Virus record (IMG/VR): IMGVR_UViG_3300027607_000105
Location: 1 to 62,409 of that record
Length of the DNA: 62,409 nt
Source of the DNA: a virus
Taxonomy: Duplodnaviria; Caudoviricetes
Reading direction: 5' to 3' (one strand)
Position numbers and translations under genes: made by a program. Below the pieces are notes generated by a model, which was given only the letters and a program-made list of their open reading frames with translations, had not been told where the DNA came from and made no database searches. This document shows, piece after piece, positions 1-62,409 of the stretch. Numbering within the stretch: position 1 is the stretch's first letter; each line of letters begins with the position of its first letter.

Positions 1-1290
1 TTAATCATTATTCCTAAGCCTCTTTCTGCGCTCGTTGTCCAATGAAATGGGCATTGGGGAGCTATTGGGGAGTAAATTGGTTTTCGTGTGCTTGTCGAGT
101 TCACGAATAATTCGCTCCGTCGCTTCGCGTGCCGACCGCAAATAGTTCTTGTGATAGTGCAGATATGAGCTTGTCGATTTGTTGCCGACGGCGTGACCCA
201 TGAACCGTTCCGCATCTTCAAACAAAGCGCCTTCACGCTCGGCATGTGTCCGCATGAAGTGTCTCAGCGTGTAGGGAATCAGTTGGGGCAGATTGACTTT
301 CTTCTTTTCCCGCACTCTTTGGAACGCGCCCGCAGCCGACTTGATCGGCTCACCGCGCCAGAAAACATATTGCTCTGGCTCACCTGTTTTTCTTTCAGCG
401 TCCCATTGCTCTAGCCAAGGAAGGAGCGTTGAGGAAATCGGGATCAAGGCTCTCCACTTGCTGACGGCCTGGCGTCGGTCTTCGGGGTTCAAGTCAATCA
501 GTCCCAGTTCGTAATTCACTTGGGACTTTGATAGATCGCAAACCGCTTCGGGCCGGGCCCAGGTGTTCAGCCCAATAATGACGTAGCGTCGGACGTGTGG
601 CGTTTTGATATGATCTATGAACTTCGCCATGTCTTTGAAGCTCGGCAGATACTCCCTGGGACGAGCTGCCGGCCGATCGGTGATCGCAGTGATTTCATTC
701 TCGCCCGTGATGATGTGGGGCGCCGACTTGAGACGCGGCACACCTTCTAATTTGGTGTCCTTCGAATCTTTCAAGACCATATTTACGGCGGCGGCAATCA
801 TCTTCATGTAAGACACAATGCTAGAGGTTTCGTGCTTGCCAGACAGCGAGGCGATAAACTTCTTTTGGGCTTCCCCGCTGAAGTCGGCAACGCTTGTCCC
901 GTTCTCCCGCATGAATTCCACGCAAAGCTTGTGGCCCAGAATAGCGGCGGGGTGGGGCTTCTTCTTTTTCTTTCCGTTCTCAACAACAGTTTTCTTCTTT
1001 TGGTAGTACGTGAAAACCAAACTCAAATGCACTTTGTCAGGTGTCTGAGGATCGCGGTTGCCGTCCTTCAAGCATTCGGCAATCAATTCAATTTGTGCTT
1101 TATCCCGATCTCTTGTTCCAAGCGAAGTGCGACGGACTCGGCCAGTTCCGGTGGAATATCGGAAGGCATACCAATATCCTGAGAGGTCTTCGTCGTCGTC
1201 TCTGAGATCGAGCCACCATCCCCGGAACTCGAATCTGCGTTCTCCGGTCCTGTCGAGCTTTCCCCGTCGCGTGCGTTTGTCTCTGGGCAT
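1..1290 (-). CDS. int: Tyrosine recombinase/integrase
   Basis: Catalytic motifs WARPEAV (R), YTLRH (HxxR variant), FMGH and a downstream Tyr; prophage-edge position. Confidence 0.92.
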   Translation of the reverse strand: MPRDKRTRRGKLDRTGERRFEFRGWWLDLRDDDEDLSGYWYAFRYSTGTGRVRRTSLGTRDRDKAQIELIAECLKDGNRDPQTPDKVHLSLVFTYYQKKKTVVENGKKKKKPHPAAILGHKLCVEFMRENGTSVADFSGEAQKKFIASLSGKHETSSIVSYMKMIAAAVNMVLKDSKDTKLEGVPRLKSAPHIITGENEITAITDRPAARPREYLPSFKDMAKFIDHIKTPHVRRYVIIGLNTWARPEAVCDLSKSQVNYELGLIDLNPEDRRQAVSKWRALIPISSTLLPWLEQWDAERKTGEPEQYVFWRGEPIKSAAGAFQRVREKKKVNLPQLIPYTLRHFMRTHAEREGALFEDAERFMGHAVGNKSTSSYLHYHKNYLRSAREATERIIRELDKHTKTNLLPNSSPMPISLDNERRKRLRNND

Positions 1291-1487
1291 GGGCCCGTCT
1301 CCGTTGTTTCAAGGTACTCAAGAAGCCATGACCGCTTGTACCAGAATGTGCGCTTCTTCTTCTGGTGTCGGATCTGACCACCGTTCCGGGCCCGCCGCAA
1401 CTCCAAGACGGTGAGGCACGCAAATTCATCCGTTTGTAGCCAGTGGCTTTCGGGTCTCAGTATCTCATCTGTCTTTAGCTCAGCCAT
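1083..1487 (-). CDS. Putative excisionase-like protein overlapping the int start
   Basis: Basic N-terminal ~65 aa directly upstream of int, with a low-complexity tail running into int in another frame. Confidence 0.55.
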   Translation of the reverse strand: MAELKTDEILRPESHWLQTDEFACLTVLELRRARNGGQIRHQKKKRTFWYKRSWLLEYLETTETGPCPETNARDGESSTGPENADSSSGDGGSISETTTKTSQDIGMPSDIPPELAESVALRLEQEIGIKHKLN

Positions 1488-1526
1488 CGTTTATCAGCTC
1501 GTCTATTGTGGGCTTAGTTGGGGTGG

Positions 1527-2294
1527 TCATTGGGCCTTACGTAGATCCCTCAGTTTCGCTCGTTCGGCTTTCAATTTTATCTCGTAGTCGGAAATGGCCC
1601 TCTCGATGACCGCTTTCTTTGATTCCTGGTCGGCCTTTGCCATTACTTCAGGCACTTTGAGACCATATCTCCTGCACGCGCCTATTAAGCTGCGAGCGCG
1701 CCAGCCGTACTCCTCGCATTGGCTCAATTCAGATTGTATGAAGTCAAGCGCGTCCTGCCTGCTCTTGAATGGATAAATCCCCCGCCAGCTTCCCGATCCA
1801 TCCGAATAACTATTTATCTCCCATTTCAATGTTTTTTTCAGGTCGCCCCGGAGACTAATGAGCCGCTTCTTTTTGTTATACCCATGACCGTCGTTAAGCT
1901 GCTCGTCGTCATGCTCGACAATCTTCCACTGATCTTCCTCCAATACAAAGTGGGTTATCTTCGAATCCAGAAAGTCTTGGACAGACTCTATCCACTTGTT
2001 GCCTTGAAGGATTTTGTTCTGCTCAGCGATCTTGTTGTTGAGTTGCCCAACCTCTCGCTCTAGTTCATTAAGCTTGTCGCGCGCCGCGGCCCGTTCATCG
2101 CTCAGGCGCCTCAGTTCGTCATTGTAAACCGGCATAGGCGGTTTGTCGTAAACCTGCTCAACGAGCAAAAGCGCTCCGTCGCCGTAGGTAACCTCATCGC
2201 CATATAGATATTCAACTCTTTCGCGCACAACTAGGCCGTCAGACGTTTCGGACACCAAAGTCACTTCGCGGCCATCTTTCAAGTATTTAACCAT
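1527..2294 (-). CDS. Phage hypothetical protein with coiled coil
   Basis: 255-aa ORF, GGAG RBS, position in the early operon. Confidence 0.8.
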   Translation of the reverse strand: MVKYLKDGREVTLVSETSDGLVVRERVEYLYGDEVTYGDGALLLVEQVYDKPPMPVYNDELRRLSDERAAARDKLNELEREVGQLNNKIAEQNKILQGNKWIESVQDFLDSKITHFVLEEDQWKIVEHDDEQLNDGHGYNKKKRLISLRGDLKKTLKWEINSYSDGSGSWRGIYPFKSRQDALDFIQSELSQCEEYGWRARSLIGACRRYGLKVPEVMAKADQESKKAVIERAISDYEIKLKAERAKLRDLRKAQ

Positions 2295-2327
2295 TCGCTA
2301 TCTCCAGCAGTATGTCGGCGTGAGGGG

Positions 2328-2666
2328 TCATTGCCGTCCGCCCTTGATAACCTTCAGTGCGCCCAATTGTTGCAGAGCCTTTTTCTTTGCCTTTGTTACT
2401 TGGCCTTTGTATGAGGCAGCAGATCGGCGGGCGTGATCGGTCTGCTTAATTTGATCGCGATACATGCGTTCGTAAAAATCTTTCGACTCTTCCAGGCGCA
2501 GATTGTCGCGCTCAAGACGCTTAACTTTGGTATCCGTGTAATGCTGTGCATGGCCGTTAGGGCAATGAAACGTGCCCCCACGCTCAAGTAGCTGTCGTCT
2601 GTGGCCTGCTTCGATACCGAAAGGAATATTGCACTTGCAGCAATTCTCTTGAATAAGGTCAGCCAT
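2328..2666 (-). CDS. Hypothetical Zn-finger/coiled-coil protein
   Basis: CxxC...CPNGH; start coupled to the upstream stop. Confidence 0.7.
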   Translation of the reverse strand: MADLIQENCCKCNIPFGIEAGHRRQLLERGGTFHCPNGHAQHYTDTKVKRLERDNLRLEESKDFYERMYRDQIKQTDHARRSAASYKGQVTKAKKKALQQLGALKVIKGGRQ

Positions 2667-3057
2667 CAGCCGAGTCCTTCTCACTCTCTCTATTGGCCTC
2701 AATAGCCTGGGCTGCGGCTTCTGTCTCTTCGGGAAGGGTGTGCCAAAAATCTGCCAATTGGCCTGGTGTGAAAGCGTCTTTCAATTCTGCAAAAGGCGCC
2801 AACGCGTTGGCCAGTGCGGCGTTACGGGTGCGTTCGGCTTGGAGTTGGCGTTCGGCTTCAATTCGTTTGACCTCATCTTCCGCAGAAGTATCAAGAGCCG
2901 AGCCAACCCACTTTTGCGCCACGTCTAGGCGGACGTATTCTTTGCAATGCAGTTTCATTTCGGCATTAGCTGCGTTGCTTTCGCACCACGTCTGCATTTC
3001 AATAGCGTCCGAGACTTGTTCAACACCAAGCCAAGCTCTTTCCGGCATATCACCCAT
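2659..3057 (-). CDS. Phage hypothetical protein
   Basis: ORF overlapping both neighbours, GAGG RBS. Confidence 0.65.
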   Translation of the reverse strand: MGDMPERAWLGVEQVSDAIEMQTWCESNAANAEMKLHCKEYVRLDVAQKWVGSALDTSAEDEVKRIEAERQLQAERTRNAALANALAPFAELKDAFTPGQLADFWHTLPEETEAAAQAIEANRESEKDSADG

Positions 3058-3301
3058 CACTATCTCCCTCGATTTGCTTTGAGTTGGCCGGTTTGGCTTC
3101 AGCTTCCAGCGTTTTGATGGCTTGCAGATATAGGCGAACACCGTTGAACAATTGCTTTGCAACCGCAGCTCTTGCGAGCCCCTCGGCTGGACTGATCTTC
3201 CCGGATCTCAGCGCCTCCAGATCGCCTGACAACCCAATAACCGTTTCTCGTAAGTTCAGATTGTCCGACACGGGTGAACTCTCATAGTCTCTGCTTACCA
3301 T
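3050..3301 (-). CDS. Phage hypothetical protein
   Basis: 83-aa helical ORF, coupled to neighbours. Confidence 0.65.
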   Translation of the reverse strand: MVSRDYESSPVSDNLNLRETVIGLSGDLEALRSGKISPAEGLARAAVAKQLFNGVRLYLQAIKTLEAEAKPANSKQIEGDSDG

Positions 3302-3624
3302 CGGATTATTGTCCCCCAGGCTCGGCTTGGAATTTCTTGTGGTTTCTGAAACTTGAAGTTTTCGTCAAAACACAAGTGTTTTGACTCGGCGTCAATGCAC
3401 TCGGCTAACGCATCAATTTGTTGCGCTATCCGTCTGTCTCGAAAGTTTCCAAAGGCACCAACTGGTCTGCCCCAGTGCCGTTCGCACCATGCGCAGACAG
3501 GCGGGACGTGCTGATAAGCATTTGGCTCAGGCCACTGTCTTTTGATTGTATGGCCACAGATCGCGCAGTCAAAAGACGGCTTAGGCCAGGGCAAAGGCTC
3601 ATTGTTCCAGTCGTATCTAACCAT
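3295..3624 (-). CDS. Hypothetical Zn-ribbon protein
   Basis: CAIC...CAWC. Confidence 0.6.
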   Translation of the reverse strand: MVRYDWNNEPLPWPKPSFDCAICGHTIKRQWPEPNAYQHVPPVCAWCERHWGRPVGAFGNFRDRRIAQQIDALAECIDAESKHLCFDENFKFQKPQEIPSRAWGTIIRW

Positions 3625-3862
3625 CACTATCACCCCGCGCTGCGTCGGCTTTGAGCCAATTCTCTGCCCACGCTTTCATTTGTTTCCACTCCGCTTCGGA
3701 AATGTCACAAGCCTCCACAGTGCCCATGAACTGAGGGTCTATGTTGATCAGCTTGAAAAGCCTGCTTGCCATCCGCAATATCCTTGCTGCCTCGGCGTTG
3801 TGTTTCAATTCGGCGTTATCTTCGACAGTTCGATAGCCGCGCATGATCTTTTGTTCACTCAT
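3617..3862 (-). CDS. Phage hypothetical protein
   Basis: 81-aa ORF with AGGA RBS. Confidence 0.6.
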   Translation of the reverse strand: MSEQKIMRGYRTVEDNAELKHNAEAARILRMASRLFKLINIDPQFMGTVEACDISEAEWKQMKAWAENWLKADAARGDSDG

Positions 3863-3921
3863 GGTCCGCGTCCTTTGGTGGTGGGCAAAACTTTAGATCT
3901 GTCATTGCTCTGGCTTTCCGG

Positions 3922-4218
3922 CTAGGCCGCGTTGGCGCTCTCTGGCCTGCTGTATCGAGGCAAAAAGAAATTCAGAAGCTTTCCTGTTGACCGGTCCATG
4001 TGTCGTTGAATTCCCCAGACATCGTGCAAAAAGTCAAAGCCTGAGGCGTGAAGCAGGCCGTCAAAGTCCATTGGGTTTCCGTTCGCGTGGCAGGCGGTCA
4101 AATCCATTCCCAACGATTCACGGTCGAATGAATTGGTGGACTCGGCTTCGAGGCGGTCAAGAATATCATTGACCAATGCGGCCTCTAAATCTGTCACTTC
4201 AAACGAAATGTGCTCCAT
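3922..4218 (-). CDS. Conserved phage protein (DUF6874-like)
   Basis: MDLTACHANG...DFLHDVWGIQRHMDRSTGKL...FLPRY; strong RBS. Confidence 0.7.
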   Translation of the reverse strand: MEHISFEVTDLEAALVNDILDRLEAESTNSFDRESLGMDLTACHANGNPMDFDGLLHASGFDFLHDVWGIQRHMDRSTGKLLNFFLPRYSRPESANAA

Positions 4219-4365
4219 CTTCTCTCTCCTAAATTCGCGGGGTGATTTAAGGCGTTTGCACCCATCGCCGCGTTTTTCTTTTTTCGGTCGTCAAATCACA
4301 CGCGAGAACAAGTCCGGCAATGTGATCCCCCGAGAGTCCCAAAACTGCAAAAACGATCTCTGACC

Positions 4366-4584
4366 TCACTGATCGGGTTTCCCTGCTAGCCCGCAGTAGC
4401 CGTTGCTGGATTTCTGCCGCCTTGGTCGTGCGTCCAAAGGAGCGCGATCTACGTCCTCATAAACCCACCGCCAAGCGCCGCAACTGTTTCCCTCGCAATG
4501 GCGCGTGCCACTTTCGGACTCGATGCCGCAGTTTTCAGGACCGCAACACGTTATCTCTTTAGCCTGTTCGACTGTGTAGATCAT
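4366..4584 (-). CDS. Cys-rich hypothetical protein
   Basis: CxGxxCxAWRW...GYCGLAGKP. Confidence 0.65.
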   Translation of the reverse strand: MIYTVEQAKEITCCGPENCGIESESGTRHCEGNSCGAWRWVYEDVDRAPLDARPRRQKSSNGYCGLAGKPDQ

Positions 4585-4585
4585 G

Positions 4586-4813
4586 TCAGTCGTCCATCAT
4601 GGATTTGCGATAGTCTGCCGAGCGCTCACGCTGGCCAGGTGGGACATGATCAAGGTCAACTGGCATACCTTGTTCAAAATGATCGCAACTGTTGAACTTG
4701 CTCACAAAGTGACCGGATCGCGGGCCATCGCTGGACAAGCACATTGCTTTGGCCTGTCCATCTTCGACGGCTGCCAACATCTCACTCCAGAACTTGCACT
4801 TGCTACATGACAT
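4586..4813 (-). CDS. Cys-rich hypothetical protein
   Basis: CSKCKFW...C...C; AGGAG RBS. Confidence 0.6.
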   Translation of the reverse strand: MSCSKCKFWSEMLAAVEDGQAKAMCLSSDGPRSGHFVSKFNSCDHFEQGMPVDLDHVPPGQRERSADYRKSMMDD

Positions 4814-4960
4814 CTTCTCTCTCCTTATTCGGCGGTTGTACGTGCTTCGCTTTATCGGTTGCTATCCAACATAAGCTCACTAGTGCGCGATCATCTCATG
4901 TGTCTTGCATCACGTGTCCGGGTTAGTTAAACCTCTGGCCACCGCCCCGCCTAGGCGGAA

Positions 4961-5347
4961 CTAAAATGGGATCCCGTCGTCAAGATATGGCAGAGGGGCA
5001 ACCACGAAGTTGTCCTCATAGTCATATGTTTTCGAGTTAATGAGAACTTCTAGAGCGTCCACATAGGCAATGATTGCATTGTGCTCTGGTGATCGGTCAG
5101 CCTCCGGGATGGTGCTCTTAATATCGTCGGCCTTATCATTGTAACTCATCAGAGCCCTTTGCGCTCTGTCGAACTGATCGTCAGCAATTTCCCGGAGCTG
5201 GTATTGCGCGACTGCTTTGTCGGCCAACCGCGCCGCCGCTTTCCTGAGATCGTCAACGGCTTTCAGATCTTCCAGATCATCCGCCGACAGACTGACTTCA
5301 AAGTGACAGTAGTCGTGGGACCTCATAACTCTCACTGATGCTTGCAT
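4961..5347 (-). CDS. Phage hypothetical protein
   Basis: 128 aa, GGAGG RBS, acidic DDGIPF C-terminus resembling an SSB tail. Confidence 0.7.
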   Translation of the reverse strand: MQASVRVMRSHDYCHFEVSLSADDLEDLKAVDDLRKAAARLADKAVAQYQLREIADDQFDRAQRALMSYNDKADDIKSTIPEADRSPEHNAIIAYVDALEVLINSKTYDYEDNFVVAPLPYLDDGIPF

Positions 5348-5391
5348 CTAAATTGCCTCCGTTGTGCCGCCTAAGCGGATTGCTTTGATTC

Positions 5392-5580
5392 CTACTTCTT
5401 TCCCTCGACCAAGATCTTGAAGCTCTCCATGGTTCTCGCGATCATTTCCATGAGCTTGATTTCGTGGTCGGCCTTTTCCTGGGTCAGTTTGTTTTCCTTC
5501 ACCGCAACAGGGTATTGGGCTTCCCTCCGCTTGACCTCCCGTTCCGCGCATTTGATCAGATCATCAATGTGGGGGCTCGT
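5392..5580 (-). CDS. Small phage protein with a non-canonical (ACG) or mutated start; absent from the ORF track
   Basis: Open frame TSPHIDDLIKCAEREVKRREAQYPVAVKENKLTQEKADHEIKLMEMIARTMESFKILVEGKK* fills the operon gap; no in-frame ATG/GTG at its 5' end. Confidence 0.55.
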   Translation of the reverse strand, partial: TSPHIDDLIKCAEREVKRREAQYPVAVKENKLTQEKADHEIKLMEMIARTMESFKILVEGKK

Positions 5581-5884
5581 GCCGTTCCGCCAATTCCAGA
5601 TGTTCCAGCGTGCAGCCTTTCAACGTTTCCAAATCAATCGGGTCTTGTCCCGTAATGTGTTTTTCCGTGTCGCGAAGTATCACAAGCAGATGAGAGAAGA
5701 CCCGTGACGCTGCCATAAGAATTGTGAACCAATCCGTTTTCCTTTGGGTGAATTCATCTGCCGCCCATTGGGAGACATCCTCTCCAATCCGGTCTAGCAG
5801 TCTATTGACCGCACTTTTCCTGCTGGCGCTATAAGCTGCCTCTTCACAGTCACGCTTGATTTGATTCACGATTTCTTGTGTCAT
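5564..5884 (-). CDS. Phage hypothetical protein
   Basis: 106-aa ORF in the operon. Confidence 0.6.
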   Translation of the reverse strand: MTQEIVNQIKRDCEEAAYSASRKSAVNRLLDRIGEDVSQWAADEFTQRKTDWFTILMAASRVFSHLLVILRDTEKHITGQDPIDLETLKGCTLEHLELAERHEPPH

Positions 5885-5895
5885 CGAGTTTACCT

Positions 5896-6102
5896 TTAAG
5901 CGGATTGCCTAGTTTTGCACCGGATTTCGTACCCCGCAGCTTCCAATGCCTTGAGATCAGATCGAACGCTGTCCCTGATCGTTTCCTTGGCGTCTTCCTG
6001 CGCGCCATCCCAGTGCAGCACTTTTCGTGAAGCGTTTGGCGTGCTCTCAACGATATGGTTCCATCGAGCCGCAGCAATTATTTCAATATCCTCGTCTGTC
6101 AT
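5896..6102 (-). CDS. Phage hypothetical protein
   Basis: 68 aa, GAGG RBS. Confidence 0.6.
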   Translation of the reverse strand: MTDEDIEIIAAARWNHIVESTPNASRKVLHWDGAQEDAKETIRDSVRSDLKALEAAGYEIRCKTRQSA

Positions 6103-6241
6103 CGTCTTTCCTCTTTAGGTGGGCGGTGGGAAGGTATCTCGCCTTCCTGTGATCACTTTCTTGTCTGTCGTGTTGATCCCCAGACTCGAAGCCCTAGATC
6201 ACGACACCGGGTAGTCAGGCACGCCGGCCACCGCCATAAAC

Positions 6242-6643
6242 CTAAGCTGCCAAGCGCCTCTCTTGGTTTGTTTCCGCAATGATCTTGACGAGATCCAGAA
6301 CCTGTTTCCGTACTTTTGGATCTTCAATTTCCCGGTAGGCTCGGTTCAATGCGAGACCGTCTGATGTCGCCATGACTTCCGTAACGGGGTCTTCAATCCC
6401 GACGTCGGGAGACTTGCCTTCGAGTCCGCCGAAGAAGAATTCAACAGGGCAATCCAATATGTTGGCGAACTGCCAGAGCCTGCTTGCCGAGATCCGGTTC
6501 GCTCCGTTCTCGTATTTCTGAATTTGTTGGAATGTGATCCCGACTTGATCCCCTAGAGACTCCTGGCTGACACCACAGATGTTTCTGCGGGCTCTCAGTC
6601 TTTGTCCGACGTGGACGTCAATTGGGTTTGGTTTGTTTCTCAT
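6242..6643 (-). CDS. XRE-family HTH regulator, PraR/PhrR-like
   Basis: PNPIDVHVGQRLR...GITFQQIQKYENGANRISASRL...FFF...GLALNRAY.EIEDPKVRKQVLDLVK matches the alphaproteobacterial PraR/PhrR pattern. Confidence 0.85.
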   Translation of the reverse strand: MRNKPNPIDVHVGQRLRARRNICGVSQESLGDQVGITFQQIQKYENGANRISASRLWQFANILDCPVEFFFGGLEGKSPDVGIEDPVTEVMATSDGLALNRAYREIEDPKVRKQVLDLVKIIAETNQERRLAA

Positions 6644-6704
6644 GCTGCCTCCTTGTGTGCTTCGCAAGTGGGTGGCCAGAACTCGCCTGTCTGACCACCC
6701 TTGT

Positions 6705-6777
6705 CGCGTTGACCTGGAATTGAACCAGGGACATACCGTTCCAAAAACGATTGCTCTACCAACTGAGCTATCGACGC
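6705..6777 (-). tRNA. tRNA with TTG (Gln) anticodon, atypical and possibly degenerate
   Basis: GCGTCGA-TA-GCTC AGTTGGTA GAGC-A-ATCGT TTTTGGA ACGGT-ATGTC-CCTGG TTCAATT CCAGG-TCAACGC-G; one acceptor mismatch, CCA not encoded. Confidence 0.75.
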
Positions 6778-6790
6778 TTTGTGCTTTTGG

Positions 6791-6940
6791 TACGGATCGG
6801 ACGCGCCCAACAAACTAAGACTTATCAAATCGCGCGGTTTACCATTAACGTACGCGCCATCAGTGAATTGGCTGGCGCGGCGGGAATCGAACCCGCATTT
6901 CGCAATATTCCTGTTTGTTGCTTTGTCTTTTCCGGCCATA
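6791..6940 (-). ncRNA. Circularly permuted tRNA-like RNA (3' half, 9-nt linker, 5' half) on a long terminal stem
   Basis: TTGCG-AAAT-GCGGG TTCGATT CCCGC-CGCGCCA-G-CCA (6905-6869), ATTCACTGA, then TGGCGCG-TA-CGTT AATGGTA AACC-G-CGCGA (6859-6830); flanks pair CAACAAAC/GTTTGTTG and TATGG..CGGA/TCCG..CCGTA. Confidence 0.75.
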
Positions 6941-7036
6941 GCTTAAAACTTTCGGGCAAAACACTTAAACTCGTGGGCCCCTATGGGCCGCTACCTAAAA
7001 CTAAATCTGCTACTCAAACTGTCCCGAAGGATTCCG

Positions 7037-7792
7037 TTACCCGTGAATGAAATCGAAGATCACATTACCGATATTCATGTTCACGACTTCTGCTTTATTG
7101 GCTTTCTGGCGCGCGCGTTTCACCGCGCGGATGAGCTTGTCGATACGCTCCAAATGCAAAGACTTTTGATAGGGCGTCATCATGCTTGAGCGCCGATTGA
7201 CCTCAATTCGTCCTATTGGTTTGTCAGCGGTCCAGCGCTCAACTTGAGCTGGGTGATGCTCGTCGGCAGGTACCACAATTTTGTGTTCTATGGTCTTCTC
7301 GGTCTTGAAACGGACTTCCGATTCCTTATTGACCGAAACACCTCCACCGGCCTGTGCATCGTCCACCCATTCAATAGCTGGGTCCAGGGTAGGGATTCGG
7401 AGATAGACATCTCTCAATGACGCAAGGCGCTTCTCCAATCCAAGCAATAGAGTTGCCGGTGCGCCGGTGATCAGCGTCTCTCCGTCAACCACAAGGTCGG
7501 CACGCGCGTCTTGATTGGTTCGCTCCTTAGAGGCAAAGCAGTCAAAATACCTCGTTATCGGTTTGCGGATGTAGTCAAGCTTTCCGCTTACCGTCTCGAC
7601 CATTGGGCTGGTTTCGGACGTGTTCTCAAAGGACCGGCTATCGTCGTTCATGGTGACAGTCCGTGTGGACTCCAAGAAATGCTCCCGCTTGTGTTCGAAA
7701 GTGTTCCTGGCCTCATCCAATATCTTTTTGAAGGTGTGTTCGAGGTCACCCTCGACGGCTAGAACTTCATGTAGTTCACTTTTCTTGGTCAT
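7037..7792 (-). CDS. Conserved uncharacterised helical protein
   Basis: 251 aa; motifs TNQDARADLVVDG, LLGLEKRL, IPTLDP, HPAQVE, AVKRARQKAN resemble a widespread bacterial and phage hypothetical family (recalled, not searched). Confidence 0.8.
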   Translation of the reverse strand: MTKKSELHEVLAVEGDLEHTFKKILDEARNTFEHKREHFLESTRTVTMNDDSRSFENTSETSPMVETVSGKLDYIRKPITRYFDCFASKERTNQDARADLVVDGETLITGAPATLLLGLEKRLASLRDVYLRIPTLDPAIEWVDDAQAGGGVSVNKESEVRFKTEKTIEHKIVVPADEHHPAQVERWTADKPIGRIEVNRRSSMMTPYQKSLHLERIDKLIRAVKRARQKANKAEVVNMNIGNVIFDFIHG

Positions 7793-8656
7793 TTATGCTG
7801 CCTCCAGTATTTCGTTTTCCAACGTGTTGAATTCCATCTTGCGCAAATAAGTCCGGAGTCGTGTCTCATCGATCGGTTTCAATTCAAGATCATCCATCGG
7901 CACCGGCAATTCCAGATCAGCTCTCAATGTCACAAGGTCACGGCTCATAATGACCTGGTCGTAATTGTCCTCTAGGGATTGGCGCCGGGCCTTTTGCGTG
8001 ATTTCGTGCGTTGAGAGCAGGAGATTGTCCAGGTCGCCAAACCGATTGATCAGATCCGCCGCGATCTTCTTTCCGATCCTTGGTGCGCCTGGAACGTTGT
8101 CTGATGTGTCGCCGGCCAAGGCTTGAAGATCGATCATTTGTGAGGGCTTCACGCCCCAGGTTCGAATGACTTGGTCGATGCCAATGTCCCGCTCGTTTTC
8201 GTCTGCGATAGGATCGTAAATGCTGACCCGATCCGAGACGAGCTGCATCAAGTCTTTATCAGACGAAATAATTGTCACGGCGCCGTGAAACTTGTTGGCA
8301 TAGGTCGCAATCAAGTCATCGGCTTCAAAACCGTCTTGCTTGATCCAGGTCACACCAAAAGCCTCAACGGCTTCATGGGCGACACCAAGTTGTGTGGTCA
8401 GGTCTTCTGGACGGGGAGGGCGGTGCGCCTTGTATTTGGGATAGATCTCGTGCCGGAATGTCGGGCCAGGCGCATCAAGCACAACGGCCATGTGTGTGGG
8501 GTCGCCTTCGGCCTGGGCTTTCTTGACCATTTGGTTGATCTGGTAACACAGGCCCCGTAAGGCCCCGACAGGAAAGCCGTCTTCACGCTCCAAAGGTGAT
8601 CCTGCGTAATAGAACCGGTATAGAAATCCGGAGCCATCAATTAAAGCTAAGCGCAT
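7793..8656 (-). CDS. Stand-alone 5'-3' exonuclease (PolA N-terminal/FEN family)
   Basis: LIDGS, TFRHEIYPKYKAHR, EADDLIAT, SSDKDLMQL, LAGDTSDNVPG. Confidence 0.93.
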   Translation of the reverse strand: MRLALIDGSGFLYRFYYAGSPLEREDGFPVGALRGLCYQINQMVKKAQAEGDPTHMAVVLDAPGPTFRHEIYPKYKAHRPPRPEDLTTQLGVAHEAVEAFGVTWIKQDGFEADDLIATYANKFHGAVTIISSDKDLMQLVSDRVSIYDPIADENERDIGIDQVIRTWGVKPSQMIDLQALAGDTSDNVPGAPRIGKKIAADLINRFGDLDNLLLSTHEITQKARRQSLEDNYDQVIMSRDLVTLRADLELPVPMDDLELKPIDETRLRTYLRKMEFNTLENEILEAA

Positions 8657-9074
8657 CACGGCCTCCTTCGATTTGAGTTAAGTGCCTCAGCCGGTCGTAA
8701 GCTGTTTCGGCAACCATCCGGACCGGGCTTGTCAAAGCAAAGGTCAGGGCCAAGAGCTGAATGTCATCGACATCACACTCGGACACAAACCATCTGACCT
8801 CCTGCTTTGTTCCGACGTAATGAACACAATCTGGTCCGCCGTGTTGGTGATGGAATTCGCACAGGGGCACCGCCCAAATATCATCATTCTTCGATCCCAT
8901 GCCGCGCGTTTTGAACGTGTAAGGTACATCGCGCAGATGGTGCGCTTCACATCCCAGGCGTCGGCAATTCGAGACCAAGCAACGCTGTGCCCTGACATGG
9001 TCTAAGTGATGCTCATGAAAGACCGGCTCTATCTTCTGGCGCAGTGTTTCGATATTTGGGGCGATGCGGCTCAC
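8637..9074 (-). CDS. DUF968-like Zn/His-Me protein
   Basis: CLVSNC...EAHHL...GMGSKNDDIWAVPLCEFHH. Confidence 0.75.
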   Translation of the reverse strand: MSRIAPNIETLRQKIEPVFHEHHLDHVRAQRCLVSNCRRLGCEAHHLRDVPYTFKTRGMGSKNDDIWAVPLCEFHHQHGGPDCVHYVGTKQEVRWFVSECDVDDIQLLALTFALTSPVRMVAETAYDRLRHLTQIEGGRDALSFN

Positions 9075-10255
9075 TGTTTGCTGAGCTCCTGCTGACGCTC
9101 TTTTGCGGCCTTATGGAGCTCTTGCCTTAAATCTTTCGGAAGTTTGTTCAAGCTGCCCTGGCGCTGCTGCCATAGAGCATTGACATCGCCAGGATTCTCA
9201 CAGGCGGCCAGGGCCTCTTTGATCTCGGTGACCGCCGCCTCATTTTCCAGATCCTCTTCCGTGTCTTCTAACGGCTCAAGGTCCTGAACATCTTCTTCAG
9301 CCGCCTGATCTTCTGTCTTTTCAGCCTCTGGCTCGGCCTTCGTTTCTTCCTGAGCGTCTTGCTTGCTTGCCTTGGTGGCTTTTTTCTCCTCGGGCTCAGT
9401 GGTTTTGGTTTGCGACTGACCTGCTTTATCTTGGGCCTCAAACTGATCAATTGTCGGCTCATCACCTGGCGCGATTGGGGGATAAGTTTCATCCGCCGTT
9501 GCCATGCCGTCATTGATTGAATGAAGCTCAGCAACGAGGCGGGCGATGTCCTTGGCAAGCCATTGGTCAGAAGACTTGCCAACAACTCGCTCAACCCGCC
9601 TCACGTCGAACTTAATTTCTTTGAGCCGGTCCAGGATCTTTTCGCGCCACCCATCAAGGTCCTTACCAACCTTTGCAACAATTTGCTGCTTTGCCTCTTG
9701 CATGGCGAAATCGGCGTGGGTTTCTAGGGCGTTAACGATGACGTTTCGGATCGCCTTTGATTGCCCGATCTGAAAAACAATATCGAGCTCCCGGTCCTTA
9801 TCCATTTTCTTGGATGTAGACTGGTTCTTTCTTTGCTGAAAGGCGCGCTCCAGGCTGTAGCCGGTTTCGACATCAACAAAGCGCGCATAGAATAGCCAGT
9901 GGTCAGGTTGATCGAATGCCCGGACGTTGACCTGGCAATTGCCATATTCGCGGGCCAGATTGTTGGCAAGCTTAATGGAGGGGCCTTCAACCCAACCAGT
10001 TGACCCGTTTTTGTTTTTGGTCGGCCATCGGTAGTACCAGGACTCACCGGCTGCTGCTGCAAGCACCTTTAGCTTCTGGAATATCTTGGAGTGATCGCGC
10101 TCAACGGCGACCTTCTGTGCCGTGATGATTGCGCCCTGCGCCGTTATGTTTGTGCCGCCGACCGTCATCAGCTCGCCTTTACTGGCGTCCTGATCGGCCA
10201 TGGCACTGATCATGGCCTCTGAGTCCACAACCGTTTCTGAAAATCCGTTATCCAT
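9071..10255 (-). CDS. Phage protein, possibly recombination/ssDNA annealing
   Basis: 394 aa; VEGPSIKLANNLAREYGN motif, acidic linker; position in the recombination module. Confidence 0.6.
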   Translation of the reverse strand: MDNGFSETVVDSEAMISAMADQDASKGELMTVGGTNITAQGAIITAQKVAVERDHSKIFQKLKVLAAAAGESWYYRWPTKNKNGSTGWVEGPSIKLANNLAREYGNCQVNVRAFDQPDHWLFYARFVDVETGYSLERAFQQRKNQSTSKKMDKDRELDIVFQIGQSKAIRNVIVNALETHADFAMQEAKQQIVAKVGKDLDGWREKILDRLKEIKFDVRRVERVVGKSSDQWLAKDIARLVAELHSINDGMATADETYPPIAPGDEPTIDQFEAQDKAGQSQTKTTEPEEKKATKASKQDAQEETKAEPEAEKTEDQAAEEDVQDLEPLEDTEEDLENEAAVTEIKEALAACENPGDVNALWQQRQGSLNKLPKDLRQELHKAAKERQQELSKQ

Positions 10256-10989
10256 CAGCTTACCCTCGCTGTTGATTTCTCTTCGATCTTGGCGCCGGTC
10301 AGATTTTTATTGCCGGCTTTCACAAATGCATTCACCGCTTTGTCGAGTGCATCGCGTGAGATAAAGGGCCTCAATGTTTCGAGGTCTAATTTGTCGTAAT
10401 CCGTCACCTCACCGACCCAGCGGGTTTGAAGAGTCGAAACTGATCCCATTTCGCCGCGTGTCCGAGCGTGTTCTGCTGGTTTCGCTTTGGCCGCTTTCTC
10501 GTGAGTGTCGGCCTCGGCTTCGCGCTGAAACGATTCTTCAAACTCATCAACAGTTTGGGCTCTTGCGCGCGCTGCCTCTTCGGCTTTGCGGATTCGCTCG
10601 GCCTCTTCTTGTTGCCGCTTCTTTTCCTCATCGGCTTTCTTTTTGAGAGCCTTATCTAGCCGTGTCTGAACCGTCTTTTTTGCCTGTGCCAACTCGGTCT
10701 TGATCGCGTTAAACCAAGCATCTACGGCCTTGCCGCCGGAGAGATATGGCTCTTTTTCGGACACACGGAAAGTTTCGGCTTTCTTAGTGCAAGCCTGGAG
10801 CTGCCGCACAAAGTCCCCCGCTTTGCCTACGGCGTCGTCAGTGTCCAGATCTTCCGGCACTCGATCCAACGCTTCTGTGAGCTGGTCTTTCCGCTCAACC
10901 AGTTCGGCATATTGTTCGCTCAGCCTGTCACCGATTGGATTGGCGTCGAATGGTGGCTCGTTGTGGCCCATTCCTGCTTGCACGTTCAT
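10255..10989 (-). CDS. Coiled-coil phage protein (GHNxPP N-terminus)
   Basis: MGHNEPP start, long coiled coil. Confidence 0.7.
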   Translation of the reverse strand: MNVQAGMGHNEPPFDANPIGDRLSEQYAELVERKDQLTEALDRVPEDLDTDDAVGKAGDFVRQLQACTKKAETFRVSEKEPYLSGGKAVDAWFNAIKTELAQAKKTVQTRLDKALKKKADEEKKRQQEEAERIRKAEEAARARAQTVDEFEESFQREAEADTHEKAAKAKPAEHARTRGEMGSVSTLQTRWVGEVTDYDKLDLETLRPFISRDALDKAVNAFVKAGNKNLTGAKIEEKSTARVS

Positions 10990-11000
10990 TTTTGCTCCCC

Positions 11001-11375
11001 TCAAAAAGGTGGTTTGGCCGCATCTAAATCAATCGGCATGTGTGGGTTCGCGGCGGGGTGATCTTGTGAGTGGACCTGTGCCCATGCCCCCTTGGCTTTC
11101 ATGTATTGGTATTTCTCAAATGAGATCGGCCGCTTCGCCAAATAGGGCCAATGTCTCGAAACGTCCTGAAGGTCATTGCCGATCCGGCAATAGACGCTTT
11201 GCTGGCCTTCGTACTCATCAACCCAAATCACAGCGGGAACCAAAGGCCCGTTCTTGACCAGCTTGGTTTCGTACCAACCACACTGAGGCTTGCTTTCGTG
11301 AACAGCCGGATTCTTTCCGGCCATGGCTTCACGGTGCCAAGCGTAATCCTGCTCTATGGTAGAGGTGCGGGTCAT
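11001..11375 (-). CDS. Conserved phage hypothetical protein
   Basis: PQCGWY.TKLVKNGPLVPAVIW...WPY. Confidence 0.7.
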   Translation of the reverse strand: MTRTSTIEQDYAWHREAMAGKNPAVHESKPQCGWYETKLVKNGPLVPAVIWVDEYEGQQSVYCRIGNDLQDVSRHWPYLAKRPISFEKYQYMKAKGAWAQVHSQDHPAANPHMPIDLDAAKPPF

Positions 11376-11578
11376 CGGTCCGTAAACCTCCCGCGCTTGA
11401 ACTTTTGACCACGTGCGCCTGTAGCGCTGATCGCCTCGCATTCAGTTTGGAACGGGCCAAATAAAAAATATTCGTGGGATCGCCCTGATCCTGTTTCCAC
11501 GATCCGCTTAAACCAACCGCGCGGCAGAATCACATCGGCCTTGGTGACTTCAAAAATATAGGTGACGGGCCCCTTCAT
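11372..11578 (-). CDS. Hypothetical protein
   Basis: 68 aa, ATGA-coupled to the next gene. Confidence 0.45.
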   Translation of the reverse strand: MKGPVTYIFEVTKADVILPRGWFKRIVETGSGRSHEYFLFGPFQTECEAISATGARGQKFKRGRFTDR

Positions 11579-11648
11579 ACCGGCACCACCATCATGAGAA
11601 GATAGGCAGCGATTAACGCGCCAAAGAAATGGGAAAAGATCGCAGCCA

Positions 11649-11900
11649 TTATCCGACCCCCAGTTGAGCCGCACACAGACCATGCTCTTGGAAGTCGGTC
11701 TTTTGACCTTTGCCTTCTAATTCGTCGGCGGTGTCATCCAGGACCGTTGAGAGATCAACCATGGCGTCCGAAAGCAGATCTTGAATGCTGGGTTCCTCGG
11801 TCCCGCCTTGTCTTTCCACTTCAGCGTCATAGGCCTTGGCGGTCTCTAAAAGAGCATTGAATTGGGCTTTGATCTGGTTTTCTAAAGACTGAATGGTCAT
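11649..11900 (-). CDS. First gene of the pL operon, hypothetical
   Basis: GGAG RBS immediately after the pL promoter. Confidence 0.65.
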   Translation of the reverse strand: MTIQSLENQIKAQFNALLETAKAYDAEVERQGGTEEPSIQDLLSDAMVDLSTVLDDTADELEGKGQKTDFQEHGLCAAQLGVG

Positions 11901-11925
11901 CGCTGGGCTCCGATCTGATGATTGG

Positions 11926-11977
11926 AGAATATGCGGATCGGCATTTAGCGTCAAGCATAAAAAATGCGGATTGGCAT
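11926..11977 (-). promoter_or_regulatory. pL promoter with two operators (OL)
   Basis: TTGACG-17 nt-TATTCT on the minus strand; ATGCGGATCGGCAT (11931-11944) and ATGCGGATTGGCAT (11964-11977). Confidence 0.8.
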
Positions 11978-12369
11978 TTATTTCTGTCCACGACCTCGCG
12001 TGAACCGAATCACACCGGTTTCTTGCCAAATTGTAGGCGTGCAGCTACGGTCCCGGGGGTTGTATGGAAAAGGGGTGCCCAAATGCTGATAAGATTGATT
12101 TGGATTGCTGTACTCTTGGCGCCGGTCAAGCAGAAGATTGGCCGAGGTACTCTAGAGGGTATTATTCGGACCCAGGTTAACCCTATTTCTGCAATTTCCA
12201 GATAAGCCTTTGAGTTACTGGGCAATTTCACAACTATTTCAGATTGTGCCGCGTTCGTGACCCCTTGCCGTATTGACGATTCCTTAGTTTTAGCCACATA
12301 TGAATGAACCAAACAAAATGTTGGTGGGCATTTTATTGCGCCTGATTTGGCGCTAATTGGAGTGTAAAC

Positions 12370-12648
12370 ATGCACAGTGTGAAAAGGATTCGGATTGAAA
12401 TTTTAAAGCACAGAGACACAGATCTATGGCTTGCAATATCCGATGATCTGCCGGGTCTGGTGGTGCACGGGCAATCACATGGAGAGCTGGAAGATCGCAT
12501 TGAACCTGCGATTCTCGCGTTGTTTGAGGCTGACGGTTACAAAGTCTTGGATATTGAGACCGAAAAACGAAATCTCGATTTACCAGAGGGCTTTGAGATG
12601 CCGGAGGCTTACATTGCGAGTGCTTCTCTCAAAGCAATGGCTGCTTGA
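12370..12648 (+). CDS. HicB-like/DUF1902 antitoxin-fold protein
   Basis: WLAISDDLPGLVVHGQSHGELEDRIEPAI partial RNase H-like HicB motif. Confidence 0.7.
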   Translation: MHSVKRIRIEILKHRDTDLWLAISDDLPGLVVHGQSHGELEDRIEPAILALFEADGYKVLDIETEKRNLDLPEGFEMPEAYIASASLKAMAA

Positions 12649-12842
12649 CCTTAACTTCTGCGCAATACAAGGCTGAAATTAAGAAAATGGGCCTTACACC
12701 GGCTAAGCCGTCCTATGATGGAGCAACGATCCACAGGACGGCGGCCGGAGATCATGTCTCCGTCCCTGACCCAGACACGCTGGAGCCCGAACAGCGGCCA
12801 ATTGCTATTGCCGTGATCAAGAGTAGATTGATGCTATTCTAG
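12645..12842 (+). CDS. Small protein, divergent HicA-like
   Basis: Overlaps the HicB-like stop; IKKMGL...GATIHR...VSVP pattern. Confidence 0.45.
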   Translation: MTLTSAQYKAEIKKMGLTPAKPSYDGATIHRTAAGDHVSVPDPDTLEPEQRPIAIAVIKSRLMLF

Positions 12843-12910
12843 TCCCCAAGATATTCTTGATCTTGGTGATCGCAAACGCTCAGACCAGAACAAGTCTATA
12901 TAGGCCTGCA

Positions 12911-13007
12911 TCACCCGATTGGGTGAAAAGCACAGCTTTCTGTCAGTATTTGAGACCTTTGCAACCAAACCTCACTACACAACTTTTCTTATCACCCATT
13001 TGGGTGA
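12911..13007. repeat. Two copies of the palindrome TCACCC-N4-GGGTGA
   Basis: 12911-12926 and 12992-13007, each preceded by A and followed by AAA. Confidence 0.7.
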
Positions 13008-13339
13008 AAACGCCAGAAATGGTGTAGTTTCATGTCAGTGTTTTGTTAATTATGTTTGACATGCAACTGAGGGGATACTTAAATCAAAAAATATTGGGGC
13101 CGGCATTACCAGTGCCGGTCTTCAGGAGGACTAGACCCTCCCTATCGCCGTGGCTCCGAAGAGCCATTTAACACGACGCCCAACGCCGCACCGCGCGGAT
13201 CTCAAAACGGGTGTCTGCGGAGGGTCTATGAAAACGCACTCTCGATATTGCATTCATGGTGAAAGTTCTTCACCCATTGCCCCTGATGGTCAACGCACTG
13301 AAAGTATTGATGACTCTCTGTTCACAGCCAAAAGTTTGA

Positions 13340-13846
13340 GTGAGTTTGGAGGCCAGTGAAGCTATGAGTGGAATAGAGGCTTATCCCCTGATCCCGGATG
13401 GGGAGACACCGTTCGAACCGGATTTCATACAGAGACTGATGTTTTTTTGTCTCGAAGGGCTCGATCTGCCCAGCGTCGAGTATTGGCCGTCAGATCAGGC
13501 GACAGATGACCCAGAAAAAGCAAAGAGAATGAAAGCGTTAGGCAGCTTCCGATTGCCATTGTCCACGTTTTGCATTTGCTGCGGGCGGTCGTATCTCTTC
13601 ACATTCAAAACCTGGCCGGATATGAGCTTGGCCGAATGCGAGGGGATCAGCAGACTGGAAAGGTCTGGCGCCCGTGTTTTGGATTGCAGCAATTTGTCGC
13701 GCCTAGAAAGAGCCTTCGCTGAAATCACGAGGATTGTGGACGCGTGTAGTGCCTGTGCTCCACCATCGGCCCAACAATTCGTCCGGGGAACCGAGAGTCC
13801 ATGGCCAAATCTGGGTGCACTGGATTCAGAGATTCCAAAGAAATGA
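13340..13846 (+). CDS. Hypothetical protein convergent with and overlapping cI
   Basis: 168-aa ORF only; no recognisable motif. Confidence 0.35.
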   Translation: MSLEASEAMSGIEAYPLIPDGETPFEPDFIQRLMFFCLEGLDLPSVEYWPSDQATDDPEKAKRMKALGSFRLPLSTFCICCGRSYLFTFKTWPDMSLAECEGISRLERSGARVLDCSNLSRLERAFAEITRIVDACSACAPPSAQQFVRGTESPWPNLGALDSEIPKK

Positions 13847-14582
13847 TGGGCTCGCCTTGATCGTCAAAGCCCTTGTGGACGAACTTCTTGAAGGTGGCTG
13901 TTTCATCGTTTTCCCTCTTGGCAACAACGAAATCTCCAGGTTGAGCTTCGATTTCCGGATCAATGATGATGACGTCGCCTTCTAAAAACTGAGGCTCCAT
14001 GCTCCGGCCCTGAATTTCCAGTGCAAAAGACCGGACCCCGTGATTCCGTTCAGTATATATGTATCTTTCCCCTTCGCCGGCAGGGTAGGCGTCATTTACA
14101 TCACCCCATGCTCCTGCCGCGATGTAATCAATCACGGGAATGCTGAGGCCGGATTCCCGTGCGGACTGGTCCGGCTCGCCGCGGCCCGTCAAAATCCAAT
14201 GGGCGCTGACTTCAAGGGCATCAGCGAGTTTTGTTAGTTTATCCCGGGGGATAGGGAAACCCGATTCCCAGTCGTCTATTGTCTGCTCTAGTGTGTCCAG
14301 CTGGCCCGCCAAGCCGGCAGCGGTCAGTCCGGCCGTCTCTCTTGCATACTTTATCCTATTCCCAAGCTTCGCGTCTGCCTCGGTAGCCGCTGATTGGGAA
14401 AATCGCGAAATGGGCAACCCAGTCAGTTCAGCAAGCTTCTCGGCAGAACGAAAGTCTACAGCGAGCTTTCCGCGCTCCCATTTGGAAACAGTACCCTGGT
14501 CCCTACCTACAATCTTGCCGAGCTCATCCTGGTTGAGCCCCAGATCCTTGCGGATGGACTTTATCAATTCCGGTAACCCCAT
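13725..14582 (-). CDS. cI: CI-like repressor: two tandem XRE HTH domains plus S24 peptidase
   Basis: HTH1 LNQDELGKIVGRDQGTVSKWERG; HTH2 LTAAGLAGQLDTLEQTIDDWESG; cleavage site IAAG; GRSMEP (Ser); ATFKK (Lys); probable leaderless start at 14582. Confidence 0.9.
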   Translation of the reverse strand: MGLPELIKSIRKDLGLNQDELGKIVGRDQGTVSKWERGKLAVDFRSAEKLAELTGLPISRFSQSAATEADAKLGNRIKYARETAGLTAAGLAGQLDTLEQTIDDWESGFPIPRDKLTKLADALEVSAHWILTGRGEPDQSARESGLSIPVIDYIAAGAWGDVNDAYPAGEGERYIYTERNHGVRSFALEIQGRSMEPQFLEGDVIIIDPEIEAQPGDFVVAKRENDETATFKKFVHKGFDDQGEPIISLESLNPVHPDLAMDSRFPGRIVGPMVEHRHYTRPQSS

Positions 14583-14587
14583 GAGGC

Positions 14588-14669
14588 GCATAATATGCCT
14601 TTTGGATTATGGGCCAAGTGATTTCGAATTTATGCTTGACGAGAATGCGGATCGGCATATTATGCCGCT
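14588..14669. promoter_or_regulatory. Divergent pRM/pR promoters with OR operator
   Basis: pR TTGACG(14636)-16 nt-TATTAT(14658), 6 nt before the cro ATG; minus-strand TTGGCC-16 nt-TATTAT, 7 nt before the cI ATG; operator ATGCGGATCGGCAT 14645-14658 identical to OL. Confidence 0.8.
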
Positions 14670-14900
14670 ATGTCAGAAATTCAGCATATTCGGAAAAACC
14701 TGTTCGCAATGAGCCAGTCGGGCTTCGGCGCGATTGCTGGCGTTGATCAAGGCACAATCTCTAAGTGGGAGAGGGGCGTCTTGGTTCCGAGCCAGGACGA
14801 ACTCCGCCGCATCCGCCAATACGCTTTAGACAACAACATTCCATGGGAAGATTCCTGGTTCTTTGAAGTGCCTGCTCAAGAAGAGGAGCGGGTGTCTTGA
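14670..14900 (+). CDS. cro: Cro-like HTH repressor
   Basis: MSQSGFGAIAGVDQGTISKWERG HTH, divergent from cI. Confidence 0.85.
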   Translation: MSEIQHIRKNLFAMSQSGFGAIAGVDQGTISKWERGVLVPSQDELRRIRQYALDNNIPWEDSWFFEVPAQEEERVS

Positions 14901-15526
14901 CCACCAATTTAGAAATCCCTGGAGAGTTCACGACAACAGGTTTGAAGATCCGGGACGGATTAAGCCGTGATGAGTGGCTGAAGGGGTGGGCTCAGCTCAA
15001 GAAAGTATCAGGTGTTGTGCAGTGGGCCATGGGTGACTGGCTGGCTTATGGCGAGAGGAATTACGGCGAAGAGATTGCCCAGGCTCTCGATGATGATGAC
15101 TATGATTATAAAACCCTGACCAATTGGAAATATGTTGCGGGAAAGGTCGATACTTCCCGACGTCGGGAAAGCGTCTCGTTCAGTAAACATGCAGAAGTGG
15201 CACCACTTGATCCCGAAGATCAGGACAGAGTTTTAGAAAAAGCGGAAAAAGAAAATCTGACCGTTCGTCAGGTCAGAGACGAAGTCAAAGCGATCCGCGG
15301 CACAAAAACTGACGATCCCAATAAGTCCATTCGTGACTCCATTGATTTAATCAACAAAGAAGTGGCCAAGCTTCCCGCTCCCGAAACGGCGGCATTGGCT
15401 TGTCTTGATATGCGCGGGTTCGATTACACCTCGGCGCACCTTCTTTCCCTTTGGTTCACAAAGTTTTCGCTGGAACTAAACAAAGCCAGCAAGCGTGAAG
15501 AGTCCAATATCAGGCTCGTGAAGTAA
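14897..15526 (+). CDS. LmbU-like DNA-binding protein
   Basis: WAMGDWLAYGE...YKTLTNWKYVA...SRRRESVSFSKHAEVA...QDRVLEKAE. Confidence 0.7.
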   Translation: MTTNLEIPGEFTTTGLKIRDGLSRDEWLKGWAQLKKVSGVVQWAMGDWLAYGERNYGEEIAQALDDDDYDYKTLTNWKYVAGKVDTSRRRESVSFSKHAEVAPLDPEDQDRVLEKAEKENLTVRQVRDEVKAIRGTKTDDPNKSIRDSIDLINKEVAKLPAPETAALACLDMRGFDYTSAHLLSLWFTKFSLELNKASKREESNIRLVK

Positions 15527-15717
15527 GAGGCGTACTGGATTGGCTGCGGTGGCCGGTTCAGATCAATTTTCACCGACAGAATTGAATTACGGGTCGTTCC
15601 CCCTCAAGGCGGCCCGTTAAGGGAGCGGCCCCGGGCCTGTGTGAACGGTAACCCCACCTTCCCAACGCACAAACAGGGGTCACTTTTTATGGTTAACGCC
15701 AGAGGAGGCAACAAGAT

Positions 15718-16104
15718 ATGGCCGATAAGATTAAGGACGCTAAGATTGGAGACAATCTTCCTAAAGCTGAAGACATCAACAAATACGTGGATGAACTTGT
15801 CGATATAGAGCGGGCGATGGACACGATCCGTGAAGACAATATGCGTCGTGTCAAAGATGAACTCGCGCCGCACAAGGAAGATGCAAAGGAACTGAAGAAA
15901 GTCGCTAAGTCGAAACTAGGTTGTTCCGTCAGTGTCCTGAATCAGATGGTGAAAGAGAAAAGGGCGGTGGAAAAAGCTCTTGCCGGGCGGAACAATCTGG
16001 ATGATGACGACCACGACACGTTCCAGGCTTTCCTTGATCAGCTCGGGGTCTTGAAAGACACGCCACTTGGCGTCGCCGCGATTGAATCGAAAGCAGCGGC
16101 TTAA
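15718..16104 (+). CDS. GapR/DUF2312-like nucleoid-associated protein
   Basis: IGDN...YVDELVDIE...EDAKELKKVAKSKLG...LNQMVKEK...FLDQLG. Confidence 0.55.
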   Translation: MADKIKDAKIGDNLPKAEDINKYVDELVDIERAMDTIREDNMRRVKDELAPHKEDAKELKKVAKSKLGCSVSVLNQMVKEKRAVEKALAGRNNLDDDDHDTFQAFLDQLGVLKDTPLGVAAIESKAAA

Positions 16105-16107
16105 TTC

Positions 16108-16623
16108 ATGCTGAACGTGCTCGCATTGGACACTTCAAAATCCGGAACCGGATGGGCGCATGGCCGTCCATTCGATGTTCCTGTGTCGGGCACAGTTTCA
16201 TTTTCAAGGGCCGGCAAGAGTATTGGTTACGCCATGTGCCGCATGGGAGACTTTCTTTCCGAAAAGATCACGGAATGTAAACCGGATCTGGTCGCGTTCG
16301 AGAGCCCGCTGACTGCGGGCAAAGGCAATGCACCGACGCGGCGCTTGCTGATCTGTTTGGCTGGCGAGGTTGAACGATACTGCGACCCCAACAAGATCCG
16401 CTGTGTTGAGGCGGAGGTTTCAACGATTCGAAAACATTTCTGCGGCCACGGTCGCGCGAAGAAACCACAAGTGATGTCCAGGTGTGATGAGCTCGGCTGG
16501 GCGTATGTCGACGACAACGCTGCTGATGCTCTGGCGCTCTGGGATTACGCAATTTTTCAAGCACACCCAACACTTGGTGCCGAGCTCACGATGCGCCGCA
16601 TGGCAGATCGGAGGGCGGCATGA
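16108..16623 (+). CDS. RuvC-like Holliday junction resolvase
   Basis: VLALDTS..GTGWA, AFESP, DDNAADALALW. Confidence 0.8.
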   Translation: MLNVLALDTSKSGTGWAHGRPFDVPVSGTVSFSRAGKSIGYAMCRMGDFLSEKITECKPDLVAFESPLTAGKGNAPTRRLLICLAGEVERYCDPNKIRCVEAEVSTIRKHFCGHGRAKKPQVMSRCDELGWAYVDDNAADALALWDYAIFQAHPTLGAELTMRRMADRRAA

Positions 16624-17126
16624 CCCTCAATTTCGATACCAAACGGATGGCACTGACCCTTTGGTTGACAGGCCAATCCGCGGCAAAGGTCGCGCATAAA
16701 CTTGGTGTCACGGCCAACCAAGTCAACACGGCTCTAAAGCAAATGGGGTTCCAGCCCAAGACCCGGTGGACATCTCTATCAGAGCAATGCGCGTCGGTCA
16801 TTCAGGGTTGGTCTAGTCAAGAAATCCACGCCCTGATCACTCTTACTCACAAAGGGTTTCTACCCAAAGACATGGGTCGTCTCTTGGGTCGCTCCGAGAG
16901 CGAGATCGTGAAGACACTTTGCAAGGTTGAGAAGCTGATTGAGGCCATTGCAGCACACAAAAGCCAGCAGGGGTGCAGGTATCGGCTGGGCGGTCTCGGA
17001 AAGACTGAGAAGTTCTGTAGAGCAAAGCGCATTGGTGACACGCCCTTTTGCGAGGAGCACTACAAATTCCTATTGGCTGAAAGTGTCGCCGATCTCCCGA
17101 CCAAGGTTGCGAGGTCGTGGCGATGA
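16620..17126 (+). CDS. GcrA-like cell-cycle regulator
   Basis: N-terminal LWLTGQSAAKVAHKLGVTANQV; C-terminal CRYRLG...FC...PFCEEH. Confidence 0.65.
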   Translation: MTLNFDTKRMALTLWLTGQSAAKVAHKLGVTANQVNTALKQMGFQPKTRWTSLSEQCASVIQGWSSQEIHALITLTHKGFLPKDMGRLLGRSESEIVKTLCKVEKLIEAIAAHKSQQGCRYRLGGLGKTEKFCRAKRIGDTPFCEEHYKFLLAESVADLPTKVARSWR

Positions 17127-17824
17127 CCGAGCCCGTCCAAATAGGTGACTGCACGCTTTACCTAGGCGATTGCTTAGAGATCATGCCTTCGCTGGGTATG
17201 GTTGATGCGGTTGTGACCGATCCGCCCTATGGGATTCAGCAAGATAAGGGCTTTGAGGGCTCTGAGGGCTTTGGGGGCTTTGGGAAGCCAATCGCCCGGC
17301 GGCAATATGATGGCGATTGGGATGATGAGAGGCCGTCGAAAGAAGCGTTCGATTTAGCCCTCGCCCAATCAGACCAAGCTATCATTTTCGGCGGGAACTA
17401 CTTTACAGATTTTCTACCAATCGGGCGGCATTGGTTAGTCTGGGATAAGAAAAACACCATGCCAACGTTTAGTGATTGCGAGCTGGCCTGGACCAATATA
17501 GATCGCAAGTCGGTCAAGCTTCTCACTTACGAATACAACGGCTTATTGGGTAAGCGCGAAAAGCGAGTCCACCCAACTCAAAAACCCATTGAAGTCATGA
17601 AATGGGCAATAGAAAAGGCCAAGGGGGCCACAACCATTTTAGACCCTTTTATGGGCAGCGGCACAACTGGAGTCGCTTGTGTCAAGCTTGGGCGCAAATT
17701 CATAGGCATAGAATTAGATCCAGAATATTTCGACATTGCGTGCAGGCGGATTGAGGAGGCTTACAAACAGCCTGATCTTTTCATAGAGCCCCCGAAGCCT
17801 GCAAAGCAGGAGGAGCTTCTATGA
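17123..17824 (+). CDS. N6-A/N4-C DNA methyltransferase (beta class)
   Basis: DPPY, HPTQKP, DPFMGSGTTG. Confidence 0.92.
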   Translation: MTEPVQIGDCTLYLGDCLEIMPSLGMVDAVVTDPPYGIQQDKGFEGSEGFGGFGKPIARRQYDGDWDDERPSKEAFDLALAQSDQAIIFGGNYFTDFLPIGRHWLVWDKKNTMPTFSDCELAWTNIDRKSVKLLTYEYNGLLGKREKRVHPTQKPIEVMKWAIEKAKGATTILDPFMGSGTTGVACVKLGRKFIGIELDPEYFDIACRRIEEAYKQPDLFIEPPKPAKQEELL

Positions 17825-18012
17825 CCTACAACTCCGCCGACAATTCAAAGAAAAGCTATGACGTTGCTCTCAAGTATATGCGCTTAAGAGAGATCAATGC
17901 GGGGAGACTGAAACCCCGTGACGCGTATGAAAAGGCTGAAGCCGAGCGATACGCTCAGCAACAAGAAGAATACTTCAGACAAAGAGCTCTGAAGTGGGCG
18001 AGGGCGTTGTGA
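17821..18012 (+). CDS. Hypothetical protein
   Basis: ATGA-coupled 63-aa ORF. Confidence 0.5.
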   Translation: MTYNSADNSKKSYDVALKYMRLREINAGRLKPRDAYEKAEAERYAQQQEEYFRQRALKWARAL

Positions 18013-18218
18013 TCACCCAATCCAACATAGGCGCCGGCCTTATTCAGTTCGATTGCTCCTGTGACCAATGCAGCGAGTCTGAATCTGTTGAGGCTAATTC
18101 ATTTAGTGAGGCATGGGATCAACTCAAGGAAATGGGTTGGCGCTATACCCCGAAGAAAGAGCACTTATGTCCAAGCTGTGTTGAGTGCTGGGTGACAGAG
18201 CAGAGGGCGGCGCAATGA
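18009..18218 (+). CDS. Zn-finger hypothetical protein
   Basis: CDQC...GW...HLCPSC. Confidence 0.6.
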   Translation: MITQSNIGAGLIQFDCSCDQCSESESVEANSFSEAWDQLKEMGWRYTPKKEHLCPSCVECWVTEQRAAQ

Positions 18219-18421
18219 ACGTCCAGACCCAGATCACGCCAGCGCCTCAAAGGTCAATGATCCCCTTGAACTGCCACAAGTGCGGAAAATTCGGGTTCTG
18301 GACCGGTTTGGATCTTCAATCCGCGTTGATAGCTTTTTGGGGATCGGAATGGAAATGGATCCGCAACAAGGGCTTTGCCTGTGGTGATTGTGTCCCAATG
18401 AAAATGAGGTGGTTCGGATGA
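18215..18421 (+). CDS. Zn-finger hypothetical protein
   Basis: CHKC...CGDC; coupled. Confidence 0.55.
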   Translation: MNVQTQITPAPQRSMIPLNCHKCGKFGFWTGLDLQSALIAFWGSEWKWIRNKGFACGDCVPMKMRWFG

Positions 18422-18621
18422 GCAATGTCGAAGATAGATTGGCTGAGTCAGAGCGCCTTTTTCAGCGATGGCGTGACCTTACATTAGAAGCGCATAACCA
18501 GCCCGGTAATATCGACAAGGCCATGGCGGCCGGCCATGCCTATCGGAAATTCATGGACTCATTTTTGAGCCTGGACCAGCAAGCCAAACTGAACGGGGGT
18601 GATCACGCCAATGGGAAGTGA
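18418..18621 (+). CDS. Hypothetical protein
   Basis: ATGA-coupled ORF. Confidence 0.5.
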   Translation: MSNVEDRLAESERLFQRWRDLTLEAHNQPGNIDKAMAAGHAYRKFMDSFLSLDQQAKLNGGDHANGK

Positions 18622-20071
18622 GGCTGTCCAGAGTTTGGATTTTGAGCACGACCTGCAGGCTCCGGTCGCCATTGAGGCGGAGCAGAGCTTGTTGGGGTGT
18701 TTGCTTTACGCGCCTAAAACCTTCTGGACGATCTCAGATGATGTTTCCTCAGATGATTTCTACGACGGGCTTCACCAAAAAATATTTGCTTTGATTTCAG
18801 ATAGGCTATCGCGTGGTGAAAATACGAGCCTTCCGTCACTTGCACCGTTGATTGACGCGAACCAGGCTTTTGATCCTTTGGGCGGGTCCGAGTATCTCGC
18901 GAAACTGGTTGCGGCCGTACCCACTCTGCAAATCGAGAACTATTCACAAACCGTTGTTGATACAGCACTGAAACGACAGCTTTTCTATTACGCAGATGAG
19001 CTGAAGGGGCGGGCCTCCCGATACACAGAGACCGGTGGGCTGGATGTTTTTGATGAGGCCGAGTCCCGGCTATCGTCATTGAAGGTCGACGCCGGCCGTG
19101 ATGACACCGAAACATCGAGCCAAGCCGCCGATAGCGCTCTTGAAGACTTCACGCGCGCTCAAGAGACATACCGGTCCGGCGGAATCACCGGAATCACGAC
19201 GGGTATCCCAGGTCTCGATCGTAAGACAGGAGGCCTGATCAAAAAAACCCAATGCATTCTTGGGGCCCGGACATCCGTTGGCAAAACCTCGCTTGCTGTT
19301 TCGATGTCAAATGCTGCGGCAAAAGCTGGTCATGGTGTTGTCTGGTTCTCTATGGAGATGACGAAATCTCAATTGGTGGCGCGGCATCTGTCGGATCTCG
19401 GGCTTGGGCGATCGATTATCCCTTACGATGACATTCTTCGGGGCAAGCTTAGGGATGATCAGTGGCCTGATGTGCAGCTGTTCCAAGACGAGTTTTCAAA
19501 ATTGCCGATCTGGATTGACGACAGATCCAAATTGACCGTTGCCCAGATGCGCAGGTCTCTAAGGCGGTTGAAACGGCTCGCTCAGAAAAAAGGGCAATCG
19601 ATCGATCTTGTGATCATCGATCACGTCATGAAGGTTCGCGGCGAGGGTGAGTTCCGAGGGAACAAAACAGCGGAAATCATCAATGTCAGTGGTGATCTTT
19701 TTGCCATGGCGAAGGATCTCGATGTGGCGTGCCTTACCTTAAGTCAAGTTGTCCGCGGCGATCCTGCCGAAAGACCTCACACCTATCACTTGAAATATGC
19801 TGGCGAACTGGAAAATGACGCGGATCGCGTGATCATGCTCCACCGAAAAGCACAATACTTGCTTCAGAACCCGGCACCCCATGGGGACCTTGATGCAGCG
19901 GCGTCATGGGAACTGGAGTTTGAGAAAGAGAAACACCGCGCCGAACTGTACTTGGATAAAAACAGGAACGGCAGCACGGGTTTGGTAGAGGCATTTTGCC
20001 AAATCAAGACATCATCATTTCGAGACCAGAACTGGAGACGCGGCGAAGATGAGCAAGAAGCCTTGGTATAA
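18611..20071 (+). CDS. dnaB: DnaB-like replicative helicase
   Basis: EAEQSLLG, Walker A GARTSVGKT, FSMEM, LVIIDH, LSQ, LENDAD, KNRNGSTG. Confidence 0.92.
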   Translation: MGSEAVQSLDFEHDLQAPVAIEAEQSLLGCLLYAPKTFWTISDDVSSDDFYDGLHQKIFALISDRLSRGENTSLPSLAPLIDANQAFDPLGGSEYLAKLVAAVPTLQIENYSQTVVDTALKRQLFYYADELKGRASRYTETGGLDVFDEAESRLSSLKVDAGRDDTETSSQAADSALEDFTRAQETYRSGGITGITTGIPGLDRKTGGLIKKTQCILGARTSVGKTSLAVSMSNAAAKAGHGVVWFSMEMTKSQLVARHLSDLGLGRSIIPYDDILRGKLRDDQWPDVQLFQDEFSKLPIWIDDRSKLTVAQMRRSLRRLKRLAQKKGQSIDLVIIDHVMKVRGEGEFRGNKTAEIINVSGDLFAMAKDLDVACLTLSQVVRGDPAERPHTYHLKYAGELENDADRVIMLHRKAQYLLQNPAPHGDLDAAASWELEFEKEKHRAELYLDKNRNGSTGLVEAFCQIKTSSFRDQNWRRGEDEQEALV

Positions 20072-20900
20072 AAGATACCCCAGCGATTTTATTGCCGGTG
20101 CTCTGCGCCTGACGCTGGAGCAAAAGGGCGCCTATCACACTCTGGTTGACTTGATCATGGACCAGGATGGTTTGTTGCCGCTGGACGACAGGCAATGGCT
20201 TGCCAGGTGTTGCGGGTGTTCGGTTCGTAAATTCAATACCGTCTTAAAAGAGCTTTTGGAGCTCGATAAATTCCAGATAAATGACGGTTATCTGGTCAAT
20301 AAACGCGCTGAAAAGGAGCTGAAAACGCGCCGAAAACACACCGAAAACGACGGGAAAACTGAAGATAAACCGGAGATAAACACCTCTGAAAATGAAGTCG
20401 AAGTTAATCTTTTCAATGACTTAGACGAAAAAAAAGGTGAAGAAAACGCCTCGCACGTACCAGAAGCTATATGCCAGAAGCTAGATAATAAGAAAAAAAT
20501 AACAAAAAAAGAAATTGATCAGTTCTTTGAAAGTTTCTGGACGGAGTATCCCCGCAAAATTGGCAAGCAGGGAGCTCGAAAAGCTTACGAAAAAGCTTTG
20601 AAATCCGCTGATCCGCCTGAGATTTTGGCTGGGTTGCGACGATCGGCGAACCGCTGGAATGCCGAGAAAACCGAAGAAAAATTCATTCCGCACTGCTCGA
20701 CTTGGCTGAACCAGGGGCGGTGGGCGGACTACCCCGGCGATGGCGGGCCGGGAATTCCGACCCCCGCAAATTTCACCGACGACGAATGGCGGATCCGGCT
20801 GAAAATGCGGGCAAACGGCAACTGGGACGAGCGCTGGGGGCCGCAACCAGGCGAGCCGGGCTGTTTTGTTCCGCCAGAACTAATTCAAACCTTGCAGTGA
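20049..20900 (+). CDS. Phage replication initiator (YdaU/DUF1376-like)
   Basis: PWYKRYPSDF...LTLEQKGAY; FWTEYPRKIGK..A; FIPHCSTWLNQGRW. Confidence 0.85.
   Translation: MSKKPWYKRYPSDFIAGALRLTLEQKGAYHTLVDLIMDQDGLLPLDDRQWLARCCGCSVRKFNTVLKELLELDKFQINDGYLVNKRAEKELKTRRKHTENDGKTEDKPEINTSENEVEVNLFNDLDEKKGEENASHVPEAICQKLDNKKKITKKEIDQFFESFWTEYPRKIGKQGARKAYEKALKSADPPEILAGLRRSANRWNAEKTEEKFIPHCSTWLNQGRWADYPGDGGPGIPTPANFTDDEWRIRLKMRANGNWDERWGPQPGEPGCFVPPELIQTLQ
20321..20520 (+). repeat. Probable phage replication origin within the initiator gene
   Basis: GAAAAC x4 at an 11-bp period, GATAAAC x2, CCAGAAGCTA x2, then A-rich tracts. Confidence 0.55.
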
Positions 20901-21165
20901 GGATCGATAGCCATGGATGCAATTAACGACGAATGGGATGTTGATGAGGACGGTGATTTGGTTGGCAGGGGTTACTATTTTATTGAACTCAGCCGGTTGA
21001 ATGAAACCTGCGTTACTCCAGAAGGAAATTTCTACTCCTGGCCTCTGCAGATCGCGGGGAGGCAAGCGGCCGGGCGGAAAAGTTGAGCCGCACCTATCTC
21101 TGGCCCGACAAGGTGGTGCCCCTAAAAACAGAAAAAGACCGGGGCACAAATAGTTAGAACACTGA

Positions 21166-21205
21166 TGTTTCACATGAAACAATTTCGTTTCCCGACGTCG
21201 GGAAA
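21166..21205. promoter_or_regulatory. parS-like site plus an 18-bp perfect palindrome
   Basis: TGTTTCACATGAAACA (one mismatch to TGTTTCACGTGAAACA) at 21166-21181; TTTCCCGACGTCGGGAAA at 21188-21205. Confidence 0.65.
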
Positions 21206-21221
21206 ATAGGAGGCAAATATC

Positions 21222-21590
21222 ATGAGTGAATGGGAGCATCTCAAAGGAGTAGCAAAGCTTGTCAAATTTGAAGACGGTGAGAATATCGAAGCTTTTTGCA
21301 AACGCTATCTGGAAGAGTGTGGCCGCGGGAAAAGGGAATACCACGATTCCTATAAGGAGGCGTTTGAAGACGAGTATTGCTATGAATTCGTGGTGGTGGA
21401 TGACGAAATTTACGATGTAAGAGCGGTCGTTGAATACGAAGACAATAGCGATATTTCAAAGGCTGAGCGAAACGATGACGGTTCAATCGATATAGAGCTC
21501 AAGTTCTATAATGGTGGAATTCCCTTCCGGGCTGCATTTGCGGACGCTATCCGAGAACTGAAGTCAAAATCGGAGTCAGGTGTTGCCTAA
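21222..21590 (+). CDS. Acidic phage hypothetical protein
   Basis: AGGAGG RBS, 122 aa. Confidence 0.75.
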   Translation: MSEWEHLKGVAKLVKFEDGENIEAFCKRYLEECGRGKREYHDSYKEAFEDEYCYEFVVVDDEIYDVRAVVEYEDNSDISKAERNDDGSIDIELKFYNGGIPFRAAFADAIRELKSKSESGVA

Positions 21591-21894
21591 AAAGCGACCT
21601 CGCCGTAAGGCAAAAGTACCAAAGAAGCCGCCTGGTTGGATGGAGCGACTGCGAGAACAAAACCCATATATCATGGCAGCACTGGGTTCGAAGCCGGCGT
21701 CGACCGATCTGATCAAGGCGGTGGAGCAACACGAAAGAAAGGGTCGATTAGAGTACGTAGGAATAAGTCTTGAGCCTCCCAAAACACTTGAAGAAGCTCA
21801 GAAACGGCTTCGCGACATGATTGAGAAGCTCGAAGACATGGAAACCCAGTCACTCGAGCAGCGGATTGAGTCGAGGGAAGACAGCAAGAATTAG
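21580..21894 (+). CDS. Hypothetical protein
   Basis: 104-aa ORF overlapping the upstream stop. Confidence 0.5.
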   Translation: MLPKKRPRRKAKVPKKPPGWMERLREQNPYIMAALGSKPASTDLIKAVEQHERKGRLEYVGISLEPPKTLEEAQKRLRDMIEKLEDMETQSLEQRIESREDSKN

Positions 21895-21925
21895 TTCAAA
21901 TCAAGCAGCGGCGGCTTGGAGGAAT

Positions 21926-22477
21926 ATGGAAAACAAGGACAAGCGGCCTGAAAGAATTGGGCCGACAGAAGAGCAAAAGAACAAGGCGGAATATGAGACA
22001 GTCAACCCGGCTCGCCTTGGAAACTCTGATGAGCAAAACAGTGTTGAAACGGTCAGAAATGTCGCACAGACGCATGTCCAGAAATATTGGAGAAAAAGGT
22101 ATATTACGGACCGGCAATTCGCTGCGGCTGAGAAGCTGTGGCAGCACTATTTTCATTCCGGTTTATCCCCGAGCCTCACCAGCAGGTATGAGGACGCCCC
22201 CACGGCAGGGATCAACACCTATGGTATGCCGGCAAGCGAAAAACAGGCGGCGCACAGACGAGAGTATCGTGAGGCCATGAATCAGATCGGGTTTTTATGC
22301 AGTGACTATCTGAAATCCATTGTGATCGAGGATATATCGGCGCCAGAGGCGGCACTTCGCAGAGGTCAGCCCAAGCGGTCGGCGGCGCCTATCGGGTTTT
22401 CTAACCTAAGGGAAGCCCTGGAAGCTTTAGCAAACCACTGGAACATTGGTGACAACTATAAGTCGGAGGGGACGTGA
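21926..22477 (+). CDS. DUF6456-like protein, probable late activator/antiterminator
   Basis: ITDRQFAAAEKL...LREALEALANHW; GGAGG RBS; Q-like position. Confidence 0.65.
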   Translation: MENKDKRPERIGPTEEQKNKAEYETVNPARLGNSDEQNSVETVRNVAQTHVQKYWRKRYITDRQFAAAEKLWQHYFHSGLSPSLTSRYEDAPTAGINTYGMPASEKQAAHRREYREAMNQIGFLCSDYLKSIVIEDISAPEAALRRGQPKRSAAPIGFSNLREALEALANHWNIGDNYKSEGT

Positions 22478-22478
22478 T

Positions 22479-22868
22479 ATGGCGCATAGTGGCTGGAAGG
22501 TCGACCTTCTCACAGATTTCAAGCAAATGGCGGGTAAGAAAATTGACCGAGTTTGCTTCAAGGACGGGTTTGATCTGCCTGAGACTATAGCGCTGCATTT
22601 CGATGATAGCACAGCGGCGCTGGCTGAGGCTGAGCAGGGTTATCCAAGCGATGAGCCGCATCTGATACTCCGAGATCACAGGAGATTTTTCAGCCTCGAT
22701 GATTTCTTTGATTTTGGACTGATCACGACACAAGAATACAACGAAGAGACGCGACGAGAGACGAAGCGGCTCCTTGAAAACGACAAGCGCTCGGCGGCGC
22801 AAGCCGAATTTAAAGAACGCGCCGAATATGAGCGACTGAAGTCAAAGTATGAGGGAAAGTCAGAATGA
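22479..22868 (+). CDS. Hypothetical protein
   Basis: GGAGG RBS; ERAEYERLKSKYEG tail. Confidence 0.7.
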   Translation: MAHSGWKVDLLTDFKQMAGKKIDRVCFKDGFDLPETIALHFDDSTAALAEAEQGYPSDEPHLILRDHRRFFSLDDFFDFGLITTQEYNEETRRETKRLLENDKRSAAQAEFKERAEYERLKSKYEGKSE

Positions 22869-23269
22869 CGCTTCCATATCTTGAAAATACCAAGCGCGTA
22901 GAATTCGAGCGAGACGATGAGAGCGGTCGGGTTAAGGGTCCAGACGGAACCACTTACGACACCGAGGCTGCGTGGTTTTACTTCTCACAATTCGGGCTTT
23001 GCGGCTGCGGCGATCCTGAAAGAGTCCATGAATTCTTATTGAATTGCATGGCGGCGCGGTCTGACGAATATCCCAACATTATCGACGTGCAAAAAGTCCA
23101 AAAACTGGCCGCAGAAAATAACGAGATCATTGCTGAGTTTATCATGCACTATCTCGATAGCTGTGACCTGATTGAACACGGGTCCAGCGTTTACGGATCT
23201 TGGCTCACGGATCGCGGTAAGCAAGCCCTGGAAATTGGGCCCATGAAGGACGAGGACGGTCATGGATAG
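22865..23269 (+). CDS. Phage hypothetical protein
   Basis: GLCGCGDPE...LIEHGSSVYGSWLTDRG. Confidence 0.7.
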   Translation: MTLPYLENTKRVEFERDDESGRVKGPDGTTYDTEAAWFYFSQFGLCGCGDPERVHEFLLNCMAARSDEYPNIIDVQKVQKLAAENNEIIAEFIMHYLDSCDLIEHGSSVYGSWLTDRGKQALEIGPMKDEDGHG

Positions 23270-23570
23270 GCGATCATTTCTAACCGGGGCGTCTTCGCTT
23301 GCCTTAACGGGGCCGGTCACTGTTGGAGGCATGACCGGGTCACTGATGGAGAGCGATGGCTTCGAGATTGATCTCGGGTCACAAGCAGACAAAACAGTCC
23401 TGTGGTGTGAAGAGGAAGATCAATATATCACGATCCCGAACCCGCTTTGGCGTGCTCGCCCCTTTAAGCTGGGCGAGGTTTTCAATGTTGTTTTTGACGA
23501 CCCCAGCGGACATCTTCATGCGCATCCCAGTATCTGTGTGGTCCATGAGGTTGGAGATATTGATGGATAG
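23262..23570 (+). CDS. Hypothetical protein with a Tat-like N-terminus
   Basis: MDRRSFLTG twin-arginine motif. Confidence 0.5.
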   Translation: MDRRSFLTGASSLALTGPVTVGGMTGSLMESDGFEIDLGSQADKTVLWCEEEDQYITIPNPLWRARPFKLGEVFNVVFDDPSGHLHAHPSICVVHEVGDIDG

Positions 23571-23940
23571 CACGTTCTCATTTCGAACCGAAACGATAAC
23601 GGAAAGAGCCCGGAACAGATCCGGGTGCCCCGATATTTTGCCCCACAATTCTGACGCTCCGGCCAATATCGTGGTTCATTCGCACAAGGGCGTTCAAATG
23701 GACCTGGCCAGAACGGGATACTGCGTGAATCTACCGGATCACACCGAAGATGCGGAGTTCGAGGAGCTTCTCTGGTCGCTCCAGCAGAGGTACATGCTGA
23801 ATGATCTGACAAACGCACACTGGGGGATTATCGCACCAATGTTCCTCATAAATTCGATAGAGCTTGACCGCTTTGTTTGTTTCAAAGGGTGGGCAGACAC
23901 AGAAACGTCGCCTAGACGACGCACGGCTCTTTTGGGGTAA
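23563..23940 (+). CDS. Hypothetical protein
   Basis: GGAG RBS, coupled ORF. Confidence 0.45.
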   Translation: MDSTFSFRTETITERARNRSGCPDILPHNSDAPANIVVHSHKGVQMDLARTGYCVNLPDHTEDAEFEELLWSLQQRYMLNDLTNAHWGIIAPMFLINSIELDRFVCFKGWADTETSPRRRTALLG

Positions 23941-24050
23941 AGGCGCTCAATTCCAGAAGTTGCACCGTCTTGCAGTGGCTGAACTCAAACGAGTTTGACG
24001 AATATCTTGAGCGCAACCCGCTGCATAGAGAATTCGCCTCCCCAAAAAAT

Positions 24051-24145
24051 GTTTGACAACAGGGCGCGGGCTAATGTAGTGGAATCAGTTAGTTGTCAAA
24101 CGTGCGACCAGAACAGGCCCAGCCAAACCCGGCGAGGGCCTTTTT
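24051..24145 (+). promoter_or_regulatory. Putative late promoter (pR'-like) and terminator (tR'-like)
   Basis: TTGACA at 24053 within the inverted repeat GTTTGACAAC/GTTGTCAAAC; hairpin AGGCCC...GGGCCT plus T-run at 24115-24145. Confidence 0.55.
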
Positions 24146-24322
24146 GATTCAGAATTTGTTGCAACATTGGGCGGGATCGTAAGTCTGGCAGCGCTGCTGG
24201 ACCCGATCTGAAAGGCGAAAGCCCTAAAAACCGTCTGCCAATTTTTACCGGAATGTCACGGATAGTCTGCCCGCCCTAAGGGGCCTGGCGTCACGCCGAG
24301 GTCCGGTAATAGATGGCATTCA

Positions 24323-24415
24323 GGCCGGAAATATCTGGAAGACACTCAATAACTGGCGTGGTTGCCGAAGCGGCTACTCCAGCGGGGGTCGGAGGTTCGA
24401 ATCCTTCTCTGGCTT
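24323..24415 (+). ncRNA. tRNA-like element with an extended anticodon arm
   Basis: Acceptor GGCCGGA/TCTGGCT; T-arm GGAGG TTCGAAT CCTTC; long CTGG-C-GTGGTTGC CGAA GCGGCTAC-T-CCAG hairpin; no normal anticodon loop or CCA. Confidence 0.5.
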
Positions 24416-24451
24416 GGATGTCGTTGCATTGTTTCAAAGGCAGATCAAAAA

Positions 24452-24622
24452 ATGGCTGAGAAGCAGAAATCAGGCTGTGGAACTTGCGATGGCCACGGAC
24501 TTGTTTGGATCAAGGCCGAACAAGCCATGGTGGATTGCTGGGAGTGCGGTGAGACACTCTCATTGGAAGATCTAAAAGCCGAACTGAACCTGGATAACCC
24601 GCACAAACCGGTCAATTCCTAA
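24452..24622 (+). CDS. Small Zn-ribbon protein
   Basis: CGTCDG...CWEC. Confidence 0.45.
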   Translation: MAEKQKSGCGTCDGHGLVWIKAEQAMVDCWECGETLSLEDLKAELNLDNPHKPVNS

Positions 24623-24637
24623 ATCTTGGAGGGCGAT

Positions 24638-24970
24638 ATGCACCTTACCCTAGACACTCCTGGGGCTGATAAAGCCGTGGTGACATTCAATGGTGAGAGC
24701 ACAAAGGATTGGGGCCTGCTTTCCGCCAATGACGAGGAAGGCTGGATCATCTGCGAACGCCCCGGTAACGCGAAGCCAGAAATGAACGGTCCCGACATCG
24801 TGCCGAAGAAAATGGTCGGCACCGTGAAGATCGAGATGCCGGATGGCGGCCACCAAACCAAAAACAAAAATCGACCGGTTTTCGGGAAAAAGAAAACCTC
24901 AGAACCCGAGACTAGCCAAGAAGGCGGCCACCCAGAAGAGTCGGCACCACCTCAAGCAAAAGGTCACTAG
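24638..24970 (+). CDS. Hypothetical protein
   Basis: GGAGG RBS. Confidence 0.6.
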   Translation: MHLTLDTPGADKAVVTFNGESTKDWGLLSANDEEGWIICERPGNAKPEMNGPDIVPKKMVGTVKIEMPDGGHQTKNKNRPVFGKKKTSEPETSQEGGHPEESAPPQAKGH

Positions 24971-24979
24971 GAGGCACCC

Positions 24980-25171
24980 ATGGCCCAAACCCTTGAAAGC
25001 GCAATGGAACTGTTCAGGCTGATCGCGGTCACGTGCAAAGACCCCAAGACCGTGGCGGCGGCTCATGAAAGAGCCGAGAAGTGCGCGGCCAAGATCAGGG
25101 GCGAAGATCAGGTCAGCGACAAGCTGGACGGCTTCTTCGACACCGTATTCGGCAAGATGTCGGTTCACTGA
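24980..25171 (+). CDS. Hypothetical protein
   Basis: AGGAGG RBS, 63 aa. Confidence 0.55.
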   Translation: MAQTLESAMELFRLIAVTCKDPKTVAAAHERAEKCAAKIRGEDQVSDKLDGFFDTVFGKMSVH

Positions 25172-25179
25172 GTAGAGCA

Positions 25180-25773
25180 ATGGCAAAGAAAAAACTCACC
25201 GCAAAACAGGAGAAGTTCGTCCAGGAGTATTTACTGGATTTGAATGCTACTCAGGCCGCGATACGGGCCGGGTACAGCGAAAAAACAGCTGGCAGCATTG
25301 GGAAGGAAAACCTCCAAAAACCCCAAATCGCTGAGGCGATCCAGAAACGTCGTGGAAAGTTGGCTGAAAAGACTGAAGTCACCCAAGAACGTATCGTTGC
25401 AGAATTGGCGAAGATCGGGTTTTCGAACCTTGAAGACTATTTGGATGTGGGCGAGAACGGCTTGGCCCAGGTCAACCTGAAAAATGTGACACGAGATCAG
25501 TTTGCGGCACTCAGTGAAGTCAATGTGGAATCCACCAAGGTCGGCGATAGCCCAGTAACGGTGACCAAGACCAAAATCAAGCTCTCGGACAAACGCAACG
25601 CCCTTGTGGATCTCGGCAAGCATTTGGGCATGTTTAAAGAGCATAAGGACGACACACCTCAGCTCAACGTCAGCATGACCTTGGATCAACTGAAAAAACT
25701 GACAAAGAAAGAACGTGACCAGCTTAGAGAGCTCCTTAGCGCTCGCGCTGCAGAACCCGCAGCTGGGGCTTGA
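25180..25773 (+). CDS. terS: Terminase small subunit
   Basis: LTAKQEKFVQEYLLDLNATQAAIRAGYSEKTA. Confidence 0.92.
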   Translation: MAKKKLTAKQEKFVQEYLLDLNATQAAIRAGYSEKTAGSIGKENLQKPQIAEAIQKRRGKLAEKTEVTQERIVAELAKIGFSNLEDYLDVGENGLAQVNLKNVTRDQFAALSEVNVESTKVGDSPVTVTKTKIKLSDKRNALVDLGKHLGMFKEHKDDTPQLNVSMTLDQLKKLTKKERDQLRELLSARAAEPAAGA

Positions 25774-27214
25774 CGCTCTAGACGCGGCTGACGCCGAGGA
25801 AAGCCTAAAGGAGTTCATTAAACAAGGCTGGCATGTGCTGGAGCCGACCCAACGGCCGTTTGTGGATGGTTGGCACATCGGGGCGATTTGCGAGCATCTT
25901 CAGGCGGTAACAGACGGTGAGATCACCCGTCTCCTGATCAACCAGCCGCCGGGCACAATGAAATCAATGCTGGTTCAGGTGTTTTGGCCGGCATGGGAGT
26001 GGGGACCGCTAAATCTGCCGCACATGCGGTATGTGAGCGCATCGTACTCTCAGGCCCTTACTGTGCGGGATAACCGCCGGTGCCGGATCCTGATGGAGTC
26101 GGAATGGTATCAAAAGCATTGGGGCAACAGGTTTAACTTCGCCGGCGACCAGAATTCTAAGATCAAATACGAGAACGACAAAACAGGATTCAGGATCGCG
26201 ACATCGGTTGGAGGCCTGAGCACCGGGGAGCGTGGTGACCGGTTCATCATCGATGACCCGCACAACGTGAAGAAAGGCGATTCAGAGAAGGACAGGGCCG
26301 ATAAAGCGCTGTGGTTTGATGAGTCCGTTACATCACGGACGGTCGACCCCGAAACGTCATCCCGGATCATCATCATGCAAAGGGTGCATGAAAAGGATCT
26401 GACCGGGCACATATTGGCAAAGGATAATGAGTACGAGCACTTGATGCTTCCCATGGAGTTTGAGCCGGAGCGCAAGTGTTACACCGCCATATTCGAGGAT
26501 CCGAGAAAGAACAAAGGCGAGCTTCTATGGCCGCCCCGTTATCCAAAGCATGTTGTCGAGCGCGATAAGCGCGACATGGGGTCCTATGCCACGGCAGGTC
26601 AGTTCCAACAGAGGCCGGCGCCGAGAGGTGGTGGCAAGTTCAAGAGACATTGGTTCGAGATCGTCAAAGCATCACCAGCAGGGGGCCGGTATGTCAGGTC
26701 CTGGGATTTAGCGGCCACAGAAGACGACGGCACGAATGATCCTGATTACACGGCCTGTCTCTTGATGAAGGTCGCGGAGAACGGAATTTTCTACATCGAA
26801 CACGCCGATCGAATGCGCGCCTCATCCAATGTGGTGGAAGAGGCAATCAAGAACACGGCGACACAGGATCAATCCAGGCACGGTTACGACCTGACCATTC
26901 GGCTGAACCAGGATCCAGGACAAGCGGGCAAGGCACAAGCGGAATATCTGATCAGGAAATTGGCAGGCCACACCGTTACGGCCGAACGGGAATCGGGAGA
27001 CAAGGAAGTGAGAGCAAATCCGTTCGCGTCACAAGCCGAGGCCGGGAATGTAAAGCTGGTCGAAGGGGCCTGGAATCAAGAATACCTGGATGAACTAACG
27101 ACATTCCCCCGCGGCTCACATGATGACTGGGTGGATTGTTCCTCAAGTGCGTTCAACTTTTTGACATCTGATGATGCATTTGTTGGCGAAATGCCGTTGG
27201 GCGGCATGATCTAA
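25715..27214 (+). CDS. terL: Terminase large subunit
   Basis: PPGTMKS Walker A, IIDDP Walker B, WDLA and HDDWVD nuclease motifs. Confidence 0.93.
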   Translation: MTSLESSLALALQNPQLGLDALDAADAEESLKEFIKQGWHVLEPTQRPFVDGWHIGAICEHLQAVTDGEITRLLINQPPGTMKSMLVQVFWPAWEWGPLNLPHMRYVSASYSQALTVRDNRRCRILMESEWYQKHWGNRFNFAGDQNSKIKYENDKTGFRIATSVGGLSTGERGDRFIIDDPHNVKKGDSEKDRADKALWFDESVTSRTVDPETSSRIIIMQRVHEKDLTGHILAKDNEYEHLMLPMEFEPERKCYTAIFEDPRKNKGELLWPPRYPKHVVERDKRDMGSYATAGQFQQRPAPRGGGKFKRHWFEIVKASPAGGRYVRSWDLAATEDDGTNDPDYTACLLMKVAENGIFYIEHADRMRASSNVVEEAIKNTATQDQSRHGYDLTIRLNQDPGQAGKAQAEYLIRKLAGHTVTAERESGDKEVRANPFASQAEAGNVKLVEGAWNQEYLDELTTFPRGSHDDWVDCSSSAFNFLTSDDAFVGEMPLGGMI

Positions 27215-28581
27215 TGCCTGTTGATGCGCTGCATCCTCAATACAAGGCCGCGCAGTCGGACTGGAAGCTGATGCGTGACTTCATTGCCGGCGAACAGGCG
27301 GTGAAAGATGCCGGCGAAGAGTACCTTTCAAAGACCCCTGGACAGATTCTCGACAAGAAGAACGGACAGGAACGCTATGAGGCATTTAAAAACGACGCAG
27401 ATTTTCCAGAAAGAGTGGAGCCTGCGATTGATTGGTCCGTAGGGTTCATCCATCAAAAGGACGCCGTGATCGAGCTACCGTCGGCGCTTGATGGCCTCAA
27501 AGACTCGATCACACCAAGCGGCCTAGATATGCACGGTCTGCATCGCAAGACAACGCGGAACGTCCTAAGTGTCGGTAGGATCGGTTTGGCAGTGGACATG
27601 GTTCAAGACGTGCCAAACATCGTGACCTATTCCGCAGAGTCGATTCGGAACTGGAAGGTGGCTAAGGTTGATGGGAAGTTCAAGCCATCGCTTTTGGTGC
27701 TCGCAGAAGGGGCAGCGAGAGAGGTAGATGAGTTTGAAGACGAGGCGGTTGATGCGCTTTTAGTCTACCAAATCGTCAACGGAATCGTTTGGGTCCGCCG
27801 CTTTGAGAAGCCCAAGGACTCGCAGGAGTACAAGGAGCAGGAAGTCCCAGAAAAAGATCAGCCAAGAAAAAAGGGGAAGCGGTTAACCGACATTCCTTTC
27901 ATCTTTGTTGGTTCGTCAAATCTTGATCCTGCACCGGACAAAATCCCGTTTATCGGGCTGGCAAGAAAATGCCGATCGATCTACCGGCTGTCGGCGCGCT
28001 ATGTTCAGTCCCTGTCGTTTTCTGAGCCGACCCACTACGTCACAGGCATGACCGACGCATGGATCAAAGCGGGCAGGGCGCCGAAAACCGTTGGGTCAGG
28101 CACAGTCTGGCATCTGCCATCAGGGGCCGAGGCCGGGATGATTGAATATAACGGCAAAATTATCAGTGAGCAGCGTGAAGCGCTGGACACAGCCAAAGCT
28201 GAGGCTGCTGATCTCGCCGCAAAACCATTTGAGCCCCGCACCGCAAGTGTTGAAAGCGGCGAAGCGAAAAAGGAACGCACCAAGGGCTCGACATCGACAA
28301 TCTTTGAGGTCGCCATGAACACGGCGGCCGGGCTGGAGGCCGCCACAAAGATCGCTGCGGATTGGGCGGGGTCAAATCCGGACGACGTCAAGATCATCCC
28401 GAATAAAGACCTGATCATGCGGACTTTGACCGCTCAAGACATCACGGCTCTGATCGCGGGCTGGCAGGCCGAAGGATACTCCAAGCAGACCATGCACGAG
28501 AATTTCCAACGTGGCGGGTTGTCTGACAGAGACTTTGAAACCGAACAGCAATTGATTGAAGAGGAAGGCCTCGGTTTGTGA
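27214..28581 (+). CDS. Portal protein (DUF4055-like)
   Basis: Follows terL; HPQY...W..MRD, YSAESIRNW, IPFIFVG. Confidence 0.8.
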   Translation: MPVDALHPQYKAAQSDWKLMRDFIAGEQAVKDAGEEYLSKTPGQILDKKNGQERYEAFKNDADFPERVEPAIDWSVGFIHQKDAVIELPSALDGLKDSITPSGLDMHGLHRKTTRNVLSVGRIGLAVDMVQDVPNIVTYSAESIRNWKVAKVDGKFKPSLLVLAEGAAREVDEFEDEAVDALLVYQIVNGIVWVRRFEKPKDSQEYKEQEVPEKDQPRKKGKRLTDIPFIFVGSSNLDPAPDKIPFIGLARKCRSIYRLSARYVQSLSFSEPTHYVTGMTDAWIKAGRAPKTVGSGTVWHLPSGAEAGMIEYNGKIISEQREALDTAKAEAADLAAKPFEPRTASVESGEAKKERTKGSTSTIFEVAMNTAAGLEAATKIAADWAGSNPDDVKIIPNKDLIMRTLTAQDITALIAGWQAEGYSKQTMHENFQRGGLSDRDFETEQQLIEEEGLGL

Positions 28582-28660
28582 TCGCGGGGCGCCGCCCCAT
28601 GCGTGTGGATAGGTGAAGGTTGAAGCAAAGGGCCACGGGCCACGCGACACAAGGTGACAG

Positions 28661-30595
28661 ATGGCAGATCCGAGATTAGGCGGCCGGACCGTCAATGAGA
28701 TCCTTCAAGACATTTCGATCAGACATGCGATCGGTCTGGAGCGATTGAAACGGTCGGACATCGCCAAGCTTATAAAGCTTTTGGCAAAGGTCGACGCGGA
28801 TCTCCTGGACAAACTGGAAAAGCGACTGAATCGGCTCAGCAAACTTGACGCAACGAACTATGCGATCGGGAAGGTTGGCAAGTCGACAACTGATCGGCTG
28901 GAAAAGCTCCGCGAGATCATTCAAGACATTGAAAAGATCACAATTCAGGAAGGTATGAACTTCTGGAAATCCAACCTCCAGGAGTTGAGCAAGGCTGAAG
29001 CCGCGTTCCAAATCAACGCCCTGAAGTTCACGGTGCCGGTTGATGTGAAGTGGGTCACGCCATCGACCGATCAGCTTCACGCCATCGTCACGGCGAGACC
29101 ATTCCAGGGCAAGCTTCTAAGAGATTACGCAAAGCGGTGGGGCGCCAACAAGGCCCAGCGAGTCGACGAAGCTATAAAAATGGGATTGCTGGAGGGCGAG
29201 ACAATTGACCAGATCATGCGGCGCATCCGTGGAACAAAGGCTCGCAATTTCAAAGACGGCATTTTGGACATTAGTCGAAAGGGTGCCGCTACTATTACTC
29301 GCACTGCTGTCAATCATACGTCGAACCGGGCGCGCGAAAAGGTTTTCGAAGCGAACTCAGATGTCATCAAAGGCGTTCAATGGGTATCGACCCTCGATAG
29401 CCGGACGACAGAGATCTGCATGGCGCGCGACGGCAAGGTCTTCGCTATAAATTCAGGACCAAGACCCCCAGCGCATTACAATTGTTTACCTGGGGATAGT
29501 CTCGTATTGCCCATTGGTGGGATTTCGGCGGCTAGTAAAAGGCGGTTCGAGGGCGATCTCGTCACCATAAAAACAAGATCGGGAAAAATACTCAGGGCGA
29601 CACCAAACCATCCGGTGCTCAGCTCTCGTGGCTGGCTCGGCTCTCAGTTCCTCAAGGTGGGGGACCAGGTCTTGAGCCATATCAATAGTGAGCGGGTGCC
29701 GCCTGGGTTCAAAGATGAGGATCAGAACGTTGAGGCCCCGATTGAGGATGTAATTGCTGCGTTCAGCAAAACGATTGGCGTGGTGCCCATGGAAGTGCCA
29801 ACCACCACCCCAGATTTCCACGGCGACGGAACCGAGAATGAAGTCTGCATTGTATGGTCCAATAGGAGATTGGGCAGCAAAGGTGTATCCAAGGTCGCCA
29901 AACAATTTCTCGAACTGAAGTTCAAGGTTGCTTCTTCGATTAAGGCGAAGGTGGTCAGTAATCGCCTTTTCTCTAAGCGATTGAAAGTCAGGAGTTCTGC
30001 CTGTAGCAGCCTTATTCGCCGCTCGCGTGTTGGACTTCTTCTGCTCTGGCGTCATGCGGTCCATGCGGGCTTGTTGTTGCGCAGATCGATTTCGAAGCAG
30101 GATGTTGTGTTCTTTCAGGATGCGACGGATTGGGGTGTCGGAAATCCCAATGATTTTAGCGACACCCTTAATGCCTATGCCGGATTTGTACAGAGAGATG
30201 AGGTGGTCAGCGTCGACGTCAGTGATTTTAGCGGGCATGTGTATAACCTCGAAACAGAGTCAGGAACATATTTCGCGAACGGAATTATAACCCACAACTG
30301 CCGTTCAATAACAGTTCCAGTGACACACGCCGCGGCCTTCATTGATAAGGAGGCTGACCAAGCCACGCGGTCCAGTATGAATGGACGGGTGCCGGCGGAT
30401 CAAACATATGACGAATGGCTGCGCCGACAACCCAAGGAGGTCCAAGAGGATGCCTTGGGCAAGACAAAGGCGAAACTGTTCCGCGACGGCATGAAGATCG
30501 AGAAGTTTTCCGACCCGAAATCGGGCAGAACCTACACTTTGGATGAATTGAGAGCGACGGATATTCAAGCCTTTAGAGACGCTGGGCTGATGTGA
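28661..30595 (+). CDS. MuF/SPP1 gp7-like minor head protein containing an intein
   Basis: WVSTLDSRTTEICMARDG...PPAHYN|intein|CRS; TYDEWLRRQ; spliced product ~372 aa. Confidence 0.9.
   Translation: MADPRLGGRTVNEILQDISIRHAIGLERLKRSDIAKLIKLLAKVDADLLDKLEKRLNRLSKLDATNYAIGKVGKSTTDRLEKLREIIQDIEKITIQEGMNFWKSNLQELSKAEAAFQINALKFTVPVDVKWVTPSTDQLHAIVTARPFQGKLLRDYAKRWGANKAQRVDEAIKMGLLEGETIDQIMRRIRGTKARNFKDGILDISRKGAATITRTAVNHTSNRAREKVFEANSDVIKGVQWVSTLDSRTTEICMARDGKVFAINSGPRPPAHYNCLPGDSLVLPIGGISAASKRRFEGDLVTIKTRSGKILRATPNHPVLSSRGWLGSQFLKVGDQVLSHINSERVPPGFKDEDQNVEAPIEDVIAAFSKTIGVVPMEVPTTTPDFHGDGTENEVCIVWSNRRLGSKGVSKVAKQFLELKFKVASSIKAKVVSNRLFSKRLKVRSSACSSLIRRSRVGLLLLWRHAVHAGLLLRRSISKQDVVFFQDATDWGVGNPNDFSDTLNAYAGFVQRDEVVSVDVSDFSGHVYNLETESGTYFANGIITHNCRSITVPVTHAAAFIDKEADQATRSSMNGRVPADQTYDEWLRRQPKEVQEDALGKTKAKLFRDGMKIEKFSDPKSGRTYTLDELRATDIQAFRDAGLM
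29483..30298 (+). mobile_element. Intein (272 aa)
   Basis: Block A CLPGDS, block B ATPNHPVL, block F VYNLET, block G NGIITHN/C. Confidence 0.92.
29486..30238 (-). CDS. Vsr/DUF559-like endonuclease with N-terminal HTH, antisense inside the intein
   Basis: HTH LYKSGIGIKGVAKIIGISDTPIRRILK; nuclease SNLELQF...QSPIGPYNADF...VAVEIWGGGWH; GAGGT RBS; TATAAT at 30289-30284. Confidence 0.8.
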   Translation of the reverse strand: MPAKITDVDADHLISLYKSGIGIKGVAKIIGISDTPIRRILKEHNILLRNRSAQQQARMDRMTPEQKKSNTRAANKAATGRTPDFQSLREKAITDHLRLNRRSNLELQFEKLFGDLGYTFAAQSPIGPYNADFILGSVAVEIWGGGWHFHGHHANRFAERSNYILNRGLNVLILIFEPRRHPLTIDMAQDLVPHLEELRAEPATRAEHRMVWCRPEYFSRSCFYGDEIALEPPFTSRRNPTNGQYETIPR

Positions 30596-30607
30596 TAGGG
30601 TCCCCAA

Positions 30608-30943
30608 ATGGCTGGGGAAAAATTCACGGTTATCGAAGGCGGGAAAGCCCTGCCTGACAAGGCACCTGACGGCTCCAAGTGGGAGAAGTGGGAGTGTCCC
30701 TTTTGTCTCCACTACGACGGGCTGACAAGTGTTGAGGTCGCCATCACGTATCCTAGGGCCAGAACAGACGGCCGCAGAATTAGCCTTAAGGGCCAGAATA
30801 GAAATTTATTGATCTGCATCCGCTGCACCAAAAAAGGGCGAGAGCTTCTTTATGGAAAGGTCGGCGCCATCGCAGATTATGAGCGCGGTGTGGGCTGGGT
30901 CAGGTTTATTGACATCGAGAACGGCAAAACCGTTCTGAAGTAA
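30608..30943 (+). CDS. Hypothetical Zn-binding protein
   Basis: CPFC...CIRC. Confidence 0.6.
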   Translation: MAGEKFTVIEGGKALPDKAPDGSKWEKWECPFCLHYDGLTSVEVAITYPRARTDGRRISLKGQNRNLLICIRCTKKGRELLYGKVGAIADYERGVGWVRFIDIENGKTVLK

Positions 30944-31075
30944 TCGAACAATCAGAATTTTGAAGAATTGGGCCGCCCGGGCGGTTCCAATGTGCTTTGG
31001 CGCGAGGCCACTGCACGAGCCTAACCTTGGGCGCGAGGCCCAATTGCAGAGCCATACGGCTTAGGAGCAAATCTA

Positions 31076-31852
31076 ATGTTCAAATTCCCACTTATTGTCG
31101 ATGGACTCGACGTCGTTCCTGAAGAATTTCAGGGTCTCTATGCCGAGCAGGAAAACGGTAAATTTAAGCTGGTTGATGCCCTTGCTAAGCTTGTCAAGGA
31201 CGAGGGCGGCAAGAAGAAAACCATCGAGAACCTGAGAAAAAAAGAAACAGAACTTCAGGAGCTACTGGACTCCCTTGGCGATTTCACGATCGACGATCTC
31301 AAGGCGGCAGCCGAAGAGTTGCAAGAAATCAAGGACAAGATTGAAGCCGGTGAGCTGACTGAAGGTGACGATCAAAAGATCGAGGAAATCGTAGCCAAGC
31401 GTACTCAGCGCATGCAGGACCGCCATAAAAAGGATCTCGAGAAGAAGGATTCAGAAATCCAGAAACGTGACGAAGGGCTGGCAACCCGCGACAAAAAGAT
31501 CAGCTCATTGACGGTGGATCGTGATCTGAAGGATGCAGCAATCGCTGCCGGTGTTCAGTCGCACTCGATCGATGATGCGATGAGGGCGGGTCGCGAGGTT
31601 TTCTCGGTCAATGATGAGTTCGAGACCTCGGTGCGCGAAAACAGCGGCTATGAATCAGACTTCACACCTCAGCAATTCTTTGAGGAGCACAAGTCGAGCC
31701 GACCGTGGTTTATGGATCTCAGCAATCAGGGCGCCGGCAATGTCGGATCTGATGGTGGCGGACCTGGGCCCTCAGGGATGAAGGCGCTTGAAAACGCCAA
31801 GTCTCAAAAGGAATTTGAGAAACAATTTAACGATCAATTTAACGCGACGTAA
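31076..31852 (+). CDS. Capsid scaffolding protein
   Basis: Charged coiled coil directly before the capsid gene; AGGAG RBS. Confidence 0.75.
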   Translation: MFKFPLIVDGLDVVPEEFQGLYAEQENGKFKLVDALAKLVKDEGGKKKTIENLRKKETELQELLDSLGDFTIDDLKAAAEELQEIKDKIEAGELTEGDDQKIEEIVAKRTQRMQDRHKKDLEKKDSEIQKRDEGLATRDKKISSLTVDRDLKDAAIAAGVQSHSIDDAMRAGREVFSVNDEFETSVRENSGYESDFTPQQFFEEHKSSRPWFMDLSNQGAGNVGSDGGGPGPSGMKALENAKSQKEFEKQFNDQFNAT

Positions 31853-31927
31853 CCCTCGACGGGGGCCGCCGCAACACCCCGAACGCCGTCGTGATGACGT
31901 CGTTTCCCAACAGAAGGAGAGGCCGAG

Positions 31928-33055
31928 ATGCCTAATAATTTCATTACCCCGTCAGTTGTGGCGCGGACAACCCTAATGCTTTTGCGGAACAACATGGTGG
32001 CAGCTAATTTGTTCCATCGTGGCCATACTCAAGAGTTCACAGGAGCCAAAGTCGGTGACACTGTAACGGTCAGCGGCCCGGCAACCTTTGAGGCCAAGGA
32101 GTTTGCTGGCTCAACAGTCACCCAAGACATTGACGAGAATGGGGTCAGTCTGGTGTTGGAAAAGCACTTCGACGTCACTGTCGGCGTGACCTCAAAAGAA
32201 TGGACCTTAGAGCTCGATAAGTTTGCATTCAGGGTCATTCGTCCTGCAGCTCTTGCTCTTGCCGAGGCAGTTGACAAGTACATTCTTGGAAAGGCTGTGG
32301 AAGTTGCGAACCATGTCGGAACGGCCGGCTCCCCGCCAGACACCTTGGCGAAGGTAACGGAGATTGGTGAGCAACTCGATATAAACAAAGTGCCGATGGA
32401 TGGGCGATTTGGAATCGTTAATCCAACCGCAAAGGCCAAATTCCTGCAAATTCCCGAAGCCACCCAGGCGGACAAGCGTGGCGATGCCGGTACGGCACTG
32501 CGGAAAGCTTCGATGGGAGAGTTTCTTGGCCTGGACTGGTTTATGGGACAGAACGTCTATAGCCATACCGCCGGCACGGCGTCAGCGGATTCACCGTTGG
32601 CAGTGAATGGAGCGGTTGCAGAAGACGCTGTGATTATGAACGCGGATTCCGCAACAGGCACCAATACCTTGGTTGCAGGCGATGTTTTCACCGTTGCTGG
32701 CGCACCTGGGCATTACCGAGTCACAGCCAACATCGCGGCATCTACCGGCGCATTTACGGGCATTGCATTTGAGCCAGCAGCGCCTGCTGGTGGCTTTGCC
32801 GATAACGCTGCTATCACAGTGATCGGCAACCACGTCGCCAACCTGGCGGGTCATGGGGACGGGCTCACGGCAGCGATCGTTCCGCTTGAATTGCCACGGG
32901 GTGCCGCGAACGCGGAATATATCGGTGATGAAGGCTTGGGTATTCGTGTCGTTTATGACTACGACTCCGACTCGAAGAAAGACACGATTTCCTTCGACCT
33001 GCTTTGCGGGGCGAAGGCTCAACAACCAGAGCTCCTTACACGGGTTCTTGGCTAA
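31928..33055 (+). CDS. Major capsid protein (P22 coat-like)
   Basis: N.FITP.VVAR..L..L.NNMV, KVGDTV.V..P, C-terminal FDLLCG...PEL. Confidence 0.88.
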   Translation: MPNNFITPSVVARTTLMLLRNNMVAANLFHRGHTQEFTGAKVGDTVTVSGPATFEAKEFAGSTVTQDIDENGVSLVLEKHFDVTVGVTSKEWTLELDKFAFRVIRPAALALAEAVDKYILGKAVEVANHVGTAGSPPDTLAKVTEIGEQLDINKVPMDGRFGIVNPTAKAKFLQIPEATQADKRGDAGTALRKASMGEFLGLDWFMGQNVYSHTAGTASADSPLAVNGAVAEDAVIMNADSATGTNTLVAGDVFTVAGAPGHYRVTANIAASTGAFTGIAFEPAAPAGGFADNAAITVIGNHVANLAGHGDGLTAAIVPLELPRGAANAEYIGDEGLGIRVVYDYDSDSKKDTISFDLLCGAKAQQPELLTRVLG

Positions 33056-33066
33056 TCTGAAACCTT

Positions 33067-33097
33067 GGGAGGGTAGTTCGCTGCCCTCCCATTTTTA
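33067..33097 (+). terminator. Rho-independent terminator
   Basis: TGGGAGGGTAG TTCG CTGCCCTCCCA TTTTT. Confidence 0.8.
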
Positions 33098-33116
33098 TCT
33101 TTAGGAGGCAACATCA

Positions 33117-33473
33117 ATGCCGGAACAAGACTTGATCACACTTGAGAAGGACGGCCAGCTAATTCATTGCGAAGAAGGTAGTCTGGGGCACGAACAGGCG
33201 CTTGCGAAAGGCTATGAGCAAGTGGACTCGCCCGATCCCGTTGCTGAATCGCCTAATAATGCCGCGCCAAGCGACGAACAGAACGAAACAGACAACGGCG
33301 CCGGCAGTGAGGTGCTTTCTCTGGAAGAGGCTGTCATGCACTGCATGGAGCCGGGCAACGAAGATTGCCTGACCAACACGGGAAAACCAAACCTGGACAA
33401 GCTGAAAGAGCTGACAGGCGAAATCGTCACGGCCGCACAACGTGACGAAGTGTTCAAAGCACTTCAGGAGTAG
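33117..33473 (+). CDS. Head-associated hypothetical protein
   Basis: LTNTGKP.LDKL...VTAAQRDE motif; AGGAGG RBS. Confidence 0.7.
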   Translation: MPEQDLITLEKDGQLIHCEEGSLGHEQALAKGYEQVDSPDPVAESPNNAAPSDEQNETDNGAGSEVLSLEEAVMHCMEPGNEDCLTNTGKPNLDKLKELTGEIVTAAQRDEVFKALQE

Positions 33474-33476
33474 ATC

Positions 33477-33989
33477 ATGCCGTTGATTGTCGAGGACGGG
33501 TCCATTGTTGCGAATGCCGATAGCTTCCAGTTGGTATCCGACCTCGACGCCTATCACACCAAGTATGGCAACACGACTTGGACCGGTGATGATACTACGA
33601 TAAAGGAGCCAGCCTCTCATCGCTTCATGCGGTGGCTTGTCTCCCAGGAAGGACGAATGCAAGGCCGGCGCGTAAGTGTGAACCAGACCTTGCCGTTTCC
33701 TCGTTACGGAATGGTGGATCTGGACGGAAACGCGATCAGCTCAACGACAATTCCGACAGGAATCATAAACCTTCAAGCCGAAGGCTCATTGATCGAATTG
33801 GTGACACCAGGAACGCTTCAACCGTCTTTGGCCAGAGGCGACATGATCAAGCGCAAGAAGGTCGTGGCGGGTCCTATCACCACTGAGAAGGAATATTTCG
33901 AAGGTGCCCCGGGAGGAACATCATACGAGATCCTGATGGACCTGCTTGGTCCTTTTCTGGTCGCCACTGACACGCTGATCTTGAATTGA
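33477..33989 (+). CDS. Head-tail adaptor (DnaT-like family)
   Basis: LIVEDGS.VANADS...QTLPFPR. Confidence 0.75.
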   Translation: MPLIVEDGSIVANADSFQLVSDLDAYHTKYGNTTWTGDDTTIKEPASHRFMRWLVSQEGRMQGRRVSVNQTLPFPRYGMVDLDGNAISSTTIPTGIINLQAEGSLIELVTPGTLQPSLARGDMIKRKKVVAGPITTEKEYFEGAPGGTSYEILMDLLGPFLVATDTLILN

Positions 33990-34001
33990 CGGTCATCAAC
34001 A

Positions 34002-34385
34002 ATGGTTGAAAAGGTCGACTGGGCTGAGGTTCTGGAAGAGGTGGGTGAAGGCATAAAGGAAGCTGGCCAGACTCTCGATGAGTACAGGCAAATCGAATAT
34101 GTCCAGGATCCGGCCAACAAATCAAAAAAGACAAAATCGACGGTTTCAACTCATACCGAAGTAGCTGGTGCTCCTTTCGATGACGGGGAGAGGCTCGGCG
34201 CAAAGTTTTTGGTCGAAGAGGGGGAGCGCTTGCTCGTCATTTGGGCGGGAGACCTTCCGATAGTTCCGTCACATGGCGACGAGGTGGATTATGACGGCAA
34301 GACTGGCAAAAAGGTTCTGAAGCTGCTGAGCGAAGTCAATCCAGGACAAACTCCAATCGTCTATATTGTAAAGATCGTCGCATGA
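34002..34385 (+). CDS. Probable head-closure protein
   Basis: Size and synteny. Confidence 0.55.
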   Translation: MVEKVDWAEVLEEVGEGIKEAGQTLDEYRQIEYVQDPANKSKKTKSTVSTHTEVAGAPFDDGERLGAKFLVEEGERLLVIWAGDLPIVPSHGDEVDYDGKTGKKVLKLLSEVNPGQTPIVYIVKIVA

Positions 34386-34801
34386 GCTTTGCAGATGTAT
34401 CCAAGGCCCTTTGTGATCATGTCGATACGATGGATCCGACTTGGGAAACACAGAGGCCGAACCAGATCATCAAGACAGAAGTTCTGGAAGGCTTGGACCA
34501 ATACCAGCGACTCAACGTCGTCAACACGAAGACCGACAAGATCGCTTATGGCGGTACGGGACTCAATCAGTGGGATGGCTTCCTGCAGGTCTTGATCTTC
34601 GTCAAGGCCGATACCGGCGATGCAGATGCCAATGCAAGAGCAGACGCGATAAAGGCGCATTTCTATGACGGACTCGATCTCACGGAAGGCGCAACAACGG
34701 TCTGTATCCTGAACAGCCATATCGGCAAACCTTACGAAGACCCCGTGGACCCCAAGTGGTGGATCACACCGGTCACAGTCTACTACTTCTTATTCACCTG
34801 A
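34382..34801 (+). CDS. Tail terminator-like protein
   Basis: GFLQV.IFV...G...ADAIKAHF...PVTVYY. Confidence 0.7.
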   Translation: MSFADVSKALCDHVDTMDPTWETQRPNQIIKTEVLEGLDQYQRLNVVNTKTDKIAYGGTGLNQWDGFLQVLIFVKADTGDADANARADAIKAHFYDGLDLTEGATTVCILNSHIGKPYEDPVDPKWWITPVTVYYFLFT

Positions 34802-34823
34802 GCCCGCTTCGAGCGGGTTTTTT
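34801..34823 (+). terminator. Rho-independent terminator
   Basis: GCCCGC TTCGA GCGGGT TTTTT. Confidence 0.7.
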
Positions 34824-34902
34824 CATGCCCAGAAACCGGCCTTGGGCAAGCCGTTCGCCAGCGTCGAGATGACGTCGGCCTTCCCTACGAAGGAGCCCTA
34901 AA

Positions 34903-36126
34903 ATGTCCGTAACGGTCGCAACCGGTGAAAACCGGGTTATTTCCATGAAGAAACAAACTGGTTGCGGCGTGCCCGCGGCGACCGGTGCTGGCGCAACGAT
35001 ACTCCACCGCAGCCCAGGCGGTTTCAGTTTTACCGATGAAACTGAGGGGGTATCGATCCCGACTTCAAACTCGCTTGGGCAGCCTGACCCAATGGAAGAA
35101 GGGATGTTTAGAGTAAGTGGTCAACTTCCTTCGCCTATGTTGCTTGGTGCTCATTCCGAGATCGATGAGTCTATTGCGAGACGCGACTTTACCGCCGGCC
35201 CTACGACTACGGCAAGTGCCGGCGATGAGATTACAACACAGAACGGCAATCAGTTTGTCAGGGCTGCCGGCGGTGGCGAATCATTCCTGACTGACGGCTG
35301 GCTGGCCGGTATGAGTTTCCCAGCCGCTAACCTTCCTGATGCGGCGAACAACGACATCAACCTCACTGTCACCGCAGTTGCGGCGACAGTCCTAACAGTG
35401 GCGGAAACACTTGTCGACAATGCTGTTGGCGATGCCGATGCAGTACTTGCGATGCCGGGTCACTATACGTTCAACCCAACAACGGCGAGAACGAAAAATT
35501 ATTTCACGATCGATGATTACGATCTGGAGCCCGACCAGAGCACCCGTTTGGAGGATGTTGTCTGGACTGGGATGTCAGTCAGTATTCCCGGCGGATCCAA
35601 TCCGGCAACGGTGCAGTACACTGGAATTGGGCGCAATGGAACGCCGCTTGAGACAGTTGAGTCCCCTTGGTTCACGACACCGACTGAGCCGACTGTCCGT
35701 GGCCTAGCATCTCCTGTCGGCACCGTCTTTATCGATGGCGTGGTGTCGGCTGTTATCACGGATGCTTCATTCAATATTGATTGGCAGGCCGAAGGCAGGG
35801 ACGCTGTCGGTTCTCAGTTGATCATCGACATCTTCTACGGCAAGCCGACGGTCGGTGGCTCATTCACCGCTATTCGTATCGATAACGCGCTTCAGAAGAA
35901 GGCAAAGGCCGCCACTCGCATCTCCATTCTCTTTAGGATCGAGGAAGCCGGCACGGATCCGAAGGACTTCAAGTCATTCTATTTCCCCAAATGTCGTATC
36001 GGAGTGTCTAAGGGAGATGACGAAAAGGCAACCCCTGAAACCATCACGTTCTCCGCTGAGCACCAAACCGGGGTCACAGGCGGGTTTGATGGGACCTTCT
36101 TGTTCCAGGACTCGACGCTCAGTTAA
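34903..36126 (+). CDS. Major tail tube protein
   Basis: 407 aa, beta-rich, strong RBS, synteny. Confidence 0.75.
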   Translation: MSVTVATGENRVISMKKQTGCGVPAATGAGATILHRSPGGFSFTDETEGVSIPTSNSLGQPDPMEEGMFRVSGQLPSPMLLGAHSEIDESIARRDFTAGPTTTASAGDEITTQNGNQFVRAAGGGESFLTDGWLAGMSFPAANLPDAANNDINLTVTAVAATVLTVAETLVDNAVGDADAVLAMPGHYTFNPTTARTKNYFTIDDYDLEPDQSTRLEDVVWTGMSVSIPGGSNPATVQYTGIGRNGTPLETVESPWFTTPTEPTVRGLASPVGTVFIDGVVSAVITDASFNIDWQAEGRDAVGSQLIIDIFYGKPTVGGSFTAIRIDNALQKKAKAATRISILFRIEEAGTDPKDFKSFYFPKCRIGVSKGDDEKATPETITFSAEHQTGVTGGFDGTFLFQDSTLS

Positions 36127-36554
36127 TGGGCTTTAAGGACGACATCGATCGGTTCGCCAAGAAGTACGAAGAACGAGCCGAGCGTGTTGTTAAAAGCTCG
36201 GTTCTGGAACTGAGTAAGCGAGTGGTTATGGAATCGCCCGTCGATACCGGGCGTTTTCGAGCCAACTGGAATGTGGCAATTGGCTCGCCTGACCTGACAA
36301 TCGAAGAAGTAGATTTCTCAGGTAGTGATGCAGAGCAAAAGTCGGCTGATCACGCCTTTGATCAAATCGAAAGAGCTGTGACCAACGGGGAGTTCGTAGG
36401 CAACGCAGCTTATATAACCAATAACCTTCCGTATGGGCCAGCTTTGGAATATGGGCACTCCCAAAAATCACCAGATGGCATGGTGCGGATTTCCGTCGCG
36501 AACTGGCCCGCAATCGTCAAAGGTGCGGTGAAAGAGGCTAAGGCGCGCGGATAG
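36126..36554 (+). CDS. HK97 gp10-like tail component
   Basis: SPVDTGRFRANW...NNLPY..ALEYGHSQKSP.GMVR. Confidence 0.85.
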   Translation: MGFKDDIDRFAKKYEERAERVVKSSVLELSKRVVMESPVDTGRFRANWNVAIGSPDLTIEEVDFSGSDAEQKSADHAFDQIERAVTNGEFVGNAAYITNNLPYGPALEYGHSQKSPDGMVRISVANWPAIVKGAVKEAKARG

Positions 36555-36671
36555 GGGCGCGGGCGCCGGGTGCCTCCGAAGCGCTCGCGTCCTGCCACTT
36601 TAAATCAAGGCTTTATCCAAGAATATTGATGTCCTCCCATTCAGCCGCTAGGGTTGCAGCGGGAGGGCGCT

Positions 36672-37160
36672 ATGGCAACAGGGCAAGCTGGGATAAACCC
36701 AATAAAACGAAACGCGATGTTTATTCTGATCGCGCTAATTGGTGTTTTCATAATTTGGGTATTCTCGTTGCCAGAGGTGAAAGACACCGGGACGGCAGCC
36801 CAAGCGGATGAGTTTGGAGAAGCCGCCACGCCAACGCTATCGTCCGAAGAGCAGATCAAAGTTTGGGAGTTTATAGCAGAAACGCAGTGGGCCAACTTTG
36901 AGGTTTGTTTGATTGACACAAATCCATACTGTCAAGACGTGGGCAAGTCGGCCGTCTTTCAAGCTGGGCCAGAGCGGTTGAGAGGGAAACGGGCCGGGCG
37001 AATTTTGGGAGTCGTCTGGCGGCCAGAAGGGTCCGTGATTAGTCAATCTGGTGAGCCGCTAAAATTGTCACCGCGAAACGCCTACTATTATCTAATCGAT
37101 CCGTCTGGCAAACCCACAGAGGCGTTCATCATTCAGGCTAGGTACATAAGGCCGGAATAG
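36672..37160 (+). CDS. Membrane-anchored moron-like protein
   Basis: One N-terminal TM helix; followed by its own terminator. Confidence 0.6.
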   Translation: MATGQAGINPIKRNAMFILIALIGVFIIWVFSLPEVKDTGTAAQADEFGEAATPTLSSEEQIKVWEFIAETQWANFEVCLIDTNPYCQDVGKSAVFQAGPERLRGKRAGRILGVVWRPEGSVISQSGEPLKLSPRNAYYYLIDPSGKPTEAFIIQARYIRPE

Positions 37161-37184
37161 AAAACCAGAATTGGAATTTTTTGT

Positions 37185-37207
37185 ACCCCGCTCCGGCGGG
37201 GTTTTTT
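37185..37207 (+). terminator. Rho-independent terminator
   Basis: ACCCCGC TCCG GCGGGGT TTTTT. Confidence 0.8.
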
Positions 37208-37230
37208 ATTGGCAAAACCAGGAGGCACAA

Positions 37231-37722
37231 ATGTCAAATGTCACAGGACTGCGCGTAACAGATAAAATCGAAGATGGAATTTGGGTTCACTACAAAGACC
37301 CAAGAACCAAAGAGGGCGCCCCTCTTTTCGAGAACGGTGAGGATGGTAAGGACGACCCAGACAAGCCTGTGCGCCAGAAGTTTTACGGCTTCGATAGTAA
37401 GCGCGATAAAGATTGGGTGGAGAAGAACAAGGGAACCGAGCCTCCTGGCGGGATGGCGATGGATCCGGAAACAAAGCTTATCCGCATTGATACGAAATAC
37501 ATGCAGTCGAATTGGTCAAAACGGCGCTTGGCAAACCTGTTGAAGGAAACTGAATGGTGTCCTGGGCCGGACGGGTCACCGATGGAGATGCCCGATTCAG
37601 CCACCAAGCGGGAAGGCTTGATGATGCGGTTCTGGGAAGATTATCCATTTTTCTATGCACAAGCTTACACAGAGGTTTCTGAACTCCTGAATTTTACCGC
37701 GGAGTCGCTGGACGACTCCTAA
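37231..37722 (+). CDS. Tail assembly chaperone (G-like)
   Basis: GGAGG RBS; precedes the tape measure; ends ...LLNFT. Confidence 0.75.
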   Translation: MSNVTGLRVTDKIEDGIWVHYKDPRTKEGAPLFENGEDGKDDPDKPVRQKFYGFDSKRDKDWVEKNKGTEPPGGMAMDPETKLIRIDTKYMQSNWSKRRLANLLKETEWCPGPDGSPMEMPDSATKREGLMMRFWEDYPFFYAQAYTEVSELLNFTAESLDDS

Positions 37723-38087
37723 ACTACGCTGAACTTTTCTTTGCCTTTGGTGAGGGCGGAGAAAGAAAAGCGAAGTCTGCATCCGATCAAATCAGCCGGT
37801 TCGCCCAGAACAGCCTGCCGGCCAATCGCGCGAAGGTTCCGGAGGCAGAGCTTCCCGTCTTTCCAAAGGACATTGACTATCTCTGGCAGCACTTTCACCG
37901 CCTAAACAATAAGCGCATTAGCCAGGCAGGGTTTGGCGTGATCATTCCAAACCCGATCACTGAGCAAGAGCTTCAGTCTTATCAAATCAATCGGCATGTC
38001 TCGTTCCACCTCTGGGAGTTTGATCTCCTGGATGCTCTGGACGTTGTCTACCGCAAAAAGGCCATGGAAAAGATCAATCAGAAATGA
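37689..38087 (+). CDS. Tail assembly chaperone extension (T-like), reached by -1 frameshift
   Basis: Open -1 frame from G AAT TTT: ...YLWQHFHRL..KR..AGFG..PNPITEQEL...WEFDLLDALD, ending in ATGA overlap with the tape measure. Confidence 0.75.
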   Translation, partial: EFYRGVAGRLLNYAELFFAFGEGGERKAKSASDQISRFAQNSLPANRAKVPEAELPVFPKDIDYLWQHFHRLNNKRISQAGFGVIIPNPITEQELQSYQINRHVSFHLWEFDLLDALDVVYRKKAMEKINQK

Positions 38088-41000
38088 CCGACATCGCCCA
38101 GCTTTCAATCAGTATTGATACTTCTGATTTGAAGCAGGCTGATCGCGCGCTCGATCGATTCACTGACACGGCTGAGGACGCGGAAAACCAAACGAAGGAC
38201 TTGGAAAAGTCGACGACAAAGATGGCCACTGCGTTTGCCGCGGCTGCAGCGGCAGCTGTGACGGCGGGTGGCTTGTTCACTAAAGCAATGATCAGCGCCG
38301 CCAGTGAGGCGGAAAATTATCGCGTGCGTTTGGAGTCGGTCCTCAAAAGCTCGGACCGTGCCAACATGGTCTTCAAAGACATGGCCAACTTCGCCGGTCA
38401 GGTGCCTTTTGAGTTCAGGGCGATCATGGAGTCCGCTACCAACCTGACGGCCGTTGTTCAAGGAAACACCGAGAAGGTCAATCGGCTCATCCCTGTCATA
38501 GGGGACATTGCGGCGGCCACAGGACTCAGCATTCAGCAGACAACTGAGCAAATGATTAAGGTCATTTCATCAGGCATTACGGCTGCTGAAACCTTCAAAG
38601 ATAAAGGCATAACCGATGCGCTGCAGTTGTCGGACGAAGCAAAGGCCTCCGCTGACAAGACGGTCGCCGAGATACTCAGGCTCTTCGAGAGTGGCCAAGC
38701 ATCATTTGCGGGCACTGCTGAACGCCTGGCTGACACCTGGGATGGCCAAGTGTCTATGATGGCCGACAAGTGGTTTTCGTTCCGTATCGCTGTTGCCGAT
38801 GGCGGTATATTTGAGTCGATGAAGGGGGCGTTGGCCGACTTCAATCAGTTCTGGAACGACAACTCAGAACAGATACTAGAAACAGCGCGTGTGATCGGCT
38901 CAGTGATGGGCACGGTTTTCGATGGTGTTGTTGCCGCGGTCAAGATTGCCGCAGGAGTCATTGGCGATAACATTGACATAATCCTAGGCGCCCTTGCTGG
39001 CATTGCGACGTTTGCGGCCGGTTCTGCATTAGTGGGGCTGATTTCCTCATTAGGTGCCTTGCCTTCCTTGTTTATTGCAGCTGCTGCTGGCGCCAAAGCG
39101 TTGACCGCCGCGCTTTTGGCCAACCCAATAGGATTGATAGTTGCTGGTTTCGCAGCCGCTGGCGCTGCGCTCTTTGCCTATCGAGAAGAAATATCACTGG
39201 CGCTAACAGGGACGGAAGATTGGTGGGTAGGGCTACGGGCCCTTGCTAGCGGAGTTGTTGAGTTGTTCTCCAATCTCCTCAACAACGTTGGCACTTTTGC
39301 GACGGCGTGGGTCGACCTAACGGCAAGCAATGTTCAGACGCTGAAAGACATCTACAACGGGTTTTTCGATTTCATTAAGTCAGGCTTCTCCAGTCTGGGC
39401 TCAATTATTTCGTCTGCTCTGACTGGCGATATTGAAGGGGTGAAAGCTGCAGTCGCGCAATTCACAGCGAATGATTTAGAGCTGGGGATTTCAGAAGGCA
39501 TCGAGCGGGCAAACCAAATTGTTGCGGACGCTCAGGCTAACCTCAAGCCACTCACCATAGACATTGAGACGAAGGTTGCTGAGATCGAGATCTCCGACGA
39601 GATGGCCGAGAAAGCTGCGGCTGCGTCCGATGCTCTTGAAGGTCTAGGAAACACCCTAGACGAAGCAGGCGGCGGACTATCCGACTTCGCTCTAGATCTC
39701 CAAGCCCAATCCGAAGAGCTTGATGGGCTGATAGAAGCCTATAAGGACGGCACAGAAGCCGGCGAGCTTTATGCCGCGATGCTGGATGCGGCCGCACAAA
39801 AGGGTGAGGCGCTTACCCAGTCCGAGAAAGAGCAAATCAAAGCTATTCAGGAAAAGAACCGTGTTCTGACCAGCGCTCAATTGCAGGCCGATCTGGATGA
39901 ACAGATCAAGCAGATTGGGGAGTTGGAAGCCGCCCTTCGTCAAGGATCGGACGCCTATGAATTGATGGCGATCAAACAAGACCTTTTGGCACAGGGCGCT
40001 GCGAATGATGATTCACTTGAGCAGTTGGCCCGCCAAGCCAAGGAAGTTTCTGACCGCTTTGAAGAAATAGACCGTCAGGTCGACATTTGGGAGCAAATCG
40101 AAAAGGAGCCCTTGCAAGACTGGCTCGAAACCGCACAAGACGGGTTTGTCGATCTTTGGGAGCAATTCAAACGTGACGGCTTCGATGCGTTTGAAGATAT
40201 AGGCGATTTCTTCAAAGACCTGCTGAAGCAATTGGGCAATGCCGCGATTGCAAATCTCTTTCAGCCCGTATTTCAACAGATCAATGGTTTGTTCAGCGGC
40301 GCGTCTGTAAGCGCTGCCGGTCAGTCCGGCGGGTTTGGGCTGGGGAACCTGTTCGGCGGCCTATTTGGTGGATCCGGTCCGAACGGTGCGCGCGGATCCA
40401 TTCCACTTCTCACCGGCCAAACCGGTGTGACAAGGGCCAACCCCCTTGGAACAGGGTTCGGTGTATATGGTCAGGGCGGCGGTCTTTCCGGAATTCTGGG
40501 CGATCTAAACGGCGGCTTTAATGGGCTTTTTGGTGGCGACAGCCTCACCTCCATTTTTGAAGGCGGCTTCACCAGTGGATTGTCAACTTTGGCAAGGGGC
40601 GCTGGGCTCGCATTCGCGGGATTTAGTCTCGGCCAAACCGCTGCGGGTTTGTTTACTGACAGAGTGAGCCAGTCCGGTTCACAAATCGGCGGTGGTCTAG
40701 GCGGAGCGATTGGCTTTGCCGCGGGTGGGCCTGTTGGTGCCGGTATCGGATCTCTGCTCGGGTCATTGGGCGGCGGTGTTTTTGGCGACAAGGACTATGA
40801 GCACGTATTTGGTCGTGTAAATGTTGCAGGCGGTCAATTTGGTGCCGGCCGCGTCGACTCTCTTGACGGTGCCGATGCTGCGGTCGGTCGCCAAGCGGCG
40901 CAAGCCATCGCGGACAACGCAAACAGCATCCTGAACGCCTTTGATGCGACCTTGAGTGGCCGCGTCGACACGATCTCCGGCTTCGGATCGACTGAGCGCG

Positions 41001-42652
41001 ATGTGGGCCCGTTCATTGCCGGTACCGGGGATCTGTCGCGAGGCTTTACGTTTGAGAACATCCAGGACGAAGCCCAGGCGATGGGCATTGCCACAATTGC
41101 CGCACTCCAGAACGCCTTAGATCGTGGTCTGATTGAAGGCCTGCCAAGCCTCGCTGAAAGCGTGATCAATAACTTCAATCCTCGGGCATCCGTCGATGCT
41201 TTGGGAGAGGCGCTGGATGCTGTCAAAACCTTTGACGACATCATCAAGAACATTACGGGCGACACCAAGTCCAATATCGAACAGGTGGTCGATGATCTGG
41301 TCGCGGCGCGAGATGCGGTCCGTGCGGTTGTCGGCGCCGATGGGCTTGGCGAAGTCGATGCCGCATTTAGGTCGGCGCAAAGAGAGCTGAGACAAACCGT
41401 AGCCGGTGAGTATCGCGAAGCGTATCTACAGATCACCGATCCGCTTCTCGCCGCATTTGACGATCTACTCGAGGCACAGCAGCAAAGGCTCGCGGATGTT
41501 CAGGCCGTCGGTCAAGGAGCTCAAGCCCTCTTTCGTGCCGAGCAACTCAATCAGGCCGAACTCGAACAATTCATTCAGTCAACGCTTGAGGCCGGCGGCT
41601 CAATCGCGGATCTCACCAGCGATTTTGAGAAGCTGCGTCGGTCCATGGAATCCGCAGGAGAGTCCACTGCAGGCCTCCAACGAGCGTTCGACGATACCGT
41701 TGCAGGTCTTTCTGCCGACTTCAATCAATCCGTGGAGCAAGCGTTGCTGCAGGCCACGGACCCGGCGCGGGCTTCTCTGGTGTCGCTACTCGAAACATTT
41801 GAGACCAGGACCGACGAAGCCAATGCCATCATTGCGGCAGGTGGTTCAGTTGATCTCGATGCGGTTCAACGCCTCAACAGCACTGAGCTTACAAACTTCG
41901 TCAACAATCTTGCCGATCAGGAGAGATCCCGGATCCTTAGCCTGTTTGATGAAGAACAAAGCCTAATCGCGACCCGCGCCTCGACCTTCCAGGGGCTTGG
42001 TCAGGACATTCTGAATACAAGAGATTCCCTTGTATCCAGGTTCTCATCTGCCTCGGGTGCAGAGAACTTGGAAGACCTTCGTGGAAGATTTGACACATTG
42101 GTCGCGGAATCACGGCTCGGCAATGAGAGTGCGCTCAGGGCTTTGCCGCAGGTCGCGGATTCCCTGATCGATGTGTCGCGTAATATGTTCGCGTCGACCC
42201 AGCCGTTCCAAGACGAACTGGCGCGAGTAAATGACGCTCTCGAAGAGGTTGGCGCCGGCGCCTTGGATATGGCGACGGAAGCTCAGCTGCAGCTCGACAA
42301 GCTTGATGATCAAATCAGTCTGTTGACCGATATTAAAGGTCTGCTTGAGGGCAGCACGACAGCCGAGCAATACCTTCAAAGCATTGCTTCGGGGGATTTT
42401 GAAACCTCCATAGCGGCGGTCATCAATCAGCTTGCCGCAACACAGCTGGTTACCAATGTCGCGACCAATGACAACAGTTCACTGGTGACACCAAGCGACA
42501 TCTACGGGTCCGCAGAGGCTCAAACGGCTGTGCTGAAGCCAATCCTGGAAGACATCCGCGACAACATCAGATCCAACGGAAACCGCTTGGACAGAATTGA
42601 AGTCGAGTTGCAGACCCGCAACGCCCAAGACTCGCTACGGACCGGAACCTAA
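38084..42652 (+). CDS. Tail tape measure protein
   Basis: 1522 aa, Ala-rich helical, N-terminal DIAQLSISID, tape-measure domain. Confidence 0.92.
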   Translation: MTDIAQLSISIDTSDLKQADRALDRFTDTAEDAENQTKDLEKSTTKMATAFAAAAAAAVTAGGLFTKAMISAASEAENYRVRLESVLKSSDRANMVFKDMANFAGQVPFEFRAIMESATNLTAVVQGNTEKVNRLIPVIGDIAAATGLSIQQTTEQMIKVISSGITAAETFKDKGITDALQLSDEAKASADKTVAEILRLFESGQASFAGTAERLADTWDGQVSMMADKWFSFRIAVADGGIFESMKGALADFNQFWNDNSEQILETARVIGSVMGTVFDGVVAAVKIAAGVIGDNIDIILGALAGIATFAAGSALVGLISSLGALPSLFIAAAAGAKALTAALLANPIGLIVAGFAAAGAALFAYREEISLALTGTEDWWVGLRALASGVVELFSNLLNNVGTFATAWVDLTASNVQTLKDIYNGFFDFIKSGFSSLGSIISSALTGDIEGVKAAVAQFTANDLELGISEGIERANQIVADAQANLKPLTIDIETKVAEIEISDEMAEKAAAASDALEGLGNTLDEAGGGLSDFALDLQAQSEELDGLIEAYKDGTEAGELYAAMLDAAAQKGEALTQSEKEQIKAIQEKNRVLTSAQLQADLDEQIKQIGELEAALRQGSDAYELMAIKQDLLAQGAANDDSLEQLARQAKEVSDRFEEIDRQVDIWEQIEKEPLQDWLETAQDGFVDLWEQFKRDGFDAFEDIGDFFKDLLKQLGNAAIANLFQPVFQQINGLFSGASVSAAGQSGGFGLGNLFGGLFGGSGPNGARGSIPLLTGQTGVTRANPLGTGFGVYGQGGGLSGILGDLNGGFNGLFGGDSLTSIFEGGFTSGLSTLARGAGLAFAGFSLGQTAAGLFTDRVSQSGSQIGGGLGGAIGFAAGGPVGAGIGSLLGSLGGGVFGDKDYEHVFGRVNVAGGQFGAGRVDSLDGADAAVGRQAAQAIADNANSILNAFDATLSGRVDTISGFGSTERDVGPFIAGTGDLSRGFTFENIQDEAQAMGIATIAALQNALDRGLIEGLPSLAESVINNFNPRASVDALGEALDAVKTFDDIIKNITGDTKSNIEQVVDDLVAARDAVRAVVGADGLGEVDAAFRSAQRELRQTVAGEYREAYLQITDPLLAAFDDLLEAQQQRLADVQAVGQGAQALFRAEQLNQAELEQFIQSTLEAGGSIADLTSDFEKLRRSMESAGESTAGLQRAFDDTVAGLSADFNQSVEQALLQATDPARASLVSLLETFETRTDEANAIIAAGGSVDLDAVQRLNSTELTNFVNNLADQERSRILSLFDEEQSLIATRASTFQGLGQDILNTRDSLVSRFSSASGAENLEDLRGRFDTLVAESRLGNESALRALPQVADSLIDVSRNMFASTQPFQDELARVNDALEEVGAGALDMATEAQLQLDKLDDQISLLTDIKGLLEGSTTAEQYLQSIASGDFETSIAAVINQLAATQLVTNVATNDNSSLVTPSDIYGSAEAQTAVLKPILEDIRDNIRSNGNRLDRIEVELQTRNAQDSLRTGT

Positions 42653-42657
42653 ATCAC

Positions 42658-44376
42658 ATGACATTCGGAACCGCTGTCTTTGCGAATGAGCCGTTCGCGA
42701 AGCTTGACCCCATTGATGCGACCACAGGCGCGTTCCAGGAGCTGATCGACTTCGGTGTCAGGACACCCATCGTCTTGGTTGAGATCAATATGGTCGAGCG
42801 CGAGGCGCCTAATCCTGATGTGGCGAGCCGGGCAATAGGACAGCACGCAATTGGGTTGCCGCCAGGCGTGTCGGATCTAACGTCACCAGACTCCATCTCA
42901 CGGATCTACGGGGACGGGTGGTTCATCACGACGCCGACCGACACGAAACGGCCAAATCTGATCTGCGAAGCCCGGGTGTTGCAGGCGCTGGATCTGGCCG
43001 ATGCGAAACCGGTTGTTCCGGAGGCGACCGCCAGGGCGCGGCAAAGCCTGACACAAGTCCGGTTGCAAGCCGGAGACGGTGAACTTGATACCTTTTTGGA
43101 GAATTACTCGGCCGACGGACAAACGGTCACGACCTATTTGGCGCCGGCACTGGAGGACACCAGAAACTGGGTGAAGATCGCCGAAGCCACCGCCACCGGC
43201 TGGGCGATGAACAATACCGAGCTGTCGATCAATGTAACGGGTCCAGCTTCTAGGCTTGATAGGCAGCTGCAGTCTGATCGCTTTCGCGGGACAGGCGGTC
43301 TTGAAGGCCCGGCGAGTTTGCAAGGACATCGGAAGCCCCTGGCCTTTGGTCAGTGTTTCAATTGTCAGGGTGTCTTGGTCATTGAAGATGAGGAGTTATT
43401 TCGTCTCCACAATGGTCGGATCTTTGGTGTTGGCGCCGCGAGACATCGGGGACTTGCTCTGACTTGGTTCGGCGACTTCCCGAATGTTGCTGCACTTCGT
43501 CTTGCTGAAATTCCGGCAGGGTACTACGCGACATGTTTGGCAACGGGATGGGCGCGCACGAATATCGCCGATGTGCAAGCCGATCCGGAAGCAGAGATCC
43601 GTTTCGATATTTTGGGGGATTATTCCGGTTTCGAATATGTCAATCAGGCCGGCACGATCTTACTCAGGCTTGCTGAACAATACGCCTCAATTGATCCGGC
43701 AGAGATTAACAGGCCGTTTTTCTTCGCGCTTCAAGACGGCATTGTGGGTCATTTTGAACGTGGTGGTGCCGGCGACGGCAAAACCATCGCCGAAATCTTT
43801 GACGAGATCCTGAGGCCCTATAACGGTTCTTATGGGGCGGGTATCGATAGTCGTCTGATCGTCGCCGATCTCTCATCTGCCGACAATCTTGGAACAACTC
43901 GCACTCTGGTCGAATCCGACATCCTGTCCATTCAAACAGTGGCGCCGCCGTTTCAGCCACGCTTTAAAATGACATACCTCTATCGCCGGAATTGGTCTCC
44001 GCATACGGAAGACGAGCTTGCCGGTTCGCTGACCCAAGAAGAGGTTGAGCTTTATACGCAGGACGGCACGGAAGTCTCGAAAACCGAAGACATTCTCGAA
44101 ACGCATCCCAATGCGGTCGAGGTCCCGACGATTGCGACGGGTTACCAGGAGTTCGAACCAGCCCGGCAACGGCTGGAATCGGTTCTCCAATCAGTATCGG
44201 GCGATGAGCTGTTTATCCAGGTAAAGCTTGGACGTATCGGGTTTGGCATTAAAGACACCTCGATTCTTGAGGTCGATCACCCTCGTTACGGCTTGAGCGG
44301 GAAGAAGTTCCGGATCATTGGGCGCCGGTTCGACATGCGCGAGCTGACGGTCACGCTTTCATTGAGGGCCGGTTAA
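42658..44376 (+). CDS. Tail tip/hub protein
   Basis: F.GTGGLEG...KPLAFGQCFN; synteny. Confidence 0.7.
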   Translation: MTFGTAVFANEPFAKLDPIDATTGAFQELIDFGVRTPIVLVEINMVEREAPNPDVASRAIGQHAIGLPPGVSDLTSPDSISRIYGDGWFITTPTDTKRPNLICEARVLQALDLADAKPVVPEATARARQSLTQVRLQAGDGELDTFLENYSADGQTVTTYLAPALEDTRNWVKIAEATATGWAMNNTELSINVTGPASRLDRQLQSDRFRGTGGLEGPASLQGHRKPLAFGQCFNCQGVLVIEDEELFRLHNGRIFGVGAARHRGLALTWFGDFPNVAALRLAEIPAGYYATCLATGWARTNIADVQADPEAEIRFDILGDYSGFEYVNQAGTILLRLAEQYASIDPAEINRPFFFALQDGIVGHFERGGAGDGKTIAEIFDEILRPYNGSYGAGIDSRLIVADLSSADNLGTTRTLVESDILSIQTVAPPFQPRFKMTYLYRRNWSPHTEDELAGSLTQEEVELYTQDGTEVSKTEDILETHPNAVEVPTIATGYQEFEPARQRLESVLQSVSGDELFIQVKLGRIGFGIKDTSILEVDHPRYGLSGKKFRIIGRRFDMRELTVTLSLRAG

Positions 44377-45185
44377 TGTCCTGGATCTGTGCCCTAAATC
44401 TTGTCGACTTGCCTGGCGTCATGGTGACCGCTTCAAGTGAGGTCGCCACGATGCCGGTGAGCAACTTGCAGCGACGGCAGGTCGGCAAGCTATGGCGAAC
44501 TCAAAGCGAAAACGGTTGGTTCCAAGTGGATTTTGGATCTGATCAATCGATCGACACCCTTGCCTTTTTGGTTCAGCGATTCCATGGCCATGACGCCAAC
44601 ACCGAGCAAGCACCCTTGGCAGCCGACGATCAGGTGTTGCATCAGCTCTGGAGTGACGGCCAGACTCCGGGGGTCGATACACCGGTTTATAATCCGAGTG
44701 CTGAGAACTCAAACATTCATATCGGGTTCGGCTATCACACCCATCTGATCAGCACGCCGCAGACCGCACGATATTGGCGCTGCACGATCACCGGAACAAG
44801 CCGGGCGGCGCTTGGATACTTCGACATCGGGCGCCCCTTTGCGGGGCTGAGATATTCGCCGCCTTACAACTTCGTCTATGGCGCGGGTCAGGGCTGGACG
44901 GAGAAAGCGACGATCCCGGAAGCGGAAAGAACGGCGACACAGTTCCCGAGTGCCGGCGAGAAATACCGGGTTTGGGATGTGACATATCTGTTCCCGGAAA
45001 CAGCGGAAGAAAGCTTCGAAGATGTCGTCCGGGACGGCGGGCAATCCGGTCAAATGCTGTTTGGTCGGAAAGACACAGATCTTGCGCGCAATGTTTTGCT
45101 CTGCGTCGAGGAAGGCGCGAACCAAGCGGTTCACACAAGCTTTGAGCTTCTGAGACAGGACTTCACGTTTAGGGAGAGCCGTTGA
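44376..45185 (+). CDS. Minor tail protein
   Basis: PVSNLQ...WR; YFDIGR; synteny. Confidence 0.65.
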
Positions 45186-45186
45186 T

Positions 45187-47289
45187 ATGGCGCGACTCTA
45201 CTTCGATAACATGGTTGCCGAGAAGTGCAGCGGTGAAAATGCGGAAGACCTGACACTCGATCAGCCCGTTGATGGATTCCGAGCTTTTCAAAGCTCGTCG
45301 CAGTTTTCGCCTGGCCCCAATACGTTGTTGCCTTGTCAGCTTGTCGATGGCGACGAATGGGAAGTCGGGTTCTACAAATACAGCGGTACTTCGACGCTCG
45401 AGCGGACGACGATTATCGATTCCTCGAACTCCGGCGCTAAGATCAGCTTGAGTTCCAATCAGCACGTTGTCTCGATCGTATTCCCCTTCGAGATCGGCAT
45501 GTTCCTCGGCTCAAATGGGGAAATGAACGATCCGACGCCGGTTCGTTTCGCCGTGATCTTGAACAATATCGCCGAACTGAAAGCCCTGGAGTTTGCCAAT
45601 CTCACAGACGGCGAGCGTGTCTTCGTTCTTGAGAACGCCGTAGACGACGAGATGGGCGGTCTCTTTGAATGGAGCGCCACGTCTGTTGCGGCCGCCGACG
45701 ACAAAGACACCTTCAAAGCTGACGACTCGCCAAGCCTGGGACTCTGGACGCGGCGAACGATCACGATCAACAAGAAGTCCTTCGACGATCTTCTCGAGAT
45801 CAACAAAGACGCCGCCGATGCGATGTTGGGGTTCTTCGGTACCGCCAAGGTCACGGATCCGAATGACTATGTATTTGTCAAAGGCGTTACCGGACAAATG
45901 GATTTCGGGGCCCGATCAAACCAGGGTGCCGATACCACGTTCTTTAGTCTCATTTCGGCCGGCACATCTGCGGACCGGGTCAGCTTTACCAAGTATCTCG
46001 AGATCCAGGATCGAATTGAGGGGTCGAATGCAAACGGTCCGGCAATCCTCGACATCACGTCAAGCGCCACGGTTCCGAATATCAGGCCCGACAAATCACA
46101 GACCGGCACCGGTTTAGGTGTCACCGGATCTGGCGATCTTTCTGCCATCGTCGGCGGTGTCGAAGTTCTCAGGTTCGAGAATGGTCAAGCGATCTTCCAG
46201 TTGCCAGTAGTGTTTCGCGGTGACGACCAGACCGTGGAATCGACCACGGTCCAATATCACGACAATATTCTCGAGCTGAACTCAGATGTCACCGGGGCAC
46301 CGACTGAAGATGTTGGTCTTCTCTTCAATCGCGGGACATCCGCCGATAAGTCATTCCTTTGGGACGAGGCAAACGATCAATTTAAGGTTGACGACAAGTT
46401 CCAGGCAGTATCCTTCCACACCGAGGGCGTCACGGGCGGAAACAAAGGGGCTGGGTCCGGAAACTTTGCGACCCTCTACAGAAACAATGTCGCGGTTCTC
46501 GACAACAACGACATTGGATCAACGGTTCAGGCCTGGAACTCAGAACTGGATTGGATCTCAGCCAATCTCACCGCGTTTGCAAAGACATTGCTGGACGATG
46601 CGGATGCGGCAACGATGCGGACCACGCTTGGTCTGGGCGCTCTCGCGGTCAAGGGCACAGTCAACAATGACGATTGGTCCGGCGCTGATCTTACTGTTGC
46701 CAATGGCGGAACCGGGGCATCGGACAGAACAGCTGCGTTTGACAATTTGGCCCCGGCAAGTTCGGTGCGTGGTGACATCCTTCGTCACAACGGCACCAAT
46801 TGGGTTCGTTACGCGCTGGGCGCAAATGGTACCATTCTAAAGTCTGACGGAACCGATGCCGTTTGGGGAGCAAACACGCCGTCTCTTGCATATGGCGACT
46901 GGTACGACACCACCACTATTGACATCGGGACTGATACGCTGCTGCAGCTGGATTCCGAAGAGCACAATAGCGGGTCCTTCACGCACACCCCGGGAAATGA
47001 AGAAGTCGACATTGACATTGCCGGGACGTTTTGGGTTATGGCCAAGGCGGTAGGCATCGCAAACGTGGCCAATAGCGCGATGACCTTTTACGCGACCGTC
47101 GGCGGCTCGGAACCGGCTCACTGGATCCGGGGCAAGGGCGCTGGCTCGACACAGTTCACCACTTTCCAAATGGTGACTGGCGGCATTATCACGGTGACAG
47201 CAAACACCCTTATCAAGCTCTACGGCAACAACGATGCGGGCGACCCAAGGGTTCAAGAGGTCCAGCTGTCGATACTCCAGATCGCTTGA
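45187..47289 (+). CDS. Tail fibre protein 1
   Basis: [24 protein letters not shown] and VANGGTGA fibre motifs. Confidence 0.8.
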
Positions 47290-47310
47290 TCAACAACGAA
47301 TAACGAACAT

Positions 47311-47332
47311 GCCGGCGCGAGCCGGTTTTTTT
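47311..47332 (+). terminator. Rho-independent terminator
   Basis: GCCGGC GCGA GCCGGT TTTTTT. Confidence 0.75.
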
Positions 47333-47351
47333 ATGCCTTAAGGGATTTCCA

Positions 47352-50300
47352 ATGGCGTTTTTCATCGACAATAGTTTGGGTGAGAATTGCACCGGTACCG
47401 GCGAGGGCAGCCTGACACTGCTGTCGTCGAAGTCGCTGCATATACGTTTCTCGGAATCCGACCAGGGTTCGATCGGGGATTCAACCTACTACATGCTGAT
47501 TTCTGCCGATCTCCAATGGGAGATTGGTATCGGCACGCTGGATGCCGCGAACTCGCTGACCCGTGACACGGTGCTCGATTCCTCGAGCGGGGACGCCAAG
47601 ATCAACCTTGGCTCCGGTACCCATGCGGTTTACGGCACCATGCCGGCGTCCAAGATGATCTATGTCAAGGGCGACAACACGATCGGCTTTGCCAACAACT
47701 TCCGGAACACAATCATTGTTGCTGACATCGCGGCGATGCAATTGCTCGACGACATCTCTGATGATCCGGTTTTTGTCCGCGACACCACCAATCAGAAGGG
47801 CGGTCTGTTCGTTTTCAATTCATCCGGTGTCGGTGCTGGCGACGGCAAGGAAACCTTCTCGAGCGGCACGACAAGCGGTCTCTGGGAGCGTGTCAGGTGG
47901 CAGGTTCAGATTCCGCGTCTGCCGGATGACACCAACCTTCTTGATGATGTCATCGCGATCGTCAACTCGATCCCGACCATTCGTGTCGGCGCCTATTCCC
48001 ATGAGATCTTCCATGGCCAGGGTTTCTTCAAAGCCACCTTCAAGACCGGCACAGATTTTAAGGCTTTTGAAAACCCACAGAACTATTGGGCAGACGGCGA
48101 CCTGATCATGTTGCTGGGTGATGAGGCCATCGGTGACACGCCGCCCCGGGTTTATCAATACGATATTGACGGCGACCAGACCGAAGATCGATCCAAGATC
48201 TATGAGCCAACCACGGGCAATGGTCGGCTTGTCTGGGTCGAAGACAGCACGATGTCGGTCACGTTTGGTGATGGCGACACGACACCCTCGATCGCCAAGG
48301 GCAAGGTGTTCAGAACCGCCAACGTCAACATTGAGAATCTGGTTGATGCGCGCGAAGGCGATGCGGTCTACATCGTCAGGGGTTCGCAAGACTGCACGAT
48401 CAAAAACAATTCCAATATCATCACGGGCACCGGTACCGACCTGATCTTGAAAGAAACCGGGCCCTATGCCGTGATCGCAATGAAGGTGCCGGGTCTTGCA
48501 AAATGGGTGATCTTTGGCGGTTCCGGAGGCGGGGCCTCGGGGGCATTTATCCCGGATGCGGTTGCAGATTTCGGCTTGGTGTCGGGTGGCGACAAGACTT
48601 CCAATAAGACGGCCTATGAAAACGCGATCGCGTTCTGCATCACCAACAATCTAAAACGTCTGAACTTTCCGGCCGGCACATACGAAATCGGCGCCCTGAC
48701 ATCAACACTGGAAAATCAAGAGGTCATCCATGTTGGCGAAGGTGCCATTGAGTGGGTCGACGATGGCGACAATATAGCAGGTTTCCTGCAGCCAGCGCCG
48801 ATGCACGTCAGCCAGCTGCCCGACATTACCAACACGCTGAACGCGTCTCATCTACGCCGGATTGAAGAGGCGATCCAATCAGGTACGGCCAATGTCGCCT
48901 TTGTTGGCGATTCCAACGGTGTGGATCCAAGCCAGAACGGCGAGCAGTTTAACAGCGCGGGCTTAATCGACAATCTGGGCTTCACCGTGAAACGAGCGGT
49001 TCATGACGCCTATACCCATGACCGCGATGGAAATTCGATCACGCTCAACTTTGAGAACTTCTCGATCGGCGGCTATGGCTGGCAACAACTGAATGATCCC
49101 GGAACAATTATTGCAGTTGGTGCGAGACCTTGGGCGGCGGATCCCGCGGTGTCCTGGTGGACTAATGTTACCAACTTCACCCCCAACCTTCTGATTATTG
49201 CACTTGGCGGCAATGACGACCTGTCGAATCTCGCCGACATTGACGCGATGGTGACCAAGATCAAGGCAATGACGCCGGTCCCGGATGTGGTGCTTGTAAC
49301 GGAACCATTTGTTTCGACGTCATATGCCTATCAAGACGGGTCCGGCCGGGACGCGGCTTACCGCACAGCCATCAAGGTCCGGAACTATATTCGGATGACG
49401 GCCATCGAGAACGGCTGGGGTCTTATCGATGTCCATCGCTGGCAAGAGATTGTGCAACACGGTCGCGATCCTTTGGAAATCTTCTTCCGGCTGCACTCCG
49501 ACAGCGTCGATATGGATGATCTGATCGGTTCGGTCGACCTGTCGAGCGCGACTGCTGGGCTGACGAACTATCCGACGAAGTTTCACGGGAGCGTCGATTA
49601 CCAGTTTGACGTCGACATGAACACCGCAACCGGGTCGCCATGGATTGAATGCAGGTTGGGCGATACCGATGACAAGCTGCTTCTCAAAAACAACGAGGCG
49701 CAGCTCTGGCGGGATGCGAACTCGAGCGCATCGCTGGTCAAGACTGAGACATTTTCGGCAATCACGTCGACACGTAGAATTCGAGTAATCAGGCGCAATG
49801 ATTACGTCTTTGTCGGGCATCGTGCTCCAAGTGCGTCTGAAGCGGAATACGAAACGCTGCTCGAAGAGTTCCATTACAAAGGACTGGAGACCGCGGCATT
49901 TGAGCCGAAGATAGGGGCTGCACCCATCGGGACGCCAAGCGGATCAACGCTGCTGCTGTTCAATATCCAGATGTACTATCCGGTGTTTCAACGGTTCTGC
50001 CCTAGAGTCACGAACGAAGATGTCTGGGGCACGGAGACGCTCAATCCAATCGGCGGGTCTTTTGACTTCTCGCTCTATTCAAAACCCGATGGCGGCGACG
50101 GCGGCGCTCATCCCAGCGGTCGCGGTGTCCGTGAAGTCTATGGGGTCATCAAGAACTATAATTGGCGCCCTGTCATCGCGACGATCCCGGATGTCACGAT
50201 CGCGGCACCATTTGGGACCTGCGGTCTATGGTTGACCGATGGAACAATCTTTCCTGCGGCACCCTCTACTTATAACCCAGGAGCGGTCCTGCCGCTTGAT

Positions 50301-50666
50301 CATGAAGTCTACAATGTCGGGTCCGCGTTTACTTTGGCGTCAAACGAGTTGACAGCAACGGTGGACGGTTATTTCGATTTGGGTCTGTATGTTCTCCACT
50401 ACAAAAACTCCACCAACTCAGCCATCGCGCCGAAGATCGATTCCGGGTCGGGATTTCAAACACTTGGCGAGCATTACGGATTTAACGATTTCCTCGGCTC
50501 GTTGTCGGCGCAAATCAATCTAGGCGCGCTGCCATATCTACCGAAGGCCATGGGTATCCCGATCTACCTAGAGACAGGCGACAAGGTTCGTGTCGAGTCG
50601 GTGGGAGGCGGGCCAGCAGATGTTATCGAATGGGCGCTGTCGCTGTCGCTGCGCGCGTCGGTTTAA
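47352..50666 (+). CDS. Tail fibre/spike 2 with SGNH/GDSL esterase domain
   Basis: N-terminus paralogous to fibre 1; FVGDS, SIGG, LGGND, DGGAHPS. Confidence 0.8.
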   Translation: MAFFIDNSLGENCTGTGEGSLTLLSSKSLHIRFSESDQGSIGDSTYYMLISADLQWEIGIGTLDAANSLTRDTVLDSSSGDAKINLGSGTHAVYGTMPASKMIYVKGDNTIGFANNFRNTIIVADIAAMQLLDDISDDPVFVRDTTNQKGGLFVFNSSGVGAGDGKETFSSGTTSGLWERVRWQVQIPRLPDDTNLLDDVIAIVNSIPTIRVGAYSHEIFHGQGFFKATFKTGTDFKAFENPQNYWADGDLIMLLGDEAIGDTPPRVYQYDIDGDQTEDRSKIYEPTTGNGRLVWVEDSTMSVTFGDGDTTPSIAKGKVFRTANVNIENLVDAREGDAVYIVRGSQDCTIKNNSNIITGTGTDLILKETGPYAVIAMKVPGLAKWVIFGGSGGGASGAFIPDAVADFGLVSGGDKTSNKTAYENAIAFCITNNLKRLNFPAGTYEIGALTSTLENQEVIHVGEGAIEWVDDGDNIAGFLQPAPMHVSQLPDITNTLNASHLRRIEEAIQSGTANVAFVGDSNGVDPSQNGEQFNSAGLIDNLGFTVKRAVHDAYTHDRDGNSITLNFENFSIGGYGWQQLNDPGTIIAVGARPWAADPAVSWWTNVTNFTPNLLIIALGGNDDLSNLADIDAMVTKIKAMTPVPDVVLVTEPFVSTSYAYQDGSGRDAAYRTAIKVRNYIRMTAIENGWGLIDVHRWQEIVQHGRDPLEIFFRLHSDSVDMDDLIGSVDLSSATAGLTNYPTKFHGSVDYQFDVDMNTATGSPWIECRLGDTDDKLLLKNNEAQLWRDANSSASLVKTETFSAITSTRRIRVIRRNDYVFVGHRAPSASEAEYETLLEEFHYKGLETAAFEPKIGAAPIGTPSGSTLLLFNIQMYYPVFQRFCPRVTNEDVWGTETLNPIGGSFDFSLYSKPDGGDGGAHPSGRGVREVYGVIKNYNWRPVIATIPDVTIAAPFGTCGLWLTDGTIFPAAPSTYNPGAVLPLDHEVYNVGSAFTLASNELTATVDGYFDLGLYVLHYKNSTNSAIAPKIDSGSGFQTLGEHYGFNDFLGSLSAQINLGALPYLPKAMGIPIYLETGDKVRVESVGGGPADVIEWALSLSLRASV

Positions 50667-50696
50667 TCCGGACAGTTGAAATTAGGATTATTCATC

Positions 50697-50717
50697 GCCG
50701 CAAGAGCGGCTTTTTTT
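50697..50717 (+). terminator. Weak terminator
   Basis: GCCG CAAGAG CGGC TTTTTT. Confidence 0.5.
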
Positions 50718-50731
50718 ATGGGAAAACAAAA

Positions 50732-50989
50732 ATGAGCGAAGATCAATCGCCCCAGGACATCACGCACCGGGACCTCTACGTGAAGATAGGCGAGGTCGGT
50801 GTCAAGATCGACAACCTTGAAAAGAAGGTGGATCACAACGCCGAGCACATCGATCAACTGAAGGAAAAGCAGGATGAGCGAACAGGCGTGGAGAAGGTTG
50901 CCAAGTGGTTGATCGGAATCGGCGCCGGCTTTGTTACGGGGCTTATCACCGTCCTTTATAAGTGGTGGCTAGACGGCGGGAGCAATTGA
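50732..50989 (+). CDS. Coiled-coil plus TM protein (holin/XhlA-like)
   Basis: C-terminal TM helix; precedes the endolysin. Confidence 0.6.
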   Translation: MSEDQSPQDITHRDLYVKIGEVGVKIDNLEKKVDHNAEHIDQLKEKQDERTGVEKVAKWLIGIGAGFVTGLITVLYKWWLDGGSN

Positions 50990-51043
50990 GATGGAATACA
51001 TCACGAACCCAGTTGACTGGGATGCTTCACGCTGGCCGGCGCC

Positions 51044-51562
51044 ATGACACGCGCTATCAATGCAGAGGGGCTTGATCTCATTAAAGAGTTCGAGGGGCTG
51101 CGGCTGCGCGCTTATCAGGATTCTGTCGGTGTCTGGACCATTGGCTATGGACACACGAAGACTGCCGCACCTGGGCAGGAGATCACAGAGGCTCAAGCCG
51201 AAGATCTCTTGCGCGAAGACCTGCGCGAAGCCGAGGGCTATGTCCGTCAGTTCGTCACGGTACCGCTGAACGACAACGAATTCAGCGCGCTGGTGTCATG
51301 GGTTTTCAATCTTGGCGTTGGGAACTTGAAGCGATCGACAATGCTTTGGAAGCTGAACGCGGGGGACCGGCAAGGCGCAGCCGACGAAATGCTGAAATGG
51401 GTTTTTGCGGGCGGCGTTCGTTTGGACGGCTTGAAGCGCCGCCGCAAAGCCGAACGAGAACTTTTCTTAAAACCAGAGGTGAAATCATGCGACGATTCAT
51501 CATCGCGGCCTTGGCCGTGGTTACTGCGACATTTGCGCAGGCGCAAGAACCGGAAGAAGTAG
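51044..51562 (+). CDS. Endolysin, GH24 lysozyme
   Basis: IKEFEGLRLRAYQDSVGVWTIGYGHT; GLKRRRKAERELF. Confidence 0.95.
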   Translation: MTRAINAEGLDLIKEFEGLRLRAYQDSVGVWTIGYGHTKTAAPGQEITEAQAEDLLREDLREAEGYVRQFVTVPLNDNEFSALVSWVFNLGVGNLKRSTMLWKLNAGDRQGAADEMLKWVFAGGVRLDGLKRRRKAERELFLKPEVKSCDDSSSRPWPWLLRHLRRRKNRKK

Positions 51563-53352
51563 AGCGGCTTTCGGATAAGCAGCTACGGCAGAGGATCAAT
51601 TATAACATTGCGCGTTTGGAGAATCTAATTGACGAGGCACGCGCGGCGATAGGTCATAACGACGATGTGCTGGCCGAATTAAATGCTCGCATCGAGCAGG
51701 CCGAAGCGACCGAGCCGCCGACAGATCCGGTTGACCCTCCTGTCGAGCCGCCAGTCGAGCCACCGGTTGTCACGGATGGTCTAGCCGTGATGCTGACATT
51801 CCCAAGCGGTGAGGTTCTTTCATTCAGCCAAGAAGATGCTCGTTGTTTCGAGAATTGGGTAGGTGAGAATTTCAGCCAAGCTAATTGCAGGGCGTCTGAT
51901 GGTTTTTGGCATGTCTCATTCCGGCCTGATACTACATCTGATCGGATTGAAGTTGTTGTTGAACTTGGGCATGTGACGAATGATGTTGACGCGCCCTTCA
52001 CGTCAACGGGCTATAACTTCGCGCTGACCAAAGACGGCGAGACCATTGCCGAAGAGAGTATCCCGTTTCATTTCTGGGGTGGACGCTGGCGCTGGCAATC
52101 GGAAGAAAGGCCGATCCTAAAATCCTGCGCGGACATCGCGGATGATCCGTTTTTACCTCAACTTGAAAAAGCAACGCTTGGTCATGATCCCGGCGTTGAG
52201 CCTGTCTATTCTGGACCATTTACAATGCCGGAGTTCGCGCGAGGCATGGGCAATGGTGGCGAGCGGCAAGACATCGGTGTGGTCACCGGTTGGTCTGCCT
52301 CTTGTTTGCTTGGCGGCGCAATGACAGAGGAACACTTGATCGCGTTGGCCGCGGACTATTCGGCGGTTCCGGTTCACCATTTCCGTTTGCCGACCGGCGA
52401 GATGCTGGACATTACCCAAGAGGAGTTTAAGAACCACAATTTTCACAGCAGCTCGAAGGGCCAGCCGTCCTATATCGCCATGGAGGGCGTCAGCTCAGAG
52501 GATTATCCCACCTTCGTTAAGCGCGATACAGCCCATCACCCGAGCCTCTTCTACATCCCGTTTCTGTTGACCGGCGATCCATTTTGGTTGGAAGAGCTAC
52601 AGTATGTCACGCAAGGCCACTTGCTTTCCAGCAATTGGGACCGGAACAACAACGATGCCGGCCAACACCTCGCGATCCTCAAGGGTCAAATGCGCGGCTT
52701 TGCTTGGGGATACCGGGACGTATTGCACGCCCATTATCTGACACCGGAGAATGCGCCGGACTGGCTGCACTCAAAGGCCTACTATGACAAGCTTCTCGAC
52801 GATGTCCTGGTCGAATTGAACGCCATCATGAACGATACGGGCAGCGATACCAGGGCGATTCAGCGTCAGCGCTTCAATATTATGTGGTCCAATTCCGGTT
52901 GGCTGACAGCCATGTGGATGCAGGATTTTAACGTGAGTGTTTGGGGGCTTGGCGTGCGCGCAGGTTACGAGCAGTTCCGGCCCTGGTTTGAATGGTTGTT
53001 GGTGTCGGCAAATGAGAGGACAAAAGACAACGGCTGGGACCAGCGCGTCCCGTCATTCTACAATGTCGATAACAGAGTGATGGATTTCACCGCCGCCAAC
53101 AATTGGTCGGAGCTATTCCCGGTCTGGCGGTCTGCCTATCCAGATCGCTTTTCGGATCAATGGCCGGAGGGCTCATACTGGGCCACACGCGATCAGTATT
53201 CTGGCTATGCCGAGTATGTCTATGGCGGTCTCGTTGTCGCTGAGTGGCTGGGCTACGACGTGCCTGGGCTCGATTATCTGGACAATGCGCGCGCCGAGAA
53301 AGAGGCGTTGGGCGCAAAGAAGACTTACGATAAATGGAGCTTCCAGCGATGA
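51487..53352 (+). CDS. Secreted 621-aa protein, probable alpha/alpha-toroid carbohydrate-active enzyme
   Basis: Signal peptide MRRFIIAALAVVTATFAQA, coiled coil, Pro-rich linker, DTAHHPSLFYIPFLLTGDPFWLEELQ and QMRGFAWG. Confidence 0.65.
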   Translation: MRRFIIAALAVVTATFAQAQEPEEVERLSDKQLRQRINYNIARLENLIDEARAAIGHNDDVLAELNARIEQAEATEPPTDPVDPPVEPPVEPPVVTDGLAVMLTFPSGEVLSFSQEDARCFENWVGENFSQANCRASDGFWHVSFRPDTTSDRIEVVVELGHVTNDVDAPFTSTGYNFALTKDGETIAEESIPFHFWGGRWRWQSEERPILKSCADIADDPFLPQLEKATLGHDPGVEPVYSGPFTMPEFARGMGNGGERQDIGVVTGWSASCLLGGAMTEEHLIALAADYSAVPVHHFRLPTGEMLDITQEEFKNHNFHSSSKGQPSYIAMEGVSSEDYPTFVKRDTAHHPSLFYIPFLLTGDPFWLEELQYVTQGHLLSSNWDRNNNDAGQHLAILKGQMRGFAWGYRDVLHAHYLTPENAPDWLHSKAYYDKLLDDVLVELNAIMNDTGSDTRAIQRQRFNIMWSNSGWLTAMWMQDFNVSVWGLGVRAGYEQFRPWFEWLLVSANERTKDNGWDQRVPSFYNVDNRVMDFTAANNWSELFPVWRSAYPDRFSDQWPEGSYWATRDQYSGYAEYVYGGLVVAEWLGYDVPGLDYLDNARAEKEALGAKKTYDKWSFQR

Positions 53353-53885
53353 ACTGGAAAAAGACATTCAAAGCGATCGCCAAAACCGCATTTCCAACCA
53401 TTGCGACGGGACTCCTCGGTCCAGCCGGCGGCACCGTTGCGGCGATCGTGGCGCCGGCAATCTTCGGCGATGACGAAAAGCGATCACCGGAAGAGATCGC
53501 CGAATACATCCTGGAGCATCAGAGTCCGGAATTGTTTCTGAAGCTCAAAGAGCTGGAAATCCAGGTTAAGCGCGACTTACGGCATATGGATATTGATGTC
53601 TTCGCTTTGGAGGTTGAGAATCAGAAGTCAGCCCGGGACATGTACGAGAAGACCCGGACGATCATGGTGCCGGTGTTGGCGGTGACAATCGTTGTGGGTT
53701 TCTTCGGTCTGGCTGCTTTGTTCACTTGGGCCGTGCTGATTGCCGATAAACCGATCCCGGAGTCGACACAATTGGGCATGATCATTTCAGCGGTGATGGC
53801 TTCGCTCTATGCGGTGATCAACTTCTTTTTCGGGTCAAGCTTGGGCTCAAAGGAAAAGACGGGGTTACTTGATCGTCAGCCCTGA
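53349..53885 (+). CDS. Holin-like membrane protein
   Basis: PTIATGLLGPAGG; SAR; two C-terminal TM helices; FFFGSS.GS. Confidence 0.7.
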   Translation: MNWKKTFKAIAKTAFPTIATGLLGPAGGTVAAIVAPAIFGDDEKRSPEEIAEYILEHQSPELFLKLKELEIQVKRDLRHMDIDVFALEVENQKSARDMYEKTRTIMVPVLAVTIVVGFFGLAALFTWAVLIADKPIPESTQLGMIISAVMASLYAVINFFFGSSLGSKEKTGLLDRQP

Positions 53886-54217
53886 TAGTCGAAGTCAAGA
53901 TCCGGCAACTCAGCAATCACCTGTGCGACGATGCGGTCTTTCACACCTTGACAGGGCCAGCCGCCATCGATTTCCAAAGTGATGGTCTGATCGCTTCCCA
54001 CCTTCTTAGCAAGCCGTTCAACGGTCTTAATCGTGTCATCGACAGTGATCTGCATTTGATCCCACAGAGTCAACAATTCCGACAACACGGCTGGAGGCGG
54101 GTCATGACGACCGCTTGACCAGCTTTTCACGGTATCAATCCGTGCGTCTAAAAAGTCGGCGGCCTCTTGGTTTGAGAGGCCGACCAGATCTTTTAATAGT
54201 TTGAATTGGGATGTCAT
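53876..54217 (-). CDS. HTH DNA-binding protein
   Basis: GLSNQEAADFLDARIDTVKSWSSGR. Confidence 0.75.
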   Translation of the reverse strand: MTSQFKLLKDLVGLSNQEAADFLDARIDTVKSWSSGRHDPPPAVLSELLTLWDQMQITVDDTIKTVERLAKKVGSDQTITLEIDGGWPCQGVKDRIVAQVIAELPDLDFDYQG

Positions 54218-54519
54218 GCGAGCACTGGCGCGATGCTGCAATTGTGGCCCAGTTCAGGGTGATCGGCCCAACCCTCAACCGCTTCGTTGAACGCTGCGCT
54301 CTGTATCCGATCAACCATTGCTAGGGCGTCTTGATCGGCTGACTCGTCTTCCATCTGATTTTTCAAAGCCACCCAAACGCGGGCGGCGTCCGAAGCCGAT
54401 AGATTTCTGATCGCCATTTCCATTGCGTTGCTGGCAACTTCTGCCGCTCGGTGATCTGACCAGTCCATCGTGTCAATGATGAACTCTAAGCTGTGTACTG
54501 TGATGATTTCTTCTGACAT
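54214..54519 (-). CDS. Hypothetical protein
   Basis: GGAG RBS; ATGA-coupled to the HTH gene. Confidence 0.65.
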   Translation of the reverse strand: MSEEIITVHSLEFIIDTMDWSDHRAAEVASNAMEMAIRNLSASDAARVWVALKNQMEDESADQDALAMVDRIQSAAFNEAVEGWADHPELGHNCSIAPVLA

Positions 54520-54574
54520 TTCTAGGTCTCCTTACCTCTTGCGGTTGGCTATCCATCCGCGTTGTTGATGATCT

Positions 54575-54665
54575 AGATCTACACTAAAGGTGTAGAGGTG
54601 TCAAGGACCTTATTTGCAAAACCTGTCAGTAGATTCTTGACGGTTCCCGATGTCGGGATAATGTT
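54575..54665. promoter_or_regulatory. Back-to-back promoters, each with a palindrome in its spacer
   Basis: Minus strand: TTGACA-17 nt-TAGATC with TCTACAC-N5-GTGTAGA; plus strand: TTGACG(54637) with TCCCGATGTCGGGA, then TAATGT. Confidence 0.6.
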
Positions 54666-54668
54666 GCT

Positions 54669-54974
54669 ATGTCCGAGTGCAGGGGTGTCAGGGAAACGCT
54701 CCATATGTGGACACACCGTCAGAAGTGGGCCGGGGGCGACCCGGATCAAAGAACCGTATTAAAAGGCAACCTCGTTGCTGGATATATCGCTAGGCTCTCA
54801 TTTGGGCCCAACCGTGGCCAGTGGCAGTGGTATGGAGCTTGGGCCGCGCAAGGCAACTCCGGCATTGTAGAGTCTCAGGATCAAGCCCTAACAGCGATCA
54901 GGACCCGTTTTGACGAACTTGAGAAGACAGATCGGGATCGGCTGGAGTGCTATCGTGAGAGGCCTTATGGGTAG
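54669..54974 (+). CDS. Hypothetical protein
   Basis: 101 aa, directly after the plus-strand promoter. Confidence 0.5.
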   Translation: MSECRGVRETLHMWTHRQKWAGGDPDQRTVLKGNLVAGYIARLSFGPNRGQWQWYGAWAAQGNSGIVESQDQALTAIRTRFDELEKTDRDRLECYRERPYG

Positions 54975-55221
54975 ATCGTCCTGGTCGCTTGTCATCTCGT
55001 GGCGTCCAGGGGAAGTCTGACCAAAATAACTTTCTAATGCGCACGGCCAGCCGCTTGTGACTCTGTAAAACCTTCGCTTCAGCAGATAAGAACAGCGTGG
55101 GCGTAGGGTCTGCTAAGTAGGTGGTCACTGCATGAATCCGGCTTAGTTCACGCAAAACATCAAAAGCCTCAGCGTTCTTATCTTTTGCAATCTCCGTTAC
55201 GACAGTCTCTTTCTCACTCAC
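54898..55221 (-). CDS. Hypothetical protein
   Basis: Coupled ORF. Confidence 0.45.
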   Translation of the reverse strand: MSEKETVVTEIAKDKNAEAFDVLRELSRIHAVTTYLADPTPTLFLSAEAKVLQSHKRLAVRIRKLFWSDFPWTPRDDKRPGRSTHKASHDSTPADPDLSSQVRQNGS

Positions 55222-55492
55222 TCTTCATCTCCCGTTCTTTCTCAGCCAGCATGGCTCGCCACGTATCTCTGATAGCTGACCGATCATAGTGCTTAGGGAA
55301 CCCCCCGGCCTCTGCCATGGTGTCGCTCACCTCCCTCAGCTCCTCAAAGACGGCCTCTATTATCTTTTGGGACGGGTACTTGTGGCACTCCCAGTTTTTC
55401 ATACCGGGAATAAAGTGGGATAGTTGGCCGTCTGGGTCATCGCCATCCACCTGACTCGAAATGATCCGGCAGATCTTTTCATTCAGCGTCAT
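55214..55492 (-). CDS. Hypothetical protein
   Basis: GGAGG RBS; ELRE.SD.M.EAG...WRAML. Confidence 0.6.
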   Translation of the reverse strand: MTLNEKICRIISSQVDGDDPDGQLSHFIPGMKNWECHKYPSQKIIEAVFEELREVSDTMAEAGGFPKHYDRSAIRDTWRAMLAEKEREMKSE

Positions 55493-55745
55493 CCTTCACC
55501 TCCAGTGCTTTAGCCTGATCAACGAGTGAGCGAATCTTGTTGTGAAACGGACTGTCTTTGTGAATTTCGTTGATGCAATCCAACAGTCTGTCCATCTCTT
55601 TCAAACACTCCATCGCCTTGGCGTTGAGGTCGGCTTGTCGTTCTTGAGTGAGCAAAGTCTCATCGCCAAACATAGCTTTCTGTTGTCCCGGCGAAAGCTG
55701 TTGCCACAGCTCGCCAATCTGCTTTTCGTTTGAGTGTCTACTCAC
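55479..55745 (-). CDS. Hypothetical protein
   Basis: GTG start coupled to the upstream stop. Confidence 0.5.
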   Translation of the reverse strand: MSRHSNEKQIGELWQQLSPGQQKAMFGDETLLTQERQADLNAKAMECLKEMDRLLDCINEIHKDSPFHNKIRSLVDQAKALEVKDDAE

Positions 55746-55935
55746 TGTCTTTGCTCCTGGCTTGGTCGTCTTTACCCCACTGTTCAACCCGCTTTTCAAT
55801 GTCCGGCCCAAAGTGTTGGGCGCCATACGCCCAATAAATATCCCGCAATATCTCAGCCGCTTTGGCGTTGTGTTCGTTTATTTCGTCATAGACTATGCAG
55901 GTGTCTATAATTCCCTGCTCATAGGTCTTAGCCAT
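55738..55935 (-). CDS. Hypothetical protein
   Basis: GGAGG RBS. Confidence 0.55.
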   Translation of the reverse strand: MAKTYEQGIIDTCIVYDEINEHNAKAAEILRDIYWAYGAQHFGPDIEKRVEQWGKDDQARSKDSE

Positions 55936-55936
55936 A

Positions 55937-56380
55937 TCATTCCTCCATATGCGCGCGGTCGGGTGACTTCGGCTCCAGCAGATCGTGAATGGCGTCTATG
56001 TCTGGCCACTTACCTTTTGCATCGGGGTCACCAGCAAGGGCCTGGGCTATAAGTTTGACGCGCTTTTGGTCGGCATTTGGTGCACCAATGCTGGTTGCTA
56101 TCCCTAGAGCCACACCCATCAAATCTGTCAGCCCGCCCTCCAACGCTTCGACCCGCGCCTTGAGGGCTGCGTTTTCTTGCCTAAGCGCTGAGCGTTGGCG
56201 CCCTAAATCGATGATCCCAGATTCCAGGTCTTTAATGAAGGCATTGGCCCGTTCAAGCAGAACCGCCGGGTGCTGCTCAAAGTCTTCCAGCTCTGGGGAC
56301 TCAGGTTTAGAGGCTTTAATCATATAGGAATGCCTTTGCTCGACTTCTTCGCGAGGTGATCGGTTTTTAGGTTTTGTCAT
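55937..56380 (-). CDS. Coiled-coil hypothetical protein
   Basis: ORF in the leftward operon. Confidence 0.55.
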   Translation of the reverse strand: MTKPKNRSPREEVEQRHSYMIKASKPESPELEDFEQHPAVLLERANAFIKDLESGIIDLGRQRSALRQENAALKARVEALEGGLTDLMGVALGIATSIGAPNADQKRVKLIAQALAGDPDAKGKWPDIDAIHDLLEPKSPDRAHMEE

Positions 56381-56585
56381 TGGTGGACTCCGCTGCTCGT
56401 TTTCCACCCTCCCAAGCCGCGGCTAGCTCCGGCTTAGTGAAATACTTGAAGTGACAGTTTTCGTCGTTTGCCCCGTTCCGCCCACAATCGAACCCGGCCC
56501 CATAAGCGCGATCCTCGTCTGTCTCTGTGTGGCCGTTTTCCTTTCGGATCATCCGCTCCAATTTTCGCAAGTCACTCTGTGTCAT
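56367..56585 (-). CDS. Hypothetical protein
   Basis: Coupled ORF. Confidence 0.55.
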   Translation of the reverse strand: MTQSDLRKLERMIRKENGHTETDEDRAYGAGFDCGRNGANDENCHFKYFTKPELAAAWEGGKRAAESTNDKT

Positions 56586-56764
56586 GGGCGGGGTCCCCCA
56601 TATCTCTTTGTCCGCTCGCGCTCATCAGCGCCTCCCAGATAGAAGCAAGCCAACATGCAAAGCACAGCCGACCACATGAGAAGTCGGACTTCCCATATCG
56701 TAAATATGACAGTGTCCATCTCAATCTCCATTGCTGTTGTGTTGGGCAAGTACGCCTTTGACAT
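56582..56764 (-). CDS. Small membrane protein
   Basis: One hydrophobic segment. Confidence 0.4.
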   Translation of the reverse strand: MSKAYLPNTTAMEIEMDTVIFTIWEVRLLMWSAVLCMLACFYLGGADERERTKRYGGPRP

Positions 56765-57101
56765 CGGGTGGCTTCCATCCTTCTGGCTTTAGGCGTTTCC
56801 CATCGGCACGAACTGGCCCGCCAGCCTTGTCCATGTTGGACCGGTGGACCTCTTTCCATACCTCGTCAAATGGAATACCGAAACTCAAGGCGGTGCCGAG
56901 AAGGACATAAACCGCATCTGCGATAGCGTCGGCGGCCTCTACAATGTCTTTGTTGGCAATGGCGTAAGAAAGCTCCCGTATCTCTTCGGCCAACAATTCA
57001 TTCCGCAAGTGAACTTCATCATCACTGGGAAAGCCGGGGCGGGGTCCAATTGGCACATCAAGTGCTTTGTGAAATTCCTCTACATCGTCAAAAATTGTCA
57101 T
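56721..57101 (-). CDS. All-alpha NTP pyrophosphohydrolase (MazG/PRA-PH-like)
   Basis: EEIREL...EAADAIADAVYV...EVHRSNMDK...DGK.LKP.GW. Confidence 0.85.
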   Translation of the reverse strand: MTIFDDVEEFHKALDVPIGPRPGFPSDDEVHLRNELLAEEIRELSYAIANKDIVEAADAIADAVYVLLGTALSFGIPFDEVWKEVHRSNMDKAGGPVRADGKRLKPEGWKPPDVKGVLAQHNSNGD

Positions 57102-57174
57102 CTCTCAGTCCTTCCTCCCGCTATGGCGCGGGCTATAAAATGGGTGGCGGTGGGCCGGAGTTACCAGCTTCCCA

Positions 57175-57408
57175 TTAGTCCGAGTGCTCCAAGATCTCGT
57201 GCATGAAATCGATGGTGTAACGAAAGCCGGGGTGCTTGCCAGCCAGCGCACTTGTGATCCTGAGAGCGTGCATGATCTCGGACGGCTCATAGTCGTCGGG
57301 CGATTTATAGTCGTCGTAAGCGGGGCATTCCCCGGCCACAGCCACAACATTGTTCAAAGCCTCTTCGAGGTATTTGATCCTCTGATTTGCTTTCTCTAGT
57401 GGGGTCAT
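57175..57408 (-). CDS. Hypothetical protein
   Basis: Coupled ORF. Confidence 0.55.
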   Translation of the reverse strand: MTPLEKANQRIKYLEEALNNVVAVAGECPAYDDYKSPDDYEPSEIMHALRITSALAGKHPGFRYTIDFMHEILEHSD

Positions 57409-57680
57409 GACCGGTCCCCCGCGTTGGTGGTGGGCTTACCAATCTCGATGAAACCGAGGATTTCACCATTGCCGTCAGTCCAATGATCATGCGACCAACA
57501 CCAGCCCGCCATTGACCATTCGTCTATTCCATCATTCTCGTAGTTGTTTGAGCCGATGGTTACCCACCAAGGAGCGTTTTCAGTCGGGTGGTCGCCGTTC
57601 CGCACCTTCAGCAAAACGAGGCGCCCGTCTTTGCGATAGTGCTCAATCGGGTGAAACGTTGCTATTTCTAGCGGACCCAT
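57405..57680 (-). CDS. Hypothetical protein
   Basis: GGAGG RBS; PIE..KDGR.VLL...AGWCW. Confidence 0.6.
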   Translation of the reverse strand: MGPLEIATFHPIEHYRKDGRLVLLKVRNGDHPTENAPWWVTIGSNNYENDGIDEWSMAGWCWSHDHWTDGNGEILGFIEIGKPTTNAGDRS

Positions 57681-57800
57681 TTTTGCAAAACCTCCGTTTT
57701 TTATTCAGATTCAATTCTAGAAATGGCGGTGGGCCGGGTTGGTTACCGGCCTGGCTAGCTCACATCCCGGTGCGCCGGGTCCGCCACCGCCATAATTCAT

Positions 57801-58031
57801 TCAAGCACCCGTGTTTGGGTTCACTTTCCTGTTCATTGTGCTGTGCACTTCACCGTCCGAATATTTTTCGATCCTGAAAAACCTTCCGCATGAGTGACAT
57901 TTGATAGAACCCTGAGTAACGCCGCCCATAGACTTCAACGTCTTGTTTCCAACCCACCAATCATCAAAAGTGTTACAGTCGCAGGCGGGGCAATGGGGTC
58001 CGTCATCAATTCGGATAGCCAACATGCTCAC
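57801..58031 (-). CDS. Zn-ribbon protein
   Basis: CPAC...CHSC. Confidence 0.55.
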   Translation of the reverse strand: MSMLAIRIDDGPHCPACDCNTFDDWWVGNKTLKSMGGVTQGSIKCHSCGRFFRIEKYSDGEVHSTMNRKVNPNTGA

Positions 58032-58432
58032 GTCTTCTGCTCCTCGGGGGTTGGGGTGTCGTTAGAACGCTTGAAGGCTGCTTGAAGGCCAACGTGTTCT
58101 GAAACGTCATCGTATTTGATGAACTCCATTCGATAACCGTTTGGGTAATGCGCTTGAAAAGTCTCGTGACGATCCGGTCGTGTCCCCTCAAGGATGCCAA
58201 GATCGTGATACATGTAGCCTTCGTTTGAGCAAACATGGCTACCAAGTGCCGCCCCGTCCTCGGCAATTATGACCCCGTTAAACCAACCGGGTCTGCCGCC
58301 ATTGTTGAAACCGTAAATTCTTGGCAACTCTTCCATCGCTAGATTTTGCGGATTGAACACAGCGAAGGGACGGCCATACATTTCCATCTTGTGTTGTGCC
58401 AGATATTGCTCTGCTGCTGCTCGTGTTGTCAC
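58028..58432 (-). CDS. Phage hypothetical protein
   Basis: LPRIYGFNNGG...AEDG..LGSHVCS.E.YM.HDLG. Confidence 0.7.
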   Translation of the reverse strand: MTTRAAAEQYLAQHKMEMYGRPFAVFNPQNLAMEELPRIYGFNNGGRPGWFNGVIIAEDGAALGSHVCSNEGYMYHDLGILEGTRPDRHETFQAHYPNGYRMEFIKYDDVSEHVGLQAAFKRSNDTPTPEEQKT

Positions 58433-58619
58433 ATCGTTTCTCCTGTCTGTGTCTGTGGGGTAATGAGGGGTCCGGGGCTGAGGCGGGAGGCGACTGCACG
58501 GGATCTCTCCCTCACGTCCTTTAAGCCTGTTGAGGCCGATGTCGCCCTATAACGACACGTCCGGGGCCTTGCGAGCTGAGCCGGAACCTCCCTCTGGTGT
58601 ATTCTTTTGATTGCCATCG

Positions 58620-58865
58620 CTACAAACCCAACACCTTCCGCATTTCCCTGCGTTGGATTTGTCGTCCTACTTCAACAGCACGCAGAAGTGCTCTGGAGAT
58701 CTCGCTCGCCCGATGTTCTATGTTCTCGCCGCGCACATAGATCGCCATATCGGTAGCGTTGGCTGGGTATTTGACGTGCGCTTCGTCTGCCTCATCACGG
58801 TTGTCTGTTTCCTTTCCGTCTTTGAACCACGTAATTTTCCCAACACCTTCTTCTCTCCAGGTCAT
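58620..58865 (-). CDS. Hypothetical protein
   Basis: GGAGG RBS; coupled. Confidence 0.55.
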   Translation of the reverse strand: MTWREEGVGKITWFKDGKETDNRDEADEAHVKYPANATDMAIYVRGENIEHRASEISRALLRAVEVGRQIQRREMRKVLGL

Positions 58866-59125
58866 GTCGCCTCCGGGGGTGGGGTGGTGCCTCGACCACC
58901 TTGTTTCTTGCTCTCTGCCAACAGGACTAATTCGAGATCCAGATACTCTGCGACCTTCACCAATGTTGCTGTGTCAGGTATGTCACCATCATGCATTCGA
59001 GTGAGTGTGGTTGGTGAAATGCCGATCTTCTTGGCAGTGTCTCTCAGGCTGTATGAGCCCTGCTTGTAGCGAAGTAGCAGGGGCAGGTCGGACAGTTTGC
59101 ATTTATGGGCATAGAGCTTCTTCAT
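58862..59125 (-). CDS. XRE HTH protein
   Basis: YSLRDTAKKIGISPTTLTRM...PD..TL.KVA. Confidence 0.75.
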   Translation of the reverse strand: MKKLYAHKCKLSDLPLLLRYKQGSYSLRDTAKKIGISPTTLTRMHDGDIPDTATLVKVAEYLDLELVLLAESKKQGGRGTTPPPEAT

Positions 59126-59451
59126 TGTCCGTCTCCCCCGTCGGCAGGGGTGGGGGACAGATCAATGGTTATGCAAGCGATCCAAAGATCCAGTGTGCCG
59201 TAGCAGTCCTGAATCGCGGCCCTATAGGTGCTTCCAAACGTCGTACCATGCTGCTTTTTAAAGCCGGTAATAGTGCCTGAGAGTCGATCGTGCTTGCCGT
59301 AGCCCTTGGAGAGCGTGACAGGGCGACCGATCTTGCAGGTTTGATCATTCCAACCAGCGCCCCACTTGCGCAGTTCATCGCGCTTGTTGCCGTATTTGAA
59401 CGCCTCGAAATGGGCTGTCTTCAACGGAATGAAAAGCGGCTTGTCTTCCAT
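59122..59451 (-). CDS. ASCH/PUA-like domain protein
   Basis: LFIPLK..HFEAFKYGNKRDELR. Confidence 0.6.
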   Translation of the reverse strand: MEDKPLFIPLKTAHFEAFKYGNKRDELRKWGAGWNDQTCKIGRPVTLSKGYGKHDRLSGTITGFKKQHGTTFGSTYRAAIQDCYGTLDLWIACITIDLSPTPADGGDGQ

Positions 59452-59798
59452 CAGCTCTGCCCCCCTGTGAGTGGTGTGTGATTTGGATGCTGTCCAAGCG
59501 CCACGGCCCGGCACATAGCAACCAAGTGTTCAAATGGGTCTCGTTCCTGGCGATGGGAATTGCAGTAAGAGCAAGCCCAGACCATGTTCTTGAGACCTTT
59601 GGCGCCGCCGTCTGCCAACCTGACAACGTGCTCTCGCGTGGCTATGCGCCGCCGAAGCGCTTTTTTAGAACCGTGGGCGAAAGGGACTATGCCAAAGTGT
59701 TCACGGGCGCCCGCTTTATCCATGCGACACCTGAACCACATTTCACAGCCGCAATAGACGCAGTGATCGGATTCAATGGGGGGCTTGGACATGGTCAT
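59451..59798 (-). CDS. HNH endonuclease
   Basis: CVYCG...TREHVV...GG...NMVWACSYCN. Confidence 0.8.
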   Translation of the reverse strand: MTMSKPPIESDHCVYCGCEMWFRCRMDKAGAREHFGIVPFAHGSKKALRRRIATREHVVRLADGGAKGLKNMVWACSYCNSHRQERDPFEHLVAMCRAVALGQHPNHTPLTGGQS

Positions 59799-60364
59799 GC
59801 TGCACCCCCGTTCTGAGAGGGGGAAAGGTTGCCGCTGTTTAGGCCACTGGTTAGGCCTGGGCTCCGCCAGCCGTCGCTGGTAATGCTTACGCGGCGCTCC
59901 CGTTTGCATTCGAGAAAACCTCCGAGTGCCGCTCCAGCCTGCATCACCGCCCAGCTTTTGATTGGCTTCCGGTCTTTTTTGTTTGGCGCCTCGGAGCACC
60001 TACGCAATCCCATGACCGTCCTGGGGGCCGACGCTACGGGTATACTGTCGGCCATTGCTGTCTTTATAGTTGAGGGCCAAATGTCGCCTCCGTCGAAGAG
60101 TTGCCAACTGCCGCTTGGCCACTCCCCATAATAATTGCAGTCAAAGATTCCGGTGGACCCTGCCTCTATTGCGTCGAAGACGGTTCCATCCTTGGGGCAA
60201 TAAATCGCATCGTTCCAACCAAGCTCTTTGAGCCGCTGATAAGCTCGCCACATCTCTCTTATGGCGTCTTGTTCCGTGGGCATGTCTGCGGCGCGCTGGG
60301 CTTCCTCGGCTTCAGCTTGTGACCATAGTTTCTCAGCCAGTTCTGAATCAGTGATGATTGGCAT
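59795..60364 (-). CDS. Phage hypothetical protein (C-terminus may be aberrant)
   Basis: RLKELGWNDAIYCPKDGT.F.AIEAGSTGI. Confidence 0.55.
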   Translation of the reverse strand: MPIITDSELAEKLWSQAEAEEAQRAADMPTEQDAIREMWRAYQRLKELGWNDAIYCPKDGTVFDAIEAGSTGIFDCNYYGEWPSGSWQLFDGGDIWPSTIKTAMADSIPVASAPRTVMGLRRCSEAPNKKDRKPIKSWAVMQAGAALGGFLECKRERRVSITSDGWRSPGLTSGLNSGNLSPSQNGGAA

Positions 60365-60549
60365 CAGATTTTCCTCAATGTCAGGTAGGCAAGTGCGGCA
60401 CACAGACCAAAGTGCCAGCCGCCGTTGTAAGGAGCGCCGAAGCCGTAATAAGCAACAGCCCATATGATCGCTGTCACAAAGGCCCAGAACCCAAAGAACA
60501 GGAAAAAGCCGATTACGTTCCATTCTTCGTCACTTGGTCCCCACATCAC
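60364..60549 (-). CDS. Small membrane protein
   Basis: Two hydrophobic segments. Confidence 0.5.
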   Translation of the reverse strand: MMWGPSDEEWNVIGFFLFFGFWAFVTAIIWAVAYYGFGAPYNGGWHFGLCAALAYLTLRKI

Positions 60550-61376
60550 TCCTGCCCCCCTAGGGGTGAGGGGGCGGCTTCCATTATCGCCCGGCCTATG
60601 ATCTCGGGGATTTGGGGGTGGAGGCTATTCCCGAGGCCTTTGATTGCGTTGGCAACGAGAGATCTGTCCAGTCTTGTGGGACGCCCATCATCCATTCGGC
60701 GAAACGCCTCAAACTTTTCTTCCCAGTTATCGGCCCACCAAGCTCCGCCACAAGCTGCGTGAAAAGCCCATCCCCGGAGGTTGGAGAAGCCCCACGGCGG
60801 TTCCAGTTCCCCGTGACCGTTAGCGTTGCGAGTTTCTTCCGCGACCCGCTCCCGCCGTCCAGCAATCTCACTGCGCCGGTCCTCCCGCTTGAACTTGTTG
60901 GTGTCGGTAAAGGTGATCCAGATCCGGTCCCGATGATGGGGCGATCCCCATTCAACCGCCGAAAGGCGATCCCACTCCGCGTCATACCCGCACTCGGCCA
61001 TGTCCCCGAGTAACGTGCCCATCCCTCGACCAAGCAACGCTGCCACGTTCTCCATGATTGCGTGGAGCGGTCGTACCACGCGAATGGCTCGTACCAGCTC
61101 CCGGTAAAGTCCTGAACGCTGGCCGGCAAGTCCGGCACCTTGTCCAGCGAATGACAAGTCCTGGCAGGGGAATCCGCCTGTAATGACATCGGCCGTTAAT
61201 CCTTCAAATGTTAGCTCCTCGATGTTGCCCAGGACCGGCGTGCCAGGGGCATTCTTATCCAGGACCTCGATGCAAAAGGGATTGGTTTCGCAAAAAGCAA
61301 TGGTCTCGAATCCACCGGCTCGATCGAGGCCGTGGGAGAACATGCCTATGCCGCTAAACAGGTCCAGCACTCTCAT
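60546..61376 (-). CDS. C5-cytosine DNA methyltransferase, alpha polypeptide (motifs I-VIII and X)
   Basis: DLFSGIG, GFPCQD, ENV, RDRIW, GLGNS. Confidence 0.9.
   Translation of the reverse strand: MRVLDLFSGIGMFSHGLDRAGGFETIAFCETNPFCIEVLDKNAPGTPVLGNIEELTFEGLTADVITGGFPCQDLSFAGQGAGLAGQRSGLYRELVRAIRVVRPLHAIMENVAALLGRGMGTLLGDMAECGYDAEWDRLSAVEWGSPHHRDRIWITFTDTNKFKREDRRSEIAGRRERVAEETRNANGHGELEPPWGFSNLRGWAFHAACGGAWWADNWEEKFEAFRRMDDGRPTRLDRSLVANAIKGLGNSLHPQIPEIIGRAIMEAAPSPLGGQE
60596..61189 (-). CDS. Nested out-of-frame beta polypeptide of the C5 methyltransferase (motif IX)
   Basis: 197-aa alternative frame with WP..GM...G, LPTP and FAEWMMGVPQDWT. Confidence 0.7.
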   Translation of the reverse strand: MSLQADSPARTCHSLDKVPDLPASVQDFTGSWYEPFAWYDRSTQSWRTWQRCLVEGWARYSGTWPSAGMTRSGIAFRRLNGDRPIIGTGSGSPLPTPTSSSGRTGAVRLLDGGSGSRKKLATLTVTGNWNRRGASPTSGDGLFTQLVAELGGPITGKKSLRRFAEWMMGVPQDWTDLSLPTQSKASGIASTPKSPRS

Positions 61377-61551
61377 GGGCCACCCCCAATCTCAGAGGGG
61401 GAAAGTGGGACGCGGATTTGACCGAGTGGGGAGCTATTGGGGAGATAACTGCGCCGTGTTCGCGACACGTTCACGGTTTTCCCTCGGTGAACGTTCGTCT
61501 TTTTTCCAAGAGTTCTGCGGTGTTGCGCGGTCCACGACCTCGCGGCTTTCC

Positions 61552-61596
61552 CTGGGGGTGAAGGGGTCGTGGGTTCGAATCCCGCCGCTCCGACCA
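61552..61596 (+). other. attR: 3' half of tRNA-Pro(GGG)
   Basis: CTGGGGGTGAAGGGGTCGTGGGTTCGAATCCCGCCGCTCCGACCA with no matching 5' half upstream. Confidence 0.85.
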
Positions 61597-61616
61597 TTTA
61601 CTTTCGGTCTAACTCT

Positions 61617-61671
61617 CTGTCATTCCGGCCCCGGATCATCGTTCACTTACGTTCACTCTCCGGGATGACAG
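61617..61671. repeat. REP-like palindromic element (host)
   Basis: CTGTCATTCCGG...CCGGGATGACAG inverted arms downstream of the tRNA 3' end. Confidence 0.55.
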
Positions 61672-61830
61672 TTGAGATTTTTTGTCATTTGAATTGAGTT
61701 GAAGATGATCTGGCGTGAAGCATTTCCCAAAAAGATCCTTGCGACCTTTTGAAAATGAGTAGAATTGTTGACTACTCTAGCAAGGGTTGAGTACCGTGTG
61801 AGCGGAAAATGTGGGGGGATAATGTTTTAC

Positions 61831-62409
61831 ATGAGAAGCTTTTTGATTGTCGCAATCGGGATCGTGTTGTCCAGTTGTGCGACGGGTCTTTCTCAAAATA
61901 CCGCTTTTGATTCCAACAGCGAGGTCGGCCTTCTGATTATCGGTTTATCGCAAAGCAAGCCGCCGAGCGATTGGACCGAGATGGGCGAAAACGACAATTT
62001 CAATCTCCGCATCAGGCCTCTGAAGGAAGATAACTCTCTCGCCTTTCAGGGAACCTCGGTCTATCTGAAAGGCGCGGAGCCGGGCGTTATCGAATACAAA
62101 CTGTTCACACTGCCTGCCGGAACACATGTCTTCGCCAACGCAAACAGAAATGTCCCGGGTAAAACATATACGACCTGTTTGAATAAAGGTACGTTCAAAT
62201 TCAATGTGCGAAGCGGAGATATCCTTTATCTGGGTAATGCGTTTTATGAACACCGTAGAAGGCAGCCAGGCAGCGTAACGTTTAACGGCTTTTCAGATAT
62301 TCAAGAGATTGAGGCTGTTCTTAAAGGCTATCCAAATGTTCGTGGTCGGCCTCAAAGAGCGGAACTTATCCGGGCGTCCGTCGACGCTGGCCGCGGGTCG
62401 TCTTGCTGA
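61831..62409 (+). CDS. Host lipoprotein, hypothetical
   Basis: MRSFLIVAIGIVLSS|C lipobox; lies outside attR. Confidence 0.7.
   Translation: MRSFLIVAIGIVLSSCATGLSQNTAFDSNSEVGLLIIGLSQSKPPSDWTEMGENDNFNLRIRPLKEDNSLAFQGTSVYLKGAEPGVIEYKLFTLPAGTHVFANANRNVPGKTYTTCLNKGTFKFNVRSGDILYLGNAFYEHRRRQPGSVTFNGFSDIQEIEAVLKGYPNVRGRPQRAELIRASVDAGRGSSC

What the first reader, a model, noticed from the sequence alone, without database searches (positions are those of the whole stretch)
29483..30298. Intein whose endonuclease is encoded on the opposite strand, codon-for-codon
Seen: the MuF gene has a contiguous 272-aa intein (CLPGD...TPNH...VYNL...THN/C) at HYN|CRS, with no recognisable in-frame endonuclease between blocks B and F. 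The antisense strand carries a 250-aa ORF (30238-29486) exactly in codon register. Its ATG is the complement of the His codon in SGH, and its TAA is the complement of intein codon 2. It encodes an HTH followed by SNLE...Q..IGPY.ADF...VAVEIWGGGWH, a Vsr/DUF559-type nuclease pattern. Its RBS (GAGGT) is the complement of the block F codons, and a perfect TATAAT lies in the block G codons. Known: inteins normally carry the homing endonuclease in frame, and Vsr-like endonucleases are known as free-standing genes between split inteins. Inference: this is a dual-coding mobile element that expresses its homing nuclease independently of the late host gene, while the sense frame stays open for splicing.
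Basis: partly seen in the sequence, partly recalled or inferred. Interest (0 to 1): 0.9.

Follow-up and report, generated by a model that had tools for sequence, protein, structure and literature searches.

The report
Intein with antisense homing-endonuclease gene
A self-splicing protein insert (intein) in a phage head-assembly gene carries a gene for a DNA-cutting enzyme on the opposite DNA strand, read on the same codon triplets; the layout is real and evolutionarily maintained, but a 2025 preprint already describes it.

Summary
The MuF gene (28661-30595, +) carries a 272-codon intein (29483-30298). A 250-codon ORF (30238-29486, -) lies on the same codon triplets.

The antisense protein is real. 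It has an HTH plus a Vsr/DUF559/EDxHD-like nuclease, 22 full-length homologues, and a confident model whose best PDB match is I-Bth0305I.

Both frames are kept open in 80 of 80 IMG/VR loci, 13 of 13 bacterial-genome loci and 6 of 6 cultured phages. All sit at the same MuF site (H-x-N|C-R).

- Stop avoidance: 0 of 2203 Leu/Ser codons in 69 distinct nuclease genes would place a stop in the sense frame.
- Selection in the intein's middle: it acts on the antisense frame (pN/pS 0.28 against 0.82).
- Selection over Hint blocks A-B: both frames are constrained.
- Sense middle: predicted disordered.

Splicing, antisense expression and cleavage remain untested, and no RNA run was available. The claimed promoter is only a -10 hexamer, although that hexamer is conserved.

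Novelty is limited. A 2025 preprint (Gosselin, Arsenault, Gogarten) reports antisense VSR-like endonucleases in minor-capsid inteins of actinobacteriophages. This scan also found the same layout earlier on other DNA. I file it as a new member of a known kind.

The parts
28661..30595 (+). MuF-type head-morphogenesis (minor capsid) gene, 644 codons including the intein. It lies in a same-strand late operon, after the ORF 27214-28581.
   Evidence: ORF list. Pfam Phage_Mu_F E 4.5e-12. PHROG 241 head morphogenesis E 3.7e-127.
28661..29482 (+). N-extein, 274 codons, ending ...PPAHYN.
   Evidence: Alignment with the intein-less MuF proteins of phages Sonora and M6 (402 aa each), which read H-I/F-N|C-R-S without interruption.
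29483..30298 (+). Intein, 272 codons. Splicing residues present: Cys1; block B T40-P-N-H43 (29600-29611); blocks F/G GHVYNLETESGTYFANGIITHN (30233-30298); +1 Cys at 30299.
   Evidence: Pfam Intein_splicing 41.7 bits, cut-off 35.8. In 52 aligned inteins C1, T40, H43, P44, N255 and N272 are invariant and H271 nearly so. In the AF2 model residues 1-70 and 236-272 mostly have pLDDT above 90. Best PDB match is the Mtu RecA intein splicing domain 2imz_A, E 3.2e-4, TMt 0.61.
29918..30163 (+). Sense-frame filler (intein residues 146-227). It is translated as part of the precursor but predicted disordered, and appears constrained only to contain no stop codon.
   Evidence: pLDDT below 50 for residues 146-227. 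No Pfam family. Sense pN/pS 0.82 in the middle region.
30299..30595 (+). C-extein (98 codons, starting CRS) plus the stop codon.
29486..30238 (-). Antisense homing-endonuclease gene, 250 codons plus TAA, in exact codon register with the intein (nuclease residue i lies opposite intein residue 253-i).
   Evidence: 22 homologues with E 3.4e-62 to 1.8e-29. 584 tblastn-confirmed IMG/VR stretches. AF2 pLDDT 85.4. pN/pS 0.28.
30077..30232 (-). N-terminal helix-turn-helix DNA-binding module of the nuclease (about residues 3-54). Relatives carry one to three copies.
   Evidence: Pfam HTH_7 E 7.6e-4, below cut-off. Profile match to the HTH protein 2lvs_A at E 1.8e-6 and to resolvase HTH chains. Extra HTH repeats appear in the alignment.
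29624..29941 (-). Vsr/DUF559/EDxHD-like nuclease core (residues 100-205), with family-invariant Q123, Y129, D132, E141, G145, H148 and R160.
   Evidence: Profile of 47 sequences against PDB: 3hrl_A E 1.6e-6, 3r3p_A (I-Bth0305I) E 0.0023, Vsr about 0.4. Foldseek top hit 3r3p_A, E 9e-3, prob 1.00, TMt 0.63. Invariant columns.
29489..29638 (-). C-terminal beta-rich tail of the nuclease (residues 201-250), encoded opposite Hint blocks A-B (intein residues 3-52). This stretch is doubly constrained.
   Evidence: Codon-position variability is 0.25-0.31 / 0.05-0.09 / 0.20-0.22 here, so the sense third position is the most variable, which reverses the rest of the gene. pN/pS is 0.475 (nuclease frame) against 0.543 (sense) over residues 158-250. 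pLDDT is 71-85.
30246..30250 (-). Shine-Dalgarno-like GAGGT, 7 nt before the ATG. It is the complement of block F codons Asn-Leu.
   Evidence: Sequence. An SD-like match of at least 4 nt is present in 27 of 65 distinct relatives and of at least 5 nt in 16.
30284..30289 (-). -10-like hexamer TATAAT, the complement of block G codons Ile-Ile, 45 nt before the ATG. No -35 was found.
   Evidence: Sequence. At the homologous place, 18 of 65 relatives have TATAAT and 55 of 65 have TAnnnT. The codon opposite is NTA in 55 of 65, against 22% A at such third positions elsewhere in the same inteins. No two-hexamer promoter was found.

Best explanation
This is a mobile intein in the conserved H-x-N|C-R site of a phage MuF head-morphogenesis gene. 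Its homing endonuclease is not an in-frame domain. It is a separate gene on the opposite strand, read on the same triplets.

Sense strand: the late MuF mRNA is translated straight through. The two Hint lobes (residues 1 to about 70 and 236-272) fold and splice out the 272-residue insert. The stretch between them is a largely unstructured filler that only has to avoid stop codons.

Antisense strand: the ORF runs from the complement of a block F His codon (ATG) to the complement of intein codon 2 (TAA). It makes an HTH plus Vsr-like nuclease. This nuclease most likely cuts intein-less MuF alleles during co-infection, so that repair copies the whole element in.

Shown here:
- both ORFs and their exact register;
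- the homology and fold of both proteins;
- maintenance of both frames across relatives, and which frame is under selection in which part.

Inferred, not shown: transcription from a promoter in block G, translation, DNA cleavage specificity, splicing and mobility.
For: Anatomy
- The ORFs and their register are as described.

Sense protein
- Pfam finds MuF plus Intein_splicing above its cut-off.
- The model matches the Hint fold of the Mtu RecA intein.
- The splicing residues are invariant among 52 inteins.
- Intein-less alleles are uninterrupted at the same site.

Antisense protein
- It has 22 full-length homologues.
- The AF2 model has pLDDT 85.4.
- The best structural match is the I-Bth0305I catalytic domain.
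- The profile matches DUF559-like 3hrl_A at E 1.6e-6 and 3r3p_A at E 0.0023.
- The window's copy keeps every family-invariant residue.

Both frames are maintained
- The in-register opposite frame is open across the nuclease match in 80 of 80 IMG/VR loci. The other two opposite frames reach only 0-208 codons.
- The same holds in 13 of 13 bacterial-genome loci from many phyla and in 6 of 6 cultured phages.
- In 69 distinct nuclease genes, 0 of 1133 Leu codons are TTA/CTA and 0 of 1070 Ser codons are TCA. In the N-exteins of the same loci the figures are 322 of 1745 and 174 of 1188.

Selection
- In the middle, pN/pS is 0.28 for the nuclease frame and 0.82 for the sense frame. The nuclease frame is lower in 230 of 230 pairs and 14 of 14 disjoint pairs.
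- Codon-position variability is 0.215/0.114/0.379 in the nuclease frame, which is the pattern expected of a gene read on that strand.

Conserved architecture (65 distinct inteins)
- The stop is the complement of intein codon 2 in 55 of 65.
- There is an ATG at codon 20 from the intein's C-end in 57 of 65.
- There is a TAnnnT hexamer in block G in 55 of 65.

Precedent
- The same architecture is reported for actinobacteriophage minor-capsid inteins (bioRxiv 10.1101/2025.01.02.630785, sections 8 and 15 read).
Against: - There is no expression, splicing or cleavage evidence for this or any relative in my calls.
- No sigma-70-type promoter with both hexamers was found.
- The SD motif is missing in 38 of 65 relatives. 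That includes the whole VYNFET clade, so the translation signals are not universal.
- One of 80 loci (L025) has a stop in the sense frame just before block F. It is 99.7% identical to an intact neighbour, L020, so breakage does occur.
- For the window alone the chance of an open frame is 0.004, not negligible, and another long ORF shows a comparable run.
- In 8 of 69 loci the per-locus chance exceeds 0.2.
- The 230 pairs come largely from a few clades and are not independent.
- The last Asp of the EDxHD motif could not be identified in this family.
- Distant members (Jerseyvirus, Kagunavirus, Gordonia, Aaphi23) lack His148, so not every member need be an active nuclease.
- I built no phylogeny showing mobility.
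Confidence: 0.78

Rival explanations
1. The element is a relic in this particular provirus. The layout is inherited, but the nuclease, the intein's mobility, or both are no longer active here, and the ORF persists only because too little time has passed for decay.
For: - The preprint notes that most VSR-like cases look vertically inherited (section 15).
- Distant relatives have lost His148.
- L025 shows that decay happens.
- I have no close relatives of this window with which to measure recent selection. The best homologue is 44% identical.
Against: - The window's copy retains all invariant residues of the close family: Q123, Y129, D132, E141, G145, H148, R160.
- It retains the start, the stop, the SD and a perfect -10 hexamer.
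- Family-wide purifying selection acts on the nuclease frame.
Confidence: 0.12
2. The antisense protein is real and selected but is not a homing endonuclease. For example, it could be a DNA-binding regulator or a nuclease with another role (defence, counter-defence, packaging) that merely resides in the intein.
For: - Function is inferred from fold and context only.
- The HTH_7-type modules are typical of regulators and recombinases.
- Some members lack the catalytic His.
Against: - In every locus examined the protein is tied to one insertion site of one gene family, across hosts from many phyla: 80 of 80, 13 of 13 and 6 of 6.
- Only a sample of the 104 cultured-phage records that matched at E <= 1e-5 was examined. 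All 60 records listed lie under a head-protein or hypothetical feature, or in an unannotated record.
- For 4 of the 4 records taken from that search, the annotated head, minor-head or hypothetical gene under the match is on the other strand.
- The nearest solved relative is a proven homing endonuclease (PMC3239194, passages).
Confidence: 0.07
3. The antisense ORF is a mirror artefact. The real constraint would be on the sense frame (an unrecognised in-frame domain), and the opposite frame is open and looks conserved only as a by-product.
For: - In-register antisense frames are the ones most often open by chance.
- The sense alignment shows conserved residues in the middle (F94, P106, F112-H-G-D115).
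- Sense residues 80-127 are modelled with pLDDT 61-92.
Against: - In the middle the most variable position is the sense FIRST codon position (0.379, against 0.215 for the sense third). Sense pN/pS is 0.82 against 0.28 for the antisense frame, in 230 of 230 pairs.
- Sense residues 146-227 have pLDDT below 50 and no family match.
- The antisense protein has an independent, recognisable nuclease fold.
- The conserved sense FHGD is the complement of the nuclease's invariant VAVE.
Confidence: 0.02
4. It is a 'fractured gene' or split-intein locus of the Dassa 2009 type. MuF would be made as two polypeptides joined in trans, with the middle not translated through.
For: - Vsr-like endonuclease genes are known between split-intein halves (PMC2677866, passages).
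- L025 has a sense stop just before block F.
Against: - The sense frame is uninterrupted in the window.
- It is uninterrupted in 75 of 80 IMG/VR loci over the whole intein. Four more are cut by contig ends and one is broken.
- The nuclease gene is on the opposite strand, unlike the loci described in the Dassa passages I read.
- In L025 no start codon follows the stop before block F.
Confidence: 0.01

Closest known systems
Non-canonical inteins with an anti-sense VSR-like homing endonuclease in actinobacteriophages (Gosselin, Arsenault, Gogarten, bioRxiv 10.1101/2025.01.02.630785). I read the abstract, sections 8 and 15, and passages.
   Same: - A contiguous intein with a VSR-like endonuclease ORF on the antisense strand.
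- Host proteins that include the minor capsid protein (IPR006528).
- An unstructured sense-frame filler.
- A structural or HHpred link to I-Bth0305I (3R3P).
- My nuclease query also hits 7 Gordonia phage records; one was fetched (Angelicage) and lies opposite its head-morphogenesis gene, and another (Fosterous) is annotated MuF-like minor capsid.
   Different: - This window is a marine-metagenome provirus, not an actinobacteriophage. Its MuF N-extein is 37-39% identical to those of Stenotrophomonas and Pseudomonas phages.
[quoted passage not shown] Here the last 93 or so codons of the nuclease overlap Hint blocks A-B.
- Its main text does not contain the word 'promoter'.
EDxHD / Vsr-like homing endonucleases, prototype I-Bth0305I (Taylor et al. 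2011, PMC3239194, passages read; Dassa et al. 2009, PMC2677866, passages read).
   Same: - An N-terminal DNA-binding region followed by a C-terminal Vsr-like nuclease core.
- The best PDB fold match.
- A conserved Asp, Glu and Trp-His, as described for the family.
   Different: - Those genes sit in group I introns or between split-intein halves, not opposite an open intein frame.
- Their DNA-binding motifs are NUMODs, whereas here they are HTH_7-like.
- In sequence this family scores higher against the DUF559-like 3hrl_A than against 3r3p_A.
- The last Asp of EDxHD was not identified.
Antisense or out-of-frame LAGLIDADG endonucleases in inteins: Ssp DnaX and the Chloroflexus SpoVR-like protein. 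Gorbalenya 1998 and Gogarten 2002 were not read and are known to me only as cited in the two preprints. For bioRxiv 10.64898/2026.09.14.751524 I read the abstract and section 17.
   Same: - An intein whose endonuclease is read in another frame or on another strand.
- Selection falls on the endonuclease frame, with a relaxed sense frame in the overlap.
   Different: A different nuclease family (LAGLIDADG), different host genes, and cellular rather than phage genomes.
Canonical bifunctional inteins with an in-frame LAGLIDADG or HNH domain (for example the VMA inteins, PMC8966425, passages read).
   Same: The endonuclease coding sequence occupies the same slot, between the Hint N-lobe and blocks F/G. 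The presumed life cycle is also the same: homing into empty alleles.
   Different: There, one polypeptide carries both activities, so nuclease expression is tied to the host gene. Here there are two polypeptides from two strands.

Membership tests
Intein (Hint splicing domain, class 1) | N-terminal Cys/Ser nucleophile, block B T-x-x-H, C-terminal His-Asn, and a +1 Cys/Ser/Thr | tested here: met
   The window has C1, T40-P-N-H43, H271-N272 and +1 Cys. Among 52 aligned inteins C1, T40, H43 and N272 are invariant and H271 is nearly invariant.
Intein (Hint splicing domain, class 1) | Hint fold | tested here: met
   Pfam PF14890 scores 41.7 bits against a cut-off of 35.8. The AF2 model's best PDB match is 2imz_A, the Mtu RecA intein, at E 3.2e-4, prob 1.00.
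Intein (Hint splicing domain, class 1) | In-frame insertion in a conserved host site, with uninterrupted alleles existing elsewhere | tested here: met
   Sonora and M6 MuF (402 aa) read H-I/F-N-C-R-S where the window has HYN|intein|CRS.
Intein (Hint splicing domain, class 1) | Protein splicing activity | not testable with these tools
   This needs expression of the precursor and detection of the product of about 372 aa.
EDxHD / Vsr-like homing endonucleases (I-Bth0305I) | Vsr-like nuclease fold | tested here: met
   Foldseek top hit is 3r3p_A at E 9e-3, prob 1.00, TMt 0.63 over 98 columns. The profile scores E 0.0023 against 3r3p_A and about 0.4 against Vsr.
EDxHD / Vsr-like homing endonucleases (I-Bth0305I) | Composite EDxHD catalytic residues | tested here: inconclusive
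   D132, E141 and W147-H148 are invariant or nearly so, and Q123 is invariant. No conserved final Asp could be assigned; the strand end at 170-178 varies among N, S, D and T. I made no residue-level structural superposition.
EDxHD / Vsr-like homing endonucleases (I-Bth0305I) | Site-specific cleavage of the empty allele next to the insertion site | not testable with these tools
   This needs an in vitro cleavage assay.
DUF559 / PF18741 restriction-endonuclease-like proteins | Match to the family model | tested here: inconclusive
   The window's protein gave no such Pfam hit at E <= 1. Five of the 22 homologues carry a precomputed PF18741. The family profile matches the 3hrl_A chain, named 'Endonuclease-Like Protein', at E 1.6e-6. 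That 3hrl_A belongs to DUF559 is recalled, not taken from a call.
Inteins with an anti-sense VSR-like endonuclease (2025 preprint) | A contiguous intein; the endonuclease ORF on the opposite strand in the endonuclease slot; a VSR-like fold; a phage structural or replication host gene | tested here: met
   The preprint lists minor capsid (IPR006528) among the hosts. That IPR006528 corresponds to the MuF/SPP1 gp7 domain is recalled.
Fractured genes (split intein plus free-standing endonuclease, Dassa 2009) | Host gene and intein broken into two ORFs, with the endonuclease gene between them | tested here: not met
   The sense frame is uninterrupted and the nuclease is on the other strand. Only 1 of 80 relatives (L025) has a sense stop inside the intein.

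The most novel reading that the evidence does not exclude
This is an obligately intein-resident endonuclease lineage whose whole expression cassette is written into the conserved Hint codons.

- Promoter: the -10 element is the complement of block G Ile-(Ile/Leu/Val), with a synonymous NTA codon kept in 55 of 65.
- Translation signals: the ribosome-binding site and the ATG are the complement of block F Asn-Leu and His.
- Stop: it is the complement of Leu2.
- Overlap: about 50 codons (intein residues 3-52) serve both a functional Hint N-lobe and the nuclease's C-terminal subdomain.

This would let the nuclease be made from the opposite strand, independently of the late MuF operon. It would be one of the longest doubly constrained antisense overlaps in phages. 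The main text of the preprint does not describe these points, as far as I read it.
Probability: 0.45. Interest if true: 0.55.

Novelty: new member of a known kind. Interest (0 to 1): 0.4.

Why it matters
- **Annotation.** The nuclease gene is missed as a gene in all 6 cultured-phage records I opened: five annotate nothing opposite the head gene and one (vB_StyS-sam) only a 133-aa antisense fragment. These include Salmonella Jerseyvirus, Escherichia Kagunavirus Snoke (which annotates the intein only), Gordonia, Pseudomonas and Aggregatibacter/Haemophilus phages. At least 584 IMG/VR stretches encode it.
- **Overlapping genes.** The family gives a large natural data set for studying antisense overlapping genes under measurable double constraint.
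- **Intein evolution.** It bears on how inteins acquire endonucleases, by invasion of a mini-intein by a free-standing gene. It also bears on how a homing nuclease can be expressed apart from a late structural gene.
- **Tools.** Inteins whose endonuclease slot tolerates roughly 80 to more than 150 residues of arbitrary sequence are of interest for protein-engineering scaffolds.

Tried and rejected
Things tried that led nowhere or were set aside:

- **Single-sequence PDB search of the nuclease.** Nothing significant (best E 0.86). Profiles were needed.
- **Promoter scan.** No two-hexamer sigma-70 promoter on either strand. I looked by eye for a -35 at 16-18 nt from the TATAAT and found at most 2 of 6 matches. 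A TTGAAC lies only 13 nt away, which is too close.
- **Terminator-like hits on the minus strand inside the ORF.** Not pursued.
- **RNA evidence.** No RNA holder was listed. The two runs listed are DNA of one marine-metagenome sample that may be the source.
- **Literature searches.** Searches found nothing on antisense endonucleases in inteins, and nothing relevant. One search gave Dassa 2009 and Taylor 2011, which describe same-strand, split-intein or intron contexts. One search found the two Gogarten-lab preprints.
- **Free-standing relatives as a control for how often the opposite frame is open by chance.** None turned up among the loci I examined: 80 IMG/VR, 13 genome loci, and the 60 of 104 listed phage records. 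So this control could not be run. The other 504 IMG/VR stretches and 44 phage records were not examined.
- **Supplementary tables of the 2025 preprint.** They were closed, so I cannot say which of its phage clusters correspond to this family.
- **Rows dropped before counts.**
  - 12 of 81 nuclease genes were exact duplicates.
  - Only 230 of the 2346 possible pairs met 70-97% nucleotide identity with at least 200 shared columns.
  - Nuclease residues 176-200 gave no value, because of gapped columns.
  - 5 of 80 inteins lacked a boundary: L007, L036, L061 and L068 are cut by contig ends, and L025 has a sense stop.


Full report
**What is there**

The window is a complete 62,409-base provirus record. 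Its late structural genes lie on the + strand.

The ORF 28661-30595 (+, 644 aa) is a MuF-type head-morphogenesis protein. Pfam gives Phage_Mu_F at E 4.5e-12, and PHROG 241 scores E 3.7e-127. It is interrupted by a 272-codon intein at 29483-30298. The intein reads CLPGDS...T40-P-N-H43...GHVYNLETESGTYFANGIITHN and is followed by Cys. Pfam Intein_splicing scores 41.7 bits against a cut-off of 35.8.

On the minus strand, an ORF of 250 codons (30238-29486) uses exactly the same triplets. Its ATG is the complement of the His252 codon, and its TAA is the complement of the Leu2 codon. GAGGT lies 7 nt before the ATG, and TATAAT lies 45 nt before it.

**Is the antisense ORF a gene?**

Yes, on four counts.

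- Homologues. It has 22 full-length homologues at 32-44% identity, with E from 3.4e-62 to 1.8e-29. One source names its homologue a very-short-patch-repair endonuclease, and five carry a precomputed PF18741.
- Conserved residues. The alignment has invariant Q123, Y129, D132, V140, E141, G144, G145, H148, G151, H153 and R160. The window's copy has all of them.
- Fold. An AlphaFold2 model built on that alignment is confident (mean pLDDT 85.4). Its best PDB match is the catalytic domain of the homing endonuclease I-Bth0305I (3r3p_A, E 9e-3, prob 1.00, TMt 0.63).
- Profile matches. A profile of the nuclease core from 47 sequences matches 3hrl_A at E 1.6e-6, 3r3p_A at E 0.0023 and Vsr at about 0.4. 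The N-terminus is a resolvase-type HTH, and relatives have one to three copies.

**Is the sense frame an intein with a real filler?**

The model of the 272 residues, built on 52 aligned inteins, has pLDDT mostly above 90 for residues 1-70 and 236-272. It falls below 50 for residues 146-227. The best PDB match is the Mtu RecA intein splicing domain (2imz_A, E 3.2e-4). Nothing between blocks B and F matches a Pfam family.

The intein-less MuF proteins of Stenotrophomonas phage Sonora and Pseudomonas phage M6 are 402 aa long. About 40% of aligned residues are identical (153 and 150 of 384). They read H-I/F-N-C-R-S without interruption exactly where the window has HYN|intein|CRS.

**More than chance?**

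The window alone is suggestive, not decisive.

- The nuclease's 22 Leu and 13 Ser codons include no TTA, CTA or TCA. Under the window's codon usage that has P = 0.004.
- However, another long ORF (47351-50663) shows a 276-codon run of the same kind.

The comparative data settle it.

The best 80 were kept.
- In 80 of 80, the opposite in-register frame is open across the whole nuclease match, in stretches of 288-1514 codons. The other two opposite frames reach only 0-208 codons.
- All complete cases (75 of 80) are inteins at the same H-x-N|C site, ending HN|C. Four more are cut by contig ends.
- One locus, L025, has a sense stop just before block F. It is 99.7% identical to the intact L020.
- Replication holds in 13 of 13 loci from bacterial genomes of many phyla, including Pseudomonas, Azospirillum, Competibacter, Chitinophaga, Planctomycetota and Chloroflexota-type MAGs. 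It also holds in 6 of 6 cultured phages.
- Over 69 distinct nuclease genes (17,326 codons), 0 of 1133 Leu codons are TTA/CTA and 0 of 1070 Ser codons are TCA. In the N-exteins of the same loci the figures are 322 of 1745 and 174 of 1188.
- At 32-44% protein identity, synonymous sites have turned over many times. This is therefore continuing selection against sense-frame stops, not only a filter at the time of arrival.

**Which frame is selected where?**

I used 230 pairs of 70-97% nucleotide identity.

- Middle of the intein (nuclease residues 1-157, intein residues 96-252). pN/pS is 0.28 in the nuclease frame and 0.82 in the sense frame. The nuclease frame is lower in 230 of 230 pairs and in 14 of 14 disjoint pairs. 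The most variable codon position is the nuclease's third, which is the sense first (0.379 against 0.215).
- Hint N-lobe overlap (nuclease residues 158-250). The two frames are about equally constrained (0.475 against 0.543).
- Finer profile. The balance tips to the sense frame over intein residues 3-52, with a pos3/pos1 ratio of 0.71-0.80. The active-site stretch 126-150 is nearly frozen at all three positions.

So the filler is free apart from stop avoidance, the nuclease owns the middle, and about 50 codons serve both proteins. The conserved sense motif FHGD is simply the complement of the nuclease's VAVE. The nuclease's conserved tail ...RYETIPR is the complement of block A.

**Expression signals (65 distinct inteins)**

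- The nuclease stop is the complement of intein codon 2 in 55.
- The codon 20 from the intein's C-end is ATG in 57, and GTG in 3 more.
- At the place of the window's TATAAT, 18 have TATAAT and 55 have TAnnnT.
- The block G codon opposite the first hexamer base is NTA (ATA, TTA, GTA or CTA) in 55 of 65. Elsewhere in the same inteins, A makes up 22% of such third positions. A synonymous site kept across four different codons suggests a functional -10 element.

Against this, no -35 is recognisable and the scan finds no two-hexamer promoter. The SD motif is present in only 27 of 65. Independent expression is therefore plausible but unproven. No RNA run was available.

**Distribution**

- The nuclease query finds 104 cultured-phage records at E <= 1e-5, 81 of them with at least 80% coverage.
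- By organism name: 62 Salmonella (the records I opened or saw classified are Jerseyvirus), 14 Pseudomonas, 8 Klebsiella, 7 Gordonia, and others.
- In the six records I opened, the match lies opposite the annotated head, minor-capsid or hypothetical CDS and the nuclease itself is not annotated (one record annotates only a 133-aa antisense fragment). Phage Snoke annotates the intein only.
- Host genes among ten long sense ORFs include plain MuF, portal-MuF fusions and one with an extra hydrolase domain.
- More distant members (Jerseyvirus, Kagunavirus, Gordonia, Aaphi23) lack His148.

**Comparison with what is known**

- Dassa et al. 2009 (PMC2677866, passages). They described Vsr-like endonuclease genes between split-intein halves and in group I introns, and stated that such nucleases were not known in inteins.
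- Taylor et al. 2011 (PMC3239194, passages). They characterised I-Bth0305I.
- Gosselin, Arsenault and Gogarten (bioRxiv 10.1101/2025.01.02.630785; abstract, sections 8 and 15, and passages read). They report 63 non-canonical inteins in actinobacteriophages. These include antisense VSR-like endonucleases, with minor capsid proteins among the hosts, an unstructured sense filler and an HHpred link to 3R3P. They cite Gorbalenya 1998 and Gogarten 2002 for antisense LAGLIDADG cases; I did not read those two papers.
- A 2026 preprint (10.64898/2026.09.14.751524; abstract and section 17). It shows the same frame-specific selection logic for the dnaX intein.
- Notes of this scan. They record the same MuF or portal-MuF layout on other genomes at least five times. 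One of them pointed me to the 2025 preprint, which I then found and read.

The arrangement is therefore known. This window is a further member, from a non-actinobacterial marine provirus.

As far as I could read, my calls add the following to the preprint's main text.

- The breadth across phage groups and host phyla.
- The zero count of stop-generating codons.
- The two-regime selection map.
- The overlap with Hint blocks A-B, whereas the preprint says such ORFs typically lie outside the splicing domain.
- The conserved start, stop and -10 placement. The word 'promoter' does not occur in its text.

**Verdict**

The mechanism (independent antisense expression, homing, splicing) is inferred. 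Novelty: a new member of a known kind. Interest is moderate.

Noticed in passing
L025:3650-4747 (minus strand), compared with L020: One IMG/VR relative has a stop codon in the sense (MuF/intein) frame just before block F (...VISL*RTRFSGHVFN...). It is 99.7% identical over 2600 bases to L020, which reads VISIERTRF. This could be a recent inactivation, a sequencing error, or a step towards a split intein. No start codon follows the stop.
   Followed up: partly
L082, L083, L087 (Kagunavirus Snoke, Jerseyvirus vB_StyS-sam and BPS11Q3); L084; L086: In these cultured phages the antisense nuclease ORF is intact but lacks the family's His148. Jersey-like and Kaguna-like phages have GGGWAC, Gordonia Angelicage has VHRSPQH, and Aaphi23 has LTAFTGRY. 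These copies may be catalytically altered or dead although the frame is kept.
   Followed up: partly
window 29720-29863 (intein residues 80-127, + strand): This part of the sense-frame filler is modelled with pLDDT 61-92 (a helix and two strands). It lies opposite the nuclease's active site. This could be a real extension of the Hint domain, or an artefact of conservation mirrored from the other strand.
   Followed up: no
window 30608-30943 (+): A 111-aa ORF between MuF and the next structural gene has two Cys pairs (CPFC ... CIRC), suggesting a small zinc-ribbon protein inside the head module.
   Followed up: no
window 47351-50663 (+): A 1104-aa ORF contains a 276-codon run without TTA, CTA or TCA, so its in-register antisense frame is open for that length. 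I used it only as a chance control and did not check whether anything is encoded there.
   Followed up: no
phage records (for example MZ560703.1, MT677934.1, OQ507916.1): Several Salmonella phage records label the intein-containing MuF gene 'NAD+--asparagine ADP-ribosyltransferase'. Others call it head morphogenesis or minor capsid protein, so annotation is inconsistent. No record I opened annotates the full antisense gene; vB_StyS-sam annotates a 133-aa fragment on that strand.
   Followed up: no
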